Virus record (IMG/VR): IMGVR_UViG_3300045988_018086 | Location: 1-41,184 of that record | Length of the DNA: 41,184 bases | Source of the DNA: a virus | Lineage: Duplodnaviria > Heunggongvirae > Uroviricota > Caudoviricetes | Direction: 5' to 3' (one strand) | Shown: positions 1 to 41,184 of the stretch, one piece after another | Numbering within the stretch: position 1 is the stretch's first letter | Layout: every line of letters starts with the position of its first letter | Program-made: the position numbers and the translations under genes | Notes under the pieces: model-generated | What the model saw: the letters and a program-made list of their open reading frames with translations, nothing else | Told to the model about the DNA's origin: nothing | The model's database searches: none

Positions 1-1910
1 CCCGCCCCAACGGCAGCAGCAGCGGCTACAGGTGCCAGGAACGGACCAACAACAGGGATAGCGGCCGTTGACTTATACGCTTCAATAGCTGCGGTGTACG
101 TGGCGATAGTGGCCTGTACGATAGCGAATGCCTTATACGCGCCAGAAGCCTCGCCCAACGCGGACCCGATATTTGAGGCCATGTTACCAAAGGCCGTTGC
201 CGTTGCCTCAGCACGCTTGGTGGCGTATTGCTCGTTGATGGCGTTAAGTGCCGCTTGATACTGTTCCTCTTTAATCAGACCCTGCTCGCGGTACTTATCA
301 GCTACCGCCAGTTTCTGCTGTTCCTGGATATCGAGAAGCTCAAGCTCAGTGGCATTCTGGCCCATAATTTGAGCCATGAAGTCGTCGCCTTTCTGCTGCT
401 TTTCCTGGGCTTCTTTCTGACGTTTATCCAGTTCATCTTGCCGTTTTTGCCCTGCTTCAAGGACAATAGCCGTTTTTGCTTGCTCGTATTCTTTCAGAGA
501 CAACGCGCCCTGGCTGTAAAACTCTTTTGCTTTAGCCAGTTTCTGCTGTTCCTGGGCGTCAATAGCCTTTAACTCGTCGTTGTTCTGACGGGCCAAAGTG
601 TCGAGGTAATCTTGCGCCTGATTGCGCAATTGCTCCGCCTTCTTAGCGGCGGCTTTTGCCGCTTTATCGTCGGCGTTTCCGGTGCCGCCAGTTCCGCCCT
701 TTTTATTAACAAGGCTGGCTAAGTCAATTTCTTGCTTCTTGCGCTCGTCATACTGCTTGCGCTGTTCCTCAATTTCTTTCTTACGCTGCTTAGACCTGTC
801 GGTAATGGCCCGGGATTCCGCCGCTGCGCGTTTTATGCTGGCGGCGTATGCGGCGTCAGCCTCTGCGGTCAGGTTTTTAAATGTGAGCGCTGCCGTTTTG
901 CTCGGGTCAAACACATCAGCAAGGGTCTGACCTAACGCTACAGCGTAATCGTCAATGCGCTGGAACCACGCAATAACCTCATGGAACGTCTGCTGAATGT
1001 CAGGCAACCACTCACGGATAGCATCAGGTATAGCCCCCAGCGAGTCTGACATATCAACGGATTTGTCCTCGGTGTCGTATGCCAGGTCATTCAGGGCATC
1101 AGAAATAAACTTGAACGATTCATTGAACAGTGTCACCCAATCCTGGAGCGTGGCTGCTATCTCATTAGACGCTATGGCGTCGGTGAGTGCCGTGATAGCA
1201 TCTTCCGCTCTCGCGGCTTGCTCACCTACGGCGTCACCAAAACCGGATTGCGCTACCGCAAGAACAAGACCATCGAAGGAGTCGGCGAGGCTCGACAACT
1301 GGCCATCTAAGGTCTTCGAACGCGTCTCCATAGCTCCGGCGAAATCAGTGTTGCCGATGTTTAGCAGGTATTTCTGAATCTCTTCGGAGTTCTTCTTAAC
1401 GGTAGTCGTTACGCCGCGGAACGTGAACGAAACGGTATCTGCCTGTTGGGAAGACTTAATGCCGAACTCTTTCAGCCGCTCAAACTCAAAGGTACTGGCG
1501 TCAGCCACAGCCTCAATCATCTGATTAAGGTCTTTACCCATAGCCGCCGCGGTGTTGCCGTAGGAGATTAACGCCTCTTTGCTGGGATTCAGGCCGAGGG
1601 CTACAAGTTTAGTGAAACCCTCTACCGCCTGATTGAGGCCATACGGGGTTTCTTTTGCGAACTGTTGCAGGACGCTGAAAGCCTTAGCCGCGTTCTCGGC
1701 GCTTCCGGTCATTGTGATGAGGCCGGAATTCAGCTTATCGAAGTTGCGCTGAGAGTCCACCAGCGCACTGAACACCTGTTTGGCGGTTTCCAGACTGACA
1801 ATGGCAGCCGCGGCAGCACCTGCGGCTTTGGTAAGCCCGTTCAGTTGTGATGTGGTTTTATCGACGCCGGTCGAAGATACTCGTACTATCAAGCTAGCGG
1901 TATCAGCCAT
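1..1910 (-). CDS. Tail tape measure protein, N-terminal and central part; ORF is open at the window start
   Basis: ATG at 1910 preceded by GAAGG RBS; long minus-strand ORF with no stop down to position 1 (the + strand ORFs 228..1377 are its antisense); sits downstream of G/GT chaperones as expected for a siphovirus. Confidence 0.65.
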   Translation of the reverse strand, partial: MADTASLIVRVSSTGVDKTTSQLNGLTKAAGAAAAAIVSLETAKQVFSALVDSQRNFDKLNSGLITMTGSAENAAKAFSVLQQFAKETPYGLNQAVEGFTKLVALGLNPSKEALISYGNTAAAMGKDLNQMIEAVADASTFEFERLKEFGIKSSQQADTVSFTFRGVTTTVKKNSEEIQKYLLNIGNTDFAGAMETRSKTLDGQLSSLADSFDGLVLAVAQSGFGDAVGEQAARAEDAITALTDAIASNEIAATLQDWVTLFNESFKFISDALNDLAYDTEDKSVDMSDSLGAIPDAIREWLPDIQQTFHEVIAWFQRIDDYAVALGQTLADVFDPSKTAALTFKNLTAEADAAYAASIKRAAAESRAITDRSKQRKKEIEEQRKQYDERKKQEIDLASLVNKKGGTGGTGNADDKAAKAAAKKAEQLRNQAQDYLDTLARQNNDELKAIDAQEQQKLAKAKEFYSQGALSLKEYEQAKTAIVLEAGQKRQDELDKRQKEAQEKQQKGDDFMAQIMGQNATELELLDIQEQQKLAVADKYREQGLIKEEQYQAALNAINEQYATKRAEATATAFGNMASNIGSALGEASGAYKAFAIVQATIATYTAAIEAYKSTAAIPVVGPFLAPVAAAAAVGA

Positions 1911-2235
1911 GATTTCTACCTTCAAAGATTGCTTCTAAGCCCATGATAATGTCTATCTCGAACAGGCTAAGCTGTTTTTGCGTAACATCGAGATAGGCTT
2001 TCAGGTCTTGCCACGTAACGGATTCTCTTGCAAACAATACTACAGCGTCCTCGCGCACGTGTCGCGTAAACTTAATGTCGCAATACGTCTCAAAGGTGGA
2101 TATAAAAAGGGGCGGGCATTCTGGCCCACCCCGTCGCGCTGCACGTTTTTTCTTATCGATTACACCCATCGCGATAAGCGCCTGTTCGTGTCCGTCAGCT
2201 ATAGAATCAAACTCTCTGATTTTATGCTTATCCAC
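1903..2235 (-). CDS. Tail assembly chaperone, T segment of the G/GT pair (likely expressed by -1 frameshift from the upstream G ORF)
   Basis: ORF lies in the -1 frame relative to 2268..2684 and stays open across that gene's stop codon; position between chaperone G and tape measure. Confidence 0.45.
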   Translation of the reverse strand: MDKHKIREFDSIADGHEQALIAMGVIDKKKRAARRGGPECPPLFISTFETYCDIKFTRHVREDAVVLFARESVTWQDLKAYLDVTQKQLSLFEIDIIMGLEAIFEGRNHG

Positions 2236-2267
2236 AAACTCATAGGTGGCGAACCTGTACAGCGCGT

Positions 2268-2684
2268 CTACTTTTCCTGTAATGCTTTGCGCTCAGCGTT
2301 ATGGAACGCTGCTACCTGTGTGCCTAATGCCTTGAACTGGTCCAGCAATTTGTTAAATGCTTCTTTAGAGAAAGGCTCATCAAAGCTCCAGCCGTTTACG
2401 ACTTCTGCCGCGAGTTGCCGGTTGAGGTCTTCCGCCAGTTCGTTAATAGCCAGGTTATATTCAGTATAGTCGCCGGATTCTTTGGCGGCTTTTTCCAGTT
2501 CTTCGAAACGCGCCAACCCGCGACGGTACGCAATAATGAAAGCACGCCCCGCTTTAACGGCGACATCCGCATCGGGACTTACAACGTTAAGCCATTCACC
2601 GGAGTCTTCGCCGTTTGGCAGCAGAATGGGCATCTTCTTGCCTACCAGTGCTTTCTCTTCGAAATAAAAATCAGAAAGTTTCAT
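2268..2684 (-). CDS. Tail assembly chaperone (gpG-like)
   Basis: 138-aa acidic protein immediately upstream of the frameshift segment and tape measure gene; synteny. Confidence 0.55.
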   Translation of the reverse strand: MKLSDFYFEEKALVGKKMPILLPNGEDSGEWLNVVSPDADVAVKAGRAFIIAYRRGLARFEELEKAAKESGDYTEYNLAINELAEDLNRQLAAEVVNGWSFDEPFSKEAFNKLLDQFKALGTQVAAFHNAERKALQEK

Positions 2685-2792
2685 TCTTTAATCCTTTGGT
2701 TAAGAGGTTACAGGTTAACGATAAATGCGCCAGACGGGAACCACCCGCTTTTCGTGTGCGACACTAGGCGCAAACTTATTCTATCACATTAC

Positions 2793-2821
2793 TTGCACAC
2801 CCCAATATAATAGGGTACTAT
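2793..2821 (+). promoter_or_regulatory. Sigma70-like promoter TTGCAC-N17-TACTAT overlapping an AATAG-N4-CTATT inverted repeat
   Basis: Hexamers with 17-nt spacing ~15 nt upstream of the 2837 ORF; 30-nt block nearly identical to the one at 13157..13185. Confidence 0.5.
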
Positions 2822-2836
2822 TCACTTACACCAACA

Positions 2837-3043
2837 ATGAAGGGGTTTAAAATGTCAAGTTTACCAGTTTCCTTAATTCTGTTTGCACTGCTCGCTTATT
2901 TCGCGCCTTTCCTGGTTGCGTACTTCCGTAACCATAAAGCGAAGTTAGCGATATTCATGGCTAATCTGTTTCTTGGTTGGGTTCTGCTGCCGTGGGTATT
3001 TATCTTAATCTGGGCGTGCAACTCGAATGTCAAAGAGAAGTGA
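2837..3043 (+). CDS. Small membrane protein, superinfection-immunity (Imm)-like; true start may be the ATG at 2852
   Basis: Two hydrophobic segments with LFLGW..LPW..LIWA motif typical of small phage immunity proteins; GAAGGGG RBS before second ATG. Confidence 0.5.
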   Translation: MKGFKMSSLPVSLILFALLAYFAPFLVAYFRNHKAKLAIFMANLFLGWVLLPWVFILIWACNSNVKEK

Positions 3044-3080
3044 GCTAGTATAGGACAAATCCTAAACACGAGGAATAAGC

Positions 3081-4211
3081 ATGGCCAGGAAGAAAATAAC
3101 CGACGAACAGTTACAGGAAGAATTGAACGCCGGTATGAAGAATATCGACATCGCCCGTAAATACGGCATCTCCGACCGCGTTATTCGTATCCGTAAAGCG
3201 AAGCTGGCTAAGAAAGGTGTAGGCCACGGGCGTGACGTTAGTTACCTTGTACCGGACGGCTACAAGATTAAAGGAACGTCATCACTGGTGGATGAGTTTG
3301 GCAACACCAAGTTGCAATGGGTTAAGACCGACACCGATGCCGAACGTCAGGTTGAATTGATGAAAGCCGTAATCGAAGGCATGAAGTCGGAGATTACACC
3401 AGTTGCACCTGTTAAAGCCGTTCGCGCCAAACGAGACGACAAGCTACTCAACCTTTACACTGTGTCTGATTTCCATCTCGGTATGCTGGCCTGGGCTGAC
3501 GAGAGCGGCGACGACTGGGACATGAAGATTGCGGAAGACCTGTTCTCCCGCTGGTTCGACGCAGCGTTCCAGAAAGCACCGGATGCCGGAACAGGAGTTA
3601 TTAATCTGCTGGGCGACCTTGCGCATTTCGATAGTCTGGACGCCGTTACACCTGCCAGTGGTCATGTTCTTGACGCTGACACCCGCTATCAGAAACTTGT
3701 ACGCTACATGATTCGTATGGTCCGCCGTGTCATTGATATGGCTCTCGTTAAACATAAAAATGTTCGCTTGCTTATCGTGCAAGGTAACCACGACGAAAGC
3801 GGAATGATTTGGTTAGCTGAGATGTTTAGTACGCTGTACGACAATGAGCCGCGTGTGCTCGTCGATACGTCGCCGGATGTTTACAAGATGGTGCAACACG
3901 GCAAAACGACGCTGTTCTTCCATCATGGGCATAAAGCACGATTCGACGCTATCGAACCGGTTATGATCGCCAAGTTCCGCAAAGCGTTCGGCGAGAGTGT
4001 TTACAGCTACGCCCACGTGGGTCACCTGCACCACCAAAAGATTGTAGAAAGCCGTAACATGATTGTTGAGCAACACCGCACTCTCGCGGCTAAAGATGCA
4101 TATGCCTCCCGCGGTGGGTGGATGTCGGGCCGCAGTGCAAACGTAATTACTTATAGCGCCGAATATGGCGAGGTCGCACGTTTAACTATTTCACCGGAGA
4201 TGCTTGGATGA
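3081..4211 (+). CDS. HTH domain fused to SbcD/Mre11-family metallophosphoesterase (putative nuclease)
   Basis: Motifs SDFHLG, GDLAHFD, QGNHDE, HHGH, GHLH of calcineurin-like phosphoesterases; N-terminal ~60 aa HTH-like. Confidence 0.65.
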   Translation: MARKKITDEQLQEELNAGMKNIDIARKYGISDRVIRIRKAKLAKKGVGHGRDVSYLVPDGYKIKGTSSLVDEFGNTKLQWVKTDTDAERQVELMKAVIEGMKSEITPVAPVKAVRAKRDDKLLNLYTVSDFHLGMLAWADESGDDWDMKIAEDLFSRWFDAAFQKAPDAGTGVINLLGDLAHFDSLDAVTPASGHVLDADTRYQKLVRYMIRMVRRVIDMALVKHKNVRLLIVQGNHDESGMIWLAEMFSTLYDNEPRVLVDTSPDVYKMVQHGKTTLFFHHGHKARFDAIEPVMIAKFRKAFGESVYSYAHVGHLHHQKIVESRNMIVEQHRTLAAKDAYASRGGWMSGRSANVITYSAEYGEVARLTISPEMLG

Positions 4212-4693
4212 AAGATATTGTGATTTTCGATTTAGACGGGACATTGGCAGATGGTACTCATCGTTTACACCTGCTGCCGAAAGATAACTACGGCGAAACC
4301 TGGGCGTGGAAACCATTTAACATGGCGTGCAAAGACGATGCACCCATTAAAGATAACATCGAACTGTGTAACGCCCTTAATCGTCGCTATGCCGTTATTA
4401 TCTTAACAGGCCGTAGTGATGACGCGGAAAAAGAAACCAGAATGTGGTTGCAGCGCCACCGCGTCGAATTTTATCAGTTAATCATGCGCAGCAAACACGA
4501 CAACAGAAAAGACATCGTAATTAAAGAAGAGGTGTTGCGTGCTATTGGGCCGGAGAGAATCTTGTGTGCATTCGACGACTCTCCAGCGGTAATAAAGCAT
4601 TTCCGCGAACTCGGCATAACCACTCACGCAGTTACTGAATACGACTGTAACGGGAACTCTACACACTTAAAACCACATGGGAGTGATAAATAA
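4208..4693 (+). CDS. HAD-family phosphatase resembling the 3'-phosphatase domain of T4 polynucleotide kinase-phosphatase
   Basis: VIFDLDGTLA (DxDGT) nucleophile motif, TGRSD, KDIVIKEE, AFDDSP blocks in the same order as the T4 Pnkp phosphatase domain as I recall it. Confidence 0.65.
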   Translation: MKDIVIFDLDGTLADGTHRLHLLPKDNYGETWAWKPFNMACKDDAPIKDNIELCNALNRRYAVIILTGRSDDAEKETRMWLQRHRVEFYQLIMRSKHDNRKDIVIKEEVLRAIGPERILCAFDDSPAVIKHFRELGITTHAVTEYDCNGNSTHLKPHGSDK

Positions 4694-5247
4694 TGGCTAA
4701 GGTAATTATTCTTAATGGCCCTGCGGGCTGCGGGAAAGACACACTTGCTAGGGCGCTGGTAGAAATGGGCTTTGCGAAGGGTGTCGCCAGTTTCAAGAAT
4801 CCGATGTTCAATATTGCTATGGCTGCGTTAGGCCAGGATGCTTACCGCGAGTTTCTCGACGGCTACGACGACCGGGCGCGGAAAGAAAAGCCAGAGGGTT
4901 TCCTTAACGGGTTGTCTCGGCGTCAGTTCATGATTGCCATTTCCGAGCAATTCATTAAACCGGTATTCGGTGATGATTATTTCGGTAAGTATCTTGCCGG
5001 AAACTTGCCCGACGGCGACGAAGTTTTTGTGGTGTCTGATGGCGGGTTCGCCAGCGAAGTAGCCCCTATCGTTGCCGCGGGGCATGATGTGAGAATCGTC
5101 CGCTTGCACAGAGACGGCCATACGTTTGAAGGGGACAGCCGCGGTTACCTGTACGATATTGATGGTGTAAAAGATTATGACACCTACATCATACCGGGTT
5201 ACGTTAAATCGAACGCTATAGGCATTGCTTTAAGATTAGGCTTGTAA
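4693..5247 (+). CDS. P-loop kinase, T4 gp1-like deoxynucleoside monophosphate kinase family
   Basis: Walker A GPAGCGKDT (GKDT signature); ATGA start/stop overlap with upstream gene. Confidence 0.6.
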   Translation: MAKVIILNGPAGCGKDTLARALVEMGFAKGVASFKNPMFNIAMAALGQDAYREFLDGYDDRARKEKPEGFLNGLSRRQFMIAISEQFIKPVFGDDYFGKYLAGNLPDGDEVFVVSDGGFASEVAPIVAAGHDVRIVRLHRDGHTFEGDSRGYLYDIDGVKDYDTYIIPGYVKSNAIGIALRLGL

Positions 5248-5252
5248 GAAAA

Positions 5253-5270
5253 AGGCCCCAAACGGGGCCT
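5253..5270. terminator. Bidirectional intrinsic terminator hairpin (AGGCCCC-AAAC-GGGGCCT) with flanking T/A runs
   Basis: Perfect 7-bp GC stem, U-run on both strands; lies between convergent genes (kinase and major tail). Confidence 0.6.
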
Positions 5271-5275
5271 TAGTT

Positions 5276-6442
5276 TTATGCGTATGTGATACGCTGAATA
5301 ACAATAGACGACTGGTACTGGTTGCCAGTAGCCTGGCCTTCAATAGACTGAGTGATTGACTCAGGTCCTCCAATCTCAGGTGTAACCGCCGTAAGTTCTG
5401 CACGTTTCAAACTGAAAGACATAGCCCCGTTTACCCCAGCCAGAATAGAGTTAATCTCCACCTGCTGCTCGTTGATAAACTTCTGAATCATCGCCATGTC
5501 GTACAGCTTACCGGAGATGGAGAAGGTGTTAGCTGCTCGGCTACGCTCCACAAACGCTACGTTAGTGTTGCCGAGTTCGAACTGTGCGGACGCGCTGTTG
5601 TCGTTGGTGATGGTCAGGCTGTCGCAACGCAACGGCGTAGAACCGTCGAACACAGAAACATCGACCGAGGAGAATGGCTCGTCACCAAACGTAACAGAGG
5701 AGAAATCAGAACCAGACGGCTGCGTGGTGAGAATCTCCTGACTGCGACCGATGAACGGGAAGCTGCCAGTTACCATAGCGTTAACAGCCTGTTCGATGGT
5801 AAAACCAGAAACTTCCACGCCTTTGGTTAGTGTGTACGCGTCAGTCCCGCCGCACTGGCCTTTGTACCAGGTGAGAATAGAGAACGTCTTGCACTGGCTT
5901 CCCGTTTCCAGTTTATCCCCTGTCTTAGCGGCGGTAGTTACTGTCTCTGTGGTCAGGGTATGCTGGATACCCGCCCCGGTCACTACCAGCGCCTCTACTG
6001 CAGTTACGATAAACGGTTTTGCGTTGTCACCGGTTAAGTCGGTAAACGCAATCAGGTCGCCCACTTCAACGCCGTCAGAAATAAAGCTACCTTCGGCACG
6101 GGTAAAGGTCTTGCCTGCAGGCGCGACGGTAATTGATAGCCCGGTCAGAGAACTACCGGATTGCCATGTAGAGCCTAAAGCTCCCGCCAGCCAGTCGTCC
6201 TGGCTTTTCGAGCTAAGCTCAATAGCGTATTCTCCGCTAACCTGCTTGTTACCGGTGCGGATTGACGTAGTTTCACGGCTGCCGTCCAGTTCGTTGGAGG
6301 TCAGCGTGTCGCGGGTAATGGCAGGAACGCCACCTGTGTTACGCAATGGCGACCAGACCGGGTTAGTCGGTGTTACGCCAGGGGTAGTTTCTGCCACATA
6401 GAATTGCGCAGTATTCGCGCCCTTAAAAGGAGTTGTAGCCAT
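5276..6442 (-). CDS. Major tail protein (likely start ATG at 6442; track start 6448 is GTG)
   Basis: Position upstream of G/GT chaperones; AGAGG RBS before ATG; followed by terminator. Confidence 0.55.
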   Translation of the reverse strand: MATTPFKGANTAQFYVAETTPGVTPTNPVWSPLRNTGGVPAITRDTLTSNELDGSRETTSIRTGNKQVSGEYAIELSSKSQDDWLAGALGSTWQSGSSLTGLSITVAPAGKTFTRAEGSFISDGVEVGDLIAFTDLTGDNAKPFIVTAVEALVVTGAGIQHTLTTETVTTAAKTGDKLETGSQCKTFSILTWYKGQCGGTDAYTLTKGVEVSGFTIEQAVNAMVTGSFPFIGRSQEILTTQPSGSDFSSVTFGDEPFSSVDVSVFDGSTPLRCDSLTITNDNSASAQFELGNTNVAFVERSRAANTFSISGKLYDMAMIQKFINEQQVEINSILAGVNGAMSFSLKRAELTAVTPEIGGPESITQSIEGQATGNQYQSSIVIQRITYA

Positions 6443-6444
6443 AT

Positions 6445-6861
6445 TCACAGCCTCTTGGTGAATGCAATAAAGTTAATTGACAATGGTCGTTTGGCCCATC
6501 CGTTTTCTACAATCAGCGGCCCCAGGCTAACCGATTGAACCTCGGCGCAGATGTCGTTACGAGAAAATGACTTACCTGCTTTGAATGCCGTGTTAAGTAA
6601 GTCTGCCATTTTATTGATTGGCGCGCTACCTTTCACCGATGCGTAGTTAATGTCGACCTGATAAACACCCGCGCGTTGTTCCGTGAAGAACAAATCTGCT
6701 TGCTCGGTATCCGCCAGTAACATGTAACTTGCCAGATATGGCGTATCGGTTGACGTCGGCGCGTCGATGTTTTCAAGCGCGACCTTGATGCCGTTGGCGG
6801 TTCCGAAGGCTACCAGCGGAACATCGAACGCTTTTGTTAAGTCCTCAAAGTAGCCCATCAT
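6445..6861 (-). CDS. Tail terminator / tail completion protein
   Basis: Synteny between neck proteins and major tail protein; overlapping start/stop coupling. Confidence 0.4.
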   Translation of the reverse strand: MMGYFEDLTKAFDVPLVAFGTANGIKVALENIDAPTSTDTPYLASYMLLADTEQADLFFTEQRAGVYQVDINYASVKGSAPINKMADLLNTAFKAGKSFSRNDICAEVQSVSLGPLIVENGWAKRPLSINFIAFTKRL

Positions 6862-7253
6862 TTCACCTTGTTGGCTTCTTCGTTAATGAGTTGCTGGAAG
6901 CGAGACACATTAGTCCTGACAACCCCGGCTGGCGCCTGTTGCGACCAACCATACTCCAGCCGTTGCGCATACGGCAGATTATTTGTCAGCGTGAACTCAT
7001 GCCAGTCAGCGGCTTTCAGCACGAAACTCGTAGCGTTTCCGGTTGCTGTGTTTCCTGATTTATCCGTAGCGTCCGTAATCCCGGAAGCAGGAGTACCGCC
7101 AGATGCCATCCAGTTCATACGAAAGCGGCCCGTGTCTACCGGACTCGCCTTTATAATAGCGGAAAACAGCTTGATAGACACCTGACGCATCACCTTCTCA
7201 GGGTTCTTCTTCGCCTTTTCCACGAACTTAGAGACATCGAGCGCGAAACTCAT
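6858..7253 (-). CDS. Head-tail joining (neck) protein
   Basis: Synteny; AGGTGAG RBS; 4-nt overlaps with neighbours. Confidence 0.4.
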   Translation of the reverse strand: MSFALDVSKFVEKAKKNPEKVMRQVSIKLFSAIIKASPVDTGRFRMNWMASGGTPASGITDATDKSGNTATGNATSFVLKAADWHEFTLTNNLPYAQRLEYGWSQQAPAGVVRTNVSRFQQLINEEANKVK

Positions 7254-7609
7254 TTTCTCACCTGAATAAAGTACGCCACGACGTCATCGTTAACCATCTT
7301 CTTCTCAATAGCTACGATGGACCATTGCTCGCCGCCGAATTGCACCTTGTCTTCCATCTTCGGAACGACGCTGTAATCGGCTTTAACAATCATGTCGCCA
7401 GCCTGAATCGTCGTACCGTTTACCAGTCCCGCGTTTACCGGAATCGGAACGGCCTTCAACGGCAACACTTCATCCGCAGACCAGACGTACTCACCGAGAA
7501 CTTCATCCCATACTTTTGAACCAGCGCGAATCAGAGATACCGTGCTACCGAATTTGGTTAGCAGGCGCGTACCCACGCCTTGCATACGTTTACTGAAAGC
7601 GGTGCTCAT
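7250..7609 (-). CDS. Head closure / neck protein (start at internal ATG 7609)
   Basis: AGAGGTG RBS before ATG 7609; the longer track ORF would overlap the upstream gene. Confidence 0.4.
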   Translation of the reverse strand: MSTAFSKRMQGVGTRLLTKFGSTVSLIRAGSKVWDEVLGEYVWSADEVLPLKAVPIPVNAGLVNGTTIQAGDMIVKADYSVVPKMEDKVQFGGEQWSIVAIEKKMVNDDVVAYFIQVRK

Positions 7610-7703
7610 TTTAGCACCTCTTGCAGCGTCAAAAGAACACCGTAACTGTGCAAGACTACCGCGGTAAGAAAACCAAAAACTACACCACATGTGAACTTAT
7701 TCA

Positions 7704-8330
7704 TCAAGCGGCCTCCAGTCTCGAAATAACCAGTAGCGCAGAAGGCGCTGTGCCCCATGCGGTTACGGTAGCCGCTTGAGGGTATACGCCACCAAAGTTA
7801 GCCCCGGAGCTATCCCCGGAGCTATCCCGCATAATCTGAACGGCAAACGTCTGGCCTGCGGTTGGGCTAATAACAACGCGGGACTCAATAGGAATTGTTA
7901 TGTTGGCGCTTACCAGCTTAGTTGCTGCGGGAGAGCCGTACTGAGCACCGTTTACTAAAATACGTGATAGCAGGATTGATGTCCCACTAGCGCCAGTACG
8001 CCCCGCCTGTAACTTGATGCGAACGGCGTAGTTACCCGCGGTGTTGAATGTAACAAGCCCTGCGGCATTAATCATTACCGGGTTAGACGCGCCTCCCTGC
8101 GCAGCCCCGAAAGTTAACTGTAACGCTGTATCTACTGCGGTAGGCGCTTGCGCCACGGTTGACGTGGCACGGAGAACTTCTACCTCTTTAACACCGGATG
8201 CAGCGTAAAGCATGGAGTCCGCTAACTGGGTATTTACCTCGCGCAACAACTCAGGGGTTATAGCGCCAGTTGTATTATCGGCGAGATTTGTCCCGATAAG
8301 GGTGAACATCTCTGTTTTAGTCTTCGCCAT
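7704..8330 (-). CDS. Putative virion structural protein (Gly/Ala/Thr-rich)
   Basis: Position in head-tail connector region; composition typical of structural proteins. Confidence 0.35.
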   Translation of the reverse strand: MAKTKTEMFTLIGTNLADNTTGAITPELLREVNTQLADSMLYAASGVKEVEVLRATSTVAQAPTAVDTALQLTFGAAQGGASNPVMINAAGLVTFNTAGNYAVRIKLQAGRTGASGTSILLSRILVNGAQYGSPAATKLVSANITIPIESRVVISPTAGQTFAVQIMRDSSGDSSGANFGGVYPQAATVTAWGTAPSALLVISRLEAA

Positions 8331-8332
8331 TT

Positions 8333-8845
8333 TTAACCCCGGTACACGTTAAACGAGAAGCCATTGTTAAGACCACCACACAGTAACGGGCGTAATGCGT
8401 CGTCCGCAGCGGTAATAGCGGTTGTGGCGCCACTGTTGCCGTTGTTGAAGTATGTCACTGTCACAGCACCCTCAACACGCTCAGTCTGCACGGAACGCCC
8501 ATCTGAGTTAGCCCGAACATCGGTACCCGCACCATACGTAACCGCAGCGATTACTTGTGCCCGGATTAACTGCGACGGGATAACATTATCCGCTACGGTG
8601 AAGCCGTTTAGTGTTGTTCCTGTACGTGGGTACGCCAGAGACTGTTCAGCGGATACGCGACGCCCGCACATCTGAGGTTCTGCAAGCCCAACATAAGTAG
8701 CACCGTTGCGCAGGGCCACCTCTGCGGCGGTATCGTCTGCCGGCAACACAAGACCGTAATTAGCCGCTAACGCGCGGGCGTCGGCCAGACTAACGTAACT
8801 GTCGGCATCAGGTACTATCGACCCATCTTCCACGATTAGCGGCAT
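8333..8845 (-). CDS. Head-tail connector protein (gp6-like)
   Basis: Synteny directly downstream of major capsid region; GAGGAA RBS. Confidence 0.4.
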   Translation of the reverse strand: MPLIVEDGSIVPDADSYVSLADARALAANYGLVLPADDTAAEVALRNGATYVGLAEPQMCGRRVSAEQSLAYPRTGTTLNGFTVADNVIPSQLIRAQVIAAVTYGAGTDVRANSDGRSVQTERVEGAVTVTYFNNGNSGATTAITAADDALRPLLCGGLNNGFSFNVYRG

Positions 8846-8848
8846 AAA

Positions 8849-9016
8849 TTATTCCTCTGATTTCGCCCGGCGCTGGCGGCGTGGTGTCTCTTCTTTAGCC
8901 GATTCTACCACGGTGCCTTCTGGTGCGAAACGAGCATCTACCACACGGAACCCCTGACGGTTATACTCGCGCTTCTGCTCGATGGTAATTGGCATTGGTA
9001 CGTATTTAATTTCCAC
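8849..9016 (-). CDS. Small basic protein (55 aa), GTG start
   Basis: GGAG RBS 8 nt upstream of GTG; fills the gap between terminator and connector gene; not in ORF track (under 60 aa). Confidence 0.3.
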   Translation of the reverse strand: MEIKYVPMPITIEQKREYNRQGFRVVDARFAPEGTVVESAKEETPRRQRRAKSEE

Positions 9017-9033
9017 TTTAATTTCTCCTAGTA

Positions 9034-9060
9034 AAAAGGGGCCGAAGCCCCTTTGTTTTT
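9034..9060. terminator. Intrinsic terminator hairpin (AGGGGC-CGAA-GCCCCT) followed by T-run, downstream of major capsid gene
   Basis: GC stem plus T5/A4 tracts. Confidence 0.55.
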
Positions 9061-9073
9061 ACTACTAACCGTG

Positions 9074-10060
9074 TTACAGGTCTGCGTTGGCGATTGCCAG
9101 AGTACCGAGGGTGTGCTTGTTCTCGGCAACAGCTTTGCCCCAGTTAGCCGCGGTGAACAGTTCTGCGTCCAGCGGAGATTTACCGCCGTTGGTAACGTCC
9201 CAGCTGTAGCCTTTCAGTTTCAGGCCGAAGCTGTAGTCCGCCTGCCAGGTGGTCTGGATGCGGGTGTTACCGTTGCTGGTGTCAATGTTGCTGATAATGT
9301 CAGAAGCATTATCAACGATGATGCCGTTCGCAACTACGGACAGAACCTTAGTCTTGTTCGGAGCACCGGTCTTGTTCGGAGCACCGGCCTCGTACAGCGC
9401 AGGAATGTCAGAGATTACGTAACGCTTGCCGAGAACATCGACAACCATAACGTTACCGGCAACGAACAGCTGGTTCGCGTTGGTCAGCGCTTTATCTACC
9501 AGAGTGTGGTAGGCCGCGCCGGTCATGATGTCAGTGACCAACAACTGAGACTGGTCGCCGAATTTAGCGTGGCTGTTGTTCAGCACGTTCAGGGACAAGC
9601 CAGCGGCCGCGGATACATCGTTAACCAGTGCAGGCTGACCTGATACCGCGGCAACGGCGGCACCAACAGCGGTGTTAAGCTGGTCAGCTAACAGTGCGTC
9701 AGAGAACCCTTCGGAGATAGCACGAATCGCGCTCGCCGGGTCTTCGTTCAGCCAGGTCATTTGCGCAGGCTCGAACAGTACCGGTCCGAAGCCGCCAGCG
9801 ACTTTAACGCCTACACGCTCGCCCTGAGTCAGCGCGGTAGCTGCCTGAGACGCGATAGCGGCGTAACGGTCAACGCGGCGTTTAGCGGAGGCAATCTGGT
9901 TAAAGAAAGACTCACGGGAGAAGTCACCGCGCCATGAAGCGGTAGACAGTACAATTGCGCCACCGGAGGCTGCGTTAAACTGGTCAGTTTTCTGGCCAAG
10001 CAGTTCGATAGTGGTACCGACGATATCGTCGTTATAAACCTTCATATCTGACAGAGACAT
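9074..10060 (-). CDS. Major capsid protein
   Basis: 328 aa, strong RBS, immediately after scaffold gene and followed by terminator (high-expression layout). Confidence 0.7.
   Translation of the reverse strand: MSLSDMKVYNDDIVGTTIELLGQKTDQFNAASGGAIVLSTASWRGDFSRESFFNQIASAKRRVDRYAAIASQAATALTQGERVGVKVAGGFGPVLFEPAQMTWLNEDPASAIRAISEGFSDALLADQLNTAVGAAVAAVSGQPALVNDVSAAAGLSLNVLNNSHAKFGDQSQLLVTDIMTGAAYHTLVDKALTNANQLFVAGNVMVVDVLGKRYVISDIPALYEAGAPNKTGAPNKTKVLSVVANGIIVDNASDIISNIDTSNGNTRIQTTWQADYSFGLKLKGYSWDVTNGGKSPLDAELFTAANWGKAVAENKHTLGTLAIANADL
9351..9386. repeat. Perfect 18-bp tandem duplication (GTCTTGTTCGGAGCACCG x2) inside the major capsid gene
   Basis: Read directly; gives in-frame GAPNKT-GAPNKT in the capsid protein. 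Confidence 0.85.
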
Positions 10061-10066
10061 ATTCTG

Positions 10067-10693
10067 TTATCCTCGTTTGCCGTATTTGGCGTTAAGTTTT
10101 TGCTGGATTACGTCCGCACCACCGGCCCCGCCAGTAGAATTTTTGTTACCGGAAGCCCCGCCGCCGGTTGCTGCATCTGCTTTAATCAGATGCGAAAATG
10201 CTTTGTGCTCACGCAGATACTTTTTAAATTGCTCTGCGTCGGTGGTGATGACATTACCATCTGCACCTGTGAACTTGGTCACAACGTCATCGCCGTCAAA
10301 TTCGGTCTTGACCATCATAGCGATAATATCCGCTGCGCTCTCATCAATCAACATGCCAGACAACTGGCTGATAACTGATTTACGTTCTGCGCCGAGGATA
10401 CGCTCAGCCATTTTGCTAATCTTACCGTCTTTCTCGGCGAGTACTGGCTCATACTGACTGCGCAACGTTTTCTCGAATGCCTCAAGTTCGCCGTTCTGTT
10501 TTGCGCGTTCCTGTTCGGCTTTCAGCTTCGCATCTGCGGCTTCTTTCGCAGCAGCGGCAGCAGCTTTCTTTTCAGACAAGAGCTTCTCGTTGTTAGCTTT
10601 AAGACCGGATACCAGCGCGTCAACTTCTTCTTTGGTAAACGTGGTCTTAGTCTCTTGTTGTTCGATAGTTTCGTCTTTCACTTCTTCGCTCAT
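10067..10693 (-). CDS. Scaffolding protein (start at internal ATG 10693)
   Basis: Acidic N-terminus, Ala/Lys/Glu-rich coiled-coil region, located directly upstream of major capsid gene; AGGGGA RBS. Confidence 0.6.
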   Translation of the reverse strand: MSEEVKDETIEQQETKTTFTKEEVDALVSGLKANNEKLLSEKKAAAAAAKEAADAKLKAEQERAKQNGELEAFEKTLRSQYEPVLAEKDGKISKMAERILGAERKSVISQLSGMLIDESAADIIAMMVKTEFDGDDVVTKFTGADGNVITTDAEQFKKYLREHKAFSHLIKADAATGGGASGNKNSTGGAGGADVIQQKLNAKYGKRG

Positions 10694-10772
10694 CAGTATG
10701 TCCCCTGGACGTTGGAATCCGGGCCACCCGGATTTACATGTCAAGAATAAATTATTCCAACATACAAGGCAA

Positions 10773-11036
10773 CTATTCCAGAATATTCCTCACGTAATCC
10801 TGCAACATGAACACTTTAAGTCTCAGTTGCCGTACACATTCTGCGTTCTGGACGTCAATAGCTAAATCCTCGTCCGCGTCGTTACTTGGCAGTGCCAGTT
10901 TGCACGGTGGCTGCATCATCGTCGTATCCGGGGATGGAATTGGCGTTTGCGACGGCGCGGGACTTGAGCTGCACGCGCTCAGGGTCAAAAGTGCACACGC
11001 TGCGGCCAGGCGTTTTAATGTACTTAACGACTTCAC
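10773..11036 (-). CDS. Outer-membrane spanin (Rz1-like lipoprotein), partly overlapping the i-spanin gene in another frame
   Basis: Signal peptide with lipobox LSAC, proline-rich mature part; GTG start with AGAGGT RBS; overlaps 10882..11268. Confidence 0.65.
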   Translation of the reverse strand: MKSLSTLKRLAAACALLTLSACSSSPAPSQTPIPSPDTTMMQPPCKLALPSNDADEDLAIDVQNAECVRQLRLKVFMLQDYVRNILE

Positions 11037-11268
11037 GGGTGATTACCTCTGATTTCGTCTTGCCTTCGTTATCAGCGGCGGCGGCCTTCGATTCATCCTG
11101 CTGCTGCCGTTGTGTTTTCTTAGCTAACTCAGCCTGTGCTTTCTGCTGTTGCTGCGAAACGAGATTCGCCCGGCCTCCGTTCCAGCCGCTGCGATACTGG
11201 TAGATGCCGTGTGCGTAAGCCAGGATGATGAAACATGCTCCCGCTACGACAGTTGCTTTAAGATTCAT
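10882..11268 (-). CDS. Inner-membrane spanin (Rz-like)
   Basis: N-terminal transmembrane segment followed by Gln/Ala/Lys-rich helical periplasmic domain; AAAGGGGA RBS. Confidence 0.65.
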   Translation of the reverse strand: MNLKATVVAGACFIILAYAHGIYQYRSGWNGGRANLVSQQQQKAQAELAKKTQRQQQDESKAAAADNEGKTKSEVITREVVKYIKTPGRSVCTFDPERVQLKSRAVANANSIPGYDDDAATVQTGTAK

Positions 11269-11290
11269 GTTTCCCCTTTCTCGATAAGTA

Positions 11291-11320
11291 AAGCCCCGCC
11301 TTAAAGCGGGGCTTTACTTA
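11291..11320. terminator. Hairpin (AAGCCCCGC-loop-GCGGGGCTT), candidate terminator/attenuator at the end of the conserved leader
   Basis: 9-bp GC-rich stem; moderate U-run on both strands. Confidence 0.4.
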
Positions 11321-11375
11321 TCATTTAAACATAGAAACGGCGTAATCTCAGTAAACCAGTTACTTTTTACACAAG

Positions 11376-11525
11376 CAATAGAGTATGGCCCTTCCGAACG
11401 CGTCAGCGTAACTACACTCAGGACTTACGTCCCGCTCCGTTACCTGCCCGCGCCGCGGTCGCTTGTTCATACTTCACAAGCTCAGGTGGAGCTTAGCACA
11501 TTTTTGGTGAAAAGTCAACTATTCG
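11376..11525 (-). promoter_or_regulatory. Copy A of a ~145-bp conserved element: promoter TTGACT-N17-TGcTAAGCT (minus strand, approx 11518 to 11490) plus conserved transcribed leader
   Basis: Blocks identical or near-identical to 23041..23190 (same orientation); promoter hexamers at same spacing in both. Confidence 0.5.
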
Positions 11526-11582
11526 AATAGTTTATTCCAACATTTACAATTGAGTGGAATAACTGGAATAATCACAGGCACT

Positions 11583-11607
11583 AAAAAGCCCCTTTCGGGG
11601 CTTCAGT
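11583..11607 (-). terminator. Intrinsic terminator (AGCCCC-TTTC-GGGGCT plus T5) after the Ig-like protein gene
   Basis: Stem and U-run on minus strand. Confidence 0.55.
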
Positions 11608-12069
11608 TTATTCTGGCTTAGTAACCTTCGCTGCTTTACTTACGGCCTCTATACCATCGGCATCAGTGACTTTAACGAAGTATTCACCAACTGCGTTAAC
11701 CGTCAGAGACAGAGCCTCTTCCGGGGCGTTTACCACTTCCTTCCCGTCTTTGTACCAGGTCAGCGCATATGGTGCTTTGCCCGCCTTAACTTCGACAGCG
11801 ATATTTGCGCTGCCGTCTGCCAGTTCCGTGTCTTTCGGTTGTACGGAGAAATACACATCACCGGCATCCGCCAGGTACTGAATCTCATAAAGCATACCTG
11901 CCGCTGGCAGCGCAATACCGGTCTTGTCCGCAAACGGCATATCGTCCACTGGTGTTCCGAGTACACTTTCGTCTTCAATAAACACCACGTTCTCGCCAGA
12001 GCCAGACACGCGGGAGTACTGTACTACGCGACGCGAAGGTACGTCGGTTACTTTGAAAAAGCCCATCAT
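11608..12069 (-). CDS. Ig-like domain protein (possible capsid decoration protein)
   Basis: Beta-rich sequence with ALTWYKDG motif typical of bacterial Ig-like domains; position after head morphogenesis gene. Confidence 0.45.
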   Translation of the reverse strand: MMGFFKVTDVPSRRVVQYSRVSGSGENVVFIEDESVLGTPVDDMPFADKTGIALPAAGMLYEIQYLADAGDVYFSVQPKDTELADGSANIAVEVKAGKAPYALTWYKDGKEVVNAPEEALSLTVNAVGEYFVKVTDADGIEAVSKAAKVTKPE

Positions 12070-13112
12070 TAATCCCCTTTCAGATAATCAGCAACACGTT
12101 TATCGAGTTCCGCCATCTGCTTAAGCGTGAGCGGATTCCCGAAACCATCTACAGATATTACGCGAAACTCTTCCGGCGATATACCGCTGTTACGGAAAAT
12201 CTTACCTCGCACCGGGCCGAGCGCCTGGTCCTGAAACCACGCCGGTTGTTGTTTAAGGAACTCGTAGTAAGTGGTGTCTACGCTTACCTGAGTGCCACCT
12301 TCCGCGCCTTTAGCCGCGCGTTTTGCGCCTTTATCGAGGAAGTCGAACTCGGAACTGATTACCGGAGCCGTGCACGACCGGCAGTTCGGATGGGCAGGGG
12401 GCATCGGCCCCTTACCAATTTCCCACGTCATCCCGTCTCTGACCCTGCAAATCGTACTGGTGCGGCTGTCAAGCGTTGACACCCACTCGTACTTCTCTAT
12501 GATGTCGTCGTTCTGGCGGTACGTCTCGTTACGGGCTTCGTTGGACACGTGAGACAGCGCGGTGCGGATGACGGTAGCGGCGTTACGCTCAGAGATGTCA
12601 GCCAGCCCACCGGCGCCTACTACATTCTTAACAATCTGCCGTGTTGTTTGACCTTGTACAAAGCCCATCTTAACGCCGGTTACAAGACGTGCTACTTCCG
12701 TTTCACCCCAGCCCGCCATCAGCTTAGTGAAATCGACAGGCTTGTCGCTTAATGAGAGCGGCTGAAACTCGGCAGCGGCCCACACCTGTTCAGCGGTAGG
12801 CGTAACAAATTCCGCATTAACGTTGGCCGTCAGCGTTTTTACGTTCCACTCAGCCTCATATGCCGCCAGTTCCTTAAGGTCATCTGTCAGCTTTGTTTGC
12901 CAGTCGCCCGTAAGTCCGGTCAGTGTTTCTTCCAGGTCACGTAACAGTTTATTCAGTCGTGCAGTGCTCCGACTGTCGTCACCGAATAACAGCACCTGCC
13001 GTTTGATTTCGTCCCGCATTTCCTGAAGGAACGGCGCGAGGTCTTTCACCTCACCGGATGCGGTGCGTTGCAGCCATATCTGGTGACTGATTAGGGATGT
13101 AAGTAAGCTCAT
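12069..13112 (-). CDS. Minor head / head morphogenesis protein (MuF / SPP1 gp7 family); start at ATG 13112
   Basis: Signature LDSRTSTIC...HPNCRC; AGGAGGG RBS before ATG 13112. Confidence 0.65.
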   Translation of the reverse strand: MSLLTSLISHQIWLQRTASGEVKDLAPFLQEMRDEIKRQVLLFGDDSRSTARLNKLLRDLEETLTGLTGDWQTKLTDDLKELAAYEAEWNVKTLTANVNAEFVTPTAEQVWAAAEFQPLSLSDKPVDFTKLMAGWGETEVARLVTGVKMGFVQGQTTRQIVKNVVGAGGLADISERNAATVIRTALSHVSNEARNETYRQNDDIIEKYEWVSTLDSRTSTICRVRDGMTWEIGKGPMPPAHPNCRSCTAPVISSEFDFLDKGAKRAAKGAEGGTQVSVDTTYYEFLKQQPAWFQDQALGPVRGKIFRNSGISPEEFRVISVDGFGNPLTLKQMAELDKRVADYLKGD

Positions 13113-13156
13113 GTGCCCTCCTGTAGTATCACCAGTGTAACGCATAAAAATAATAT

Positions 13157-13185
13157 TTGCAGACACCAATATAATAGGGTACTAT
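13157..13185 (+). promoter_or_regulatory. Promoter TTGCAG-N17-TACTAT with AATAG-N4-CTATT operator, near-identical to 2793..2821
   Basis: Identical 24-nt core CCAATATAATAGGGTACTATTCA; 27 nt upstream of ATG 13213. Confidence 0.5.
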
Positions 13186-13212
13186 TCATTTAACTTAAAC
13201 AGGAGATGCAAA

Positions 13213-13734
13213 ATGGTTACTACAGTAATTACTTTCCCCGCGTATGTAGGGGCGAAAATCTGCAGGGCTAAAAATGACGTACGCTACTACCTGAACGCTT
13301 TTTACATAGACCCTGAAGGGTTGATAGTGTCTACGGACGGTCATAGATTGTTCTGCGACAATGTGAAGACAAACGTTGAAACGGGAGTTCTCATTGACAC
13401 CAAAGGGAGGGAGCCTTCTAAATTTAACTACGCGGAGGTAGACCACGACAACGGCAGCGTTTCTTTCTATGACGATAGTCGTGCGCTTATATGTACACTT
13501 CCGGTGGATGTTGTAGACGGAAAATTTCCTGACTGGCGACGCGTGGCGCGCATTACACCGGATGCCGTCGGTAGCATAGGGTTCACTCTGCGCTATTTGG
13601 CAGACGCGTACAAGATTTCTAAGGCATACAAAAATGAAATTGCTCGTTTCGATTTCCAGGACCAAACCAGAGGATGCAAAATATCGTTTTCAGACACTGC
13701 GTTTATGGTGCTAATGCCCGCAAGATTTAAATAA
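13213..13734 (+). CDS. DnaN (beta sliding clamp)-like protein, truncated: domain II plus C-terminal half of domain III, no domain I
   Basis: Blocks DVRYYLN..TDGHRL, VDGKFPDWRRV and C-terminal MVLMPARF match E. coli DnaN DVRYYLNG..TDGHRL, VDGRFPDYRRV and YVVMPMRL as I recall that sequence; AGGAG RBS; own promoter and terminator. Confidence 0.55.
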   Translation: MVTTVITFPAYVGAKICRAKNDVRYYLNAFYIDPEGLIVSTDGHRLFCDNVKTNVETGVLIDTKGREPSKFNYAEVDHDNGSVSFYDDSRALICTLPVDVVDGKFPDWRRVARITPDAVGSIGFTLRYLADAYKISKAYKNEIARFDFQDQTRGCKISFSDTAFMVLMPARFK

Positions 13735-13738
13735 AACT

Positions 13739-13760
13739 AAGGCCCCATTGCGGGGCCTTT
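13739..13760. terminator. Bidirectional terminator hairpin (AAGGCCCC-ATTG-CGGGGCCTT)
   Basis: GC stem with T-runs on both strands between convergent genes. Confidence 0.55.
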
Positions 13761-13764
13761 TTCT

Positions 13765-15249
13765 TTACTCCTGTTGTTGCTGCGCCGACTGCGGAATTTC
13801 TCCCGCTACCTGAGTAACCGCACCTAACGGCAGTGGTGCGTCCTCAATAGCGTTCTGGATGTCTTCGTCCGTCCAGTCAGTTACGCCCGCCTTACGCAAT
13901 GCCGCGTAATAAGCTGTAGCTGGTAACAGGCCCGCGTTAATATCCGCCATCCACTGCGCGCGGTCCTGAGCGGTCATTGGTTGCAGGAAGAACTCCATGT
14001 TCAGTTTGAACTCAATTTCAGTGCTGTCGCTAATCCCAAGCATACCCGCGACCCAGCGCAACGCATCGGTATACGCCATGCTTACGTTACGTGCGATTGT
14101 TGCCATAACGGACGTATCAGCGCCGCGTTGCAGGCGTGCCGATTCCGCGGTGATTTGCTGCGTCGGGGTAATAAGCTGTGCACCAATCTGGATTGCCTGG
14201 TTCTCTTTATCCAACATGTTCTGCTTGGCTAGGTTGTTCTCACCGGCCTGGACCAGAAACGCATTGCCGCCGTAACCGATGTTATGGCCAGAACGTGACC
14301 CCATACGCACTCCGTGAGGGTTGGCTTCTTTCCATTGTCCCATGCTCATGTTCTCACCGGGGGCGATGAACAGAGTAGGCTGGCCTACGACGAAGCTGGA
14401 CTCCTCATTGTCCGCGCTGTTGCGGAAGTGCCCGATATTAAGTTCAGCCAACGGCAGCAAAGGTGCATCGTCAGGGGTTGAGTCGTTATTTCCCGCGCCG
14501 ATGAACGTGAACGGAATCACCCCGACCGGAATATTACCGAGTTTCGGGAATATTTCGATATAGCCACCTTCCGTCAGTGCACCTTTCTGGTTAAAGCGGT
14601 ACAGACGCTGGCGATACTGGCCTTCGAAAATATCAAGGACTCGGTATTGCTCGCCGTAGTTGGGGCTGAACTCATCCGCGCCATCGGTGTACTCGTATTC
14701 CTCACGCAATACAACCATAACCACACGATTAACAGACCCGACGCGCTGGAGACGCCAGTTGATGATATTCTCTGCGGTGTAGAAAGCGATTGTTGGGTTT
14801 AGTAAACCCTCGTTTTGCTCTGCCATGGTAGCTACTTCTACCGCGGGGGCGTCAACCAGCAAGCCACCGCGACCAACAGCATCAATCTCATACAGAGTAT
14901 CCTGTGCGTGCTGCCACAGGCCAACGCCCGACCCGTCACAGTTAGTGGTCAGGTATTCCATCTGAGACGGAATAATCATCTCTGGGTCTTTGCGCATTAC
15001 GCTGCCGACCATGCCTGAAAGCGTTCGCTTGGTGAAGTTGTAGCAAATTGCCCCCGCTTCGTATTCAGCCTGACGCTGGCGACCGTAAACCGGGTCCGGC
15101 TCGTTCTTACTGACGTCACGTAGATACGATGTCAGGTCGCCAGAAAGCGCATGTCGCACCTTCTGCCACTTAGGGAAATACTCTTCGTACTGGCGGTGGC
15201 GGGTTTTAACGTTCTGCCCTTGCCCTGCGTTAATGTTTGCGGAAACCAT
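13765..15249 (-). CDS. Portal protein
   Basis: 494 aa, immediately downstream of terminase large subunit; AGAGGA RBS. Confidence 0.65.
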   Translation of the reverse strand: MVSANINAGQGQNVKTRHRQYEEYFPKWQKVRHALSGDLTSYLRDVSKNEPDPVYGRQRQAEYEAGAICYNFTKRTLSGMVGSVMRKDPEMIIPSQMEYLTTNCDGSGVGLWQHAQDTLYEIDAVGRGGLLVDAPAVEVATMAEQNEGLLNPTIAFYTAENIINWRLQRVGSVNRVVMVVLREEYEYTDGADEFSPNYGEQYRVLDIFEGQYRQRLYRFNQKGALTEGGYIEIFPKLGNIPVGVIPFTFIGAGNNDSTPDDAPLLPLAELNIGHFRNSADNEESSFVVGQPTLFIAPGENMSMGQWKEANPHGVRMGSRSGHNIGYGGNAFLVQAGENNLAKQNMLDKENQAIQIGAQLITPTQQITAESARLQRGADTSVMATIARNVSMAYTDALRWVAGMLGISDSTEIEFKLNMEFFLQPMTAQDRAQWMADINAGLLPATAYYAALRKAGVTDWTDEDIQNAIEDAPLPLGAVTQVAGEIPQSAQQQQE

Positions 15250-15260
15250 TTGTTGTCCTC

Positions 15261-16511
15261 TTAAAGTGCGAAAGTCACCGGGATGTTGATTACTGGTTTA
15301 ACCACCGGCATCTCGTAAACTACAGGATAGCCGAGAGCATCCGCCATATGGTCAATGATGCCGTCTTTAGCTGGCTCTCCGTTATCATCGTATGCCTGCT
15401 GCTCCAGCGTCTTCGCTATCTCGGGGCATAAGTGGTCATTAACCCACAGCTTACCTTTTTCCAGTGCGGTATTCACGGCTAAAACACGGTCTTTAACCGG
15501 AGGGTTGGCGGATTTAGCGCGAACATCGAAACCGGCCTGCTGGAGTAACGCAATATCTGAGATTGACGCCGAGTTGGTCTTGCGGTTCTTGCCGCTGGCG
15601 TCCGGGTAAACGACTATGCGGTGGCCCTGCGACTTCCACTTCTCAGTAATTACACGCACGGTGTCCGGCGTATCAAACAGACCTTTCAGTTCTGCCACCG
15701 CGTGCCAGCCGTCTTTACGTTGCACATACACGGCGCTGGCGTTCTTCGTAACGTTGAAGTCCTGCCCGATGTACAGTGTATCGCCCGGTTGAATTGTCTC
15801 TTTGCTGCGGTGCTTGCGACGGTCATACGCATAATACACGCTGCCGGATGTCAGGTTAACGAACTCACCGTTCAGGTACGCGTTAATCAGTTGCGCGGGG
15901 TAAGTCTCGGTCAGTGAGCTAATGTAGTCAGGCGGCAGGAATCGCGCGTTCTCGTGTGTAGAAGCCTGCACCATCGAGTAACTCGGCGTCGGGTTCTCTT
16001 TGAACTTGGCGTAGACGAACTTGAACCCTTCCGGTGTCGTGGTGACAGAGATGTGGTTAGTTACGCCGGGGATAACCAGACGCATACGGGCGACTATTTT
16101 GTTCCACGCCAGCTCAGCTTTCTCACGGCTCAATACATCAAGCTCATCCACGACCGCAGCAGCGATTTTGAAGCCGACTATCGAGCCTGGGTTATCCATA
16201 GAACGGCAGATAACTGTACCGAGCACCGTCTTACCGCGAGTAACCACGACTTCTTTGTCGCCAGATTTAACCAGCACATCGAGGCCGAGCAGGTTAGCGG
16301 CTTCCTCAAATGTCGGGTAGAAGATGTCACGGATAGCCGGGTATGTCGGGCCGAAGTAACCCAGGCGCGTACCTGGATGCTTGAGCATAAACGTAAGCAG
16401 GTCAAGGCAGCCAACAAATGTCTTTCCGCTGCCGAAGCCGCCGACATAGGCTTTGTATTTGTTATCGCAATTCAGGAACAGTGCCTGCGGTGCGGATAGC
16501 TTAATACTCAT
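15261..16511 (-). CDS. terL: Terminase large subunit
   Basis: Walker A GGFGSGKT near N-terminus, C-terminal nuclease-like region; overlaps small subunit stop. Confidence 0.8.
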   Translation of the reverse strand: MSIKLSAPQALFLNCDNKYKAYVGGFGSGKTFVGCLDLLTFMLKHPGTRLGYFGPTYPAIRDIFYPTFEEAANLLGLDVLVKSGDKEVVVTRGKTVLGTVICRSMDNPGSIVGFKIAAAVVDELDVLSREKAELAWNKIVARMRLVIPGVTNHISVTTTPEGFKFVYAKFKENPTPSYSMVQASTHENARFLPPDYISSLTETYPAQLINAYLNGEFVNLTSGSVYYAYDRRKHRSKETIQPGDTLYIGQDFNVTKNASAVYVQRKDGWHAVAELKGLFDTPDTVRVITEKWKSQGHRIVVYPDASGKNRKTNSASISDIALLQQAGFDVRAKSANPPVKDRVLAVNTALEKGKLWVNDHLCPEIAKTLEQQAYDDNGEPAKDGIIDHMADALGYPVVYEMPVVKPVINIPVTFAL

Positions 16512-17053
16512 TCCTCTACCTCACCCATATTCGTTGTTACAATTTTACCTACAGGCTCTGCAACACTAAAAATAATCTCAGTCGGTGCCGTTTCTTCGGT
16601 GGATTCGACTGGTTTCTCTTTACCGAGGCCCAGTTTAGCTGCGGCGAACGTAGCAGAGATGCCCGCGGCCCCTGTCTCAGTGAAATATGCCTCTTCCAGC
16701 GCCTGTGCTGTTTCATAGGCTTCTGCAAATGCGGGAATCTCACGCAGCCACAGCTTAATAATCGGGATAGTTACGCCGATGTGTAAGGCGAAGCGGGCCA
16801 GTGACGGGGGTTTATCCTGAATCAGCGGGCGTTCGTCACCCTTAGACGTAGGCACGAGTTCCCACGACGTGCGGTCGAAGAACTCGATTAGCGCGTCGCA
16901 ATAATCCGGGTCCCACAGCGCGGCGGAATTACGGGATGATTGATAAAGGCTCTGTTTACCGCGCGGTCGTTTACGGCGGCGGTTTGCACTAACAGCTTCT
17001 TCATGTGCAGCTTGCACCACCTCTGGCGATGGCTGCTTGAGTTTCAGCTTCAT
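16508..17053 (-). CDS. terS: Terminase small subunit (start at ATG 17053)
   Basis: Basic N-terminal region RRRKRPRGK, position upstream of terL with 4-nt overlap; AAGGGGA RBS. Confidence 0.5.
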   Translation of the reverse strand: MKLKLKQPSPEVVQAAHEEAVSANRRRKRPRGKQSLYQSSRNSAALWDPDYCDALIEFFDRTSWELVPTSKGDERPLIQDKPPSLARFALHIGVTIPIIKLWLREIPAFAEAYETAQALEEAYFTETGAAGISATFAAAKLGLGKEKPVESTEETAPTEIIFSVAEPVGKIVTTNMGEVEE

Positions 17054-17150
17054 AGAATCCCCTTGCATATGCGTCTGACCATCAGAGCGCATCAGACGCG
17101 CCCTACGCGTCTAAAGGGATTATATAAGGTGATTGGGCAGGATGTACAGA

Positions 17151-17170
17151 AAAGCCCTCGGTAGAGGGCT
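17151..17170 (-). terminator. Intrinsic terminator (AAGCCCTC-TACC-GAGGGCTT plus U-run) on minus strand
   Basis: 8-bp stem followed by TTTTCTGT on minus strand. Confidence 0.55.
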
Positions 17171-17272
17171 TGTATCAGTTGTATAGGCCGTGGCGTGGTG
17201 CTCTTTTACCGTCGCCGCCGTAATGGTCGTTAGCTACGGGAATGGCCCGGGCGTTAGGGATGATTAGTAGTC

Positions 17273-17431
17273 TCATTTGAAGAAACCATCCTTGACAAGC
17301 TGACGGTATAGGTTAGCTGCGTAACGCTCTGCCTGGCCTTTGCGCCGAAATATTTTCCCATTAACTGAATACTTATTTAACTCTGGCTCGTACCAAACTT
17401 GGTTGTCGATGAACTCCAGAATACTAATCAT
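17273..17431 (-). CDS. Small protein (52 aa), ATGA-coupled to upstream gene
   Basis: AGAGGAGAG RBS; start overlaps stop of 17428..17688; under 60 aa so absent from track. Confidence 0.3.
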   Translation of the reverse strand: MISILEFIDNQVWYEPELNKYSVNGKIFRRKGQAERYAANLYRQLVKDGFFK

Positions 17432-17688
17432 TCCCCGCTCTCCTCTTTAGCAATACGTTGCTCAGTTTTAGTGATACCCCGGCGCGTGAATAACACCGGG
17501 CTTGTCTTAACGTGCGTCATCAGACGGTTGTTATAAATTACATGGCGCTCGCAGTTAACGTCTTTGCTGTACTTGGCAATCGTCATTTCGTTGATGCCGG
17601 TTTGTCGGCATGTCTCAGCCATCGTGCCGTATTCTTTAATCAGGTTTGGAATGCTGGTAATCATCCTAAGAAATTCCTCGTTGTCCAC
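17428..17688 (-). CDS. Small HTH-like DNA-binding protein (candidate regulator); start may be the ATG 8 codons in
   Basis: Segment GTMAETCRQTGINEMTIAKYSKD resembles a helix-turn-helix. Confidence 0.35.
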   Translation of the reverse strand: MDNEEFLRMITSIPNLIKEYGTMAETCRQTGINEMTIAKYSKDVNCERHVIYNNRLMTHVKTSPVLFTRRGITKTEQRIAKEESGE

Positions 17689-17833
17689 ATCGCATTCGGA
17701 TATTTGTTATCGCGGTCCTGCACTACGGCAACCATGTTACCGCGTTGCACCAGGCAAAAGTGCCGTTGTTGCTCGCCGTTGTAACGACGCCAGATTGCCT
17801 CTTCGATTGCTGCGTTGATGTCACTGAACATAT
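17663..17833 (-). CDS. Small hypothetical protein (56 aa)
   Basis: ATG with GGGGTG RBS; stop overlaps next start. Confidence 0.3.
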
Positions 17834-18016
17834 TCACCCCACTATCTCATCACCGAGCCACGCCGTTTCTCGTATATCGTCGACCACACAAGCGGCGTGC
17901 TCACGGCTAATTGCAAAAATGTAGAAGCTGAACTTCTTCCCGTCGGCGTCGATGTGGTTAACCGAGTAGGGTTTCCACAGGACACCATCAATTACTACTG
18001 GTTTAGGCGACTCCAT
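17834..18016 (-). CDS. Hypothetical protein (60 aa)
   Basis: ORF in early/middle minus operon with coupled start/stop. Confidence 0.35.
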   Translation of the reverse strand: MESPKPVVIDGVLWKPYSVNHIDADGKKFSFYIFAISREHAACVVDDIRETAWLGDEIVG

Positions 18017-18260
18017 ACGCTTTACCGCATTTTAAGCATGTGGCTCGATGCACCCCATCAACTAAATGCAGGCGGTAATCATGCTCGCAGGCGTTCATCT
18101 TTTCCTCTTCTCCTCTCAACAACATGAGAAGAACCTTAAATGCGGCTAACTGGTACTCACCGTTAATTGACAGTTGCCCGCCTAACGTCTGTTTCTCCGA
18201 CTCAAGCACCAGAATACGGCGCTCGAGCGATGCGATTGTGATTTTAGGCATTGGTGTCAC
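18003..18260 (-). CDS. Small protein with coiled-coil and C-terminal zinc-ribbon-like Cys/His cluster
   Basis: CEHD...CLKCG motif. Confidence 0.35.
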   Translation of the reverse strand: MTPMPKITIASLERRILVLESEKQTLGGQLSINGEYQLAAFKVLLMLLRGEEEKMNACEHDYRLHLVDGVHRATCLKCGKAYGVA

Positions 18261-18429
18261 CTTTGTTCAGGTTGAAGCGGTTAATCAGTTCACGGCGTGT
18301 CTCGTATAGCGACTCAACCATTTGCTCGGCTACCGCGATTTTAGTATTCAGGACGTACATCACGTGCCCTATGTCTACGCCGCCGTCAACGGCCTCTACC
18401 ATCATCTTTTCATATTCGCGGTCAGTCAT
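18244..18429 (-). CDS. Hypothetical protein (start likely ATG 18429)
   Basis: ATGA overlap with upstream small ORF. Confidence 0.35.
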   Translation of the reverse strand: MTDREYEKMMVEAVDGGVDIGHVMYVLNTKIAVAEQMVESLYETRRELINRFNLNKGDTNA

Positions 18430-18581
18430 TTCTTCTCTCCCCACATGCGATTGAGATACTTGTTCTTGTCCGGCCCATGGAAACTGTTACGTTTCATCAG
18501 TTCCTCGCGTGTCGGGAACGGAGTGTGACTTACTTTACGACCTACGCGTAACGGTTGGCTTATCTGACCTTGTTCGCTCAT
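18426..18581 (-). CDS. Small hypothetical protein (51 aa)
   Basis: AGGAGAG RBS, ATGA coupling at both ends. Confidence 0.3.
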   Translation of the reverse strand: MSEQGQISQPLRVGRKVSHTPFPTREELMKRNSFHGPDKNKYLNRMWGEKK

Positions 18582-18727
18582 TTCTTCTCTCCTGCATAAG
18601 CTGCTTTCAGTGTCTGCATCGCGGCGAACCAGAACGCGTCCGCAGGAATGCTGTTGCTCAGGTTACTAACGGCGATGCGTGCCATCAGTTGCGCATCTTT
18701 GAATGCTTCGGTATCTGTGATTTTCAT
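18578..18727 (-). CDS. Small hypothetical protein (49 aa)
   Basis: GGAG RBS, ATGA coupling with downstream ORF; first gene after promoter at ~18789. Confidence 0.3.
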   Translation of the reverse strand: MKITDTEAFKDAQLMARIAVSNLSNSIPADAFWFAAMQTLKAAYAGEKK

Positions 18728-18760
18728 CTTCTCTACTCCGTTCTCGTTGTCGATGGAGTA

Positions 18761-18789
18761 AATATAATTGGTGTGAGAGTAATAGTCAA
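18761..18789 (-). promoter_or_regulatory. Sigma70-like promoter TTGACT-N17-TATATT on minus strand
   Basis: Hexamers with 17-nt spacing, just downstream of terminator 18818..18842. Confidence 0.45.
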
Positions 18790-18817
18790 CTAGTCATTGC
18801 GGAAGATAGATAAAAAA

Positions 18818-18842
18818 ATCCCGGCTGGGTCAGGGCCGGGAT
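18818..18842 (-). terminator. Intrinsic terminator (ATCCCGGC-loop-GCCGGGAT plus T7) ending the lysis transcript
   Basis: 8-bp stem and T7 run on minus strand. Confidence 0.6.
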
Positions 18843-19053
18843 AAAACTGGAGAGCAGAGGGATGGAACAGGAGGTGATTTAAGTATCGTCGGATTAGTCT
18901 TAGGTGTCAACCTTCGCCGTAACCGACCTGCTCGTCAATATCGTCACGAGATTTAACTGGGTTGGTGAACTCTTGCAGTGCCATAACGGCCTCCATTGGC
19001 AAATACGAAAAACTTGGCCTAACCAGAATACTAAACGCCTTCGTATTCGTCCA

Positions 19054-19539
19054 TCATTTAACAGCCCTCCCAATAGCCTCAGCCTCTTGCCACGGCTTAC
19101 CTTCGAACAGCGCCAGACGCCCGGCGGTACGGCGACGCAGGCCAAGTAGTGGTTTGCCGTTCTGGTTGATGAACAGCGCCAGCTTAGCCCGCAGTGTTGC
19201 AGTATCACCAGAACGCAGTGCCTTGCCTGTGCCCGTAGTAGACGCAATCACGCCAGCACCTGCGTTATACACCAGGTCACACACCGCATCGAACTGTGCC
19301 TGTGTAAGCGAATGGTGCGCCGCGGCATCAACCGCAGCTACGGCTTTAGACATATCGCGATTCAGTAACAGGAGGCCTTGCCCCGGGGTGATGGTCTTAC
19401 CCGGGGTTACGTCCGGTCCGTAGTGCCCGTAGCCAATAGTCAGGTACTTCTCGTTCGGCGTAGCACGATACGCAGTTCCGCGGAATCCCTCAAATGCAGC
19501 GGTAAAATGCAATCCATTATCTGAAATATTTCGAGACAC
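19054..19539 (-). CDS. Endolysin, phage lysozyme (GH24, T4/P22 lysozyme-like); GTG start at 19539
   Basis: EGFRGTAY...TIGYGH motif; GGAGG RBS 8 nt before GTG; follows two holin-like genes. Confidence 0.65.
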   Translation of the reverse strand: MSRNISDNGLHFTAAFEGFRGTAYRATPNEKYLTIGYGHYGPDVTPGKTITPGQGLLLLNRDMSKAVAAVDAAAHHSLTQAQFDAVCDLVYNAGAGVIASTTGTGKALRSGDTATLRAKLALFINQNGKPLLGLRRRTAGRLALFEGKPWQEAEAIGRAVK

Positions 19540-19789
19540 GCTTATATCCTCCGTATGACAACCACGCCTGACGAATCTGGCGCAGCGCAACTAGTGTGAT
19601 TAACGTCCCGGGCAACGCAGGCGACATGCTGCCCTGTAGCAGGTGGATACACCCGGCGGCGCAGACGATAGCGGTCAGGATATAGAGCACCCTACCAAAT
19701 AGCCCGTCGTCAACGCTGGGGTGATATACATTAAACAGCGATGTGCCCCCGATTGCCAGCATACCGCCGAACCAGAATAGCTCATTCAT
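19517..19789 (-). CDS. Holin-like membrane protein (second of pair; holin or antiholin)
   Basis: Two or three hydrophobic helices, charged C-terminus, directly upstream of endolysin. Confidence 0.45.
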   Translation of the reverse strand: MNELFWFGGMLAIGGTSLFNVYHPSVDDGLFGRVLYILTAIVCAAGCIHLLQGSMSPALPGTLITLVALRQIRQAWLSYGGYKRVSKYFR

Positions 19790-20090
19790 CCGGGCCTCCT
19801 CGACGTGAGATGTATTCTCCGGCGACGATACCAGAGAGACGGGAATAGATAGGCATCCAGAGAATGGCGATGATGAATCCGAGGCCAGCTATCTCGCGCT
19901 CGCCGGTAATACCGAACCATTGGGCAGCGAGAGGTGCACCAAATACGGCGCAGGTGAAGCCGGTTGCGATAAAGCAGAAGCCGTCGATAGGGCCGGAAAT
20001 AACGGACTTATGTTGTCGTAGTCCGATAACCCCTCCGGCTAGTGCGGCAGCGAGAAGCCACCCCGTCACTGTTTCAGTAAATTTATCCAA
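19782..20090 (-). CDS. Holin-like membrane protein
   Basis: Three hydrophobic segments, ~100 aa, start of lysis cassette. Confidence 0.45.
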   Translation of the reverse strand: MDKFTETVTGWLLAAALAGGVIGLRQHKSVISGPIDGFCFIATGFTCAVFGAPLAAQWFGITGEREIAGLGFIIAILWMPIYSRLSGIVAGEYISRRGGPDE

Positions 20091-20296
20091 GATGAATCCT
20101 CCAGGTGCGTATTAAGTATGCAGTAACTGGAGGATAGCACGGTTAGGAATTATCTTAATAACGGTTTATTTATGTCTCCAGATGTATTGTCGTCTCTGTG
20201 GTTTCGTCGGAATATCATCGTATCCAAGCGATTTCCAGTAATTAAATAACCGATTAGCTATAGCTGCACGTTCCTTTGTTTTGAACTCACCGAGAT

Positions 20297-20458
20297 TCAC
20301 GGCCTTCCCGTTCTGGAAGCCACAGGCGCGGATAGCTTTGCGTCGGGCCTGAATCTCTGGGTACAGCGCGTTACGGCGGCGCTTGTATATTCGGACGGTT
20401 GCTCTCGGTGACAGCGGCGCAAGGCCGCTTCGTTTAGGATGTCAGTTGCGAGGCTCAT
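20297..20458 (-). CDS. Small hypothetical protein (53 aa; start at internal ATG, ATGA-coupled)
   Basis: ATG overlaps stop of 20455..20643. Confidence 0.25.
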   Translation of the reverse strand: MSLATDILNEAALRRCHREQPSEYTSAAVTRCTQRFRPDAKLSAPVASRTGRP

Positions 20459-20643
20459 ATGTCGAGAATCTCGCAGGCCATTTCTTCGGTAACTTTCGAA
20501 CAAGGTGCGTACAATACCTGGTCGGCGAAGTTACGCAGTTTGCGTTCCAGTTCCGCGTAATCTTCGTAACTTACATACTCCCCATTTACTTTACTATCGA
20601 AATGACCATCTTCATAAAAGCCTTTGCGAATAACCATAATCAC
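20455..20643 (-). CDS. Hypothetical acidic protein
   Basis: ORF in early minus operon, coupled to neighbours. Confidence 0.35.
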   Translation of the reverse strand: MIMVIRKGFYEDGHFDSKVNGEYVSYEDYAELERKLRNFADQVLYAPCSKVTEEMACEILDI

Positions 20644-20861
20644 TTCTCCTGTTTACCAAGTCGCTTAGGTGAGCAGATAGCGCGTACCTCTGAATCGATG
20701 GGCTTGTCACCCTGAAACAGGAAGTGTGCGTTCTCTGCGGCGCGTGCCGCGGACTGGCACGCCTCCGTCGAATAAAACGTTTCCGATGCCGCTAGTTGCA
20801 TCTGGCCCGCCGACAGTACCCAGATAAATAAGATGCTGGTCATCAGAAGTATTCCCCGCAC
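20640..20861 (-). CDS. Small secreted/periplasmic protein with predicted signal peptide
   Basis: N-terminal hydrophobic signal-like segment LLMTSILFIWVLSA followed by ~50-aa Cys-containing domain. Confidence 0.4.
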   Translation of the reverse strand: MRGILLMTSILFIWVLSAGQMQLAASETFYSTEACQSAARAAENAHFLFQGDKPIDSEVRAICSPKRLGKQEK

Positions 20862-21388
20862 GTTTTACATACTTTCGTACCGAACGGCGCGGAGCCATCT
20901 GTTATTACATAATAGAAACTGTGTTTGCACTCCCGTGTACAGGCTGTTGGCCCATACTCAAGTCCGTCCCACTCACGCTTGCCGCATTCGCAGCAAAACC
21001 GGCTACCGGGCACGTTGTCCTTGTGGCCTTCGGCAATAAACAATCCTGGAGCGATAATCCAATTGTGGTCACATTCCTGCGTATCTTCTTTTCGGCAACC
21101 AGATTGCTCCGAACCGTACGCACCTTTGCGGATAAGTTTGTAGGCCTCCACGTCACCAGTAGCCTCGACCAATGCCAGATGCAACTCCTTAACTTGCCCT
21201 GTCAGGTGCGATATGTGCTCAGATTTCTTAATGTTGTCTTCCCGCAACTCCTTAATCTGCGCCGACGCATCACGTAACTGATTCTTAAGTGACTGCACCT
21301 CATGCGCCAGGTCTTCGCTCCGGCTGTTATTTACCTGCTGCCGTAGCTGGTCGATCAGGTACTCGAATATTTCGTTTTTGTTACTCAT
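20843..21388 (-). CDS. Coiled-coil protein with C-terminal Cys-rich zinc-binding-like domain (start likely ATG 21388)
   Basis: Heptad-rich N-terminus; multiple CxxC pairs at C-terminus. Confidence 0.4.
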   Translation of the reverse strand: MSNKNEIFEYLIDQLRQQVNNSRSEDLAHEVQSLKNQLRDASAQIKELREDNIKKSEHISHLTGQVKELHLALVEATGDVEAYKLIRKGAYGSEQSGCRKEDTQECDHNWIIAPGLFIAEGHKDNVPGSRFCCECGKREWDGLEYGPTACTRECKHSFYYVITDGSAPFGTKVCKTCGEYF

Positions 21389-21518
21389 CAGCTTCACCCC
21401 TTTTCGCATCCACCCCGACTAGCAGCGATTTAGTGTCGCCGTCACACACCGAAGTGCTACTAATTATTTCGTAAGCGTCTACCAGTTCGCCTAAAGTCCA
21501 GCTACCGTACCAGCCCAT
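21381..21518 (-). CDS. Small hypothetical protein (45 aa)
   Basis: Strong RBS GAGAGGAGAG; first ORF after promoter at ~21577. Confidence 0.3.
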   Translation of the reverse strand: MGWYGSWTLGELVDAYEIISSTSVCDGDTKSLLVGVDAKRGEADE

Positions 21519-21548
21519 CTCTGTCTCTCCTCTCGCTTGTGTAAATGA

Positions 21549-21577
21549 ATAGTAGCCTATTCTATCTTAGTGTGCAA
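21549..21577 (-). promoter_or_regulatory. Promoter TTGCAC-N17-TACTAT with AATAG-N4-CTATT operator (minus strand)
   Basis: Same architecture as the promoters at 2793, 13157 and 22843. Confidence 0.45.
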
Positions 21578-21584
21578 GTAAATT

Positions 21585-21758
21585 TTATTGGTGTGTTATG
21601 GAGTCGATGAATGCCAGTAACTCCCTTTCCGCTTCTGCCTCTCTTTCTTCAAGCGACCAGGTAGCGGATTCCTCTGTCGCCGTTGCTAAATCGGTTTTCG
21701 CATCAACCATCGTGTCGATTAACGTGATTAGTCGTTCAGCCTGTTCTTTAGTAATCAT
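21585..21758 (-). CDS. Small hypothetical protein (57 aa)
   Basis: AGGAG RBS 9 nt upstream of ATG; the overlapping + strand track ORF 21598..21819 is low-complexity antisense. Confidence 0.3.
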   Translation of the reverse strand: MITKEQAERLITLIDTMVDAKTDLATATEESATWSLEEREAEAERELLAFIDSITHQ

Positions 21759-21892
21759 TGTTGCATCTCCTGCAATAGTCGCTTCGATTGTTGCGTTTGA
21801 TGAAAGTGTCGCCTTTTGACGACACTAAGTTAAAGTTGTACGCTGCTGTGTAGCAGCGTAAGTCACTCAGTAAAATCCCAAACTATTGAACA

Positions 21893-22093
21893 TCACACTT
21901 CTGGCGGCTCGGGTAACGGCATCCAGTGCGTCACGTACTTATCGTAGTGATTCCAGAAAGGCTTTCTCCCGTCATCAGGAACTATGTAATAATCGTGCTG
22001 AACTGCGTTATTTAACGTTTCATACACCAGGAACTCTTTATCCGTATACCCATTACCCGGCAGCATCTCACTACACTTAATCCACTCACCCAT
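21893..22093 (-). CDS. Small phage protein with C-terminal W..WMPLPEPP motif (DUF551-like)
   Basis: Motif recognition only. Confidence 0.4.
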   Translation of the reverse strand: MGEWIKCSEMLPGNGYTDKEFLVYETLNNAVQHDYYIVPDDGRKPFWNHYDKYVTHWMPLPEPPEV

Positions 22094-22243
22094 ACCTCAC
22101 ACCTCTTTCAATCAAGGATTGCACACCAGCTTTCCACGCCCGCCACGCGAGACGCGTCTTAACGTTCAGGTACTCTTTCTTTGAACCCTTGTTAACCGGC
22201 AGACCCTCGACCACAGCCCACCGTTCAAATGCTTCTCTCATAC
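22094..22243 (-). CDS. Small hypothetical protein (about 50 aa)
   Basis: ORF with overlapping stop/start to 21893..22093; not in track. Confidence 0.25.
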
Positions 22244-22426
22244 CAGAACCTCACATTCATCCCGATACACGAACAATAACGACCCTTTGTACTCAATCAT
22301 AAAACCATAATGGTTGATGCTGAACGCCGGAAAAACATCACCTACCGAGATTCCGAAATCTATAAGCCTGCGGTCAGTTATACGGACAAGCCTGCGGTCA
22401 GTTATACGGATTCGCATTAACGGCAA
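22238..22426 (-). CDS. Hypothetical protein containing an in-frame 24-bp tandem duplication
   Basis: Duplicated octapeptide RITDRRL(V/I) from tandem repeat at ~22364..22411. Confidence 0.35.
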   Translation of the reverse strand: MPLMRIRITDRRLVRITDRRLIDFGISVGDVFPAFSINHYGFMIEYKGSLLFVYRDECEVLV

Positions 22427-22617
22427 CCTCCCTCAGAGTCGTCGGCACAAGCATCACGATTCGATGCCGTTTTGATTGCCTGTAAGCTATTTAGCATTTG
22501 CTGGCTATCCATCGTAATAATTGTAATCCCGTCCGATAAATGCACCTCGTAGCGTTCAGCTACGAAATATATTTCCTCGAAATCATGATGTTTCAGTTCT
22601 TCAAATAATTCTTCCAT
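22417..22617 (-). CDS. Hypothetical acidic protein (ATG at 22617; track start 22620 is GTG)
   Basis: ORF in early operon. Confidence 0.35.
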   Translation of the reverse strand: MEELFEELKHHDFEEIYFVAERYEVHLSDGITIITMDSQQMLNSLQAIKTASNRDACADDSEGGCR

Positions 22618-22808
22618 CACTTCGCCCCTTTGAATTTAAAATTGTTGCCAATGAGTTTTAAGTTCTCCTCTTCTACGTATATTTGTGAATTTACCCCTCT
22701 CACCTTTTGCACGGTCACTACGTACTCTCCGGGAAATAAATTAGATTTTAATTCAATTATGCCGTGTTCACCGTCGGCGCATTTAACCAACTGACCATTC
22801 TTAAACAT
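22617..22808 (-). CDS. Hypothetical protein, first gene of minus early operon (ATG 22808; track start 22817 is GTG)
   Basis: AGGAG 8 nt upstream of ATG 22808; promoter immediately upstream. Confidence 0.4.
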   Translation of the reverse strand: MFKNGQLVKCADGEHGIIELKSNLFPGEYVVTVQKVRGVNSQIYVEEENLKLIGNNFKFKGAK

Positions 22809-22842
22809 AACCCTCACTCCTCTGTCTCGTCCCGATAAGTGA

Positions 22843-22871
22843 ATAGTATCCTATTATGTTGGGGCGTGCAA
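22843..22871 (-). promoter_or_regulatory. Early promoter TTGCAC-N17-TACTAT with AATAG-N4-CTATT operator (minus strand)
   Basis: Hexamers, spacing and operator shared with 2793, 13157 and 21549 promoters. Confidence 0.5.
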
Positions 22872-23040
22872 GAGATTAGTTACGTTGCCGTTGTGATTCT
22901 TTCGTTTCTTAAAGGAGTACGCAACGCAGTGGGTGGGCGTTAGCCCACCCCAGCGGAGTGAAGTACTCTCTACCTCACTCACTCACGGCAACTATAGAAA
23001 CTTTTAATTATCAGTGACTTGGGTATTTAGGCGGGATTAA

Positions 23041-23190
23041 CAATAGACTTTGGCCCTTCCGAAAGCGCCAGCGGAACTACACTCAAGTGCCTAATGGCAC
23101 GCGTTGCGTTCCCTGCCGCTCCGCGGTCGCTTGCGATATCTCACAAGCTCAGTGAAGCTTAGCATATTTTTAAGTAAAAGTCAATACTAG
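23041..23190 (-). promoter_or_regulatory. Copy B of the ~145-bp conserved element: promoter TTGACT-N17-TGcTAAGCT (approx 23184 to 23156, minus strand) plus conserved leader
   Basis: Homologous to 11376..11525 with identical promoter hexamers. Confidence 0.5.
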
Positions 23191-23231
23191 TAGCATCTTT
23201 TGTATCTTAGTAACTTTGTGTGGTGTTTTGG

Positions 23232-23260
23232 TTGCTTTTACAAAGTTACCGCCTTATACT
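23232..23260 (+). promoter_or_regulatory. Plus-strand early promoter TTGCTT-N17-TATACT
   Basis: Hexamers 30 nt upstream of ATG 23290 with AGGAG RBS between. Confidence 0.45.
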
Positions 23261-23289
23261 TCGGTACATCTTACATAGGAGAACGTGAA

Positions 23290-23460
23290 ATGACTATCAA
23301 TGAAGTAGCTGAACGTATTGGGGTGACACGTCAGACAATTAATAACTGGATTAAGAGTGGAAAGTTTCCTGATTGCAGCGTTAAAGTAATGGGTCGCCGG
23401 ATGCCGGGGACATTTGACCGTAATAAAGTTGAAGCGTGGATTAAGGAGAATGTGAAATGA
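23290..23460 (+). CDS. AlpA/MerR-like HTH DNA-binding protein (start at internal ATG; track start 23200 is an alternative start codon)
   Basis: INEVAERIGVTRQTINNWIKSG helix-turn-helix; AGGAG RBS. Confidence 0.5.
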   Translation: MTINEVAERIGVTRQTINNWIKSGKFPDCSVKVMGRRMPGTFDRNKVEAWIKENVK

Positions 23461-23747
23461 AAGGTGTAATTTTCCACGATAAAGAAAATGACAGTGCTTA
23501 TATGGTTTATTTAGTGCAAGGCGAGTACGCGTTATGCTTTAACGTTTCTTGTAAACTGGACTCTTATTCACCGTTTTGCGTTACAGAAGAATTGCAGTTG
23601 ATTAGTCTCCGAAGACTCAGCACAATGTCGGCTTCCATCGATGTCTCTGACCACTTAGCGTACGTTTGTCAGTATTTCGGTGATGAGATTGTTGTAGATT
23701 ATTATCGTAAGTACGCGCATTTGATGGAATGTCTGGCTAATAGATAA
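23457..23747 (+). CDS. Hypothetical protein
   Basis: ORF with ATGA overlap to upstream gene. Confidence 0.4.
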   Translation: MKGVIFHDKENDSAYMVYLVQGEYALCFNVSCKLDSYSPFCVTEELQLISLRRLSTMSASIDVSDHLAYVCQYFGDEIVVDYYRKYAHLMECLANR

Positions 23748-23804
23748 AAGAAAGCCCCAGCGTTAGAGCGCCGAGGCCAAATTACTTGCTGAAGGAAATA
23801 TAAC

Positions 23805-26090
23805 ATGTCCGATGTAATTTTATCCTACTCGTGGTCGCGTCGCAACGCGCGGGCTGAGAAAAAGGATATAAACGTCAGAACCACACACACGGCAACACTG
23901 GACGACCTGAAAGAGTTAATCCAGCCACTCGATGCTGTCCGTGACGGAATTAACCCGAAGACCGCGCCCGGTTATATCACCGCCGCGTGCGACTCGACGC
24001 ACAGCACTGTAAAAGACCCGGAAACCGGCGACTTTAAGCAAGCGCGTAAAGGCTTTTTCTATCGCTGTGACGCGTCTGTAAGCAAATCGTCGCTGGCGTA
24101 TCTGGACTTCGACAGCGCAACACCAGAAGAGTATCAGGAAGCGGTGCGCTTAGTTAAACGCAGCCGCCGGGGCATGTGTATCTATACCACGGCATCACAT
24201 ACCGACGAGTCCCCGCGCTTTCGCGTCGTCATGCCGCTGGCCCGTCCGGTTGAAGGTGGTGACATTATCCGTGTTCGTCACGGCTTGCTCGAGCACTTCT
24301 TCAAAGGCATGGGTGCTGACCGCAGCGGGTTCACTCTGTCACAGCCGATGTATCTGCCGCCGGTTGGCGCTACTGTTATCTGGTCGCGTCGCAACGACCT
24401 GATTGACCCGGACGAGTTACTGGAAGGCATCCCCGCCGTTGACGTTAGCAGCGCATCGGATTACCAGATACCGAAAGAACTGCGAACAGCGTTTACCGAT
24501 GCGTTTGAAGCACTGGCGTTCGAGTACGGCGGTATTATGACCCCGCGCGGCCTTAAGATGCCCGCTACGCCGGAACACGCCGAGAACTACAGCGACCCGA
24601 CACCGCGCCCGGATGACTTCCTGCTGTGCTTCCCGCGCGAGGGATATGAAGCGCCTAACGTAACCATGATTCACGACACCGACATTACGGCGACCGAGGG
24701 CATGTCATCGAAAGAGGTGTGGAAGTATGCGTGCGATGCAACCGGGCTGCCGTTCAGTGAAGTCGCAGAGGCCATCGGTTGGGGTGCACGTGAATCTGTT
24801 TCTTGCAGCCTGGACGACCTTGAAGACGACGAGGACTCAGAGGAGGACGAGTTACCGGAACCGGTAAAGGCTGATTTCGTCGTTGAAGGGTACATGCCGT
24901 CGGATTGCATATGGGATATCGTCGGGGAGTCCGGTACGTATAAATCCTTCTATACGCTGGGGATGATGTACCTGAGCGCCGCCGGATACCGGTTTGCGGG
25001 TGCTGACACCCAGCGTTGCCACCATTTCTATATCGACGGTGAAGGCGGCGCAGCTACCCGCACCCGTATCGATGCGCTCGCGGCTAAATATGGCGAGGAA
25101 GGTAAAGATTATGTACATGTTATAGACATGGGTGAAATACTCGGTATGCGAGAGGATAAAAAACTTACAGCACTCATCCGTATGATGCGTGAAACAGCAG
25201 GAGAGGAACCGATCGGTATGATTGCGTTCGATACCCTCAACCAGACGCTGGCCCTGACGATTGATAAGTTTGATGAGAACAGTTCATCAACTGCAATCGG
25301 CATGGGTAAAGTCATCGCTATCCTTAAAAAAGTGCGTGACGCGACTAAAGCTGCGGTAGGCGTTGTACACCATACACCGAAGGGCGGAAAGAAAGCCCGA
25401 GGTAGTGGTGCGCTGTACGCTGGCGTCGATGTGGAGCTGACAATCGAACGCGCGACAGACCGTCAGATAAATGTATACCACTCTAAATTTAAGCATGGGC
25501 CGCAACAGAAGACGGTTGGTATGGTGCTTGAGTCGGTACAGTTCCGCGAAGCCCCGCCACCGAAAGAATACCGCGCGGTTGAGTTCCTCGGTAGCACGGA
25601 GGAATACGGCACAATCGTAAACCTCGACCTGCCTGAGCCGCACAAAGCGCTTGTGCTTATGCCGTGGGGCTTCGAACCGTTCAAGACCGACGAGGAGAAA
25701 GAGCGGGAAGAAGGACTGACTAAGGAAGGTAAAGAAAACGTACGTAGAACCATGGAGAACGCCGTCAACAGTTCGGAAGCCACGATACTGGCGGCGTTTG
25801 AACTGGCGGAAGGAACCTACAACGGCAACGAAGGTATCACGGTAGCCGCGGCAAATAAGCTCGCACAGTCTGACCCCAACGCGAAGGCGTTCAACTCCAA
25901 AGAAGTCATAGAACGCGGAAAGATTAAGAAAATGGTTGAGGCGGGGTATCTTGTACCTGGTACGGACGAAAACAATCAGATAATCCCGGGCCGTTACAGA
26001 TTGAATACCCGAATAACGGACAACAAGATTCCGAAGACAATATACGAACCGAATGAAATGCTGACAGTGACAGAGGGGGATTTGGAATAG
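23805..26090 (+). CDS. Bifunctional primase-helicase: N-terminal archaeo-eukaryotic-type primase (Prim-Pol) fused to RecA-like (AAA_25/DnaB-like) ATPase
   Basis: AEP motifs LDFD (DxD) and TASHTD (sxH); Walker A GESGTYKS, Walker B-like MIAFD, HHTPKGG. Confidence 0.7.
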   Translation: MSDVILSYSWSRRNARAEKKDINVRTTHTATLDDLKELIQPLDAVRDGINPKTAPGYITAACDSTHSTVKDPETGDFKQARKGFFYRCDASVSKSSLAYLDFDSATPEEYQEAVRLVKRSRRGMCIYTTASHTDESPRFRVVMPLARPVEGGDIIRVRHGLLEHFFKGMGADRSGFTLSQPMYLPPVGATVIWSRRNDLIDPDELLEGIPAVDVSSASDYQIPKELRTAFTDAFEALAFEYGGIMTPRGLKMPATPEHAENYSDPTPRPDDFLLCFPREGYEAPNVTMIHDTDITATEGMSSKEVWKYACDATGLPFSEVAEAIGWGARESVSCSLDDLEDDEDSEEDELPEPVKADFVVEGYMPSDCIWDIVGESGTYKSFYTLGMMYLSAAGYRFAGADTQRCHHFYIDGEGGAATRTRIDALAAKYGEEGKDYVHVIDMGEILGMREDKKLTALIRMMRETAGEEPIGMIAFDTLNQTLALTIDKFDENSSSTAIGMGKVIAILKKVRDATKAAVGVVHHTPKGGKKARGSGALYAGVDVELTIERATDRQINVYHSKFKHGPQQKTVGMVLESVQFREAPPPKEYRAVEFLGSTEEYGTIVNLDLPEPHKALVLMPWGFEPFKTDEEKEREEGLTKEGKENVRRTMENAVNSSEATILAAFELAEGTYNGNEGITVAAANKLAQSDPNAKAFNSKEVIERGKIKKMVEAGYLVPGTDENNQIIPGRYRLNTRITDNKIPKTIYEPNEMLTVTEGDLE

Positions 26091-26099
26091 GTAAAAATA

Positions 26100-26117
26100 A
26101 AGGGGCGTTAAGCCCCT
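26100..26117 (-). terminator. Terminator hairpin (AAGGGGC-GTTA-GCCCCTT) with U-run on minus strand
   Basis: Stem plus TTTATTTTT on minus strand at the 3' end of the HTH gene. Confidence 0.45.
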
Positions 26118-26323
26118 TCACCCAACGCCAGCCACTTGGCGTCTACTTGCAGCACTTCCGCCAGTTTAAACAGCGTCGCTGGGCGGACGTCCTGAGTTAC
26201 CCCAAGTGCCAGCTGGTTAATCGCGCCCTGGGAAACGCCAGCCAGAACAGCCAGACGGCGCTGTGAGATGCCGAGTTCTTTACGGCGTTGTTCTACACGG
26301 ATGCCTAGTTCAGATGGTTGCAT
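26108..26323 (-). CDS. XRE-family (Cro/CI-type) HTH transcriptional regulator
   Basis: LGISQRRLAVLAGVSQGAINQLALG helix-turn-helix; strong TAAGGAG RBS; divergent from operator-containing promoters. Confidence 0.7.
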   Translation of the reverse strand: MQPSELGIRVEQRRKELGISQRRLAVLAGVSQGAINQLALGVTQDVRPATLFKLAEVLQVDAKWLALGEGA

Positions 26324-26353
26324 GTCAATTACTCCTTAGTCAGTTGATATGTG

Positions 26354-26367
26354 AATAGTACCATATT
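26354..26367. promoter_or_regulatory. Operator-like site AATAG-TACC-ATATT in the regulator's own upstream region
   Basis: Near-copy of the AATAG-N4-CTATT element, 30 nt upstream of the HTH gene start. Confidence 0.4.
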
Positions 26368-26387
26368 AATTATTTTAGAAAAGCCCG

Positions 26388-26416
26388 TTGACAAGTGAAT
26401 AGTTCGCTATTATAGT
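26388..26416 (+). promoter_or_regulatory. Promoter TTGACA-N17-TATAGT with AATAG-TTCG-CTATT operator in the spacer
   Basis: Consensus -35, 17-nt spacer, perfect 5-bp inverted repeat. Confidence 0.6.
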
Positions 26417-26447
26417 TAGCCCATACCAAACGAGAGGAGAATAAATA

Positions 26448-26918
26448 ATGTTAGAGAAATTCTTAGTATTACTGGAACGTTTCGTAGTTGCACATGAACT
26501 GATTGCTGCGAACAGTGCGAAACAAGTTGTCGTTGCCAAAACTGCAACAATAGAGCCTACTGTTGTGAAAGAAGTAACGAAAGAAATCCCGGTAGAAGGT
26601 GAAGACACCATTGACACTAAACCAGCAGAAGAAGAGAAGCCGAAGCGCAAGCCGCGTAAAGCTAAAGTAGAGGAGCCAACGCCAGAGCCGGAAGAAGAGA
26701 AAGAAGAAGTCGATTACCAGTCTCTGCGCGACCAGATTCAGGCTATCGACGATGCGATTAACGAAGGCCCAAGCGATGCTGCGTGCGACGATTCTGACGA
26801 ACTGCTGGAAGAGTTTACCGGTAAGAAGATGAAGATTGCAGCGATTAAAGACGAAGACCTGGCTGAGTATCTGGAGCGCCTGACGGCAATCAAGAACAAG
26901 TATTTCGAAGAAGAATAA
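26448..26918 (+). CDS. Highly acidic protein of unknown function
   Basis: 156 aa, Glu/Asp-rich with Pro/Lys linker; expressed from operator-controlled promoter. Confidence 0.45.
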   Translation: MLEKFLVLLERFVVAHELIAANSAKQVVVAKTATIEPTVVKEVTKEIPVEGEDTIDTKPAEEEKPKRKPRKAKVEEPTPEPEEEKEEVDYQSLRDQIQAIDDAINEGPSDAACDDSDELLEEFTGKKMKIAAIKDEDLAEYLERLTAIKNKYFEEE

Positions 26919-26961
26919 TTATCCCGCGGCCTTCGGGCCGCTTTAACTGAGGGTCGGAATT

Positions 26962-27234
26962 ATGATTTACCAACTCTACCGCGCCGTAGACAGGCGGGAT
27001 AGCACAGAGGCGCTATGGCTGTTACGTGCGCCGTCTGGCTCGCACCAGATGGAAGAGATGGCGTACTTAGGCAAAGTACCACGTCCTAAAGATATAGGCC
27101 GTCACGTGTCACACATTAAGCGTACGACATTCGCCAAACCTGACTTTTATGTCTTCGAGTCGATGTATGGGTGGGCGATGCACTGCGACCATAAGACACG
27201 GCATTTAATTGACCAGTGGGAGAACAGGGCATGA
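26962..27234 (+). CDS. Hypothetical protein
   Basis: ORF, stop overlaps next start (ATGA). Confidence 0.4.
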   Translation: MIYQLYRAVDRRDSTEALWLLRAPSGSHQMEEMAYLGKVPRPKDIGRHVSHIKRTTFAKPDFYVFESMYGWAMHCDHKTRHLIDQWENRA

Positions 27235-28481
27235 TTTTAAAAGAACGCGGTGGCAATAACGATGTGCACGCATTACTGTCGCCGTCTGGGGCTAAAAAGT
27301 GGCTGGCGTGCAGTGCATCACTGGCCTGTGAAAAAGATATTCCTAACACGTCAGGTAAAGCCGCGGTATTAGGCACAGCCATGCATACAATAGCCGAGGT
27401 CCATTTAAATCAGTACATCAAAGGCACTGCACTGCCGTTAGATCGTGAAGTTGGTGCTTATGTACTGGACGAGGGCAAAGGCCAGATTAAGGCGCTAATC
27501 AGTCCGATGAAAGGTGCGGTACTGATTACGGCGGACATGATTGAGCAGGTGCGCAAGTACACCGACTACTGCAAAGCGATTATCGATGTGGCGACTTACG
27601 CCAAACTCGAGATGCGTGTCAATCTTACTGAGGTGTTGCATCCGGGGTATGAAGGCGTTGAGACGTTCGGAACTGCTGACCTTGTTGCCGTCCAGGAACT
27701 GGCTAACACCGACGAGCACATGCTTATCATCGGCGACCTGAAAACTGGACGGCATCGTGTCGAAGCGAAAGAAAACAAGCAGCTTATGCTCTATGCTCTC
27801 GGTGTTTACCGCCGGCTCAAGAGACGTTATAACATAACGACTGTTCGTCTGGTCATCTTCCAGCCGTACGCGGGCGGTGCGTCGGAGTGGGACATCTCGG
27901 TTGAAGGCCTGGAACTGTTCGCTAAGTTCGCACAGAAACGGGCACTGTTAGCGCTTGATGCTTATTTCCGTGGAAAGAAGAACCTGAAAGCGTCGGACTT
28001 TAAACCGTCGGTCGATGGTTGCCAGTGGTGCCGGTTCTCTGAACAGTGTGCCGCGCGTACAAAGACGGTTAATTCTGTACTGGCGGAAGAACTTGAAGAC
28101 GACTTTGTGCTGGAACTGACGACGGAGCAACTCGTAGTTGAGTATGAGAAGTTGCCGCTGTTACGCCAGCACATCGACAAGGTTGAGAAAGCGATGACCG
28201 CCGCATTGCATTCCGGTAAGAAAGTTCCTGGGTACAAGCTGGTTGAAGGTAAGATGGGCAACCGTGCGTGGAAAGATGCCGATGCGATTGAAGTGTCACA
28301 CGGCGACATTCTCAAAAAAGAGGTATTGATGACCCCTACGGAGGCAGCAAAAGTTCTTTCGGCGGATGAGATGGCAGCGCTTGAGCCGTTTATTACCCGT
28401 AAGCCAGGCGCACCATGTGTCGCAACGGCAGACGACAAACGTCCTGAGTGGAATCAGGTTAGTGAAGAAGATTTGGAATAA
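27231..28481 (+). CDS. PD-(D/E)XK-family exonuclease (DUF2800/Cas4-RecB-like) with C-terminal Cys cluster; start at ATG 27231
   Basis: N-terminal SPSGAKKWLACSAS motif, GDLKTG...E.K core, C-terminal CQWCRFSEQC. Confidence 0.6.
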   Translation: MILKERGGNNDVHALLSPSGAKKWLACSASLACEKDIPNTSGKAAVLGTAMHTIAEVHLNQYIKGTALPLDREVGAYVLDEGKGQIKALISPMKGAVLITADMIEQVRKYTDYCKAIIDVATYAKLEMRVNLTEVLHPGYEGVETFGTADLVAVQELANTDEHMLIIGDLKTGRHRVEAKENKQLMLYALGVYRRLKRRYNITTVRLVIFQPYAGGASEWDISVEGLELFAKFAQKRALLALDAYFRGKKNLKASDFKPSVDGCQWCRFSEQCAARTKTVNSVLAEELEDDFVLELTTEQLVVEYEKLPLLRQHIDKVEKAMTAALHSGKKVPGYKLVEGKMGNRAWKDADAIEVSHGDILKKEVLMTPTEAAKVLSADEMAALEPFITRKPGAPCVATADDKRPEWNQVSEEDLE

Positions 28482-28485
28482 AGTG

Positions 28486-28514
28486 TTGACACCTGAATAG
28501 TTAGCTATTATAGT
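28486..28514 (+). promoter_or_regulatory. Promoter TTGACA-N17-TATAGT with AATAG-TTAG-CTATT operator in the spacer
   Basis: Near-identical to 26388..26416. Confidence 0.6.
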
Positions 28515-28567
28515 TCTAATCACTGGCCGGGCAGTTCCCGGAGTAAACTGAAAAGCGAGAAATCACG

Positions 28568-29194
28568 ATGGGTATTAAACTGAATCTGCGTAAAGTAAAC
28601 ACTGCATGGGTTAACGTATTCGAACGCGAAAAAGACCGTGAAAACGATGATGGCTCAATCACTAAAGGCCAGTACAGCGCGACTATCATCCTGCCGTCTG
28701 GCCACGCACAAATCGACGCGCTCTACGACACCGTTTACGCTGTGGTTGAAGAAGCGTTGGGCGCAGCTGCCGCTGAGAAGTGGATGAAGTCCAACTACGG
28801 CGAAGGTAAGCACATGGATAAATGTGCGATTAAAGACATTGCCGAGCGCGACAATCCGTTTGAAGACTTCCCGGAAGGCTTCTACTTCAAGGCGAAGGCA
28901 CAGAAACAGCCACTGATTGTAACCTCTAAAAAAGGCGAGACTCAGGTAGAACAGGACTTCAATGTAGACGGCGAACAGATTGAAGGTGAACAGGTTTACA
29001 GCGGCTGCGTCGCTAACGTAAGCGTTGAAATCTGGTTCAGCCAGAAATACAAAGTCCTCGGCGTTAACCTGCTGGCTATTAAATACGTCGGCGAAGGTAA
29101 AGCGTTCGGCGGTTCTAAAGTAGCTGCAAGTGTCGACGACCTGGAAGACGAAGAAGAAGATGAAGCACCGCGCCGAGAACGTCGTCGCCGTTAA
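28568..29194 (+). CDS. ssDNA-binding protein-like (DUF2815-type) with acidic C-terminal tail
   Basis: Acidic tail DDLEDEEEDEA; paired with upstream PD-(D/E)XK exonuclease. Confidence 0.55.
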   Translation: MGIKLNLRKVNTAWVNVFEREKDRENDDGSITKGQYSATIILPSGHAQIDALYDTVYAVVEEALGAAAAEKWMKSNYGEGKHMDKCAIKDIAERDNPFEDFPEGFYFKAKAQKQPLIVTSKKGETQVEQDFNVDGEQIEGEQVYSGCVANVSVEIWFSQKYKVLGVNLLAIKYVGEGKAFGGSKVAASVDDLEDEEEDEAPRRERRRR

Positions 29195-29213
29195 TATCTG
29201 AATTAATTTAACT

Positions 29214-29233
29214 AAGGCCCTTCATTGGGCCTT
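29214..29233 (+). terminator. Intrinsic terminator (AAGGCCC-TTCATT-GGGCCTT plus T5)
   Basis: Stem and U-run after SSB-like gene. Confidence 0.55.
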
Positions 29234-29253
29234 TTTACTAAGGGTCAAAAATA

Positions 29254-31434
29254 ATGAGTTACCTGTTCTTAGACTTTGAAACATTCTCCGAAGCCGATTT
29301 GAAGAAAGTCGGCTCCTACGCTTACGCCGAACATCCAACCACCGAAGTTCTAATCTGCACATATGCTTTTGACGACGAGCCTGTGCAGGTATGGGATTGC
29401 ACCAACGGCAGCGACATGCCGGGCGATTTGCACCGCGCGTTACGCCGTCTGGTGAAACCAAACAGCCGTATTAAGATGGTGTGGCACAACGGCTCAATGT
29501 TCGACAGGCCCATCATGAAGCACTGCTGGGGTTTTGATATTCCCGTAAGCAACACCATTGATACGATGATTTGGGCGTTTCGTCACGCGCTGCCGGGTTC
29601 ACTCGACGCATTGTGCGAAGTGCTTGGCGTGTCTGCAGACAACGCGAAAGACAAACGAGGCAAAGCGCTTATTCAGCGTTTCTCTAAACCGACGCCGAAG
29701 AACTACAAAATTCGCCGCTACACTGCTGAAACGCACCCGGATGAGTGGGCGCTGTTCATCAAGTACGCCGTTAGCGACATCACCGCGATGCGTGAAGTGT
29801 TCCATAAGTTGCCGCGTTGGGGTAACTCCGAGTTCGAAGACCGTGTACTGGAACTGGACCAGTTAATTAACGACCGCGGGTTTAAGGTCGACGTTGCGCT
29901 GGCGGAAGCCGCAATTGAAGCTGTGGAGAAACACAAGGCACAGTTACAGGAAGAAGCCCAACGTAAATACGGCGGCTCGCTTACAGGTAAGGACTTCCTG
30001 CCGATTCTGCGTGAACTGGCGCCTGCGCATCGCATCCACAACGCGCAGAAGTCTACGCTTAACGACCTGCTTGCTGACGATGATTTACCGGACGACGCCC
30101 GCACGATTATAGAAATGCGCCTCGGGGCGGCATCCACTGCGTCAACGAAATATAACCCGCTGCTGTTAGGCCGCTCGTCTGACGACCGCCGTCGCGGTTG
30201 CATCCAGTATGGTGGGGCTAAACGTACGTTACGATTTGCGGGTAAAGGCTTCCAGCCGCAGAACCTGGCGCGTGGGTACTATCACGATGATGAACTGGAT
30301 AAAGGTATTTCAGCATTACTTAAGGGCCGAGCACATCGCCGTTTTGATGTAGCCAAGCTAACGGCATCTACGGTTCGCAGCTGCATTATCCCGGAAGCCG
30401 GGTATAAGTTTGTCGTCGCCGACTACTCGAACGTTGAAGGCCGCGGTTTGGCGTGGCTGGCTGGCGAAGAAACCGCGCTTGATACGTTCCGTGCCGGGCT
30501 GGATATTTACTGCGTAACCGCAGGCAAGATGTTCGGCATGGAGCCGGATTACATTAAGAAAGAACGTAAAGACTTACGCCAGATTGGTAAGGCATGCGAA
30601 CTTGGACTTGGCTACGCGGGTGGTGTCGGCGCATTCGTACAGTTCGCCAAGAACCTCGGCCTTGACCTTGTTGATATGGCAAAAACAATGGACGGGACTT
30701 TCCCCGACCACATCTGGGCTGCTACCGCACGTGGATATGAGTGGGCGCGTATTCAGGAAGCCAAGCGACCACCACGTCCAGGTGAAAATGATGACCGACC
30801 ATCTTATATTCTTGATAAGAAAGTGTGGCGTACCTGCGACGCTATCAAGCGTATGTGGCGTGAGTCACACCCGGAAACAGTAGCTTTCTGGCGGGATATT
30901 GAAGACGCAGCTATGGCAGCTATCCGCAATCCGGGCAAAGAGTTCACCGCAGGGCCGCGGGGAGTTAAGTTTTCGCGCAACGTAGAAACGGACAACAACG
31001 GCAACAAAGTCGCCGGTTGGTGGTTGCGTATGACGTTGCCGTCTGGTCGAGTTATGTCATACCCTGGCGTCGGGTTAAGCGTGTCGAAAGAGACAGACGA
31101 AGACGGGAAGGTGTCTACCAACGTGCGCATCAAGTACCAGGGCGAAAACCAGTTAACCCGTCAGTGGGGCTTCCAGTACACCTACTCTGGTAAACTGGTG
31201 GAAAACTGCACTCAGGCGCTGTGCCGTGATTTGTTGGCTAATGCACTGCTGAACGTCGAAGCAAACGGCTACCCGATTGTGCTTCATGTTCACGATGAGA
31301 TTATCTGCGAGACACCAGATTTACCAGAATACAATGTCGCAGAACTGGAACGATTGATGTGCGAATTACCAGAGTGGGCCGAGGGGTTCCCTCTTGTAGC
31401 AGAAGGCGCGGAGATGAAGCGTTATGCCAAGTAA
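29254..31434 (+). CDS. DNA polymerase, family A, with N-terminal 3'-5' exonuclease domain
   Basis: Exo I DFET, Pol motif A DYSNVEGR, motif B RQIGKACELGLGYAGG, motif C HVHDE. Confidence 0.85.
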   Translation: MSYLFLDFETFSEADLKKVGSYAYAEHPTTEVLICTYAFDDEPVQVWDCTNGSDMPGDLHRALRRLVKPNSRIKMVWHNGSMFDRPIMKHCWGFDIPVSNTIDTMIWAFRHALPGSLDALCEVLGVSADNAKDKRGKALIQRFSKPTPKNYKIRRYTAETHPDEWALFIKYAVSDITAMREVFHKLPRWGNSEFEDRVLELDQLINDRGFKVDVALAEAAIEAVEKHKAQLQEEAQRKYGGSLTGKDFLPILRELAPAHRIHNAQKSTLNDLLADDDLPDDARTIIEMRLGAASTASTKYNPLLLGRSSDDRRRGCIQYGGAKRTLRFAGKGFQPQNLARGYYHDDELDKGISALLKGRAHRRFDVAKLTASTVRSCIIPEAGYKFVVADYSNVEGRGLAWLAGEETALDTFRAGLDIYCVTAGKMFGMEPDYIKKERKDLRQIGKACELGLGYAGGVGAFVQFAKNLGLDLVDMAKTMDGTFPDHIWAATARGYEWARIQEAKRPPRPGENDDRPSYILDKKVWRTCDAIKRMWRESHPETVAFWRDIEDAAMAAIRNPGKEFTAGPRGVKFSRNVETDNNGNKVAGWWLRMTLPSGRVMSYPGVGLSVSKETDEDGKVSTNVRIKYQGENQLTRQWGFQYTYSGKLVENCTQALCRDLLANALLNVEANGYPIVLHVHDEIICETPDLPEYNVAELERLMCELPEWAEGFPLVAEGAEMKRYAK

Positions 31435-31555
31435 ACTGATTATCGCGGTACTGGCGGGATTTGCTGCCGGTGTCTACTGTCACGAGGGTCAATACGGCAT
31501 GATGGTTGCCATATTGGGCATGTTCATCGCAATTTATCTGTGGGTGCTGGAATGA
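31424..31555 (+). CDS. Micro-ORF 1: 43-aa single-pass membrane peptide
   Basis: Hydrophobic sequence; ATG overlaps end of polymerase gene; stop overlaps next ATG (ATGA). Confidence 0.35.
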   Translation: MPSKLIIAVLAGFAAGVYCHEGQYGMMVAILGMFIAIYLWVLE

Positions 31556-31641
31556 AAATCTACTGGTTTTATGAAGAAGACTGTCGAATCTGTCCGCGCT
31601 GCGGTATTGAACATACGAAACGGGAGGGGTGCGTACTATGA
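31552..31641 (+). CDS. Micro-ORF 2: 29-aa zinc-ribbon-like peptide (C-x2-C-x2-C-x9-C)
   Basis: ATGA coupling at both ends; four Cys. Confidence 0.3.
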   Translation: MKIYWFYEEDCRICPRCGIEHTKREGCVL

Positions 31642-31790
31642 CAATGTTTGTATTTCGGACGATAGTAACCATGCTCGCACTGTTACTCGGGGCGGGAATA
31701 GCCGCGATGTTCTGTTACGGCCTGTTCTTTAAGTTTGCCGGTGTTGCCGTTCTAGGCGGGGCGTTTATAACTTGGGTTCTGCACTCATGA
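31638..31790 (+). CDS. Micro-ORF 3: 50-aa membrane protein
   Basis: Two hydrophobic stretches; ATGA coupling to VRR-NUC gene. Confidence 0.35.
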   Translation: MTMFVFRTIVTMLALLLGAGIAAMFCYGLFFKFAGVAVLGGAFITWVLHS

Positions 31791-32071
31791 CCCCGGAAGG
31801 CAAAATACAGAAATACGCAAAAGAGCGATTCGAGGCCATTGGTGGCCTCGTTCGTAAACTTTCCTACGAGGGGCGTTCCGGCGCTCCCGACCTGCTGGTA
31901 ATTCTCCCAGACGGCATAGTCTGGTTTGTCGAGGTGAAGAAAGACGAAAACACGAAGCCAGACCCACACCAGCTACGTGAGCATGAGCGTATGCGCAAAC
32001 GCGGCGCGAATGTTTTTGTCGTTGGTTCGTTTAAACAGGTTGACGACCTAATAGCGAGCTATTATAGTTAA
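31787..32071 (+). CDS. VRR-NUC domain nuclease (PD-(D/E)XK fold)
   Basis: PDLLVILPDG..FVEVK motif. Confidence 0.6.
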   Translation: MTPEGKIQKYAKERFEAIGGLVRKLSYEGRSGAPDLLVILPDGIVWFVEVKKDENTKPDPHQLREHERMRKRGANVFVVGSFKQVDDLIASYYS

Positions 32072-32101
32072 TCACACACCAACAATATAAGGAATTGAGA
32101 A

Positions 32102-32293
32102 ATGAAACACGAATATGACCGCAAGCCAGCACGTGACATCGTACCTGGCGATATGATTTTCAACGTTAAGACCCGCCACCCTGTTGCCGTTGATACGGTG
32201 TACGTCGAGTCGAACGGTAAACTGGTTATCGAAGATGTAACTGGTAACGTTACGGCGTTCGGGCGTAAAGAGTTAGTTCTGGTGCTGAAATGA
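32102..32293 (+). CDS. Hypothetical protein
   Basis: ORF with ATGA overlap to helicase gene. Confidence 0.4.
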   Translation: MKHEYDRKPARDIVPGDMIFNVKTRHPVAVDTVYVESNGKLVIEDVTGNVTAFGRKELVLVLK

Positions 32294-33714
32294 GTAAGTT
32301 TCAAAGGCGCGAGTACCAGAAGCTCATGACTTCGTTCATGTTGCGGCACCATCGCTGCAACATATGGGCAAGCATGGGCGCCGGGAAGACGGGCAGTGTC
32401 CTGTGGGCTTTAAACCGACTGTTCCGCAATGGGCAACTTAATGACGACGACCGCGTGTTAATCCTCGCCCCGTTGCGTGTTGCGTCTGGCACGTGGCCCG
32501 CAGAGCAAGAGAAATGGAACTTTCCCTGTCTGAGTGTCGTTGACGCGACCGGTTCAGAGAAGCGCCGCATCGCGGCGCTGGAATCAGACGCTAACGTGGT
32601 GTGTACAAACTACGAAGTTATCGAATGGCTGATTGACTACTACGGCAAAGACGACTGGCCTTTTACCGTTATCGTCGCCGACGAAAGCACGAAGCTGAAA
32701 TCATTCCGCAGCCGTTCAGGTGGAAGCAAGAGGGCGAAGGCGCTAAGTAAAGTTGCGTTCGGTAAGGTTAAGCGTTTCATTAACCTGACTGGTACGCCGT
32801 CGCCGAACGGCCTCAAGGACTTATGGGGCCAGAACTGGTTTATCGACGCGGGTGAGCGCCTCGGTTCTTCATACACAGCATTCACCGACCGCTGGTTTAA
32901 CTCGGTACAGAAAGGCAAATCAGCGATGGCGCGTGAGTATCATGCGCGCCCTGGTGCGGATAATGAAATCCATCAGAAGATGAAGGACATTAGTCTCACG
33001 ATTGACGCCGCTGAGTGGTTCGGTTGCGAAGCGCCAATTATCGTCCCTGTTGAAATTGACCTGCCGAAGAAAGCACGTCAGGCGTACATAGATATGGAGG
33101 AAAAGTTATTCGCAGAACTGGAGAGCGGAGAAGTTGAAGCCGCTAACGCGGCGGCAAAGACGTCAAAGTGCTTGCAAATTGCTTCCGGTGCCGTGTATGT
33201 GACGGGTGACGACGGAGAAGCAACCAAAGACTGGGAGAAAGTGCACGACACGAAACTGGATGCGCTGGAGTCAATTGTTGATGAGTTACAGGGCGCGCCG
33301 TTACTGGTGGCCTATCAGTTCAAGCACGAACTGGAGCGCATCCTTAAGCGATTCCCGCAGGCGCAGGCGTTCGCCAAAGGTGCCAAGGGTAATAAGCAGA
33401 TGGAAGCGTGGAACCGTGGCGAAATCGAAATCCTATGCGTGCACCCCGCGTCAGCCGGCCATGGCTTGAATTTACAGGACGGCGGACATCATCTGGCGTT
33501 TATTTCGCAAGGCTGGAACCTTGAGCACTATTTGCAGGTTGTCGAGCGTATAGGCCCGGTGCGCCAGAAGCAGGCGGGCCACGAGCGACCAGTGTTCATC
33601 TATCACATCGTTGCTAAAGACACGCTGGACGAGGTTGTTGCCTCGCGTACTGACGAGAAGAAATCGGTCCAGGAAGAGTTGCTTAATTACATGAAGAGAC
33701 GAGGTAAGAAATGA
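32290..33714 (+). CDS. Superfamily 2 helicase (SNF2/DEAD-like)
   Basis: Motif I GAGKTG, motif II DESTKLK, motif III LTGTPSPNG, C-terminal helicase domain. Confidence 0.75.
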   Translation: MSKFQRREYQKLMTSFMLRHHRCNIWASMGAGKTGSVLWALNRLFRNGQLNDDDRVLILAPLRVASGTWPAEQEKWNFPCLSVVDATGSEKRRIAALESDANVVCTNYEVIEWLIDYYGKDDWPFTVIVADESTKLKSFRSRSGGSKRAKALSKVAFGKVKRFINLTGTPSPNGLKDLWGQNWFIDAGERLGSSYTAFTDRWFNSVQKGKSAMAREYHARPGADNEIHQKMKDISLTIDAAEWFGCEAPIIVPVEIDLPKKARQAYIDMEEKLFAELESGEVEAANAAAKTSKCLQIASGAVYVTGDDGEATKDWEKVHDTKLDALESIVDELQGAPLLVAYQFKHELERILKRFPQAQAFAKGAKGNKQMEAWNRGEIEILCVHPASAGHGLNLQDGGHHLAFISQGWNLEHYLQVVERIGPVRQKQAGHERPVFIYHIVAKDTLDEVVASRTDEKKSVQEELLNYMKRRGKK

Positions 33715-33848
33715 ACATCATGGCCCCGACTCCGGCATTGCAAAAACGTATCAAGGAACTTGAGGAGGAAGTTCTACGGCTACGGCAGCAGAGAGACGCC
33801 GCTAATGCGCAACTGGCGTTTGTACTGGAGAAGTTATCAGAAGAGTAG
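33711..33848 (+). CDS. Small coiled-coil protein (45 aa)
   Basis: ATGA overlap with helicase stop; heptad pattern. Confidence 0.3.
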   Translation: MNIMAPTPALQKRIKELEEEVLRLRQQRDAANAQLAFVLEKLSEE

Positions 33849-33853
33849 AGAAA

Positions 33854-33871
33854 AGGCCCCGTTTGGGGCCT
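33854..33871. terminator. Bidirectional terminator hairpin (AGGCCCC-GTTT-GGGGCCT), near-identical to 5253..5270
   Basis: Same stem as the 5253 terminator; between convergent helicase-region and tailspike genes. Confidence 0.6.
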
Positions 33872-33876
33872 TAGTT

Positions 33877-36831
33877 TTATTTATCTTCTAGTGCTGCCAG
33901 CCTCTTCTCGAACTCGCGCATCTTCTTACGCTGATAGGCAATCTCTATGAAGAACATCTGGTCCGCCCTAACCCCCCATCTGCCGCCGGGAGGGGATACT
34001 TGTACAGTCTGGCCATCTTCATCAATATCATACGCAGCTTCAATTGAGTCGTAGCACAAGAAAGCATATTTACAATCGGTAGAATCTTTCTCCATAAGCC
34101 CATGGTTGACCAAGATGTCTCGCACATCTTGGGCTATCACACCGAAGTGTATCCTTGCAGTGTCACCCTTGATTGCTAGGCTTTCAAGCCACTTAAAAGA
34201 TATTACATGTATATCCTCCCATGCGGTAAGGAGTTGTCCCTCAATTTCCTCTTTGTTCGTCTTAAGTGTACCATCAGACGTGTTTATCGTACCGGTGGTC
34301 GCGTACACCGTAGTCCACCTATTACCTGCCGAACCTAAAGACACTTGCGAGTCTAAGTAAGGAAGAAAATTGTTGTATGAGTAGAAGCCTCCTGACGCAT
34401 ACATAATAGCCCTGTTAGGCGTTGCATGGTTTGCCCCGTACAGTTGCAGCAACGCACCATCGGAACGGGATGCACCATCACCACCGCTAACTATCAGTCT
34501 TTGACCCGATGGGGTTTTAGTGGGGACTGTTTTTGAAATCAGCCCGTAATCACCATCAAACCGTGCGCGCACGGCAGACTGTTGTGTACCATCGTATTCC
34601 AGCCCCGTTACATGCAGGGAGTACACGCTTACATCATTGTCAAACGTTAAAGGTGCTTCTACATGGCGTACACCATCTACCCCCATGGCGACAGGTATTG
34701 TACGGTTAGGAGTTGCTCCGTATTTGAAATCACGTGATACGTACGGGTGGTCTTCAATCTTTATCCGGTAGCTATATAAGTCAGCCGGATGCCCATCATG
34801 TTTGTACCATAACCTCGCACTGTTATCCCCTATGCTCCAGGGAGAGAAGAAGTCTTCCCCACCAAAGATATAGTACAACCAGCCATCTTTAACACAGACC
34901 GAGCCGACGCCGACAGCAGAGTTAACGATATGACCCTGGTATATTTGGTCGGTAATATTAAACCACTGAACATCATCTAAAGATGAAGGCCATGACGACA
35001 CATTAACTTTGCACATAAAGGTCCTCGGATACGAACCTTCATAGCGGCTGTCCTGCTCGCCACCTTCCCACTCACCAAAGGCACGTTCTGTACCAAAGAT
35101 GTAGAGATAGTCACCTACTTTAGCGAACGGAAGATTGGAGTGATGTACATTGTTCGGAAATCGCAAGTAGCTCCAGTTTTGCCCAGAATCGGTGCTCATC
35201 GCCAGTGTAGAGCCAGGGGAAGTAGGTAATGTGTCGCGTGTGGTAAGGTATAACACACCACCATAACTTTTCACGCACGGCTCACAAGCGTTATCAGCGT
35301 ATGCCTGAGCGACAGTGCGACGAACGAATACGCCAGGATTGTCATACACGTTACTAAAATACAAGACACCGAGACGCCTAGGGGGCACATCGCCGTTGTG
35401 ATAGCCGACAGCGATAGTGTAGTTAACATCATCTATAACCGCAAAACTATGTGTCTCCGTGACACACAAATCAGCGTTAGTGGAGTATGCTACCCCAGGC
35501 AATTCGGTAATTTCCCACGGGCTGTCCCAGAATCGCGTTGCGAAGTTCCAGGTAACACCCGCATTGTTTATGGTGGAACTAGCCGGGCTTGAGAGCGTAA
35601 CAGTGAACGTATTTCGGTTAATTATAGACGAAACCTTCATATTACCCGATACGCCAGTTGCCGATGTATTAGAGAAGTTAACCGCATCTCCTGCTTTTAG
35701 GCCATGATTTTCTATGACAATGGTAGCAGTAGTGGAGCCAGAACTAATAGTTATTCCGCCGGTTGGGTGTCTAAAATACGGCATTGGGCGTGACCAAAGT
35801 TCTGCCTTCTTCATCCGCATATTAGATAAGTAGCGGGTTTCTATAACTGCATATAATCGGTTGCCGCACGTACCCATGCTCATGCAGTGGTAGTTAACTC
35901 TGTCCGTAGAAACACTAGCATTATAGTCAGCATGGATTGGAGTCAACCACTCAGGCATTGACCAAGTCTGCCCGTCGTCTCCAGAGCGAACCCAAGCTAC
36001 ATGTAAGTTTTGAACACCATGTCGTTCGCCCGCCATAAACGGGGCGTAAATAACATGGTCGTAGACGAAAGTTTTATCCTGCGTCCATGCGTTGTAGAAC
36101 GGGGTATCCGTCACCTTAGTTAGTGAGCCGTTAAAGAAGCCATCAGCTACATAAGTAAGCGGTTGCCCGGCTACGCGCTCGTAAACGAATGCAGCATTCT
36201 TAAATTTACTAATGTCAGGTAATTGGGAAACTTTATAAGTCAAACCCCTGCCGTCTATAATCCAATTGTTGGGGGAAGCTGCTAATACATTAAAAATAGA
36301 TTGAGTATCATCAGTTACGCCGTCGCCCACGGCGCCCCATGCGCGCGGGTCGTATTCGTCCTTCCATCGCGCCACATGTAAATCTGGGTACAGAATTGCA
36401 CCGTTTACATCAGATATTTGCTGCCGCAGTATGACCGACCCGACAGGCTGCCACGCCCCATCTGCCACGCCACCGGTGGACTGCGGAGAAGATGACGCTG
36501 GGATAATTTTTGGTAGAGCACCCAACCAATAGTACCAATCCCCGTCACCGCCAGAGGACGACGGCCACAAAACTGCGGTGTTTCGGTCGTTAGCGGATAG
36601 TGTACCGCCTGACGTGAAATCAAAATCTGCCAGTTTAAAACCTGCGTCACGCAACACGGCGGGGAGTGTCTTCTGCGTCTGTCCAGTAACCTGATTTGTC
36701 GCGTAATCAATATCGGCACCACCGGCGACACCGCCGGATTTGCCAGTGATAACCTCGGCCTCGAAAATCTGATGTTTCTTGGCGGTTTGTAAATCCGCCA
36801 GGCTTAAAACGTCACCGCATCCGCTTGACAT
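33877..36831 (-). CDS. Tailspike: endosialidase (endo-N-acetylneuraminidase)-like with C-terminal intramolecular chaperone autoproteolysis domain
   Basis: 984 aa; C-terminal TSDGTLKTNKEEI...ISFKWL block typical of the self-cleaving chaperone domain; beta-propeller/beta-helix-like repeats. Confidence 0.7.
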   Translation of the reverse strand: MSSGCGDVLSLADLQTAKKHQIFEAEVITGKSGGVAGGADIDYATNQVTGQTQKTLPAVLRDAGFKLADFDFTSGGTLSANDRNTAVLWPSSSGGDGDWYYWLGALPKIIPASSSPQSTGGVADGAWQPVGSVILRQQISDVNGAILYPDLHVARWKDEYDPRAWGAVGDGVTDDTQSIFNVLAASPNNWIIDGRGLTYKVSQLPDISKFKNAAFVYERVAGQPLTYVADGFFNGSLTKVTDTPFYNAWTQDKTFVYDHVIYAPFMAGERHGVQNLHVAWVRSGDDGQTWSMPEWLTPIHADYNASVSTDRVNYHCMSMGTCGNRLYAVIETRYLSNMRMKKAELWSRPMPYFRHPTGGITISSGSTTATIVIENHGLKAGDAVNFSNTSATGVSGNMKVSSIINRNTFTVTLSSPASSTINNAGVTWNFATRFWDSPWEITELPGVAYSTNADLCVTETHSFAVIDDVNYTIAVGYHNGDVPPRRLGVLYFSNVYDNPGVFVRRTVAQAYADNACEPCVKSYGGVLYLTTRDTLPTSPGSTLAMSTDSGQNWSYLRFPNNVHHSNLPFAKVGDYLYIFGTERAFGEWEGGEQDSRYEGSYPRTFMCKVNVSSWPSSLDDVQWFNITDQIYQGHIVNSAVGVGSVCVKDGWLYYIFGGEDFFSPWSIGDNSARLWYKHDGHPADLYSYRIKIEDHPYVSRDFKYGATPNRTIPVAMGVDGVRHVEAPLTFDNDVSVYSLHVTGLEYDGTQQSAVRARFDGDYGLISKTVPTKTPSGQRLIVSGGDGASRSDGALLQLYGANHATPNRAIMYASGGFYSYNNFLPYLDSQVSLGSAGNRWTTVYATTGTINTSDGTLKTNKEEIEGQLLTAWEDIHVISFKWLESLAIKGDTARIHFGVIAQDVRDILVNHGLMEKDSTDCKYAFLCYDSIEAAYDIDEDGQTVQVSPPGGRWGVRADQMFFIEIAYQRKKMREFEKRLAALEDK

Positions 36832-36843
36832 ATAGAGTCCTCT

Positions 36844-38238
36844 TTAATTAAAACCATTGCTGAATCCGTCGGAGAAACCGCTGCCGTATGGCGCGACGCC
36901 GTCGTATTTGTAGAATCCGTCGTCATAGTTGTAGCCAGTAATCTTGACCGTGCGGTCGTCGCCAGGGTCGATTGAAGAAACAACTATCTTCTGAGCATTA
37001 TGCCTTGCTTCGTTGCCGAATGAAAACTCAGTTTTTAGTGCGCTATTCCCTGTGTAGATTGCTTCCTCTGGGGCAGAAAGCATAATCACTTCGCGGTCGT
37101 GGCTTCCTTTGATAACAGAGATACTCTGCACAGAGCCGTCGCGCTTCTTAAGAATGATGGAGTGGTCATCGCCAGGGGTAAACGTAACAGGCTGCGACAG
37201 CGTCAGCGTAAGCCCATTAACGGCAACAACATAACCATCCTGCGGAGCAATACGTGAACCTTTAACCACGCTGATTACGCCGCCGGGTGTAGCGAGCGAA
37301 CCTTCTTCAGTAGCTTCGAACTCTACGACAACTTTACTTAACGCATTGCGCTGATATCGACGCCACGCAAGCCAGTACGCCTGCTGGTAGTTGCGCACGC
37401 CCTTCGATTCGTATTCCTCCGTATTTGCACCGAGTTCTTCCGGGATATAAATCGTTTCCTGTACGTTAGTATCCGGGTCGATGTATGAGAACGACAGGCT
37501 ATCGTAGGTCGTAGAATCGTTGAATGTGCGCGTCCATTTCTCTGTACCAGTAGTTTTGCTGCGGTGGGTGAACACCATCTCGGGCCCAGCAACCGGACGG
37601 TCGAAACGCAGCATAATGTCCGCGCCTTTACGGTACGCAGTACAGAACACGGCTTCCGCTATAGTCTGAACGATGTCCTGCATCGTGGTGTCGTAGTCGT
37701 CGAACGTGTAGCAGAACTGCCCCGCTAATTCACTTCCGAAATAGGACTCAATCTCTTCTTGCACAGCAAGTAACTTGTCCATGTTTGCCGTTGTCAGTTC
37801 CAGATTGCCCACCGCAGGGTCGCGAGCAAGTCTGATTAGCGACTGCACCGCCTGTGTATTAGGAGTCATTACCGTATCGAATACACCATTACCGAGGTAT
37901 TTGTAGCACATCTCGGTTGCAATCATGCGCAGTTCAGGGTTGTTGATACTGGCGGCACGCGGCGTCTGTTTACGGGCGCAATGCACCGTTGTCCTGTTGC
38001 CGTAATGTGAGGTAGTGTCCAGTGACTGCCCATACAGGTTGATAAAGGTTATCTCGTCGCTTACCGTTCCGTCGTAGTCTTTATCAAAATTCGTTATACG
38101 GCGCATGCGGGCGCGGAAACGCGATGCAGTAGGTAGTCGCCCGTAGATAGACGTGCCGACGTAGTCGGTATTGTTGCCTGTAATTGTAGCTCGTACCGTG
38201 TAAATATCGCTCAATGGGTTGCGCTGAGAGTCAATCAT
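36844..38238 (-). CDS. Tail tip / host specificity protein (lambda J-like central domain)
   Basis: Region resembles the J-protein conserved core; position in tail tip cluster. Confidence 0.5.
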   Translation of the reverse strand: MIDSQRNPLSDIYTVRATITGNNTDYVGTSIYGRLPTASRFRARMRRITNFDKDYDGTVSDEITFINLYGQSLDTTSHYGNRTTVHCARKQTPRAASINNPELRMIATEMCYKYLGNGVFDTVMTPNTQAVQSLIRLARDPAVGNLELTTANMDKLLAVQEEIESYFGSELAGQFCYTFDDYDTTMQDIVQTIAEAVFCTAYRKGADIMLRFDRPVAGPEMVFTHRSKTTGTEKWTRTFNDSTTYDSLSFSYIDPDTNVQETIYIPEELGANTEEYESKGVRNYQQAYWLAWRRYQRNALSKVVVEFEATEEGSLATPGGVISVVKGSRIAPQDGYVVAVNGLTLTLSQPVTFTPGDDHSIILKKRDGSVQSISVIKGSHDREVIMLSAPEEAIYTGNSALKTEFSFGNEARHNAQKIVVSSIDPGDDRTVKITGYNYDDGFYKYDGVAPYGSGFSDGFSNGFN

Positions 38239-39391
38239 CTGGTACTGGAGTTACGCTGGTGCGATTATAGCCGCCGTCGTATTTGTAGAGGCCGTTCTGC
38301 CCTGCAACGTTAGCGAGTACCCTGTCAACTTCTCCGCGCACCATGTAATACCAGTCTGTAAGGGACACATCGTACGTGTTGCTCGGGCCTATAAACGTAT
38401 CTGAACGCTCTGTTAGGGCATACGTCTGCCCGCTATTAAGACGGCCCCAGTTAGAGGCACCGTTTACCGCTAATCTTACTTCGAAGTCGTCAACGTATAA
38501 AACCTCAAACGAGCCGTTCAGGTCAGCGATGTCCTTAACGTCAAAGTTGCGTAGCACCGCAACATCACCAACACTAAGAAACTCAGAAAAAGCAGAGTCT
38601 CCTGACGGGTCATAGATGTAGCCTGTGTTTGTGATACGTTTAGCTGTGCCACCGGCGCTTGGGTTAGCTCCGATGTCGTTTGGCGCTTTCAGTACAATAC
38701 CGTCAACGTCGTCGTTGGAGTATGTCACGTAGAGTTTCTGGTCAATGACGTCGCCGATTTGTAGTTGCGGTGAAGTTGTGTTGTTAGGTGACGTATAAGG
38801 CGCATACACGGCAACAGAGGAACCGGTGATGTCGCTTATCAGGGTATCGCCTTCCGTGACGCCATCAGACTCGATATGCAGATGCCCGCGCCCGGCATCA
38901 TAGTACGAATACTCCAGCAAAGCACCCGTGGAGTTGAACGCCTTATACGTCTGCATCAGGTCGTTAGGGATTGTCTGCACAGTCCCGCAGATGTCATAAG
39001 AGCGCTCATAGGGGCGCGGCTTGTTGGAGCGGTCTGTGAGACTGTTATTAGGCGATGTTGTCTGGTTGTTAGTCGCCGTGTAGTTGGCGTTGGTGGCCGT
39101 GTTCAGACCGAACAACTTGGCAATTGGCTTAAGGATAAAACCGAACACCTTACTAACTGCACCGAGCGCCCCGCTACCGGCACCCTCAATAATGTGGTAC
39201 ACGGCGTCTTCGTCTTTGAGTGCGTCGAAGTCGTCGGTGACATCAGTATCATCGCCAATCTCGCCCAGGTAGACGCGCACCGGCACGCCGTCCGGGATAC
39301 GGTTAACAACAAACTCCATCGGCATCCCGACGTGTTTTGTACGGTCGAAAGCTCCATCAGTGTTTCGCGTGTAGTGCAGGATTATCGCCAA
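38231..39391 (-). CDS. Tail tip protein
   Basis: Synteny; shares C-terminal YKYDG motif with 36844..38238. Confidence 0.4.
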   Translation of the reverse strand: MAIILHYTRNTDGAFDRTKHVGMPMEFVVNRIPDGVPVRVYLGEIGDDTDVTDDFDALKDEDAVYHIIEGAGSGALGAVSKVFGFILKPIAKLFGLNTATNANYTATNNQTTSPNNSLTDRSNKPRPYERSYDICGTVQTIPNDLMQTYKAFNSTGALLEYSYYDAGRGHLHIESDGVTEGDTLISDITGSSVAVYAPYTSPNNTTSPQLQIGDVIDQKLYVTYSNDDVDGIVLKAPNDIGANPSAGGTAKRITNTGYIYDPSGDSAFSEFLSVGDVAVLRNFDVKDIADLNGSFEVLYVDDFEVRLAVNGASNWGRLNSGQTYALTERSDTFIGPSNTYDVSLTDWYYMVRGEVDRVLANVAGQNGLYKYDGGYNRTSVTPVPDD

Positions 39392-39747
39392 AATTCAATC
39401 TCCGTGTACGTGTCTCTGAGGTCCGCCAGCCTGTCAAGCCGTACCTGACGTGAGGCAAGCTCGCAATGGCTGACCATCCCGTCGAAGTAAACTCCTGCGT
39501 GCCACACGATACGACCCCCACGGCGATACCCCATAAGCACCGCACAGAAGTTTTCAGGCTTATCAATTTTCGTAAGCCCTTTTGTGTTGCGGTGGCCTTC
39601 GTCAAACGCTTCGTTAATTGCCGTCGGGCTTGTAACGTCGAACGCCGGAGTATCTAGCCCGGCATCCGCGCGGACAATGCGCACGTGATGCCAGCAATTG
39701 CGCTTGCGAAAGTCGTAAGGTATGCCCGTGTAGTCGTTAATATTCAT
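39382..39747 (-). CDS. Tail assembly protein with NlpC/P60-like Cys-His peptidase motif (lambda K-like)
   Basis: NCWHHV ... HAGVYFDG arrangement. Confidence 0.45.
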   Translation of the reverse strand: MNINDYTGIPYDFRKRNCWHHVRIVRADAGLDTPAFDVTSPTAINEAFDEGHRNTKGLTKIDKPENFCAVLMGYRRGGRIVWHAGVYFDGMVSHCELASRQVRLDRLADLRDTYTEIEFWR

Positions 39748-40259
39748 GTGGTCAACAGGCCGCGTAATAACGGTATCTCTTTAGGTGTCATCAGTATACC
39801 AGTGCTTCGTTGGTTCAGCATAGGCGTACCAACATCCGCAGAAAACTCGCCTTTCTCCTGGTTGATGGCCTGTAACTCGTACACGACGGGGCCGTCAGCC
39901 GGGTGAGACAGGTCGGTGCTGACGTAACGGCGGAATACGAACTTCGGCAACTCAGTATTGCTCATCGGGATTTTATCCATCTCATCGTCCAGTTGATTGA
40001 GGATATCCGGTAGCGTAAACGTTGTCGTCTGGTCCATATCACTATTGTTAGCGGCCCCCGACGCCTCCATCGGGGTTGGCTCAAACGTGATAGTTTCGCC
40101 TGTCTCCAGTGTTGCCGTAAGTTCCTGTAGCCCGCGCACAAGATAGTACGTCTTTGATAGCAACGGGTGGCTGATTTGCAACGTGATGTAGTCCATCTCG
40201 CCGTCCGGGTTAGACGCCAGCTTACGGCGATAGGCTGCTTCTACTGATTCCTGGCTCAT
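39744..40259 (-). CDS. Minor tail protein (lambda L-like), start at ATG 40259
   Basis: Synteny; ATGA overlap with upstream gene. Confidence 0.4.
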   Translation of the reverse strand: MSQESVEAAYRRKLASNPDGEMDYITLQISHPLLSKTYYLVRGLQELTATLETGETITFEPTPMEASGAANNSDMDQTTTFTLPDILNQLDDEMDKIPMSNTELPKFVFRRYVSTDLSHPADGPVVYELQAINQEKGEFSADVGTPMLNQRSTGILMTPKEIPLLRGLLTT

Positions 40260-40756
40260 TGCATCGGGTCCCAAATTCGTGGAAACGTTGATTGTGCAGT
40301 TCCGTAGGCTTTAAGGAAACACCCCAGCCCGTCACCATAGCAACCGTACAAATCGGGCAGATTGTTAATCAGGCACTGGTTCTCAAGATCCTGGAACGGC
40401 GATTTCTCAGCGGTTGCCGTGAAAGTAATTGTCCAGTTAATCCCGTCTTCGGTGGACTCAGCGATGGTTGACGTGATTGTTACCTGGTAATCCTCGATAC
40501 CCATGCCGAAGTCATGTGCCATCCAGAAACTTGACGCACCGCCATCGACTTTCTCAAGGAACGACAGAAACGCCTGCCGCCCTAGCGCCGATGTAATCAG
40601 GGTTACGCTTATCGGGAACACGTCGTAATACGTGTCGCGCCCCTGACGTACACCTCCGCCAGCTAAATCGACGCTCCAGACGTTGTTACGTCTGGTCATT
40701 GAGTAGCCTTTTGACACCACCGGCTTAAGGCTACGTGGGAAATATAAGTCGCTCAT
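40256..40756 (-). CDS. Distal tail protein / minor tail protein (first gene after tape measure)
   Basis: Synteny immediately downstream of tape measure. Confidence 0.4.
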   Translation of the reverse strand: MSDLYFPRSLKPVVSKGYSMTRRNNVWSVDLAGGGVRQGRDTYYDVFPISVTLITSALGRQAFLSFLEKVDGGASSFWMAHDFGMGIEDYQVTITSTIAESTEDGINWTITFTATAEKSPFQDLENQCLINNLPDLYGCYGDGLGCFLKAYGTAQSTFPRIWDPMQ

Positions 40757-40801
40757 TATTTGAACCTCGATAGATTGGATGTTAACCTAACACCCATATT
40801 A

Positions 40802-41184
40802 TCACTTAAAGCCTGGTGCGTTTCTTGTAGCCTTCCTAGCTTTCGATATTTTGCTGTTACTATTCTGCAGCGAAGCAGCAACTTGCTCCTCTATGATGAT
40901 ACGCAAACGGCCTTCTTCGTCCTGTTCAACGCTGGTGTTGCCAATTTGTGCGCTGGTGTTATTTATAATGCTGATATTGGCCGGCCCGGTACCGCCGCCG
41001 TTTTGCCCCATAATTTCTTTCATCTGCTGTGCAGTGCGAACACGCGATGCGCCCGCGGGCATGATAACTTCTGGTTTACCACGTTCGGCGATAGTAGAAG
41101 CCTGCCCCGCAGATAACTGACCGCCTTGTTCACGGGCGGACCTGATAGCGGAAATCTGCGCCATACCCGCCCCAACGGCAGGAG
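40802..41184 (-). CDS. Tail tape measure protein, C-terminal part; ORF open at the window end and in frame with the ORF at the window start
   Basis: Minus ORF open to position 41184; the last 16 nt of the window repeat the first 16 nt and the reading frames agree (..AVGAG.. in both). Confidence 0.55.
   Translation of the reverse strand, partial: PAVGAGMAQISAIRSAREQGGQLSAGQASTIAERGKPEVIMPAGASRVRTAQQMKEIMGQNGGGTGPANISIINNTSAQIGNTSVEQDEEGRLRIIIEEQVAASLQNSNSKISKARKATRNAPGFK

Follow-up and report, generated by a model that had tools for sequence, protein, structure and literature searches.

A probable endosialidase tailspike with a self-cleaving C-terminal chaperone in a K1G-like siphovirus genome

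The gene at 33877..36831 (minus strand) raises a simple question: is its product an endosialidase throughout, or does it share with endosialidases only the chaperone domain at its C-terminal end? The window, by which we mean the whole stretch of 41,184 nucleotides analyzed here, is an IMG/VR virus record (IMGVR_UViG_3300045988_018086). We put at roughly 0.94 the probability that the gene specifies, as judged from its sequence, a receptor-destroying endosialidase tailspike of a K1G-like siphovirus with a self-cleaving chaperone. The observations that carry this reading are the domain architecture, the conservation of key residues and the near-identity to characterized enzymes.

The gene is a single open reading frame with an ATG start, 984 codons and a TAA stop, and it carries the TGTINTSDGTLKTNKEEIEGQLLTAWEDIHVISFKWLESL block at its C-terminal end, as the initial annotation had described. 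A Shine-Dalgarno sequence, AAGAGGA (36838..36844, minus strand), can be read 6 nt 5′ of the ATG, where it shares nucleotides with the stop codon of the preceding tail gene. The start and length of the tailspike are annotated identically in K1G, K1H, 63D, JSSK01 and others, and the overlapping ORFs (34106-34360, 35398-35592 and 35459-35707 on the plus strand; 36405-36731 and 33945-34127 on the minus strand) gave no Pfam match. The ORF is confirmed as a real gene.

The tailspike gene is the last of the tail operon, following a gpJ-like tail protein. A GC-rich hairpin, AAGGCCCC-GTTT-GGGGCCTT (33853..33872, assigned to neither strand), lies 4 nt past the tailspike stop with T-rich sequence on both flanks. 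In a terminator scan with folding its stability was -21.1 kcal/mol (z = -4.5), a value equaled by none of 200 shuffles. It probably serves as an intrinsic terminator in both directions, separating the tail module from the convergent replication module. On the other side of the gene, the upstream tail-protein gene is split in the window by an 8-bp deletion within 38200-38270 (a frameshift), which raises some doubt about the sequence quality or the viability of this exact genome. The deletion junction was absent from IMG/VR, and an exact-protein look-up gave no record of the tailspike or of the 464-aa tail half.

The protein begins with a virion-attachment module (aa 1-145; 36397..36831; this and all protein features below are on the minus strand), which includes Tail_spike_N (aa 97-131; PF18668, E 1e-13) and matches the N-terminal domains of PDB 9vvr and 4oj5. 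The module is common to non-sialidase tailspikes of Guernseyvirinae: aa 1-138 are ~70% identical to Salmonella Jersey-like phage spikes and 68% to K1ind2, and the similarity stops there. The endosialidase part opens with an N-terminal extension (aa 167-233; 36133..36333; PF12218, E 7.5e-38 over the whole profile) and continues with the six-bladed beta-propeller catalytic domain (aa 234-693; 34753..36132; PF12217, End_beta_propel, E 1.3e-220, profile 1-367/367), into which a lectin-like beta-barrel is inserted (aa 351-433; 35533..35781; PF12195, E 4e-40, profile 1-83/83). The stalk, a triple beta-helix/beta-prism (aa 694-851; 34279..34752; PF12219, E 2e-74, full-length), ends where 4hiz ends. 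The C-terminal intramolecular chaperone follows (Peptidase S74; aa 852-984, 15.2 kDa; 33880..34278), with PF13884 (Peptidase_S74) scoring 48.9 bits over aa 852-912, above the cut-off of 22. In all, the four endosialidase Pfam domains are matched over their full length before Peptidase_S74 is reached. Structures give the same picture. PDB 4hiz, the phi92 endosialidase, matches with E = 0 and ~80% identity over aa 166-851, an identity to a solved structure that settles the fold; endoNF (1v0e/3gvl) matches at E ~1e-226 (1v0e, 2e-226), and its stalk plus chaperone (3gw6) at E 7e-56, aligned through aa 984. The initial call of an endosialidase-type tailspike is borne out by these matches, which go well past anything that chance would give.

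The catalytic residues point the same way. An alignment with K1F endoNF had been proposed as a check, their absence being taken to count against an endosialidase. All are conserved: H271 (36019-36021), R485 (35377-35379), E517 (35281-35283), R532 (35236-35238) and R583 (35083-35085) correspond to endoNF H350, R549, E581, R596 and R647, whose importance in endoNF has been documented (PMC12632334). They are kept when K1F and five further lineages are aligned to the protein with MAFFT; the residue comparisons took in K1F, K1E-like, AAPEc6, YX22 and phAPEC8. Propeller, catalytic residues, beta-barrel and stalk, the marks of a GH58 endosialidase, are all present.

The chaperone, too, is a bona fide S74 domain, as first proposed. 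It has a Ser-x4-Lys dyad after a Thr, formed by the nucleophile S852 (34276-34278; endoNF S911) and the general base K857 (34261-34263; endoNF K916), with Asp and Arg upstream at -25 and -14. In the alignment, D827 and R838 of the stalk are endoNF D886 and R897, and T851 is endoNF T910. This autoproteolysis set (D827, R838, T851, S852, K857) is conserved across K1F, K1E-like, AAPEc6, YX22 and phAPEC8. The site of cleavage needs to be corrected. The initial annotation expected it at the Ser-Asp of TSDG, but three comparisons place it at T851|S852 and not at S852|D853: the K1F RefSeq mat_peptide ends at T910; the 4HIZ chain ends ...GTINT, at the residue aligned to T851; and in T5 pb1 the cleaved bond is Thr1263-Ser1264, with Lys1269, Arg1250 and Asp1239 matching the window residues (PMC4690869). 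The predicted scissile bond is hence Thr851|Ser852, and Ser852 would depart with the chaperone as its residue 1. The computed masses are 108.3 kDa for the full-length protein and 93.1 kDa for aa 1-851. The latter agrees with the size of the processed K1H enzyme, whose recombinant form migrates at 93 kDa and is described as 'after proteolysis' (PMC5696595).

We infer trimerization, cleavage and enzymatic activity of this allele by homology to K1F endoNF and phi92 endoN92, and on that basis the following course can be proposed. Folding of three chains into a trimer would be nucleated by the chaperone at the C-terminal end (aa 852-984). After the stalk has formed its triple beta-helix, Asp827, together with Arg838 from a neighboring chain, would position the Thr851-Ser852 bond for attack by Ser852, activated by Lys857. 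Cleavage would free the 15-kDa chaperone and leave a 93-kDa mature spike ending in Thr851, held at the tail tip, as a trimer, by its N-terminal ~145 residues. Binding of alpha-2,8-polysialic acid, the capsule of E. coli K1, would fall to the stalk and to the mushroom-shaped head (propeller and beta-barrel), and the propeller active site (H271, R485, E517, R532, R583) would cut the polymer endolytically, so that the phage could bore its way through this layer and reach the outer membrane.

The choice of the K1 capsule as receptor, also made in the initial annotation, gains from the relatives. The tailspike gene is 95.5-99.6% identical in nucleotide sequence to those of 19 Kagunavirus-type phage records, several with hosts given as O18:K1:H7 (the deposited 63D gene is 96.5% identical; that of P AB-2017, at other coordinates, 97.0%). 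At the protein level identity is 99.2% to the K1G tailspike and 97.5% to the endo-N-acetylneuraminidase of coliphage 63D. The phages with orthologues 97-99% identical were isolated on K1 strains or are specific for them. The K1H and JSSK01 ORF40 enzymes each differ from the window's by 28 aa; recombinant K1H enzyme degrades purified K1 capsule in vitro (PMC5696595), as JSSK01 ORF40 degrades K1 capsule (PMC11641727), and the window's enzyme would be expected to act on the same receptor.

The receptor range might be wider. The closest solved structure is that of phi92 gp143 (endoN92), at ~80% identity vs 50% to endoNF, and according to PMC13450770, which cites Schwarzer 2015, gp143 hydrolyzes both types of polysialic acid. 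A similar bifunctional enzyme, cleaving alpha-2,9 in addition to alpha-2,8 linkages and extending the host range to K92-type capsules, would add to the main explanation and not replace it. We consider it unlikely, although not negligibly so; the close relatives whose host is on record were all isolated on K1 strains.

The allele itself has some peculiarities. Four substitutions in the window, T399K, S516C, G533D and S789R, are absent from 13 close relatives, and of five nucleotide changes found in the window alone, four are non-synonymous. T399K lies in the beta-barrel and S789R in the stalk. S516C adjoins catalytic Glu517, and G533D falls within the TRGT motif adjoining catalytic Arg532, so placed that activity could be altered. 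G533 of this motif is invariant in K1G, 63D, phAPEC8, K1F, YX22, K1E-like and AAPEc6, Asp being found in the window only. There is precedent for a binding-only endosialidase: in PK1A2, two substitutions, derived by comparison with K1E-like phages, abolish cleavage while binding is kept (PMC5715158). That G533D and S516C have similarly weakened or abolished catalysis here we regard as very unlikely. The residues changed in PK1A2 (H417Y, N489D) are intact in the window protein as H563 and N637, as are all five catalytic residues, and beta-strand side chains adjoining a catalytic residue would usually face away from the active site. A pattern search with IUPAC codes for the G533D codon context had no match in IMG/VR but found it in four metagenome contigs, of which a single one carries a tailspike. 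This contig, UMEM01005876.1, is nearly identical to the window (1 nt different in 3.1 kb) and has K399, C516 and D533; its tailspike locus stops at aa 575, short of residue 789 and the deletion site. The pair suggests a propagating lineage, which argues against a weakened allele. Somewhat less improbable, though still doubtful, is that the four substitutions, which cluster at functional sites, together adjust how fast or how processively the enzyme of this lineage cleaves, or how it discriminates between K1 hosts. If true, such changes would parallel in nature the 'tuning' mutations that deep mutational scanning of K1F has mapped (PMC12632334).

That the chaperone alone is shared, by a spike of other, non-sialidase specificity, can be dismissed: S74 chaperones do occur on many fibers of unrelated kinds (T5 pb1, GA-1, Klebsiella phage fibers), and K1ind spikes do have the N-terminus in common under an HK620-like head (K1ind2 only aa 1-147), but here crystal structures of endosialidases can be aligned to the whole of aa 166-851, with full endosialidase domains and every catalytic residue in place.

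The window as a whole belongs to Kagunavirus (K1G-like Guernseyvirinae siphoviruses). Its positions 20000-41184 are ~94% identical to K1H and K1G over 92-93% of the length, and the gene order (tail proteins, tailspike, convergent helicase) is theirs. The feature is, by this assignment, already known: characterization of the enzyme class, structure, catalytic residues and self-cleaving chaperone dates from 2000-2015, and GenBank contains near-identical genes. The identification serves annotation and links the window to a group of phages that therapy models already employ, but it adds no new biology; only the substitutions beside the active site and the frameshift in the upstream tail gene are of some interest.

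Among known systems, the tailspikes of K1G, K1H, UTI89UKE1, L and P AB-2017, JSSK01 and 63D (BAA32990) are the closest, with equal length (984 aa), start, genomic position and domain order, and 8 to 30 of 984 residues different. The 63D sialidase has been reported as tetrameric, at odds with the trimeric family (review PMC5380687). In phi92 gp143 (4HIZ), catalytic head and stalk are ~80% identical to the window's, and the phAPEC8 homologue is 74% identical over aa 133-984, chaperone included; the N-terminal attachment module of both is unlike the window's, serving a myovirus baseplate vs a siphovirus tail tip. K1F endoNF (1V0E, 3GVJ-L, 3GW6) is the mechanistic reference, with the same fold order at ~50% identity but a T7 gp17-like N-terminus, unlike the window protein. 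Its K410 is Asn337 here, and its stalk residues S848 and Q853, reportedly described as polysialic acid contacts by Stummeyer in 2005, are Arg789 and Leu794. A literature search on the endoNF stalk contacts R837/S848/Q853 returned nothing relevant. More distant are the chaperones of T5 pb1, GA-1 gp12 and MYRF, which are ~30% identical to the window's and joined to unrelated passenger domains. They have the same Ser-x4-Lys dyad and upstream Asp/Arg, and cut at Thr|Ser only once the trimer has assembled (PMC4690869, PMC3742443).

The minus-strand frame at 33877..36831 is listed among the ORFs of the window as one continuous ORF of 984 codons with the block TINTSDGTLKTNKEEIEGQLLTAWEDIHVISFKWLESL inside it, which bears out the 984-aa product described in the initial annotation. 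Its ATG follows a strong Shine-Dalgarno sequence (AAGAGGA, 36838-36844, minus strand) that shares bases with the stop codon of the tail gene upstream. Four nt past the TAA lies a hairpin (AAGGCCCC-GTTT-GGGGCCTT, 33853-33872; -21.1 kcal/mol, z = -4.5 against shuffles) with T-rich flanks on both sides, dividing the minus-strand tail operon from a convergent plus-strand replication module. The latter includes a helicase (32290-33714, plus strand), followed by a conserved 45-aa ORF (33711-33848, plus strand) that overlaps the helicase stop codon and belongs to PHROG 5915, of unknown function. Orthologues of this ORF in phages L and P AB-2017 and in Esher4 are labelled 'exonuclease subunit SbcD (provisional)' or 'exonuclease', which looks like annotation carry-over, the protein having only 45 residues. 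The ORFs overlapping the tailspike gene on either strand had no Pfam match.

The Pfam domains of the tailspike make up the complete endosialidase architecture: Tail_spike_N (aa 97-131, E 1e-13), End_N_terminal (aa 167-233, E 7.5e-38), End_beta_propel over its full profile (aa 234-693, E 1.3e-220) with End_beta_barrel inserted (aa 351-433, E 4e-40), the stalk End_tail_spike (aa 694-851, E 2e-74) and Peptidase_S74 (aa 852-912, 48.9 bits against a cut-off of 22). Among solved structures 4HIZ, the phi92 endosialidase, matches best (E = 0, aa 166-851, ~80% identity), followed by K1F endoNF (1V0E and 3GVJ-L, E ~1e-226); the match to 3GW6, the endoNF stalk and chaperone (E 7e-56), extends to the final residue of the tailspike. 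A deep-mutational-scanning study gives the catalytic residues of K1F as H350, R549, E581, R596 and R647 (PMC12632334). In a MAFFT alignment with endoNF all five are conserved, as H271, R485, E517, R532 and R583, and they are also kept in the K1E-like, AAPEc6, YX22 (Ackermannviridae) and phAPEC8 (phi92-like) enzymes. The likeness is thus not confined to the chaperone, and the proposal of an endosialidase-type tailspike stands, since the catalytic residues are all conserved. Every sequence-testable defining feature of an endosialidase/GH58 tailspike with an S74 chaperone is present, and by sequence the protein classes as a member of that family, in the 63D/K1G/K1H group. The allele in the window would be expected to hydrolyse polysialic acid.

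The self-cleavage site had been placed at the Ser-Asp bond of TSDG, one residue too far. S74 chaperones use a Ser/Lys dyad to cleave a Thr-Ser bond, and do so only once the triple beta-helix is in place; a neighbouring chain supplies an Arg that completes the site, and the chaperone carries the Ser away (PMC4690869, T5 pb1; PMC3742443, MYRF). Aligned to endoNF, T851-S852 corresponds to T910-S911 and K857 to K916, and upstream D827 and R838 correspond to D886 and R897. Both the end of the K1F RefSeq mat_peptide (T910) and the chain end of 4HIZ (...GTINT, aligned to T851) agree with cleavage at Thr-Ser. Cleavage there is predicted to give products of 93.1 kDa (aa 1-851) and 15.2 kDa (aa 852-984). 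Recombinant K1H depolymerase runs at 93 kDa 'after proteolysis'; in vitro it breaks down purified K1 capsule, and it also rescues infected mice (PMC5696595). JSSK01 ORF40 likewise degrades K1 capsule (PMC11641727). The window allele presumably trimerises and is cleaved likewise.

Compared at the nucleotide level with 11 close relatives, the gene has five private states, four of them protein-changing: T399K, S516C, G533D and S789R (window 35636, 35285, 35234 and 34467). None of the four occurs in these 11 or in two IMG/VR relatives compared as protein, 13 close relatives in all. Random read errors do not account for K399, C516 and D533, as a metagenome contig (UMEM01005876.1), one base different from the window over 3.1 kb, shares all three. 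K399 is also found in one K1E-like enzyme, and at position 789 other enzymes have Ser, Val or Ala. Two changes adjoin catalytic residues: C516 (Ser or Ala elsewhere) directly precedes Glu517, and D533 directly follows Arg532, replacing the Gly of a TRGT motif that all other E. coli phage endosialidases in the comparison keep unchanged. The substitutions might, with low probability, retune activity or host discrimination. In PK1A2, a phage whose endosialidase binds polysialic acid without cleaving it, we infer the mutated residues to be H417Y and N489D. As the equivalent H563 and N637 are unchanged here, we treat the four substitutions as probable polymorphisms of a functional enzyme.

The tailspike gene is 99.6% identical in nucleotides to that of vB_EcoS-UTI89UKE1, 98.7% to K1G, 97.2% to K1H and 96.5% to the deposited endo-N-acetylneuraminidase gene of coliphage 63D ('Phage #D'); the protein differs from K1G at 8 residues, from 63D at 25 and from K1H at 28. 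Across 92-93% of its length, the half of the window at 20000-41184 is ~94% identical to K1H and K1G, and gene order around the tailspike is that of K1G and UTI89UKE1. On these similarities the window is classed as a Kagunavirus genome (a K1G-like Guernseyvirinae siphovirus). O18:K1:H7 is recorded as host for several relatives, and endosialidase was found in 9/9 K1 phages of the Smith-Huggins collection (PMC5582158). In phage MirsaeidiM_Esher4 (PQ579973.1) the annotated endosialidase CDS does not start until locus position 1766 and covers a 429-aa C-terminal part; that annotation is truncated, because the full 984-codon frame is open there, with 21 residues different from the window protein.

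Upstream, 8 bp present in K1G and K1ind2 (AACGGTAG, flanked by short AAC repeats) are deleted at 38231-38238, which cuts a gpJ-like distal tail protein gene (~830-850 aa) into minus-strand ORFs of 386 aa (38231..39391) and 464 aa (36844..38238), which overlap by ATGATTGA and match positions 1-284 and 452-901 of the PHROG 469 profile. The site measures 301 nt in the window and 309 nt in all 40 records listed of 43 matching phage records, among which the deletion is unique to the window. Its junction was not found in IMG/VR, and an exact-protein look-up returned no match for the split product. Either an essential tail gene is truly divided here, or the split reflects an error of assembly or sequencing. 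The ~825-bp C-specific DNA (cytosine) methylase gene located in K1G and UTI89UKE1 between the helicase and a 63-aa ORF is absent from the window, where that ORF (32102..32293) and the helicase directly adjoin (junction 32290-32293). Neither tRNA genes nor Rfam matches occur in the window.

The endosialidase tailspike is a correct finding and an ordinary one, as nothing about it is new in kind. An island at ~33880-37630 (the tailspike gene together with the 3′-terminal part of the tail gene upstream) against UTI89UKE1, and at about 34030-36430 against K1G, is 98.7-100% identical, whereas the segments on either side are 84-94%. Exchange of a receptor-binding cassette by recombination typically leaves such a pattern, and the high identity between less similar flanks suggests that the endosialidase cassette has recently spread by this route among Kagunaviruses. 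The spikes of the K1-independent phages K1ind2 and K1ind3 are named 'tailspike 63D sialidase' in their original GenBank entries (GU196280, GU196281), a misleading annotation: only their N-terminal ~147 residues are shared with the sialidase, and they carry HK620-like heads. The module seam lies directly past the conserved GAWxxVG...LRxQIS motif of Tail_spike_N. The N-termini of Salmonella Jersey-like phage tailspikes are ~70% identical to residues 1 to ~138, and that of K1ind2, whose spike goes on with its HK620-like head, is 68% identical to them. Starting at aa 133, the rest of the protein is 74% identical to the enzyme of the phi92-like myovirus phAPEC8. In structure its nearest relative is phi92 gp143, a bifunctional enzyme that acts on alpha-2,8 and alpha-2,9 linkages (PMC13450770), and by analogy the tailspike may have a side activity on K92-type polysialic acid.
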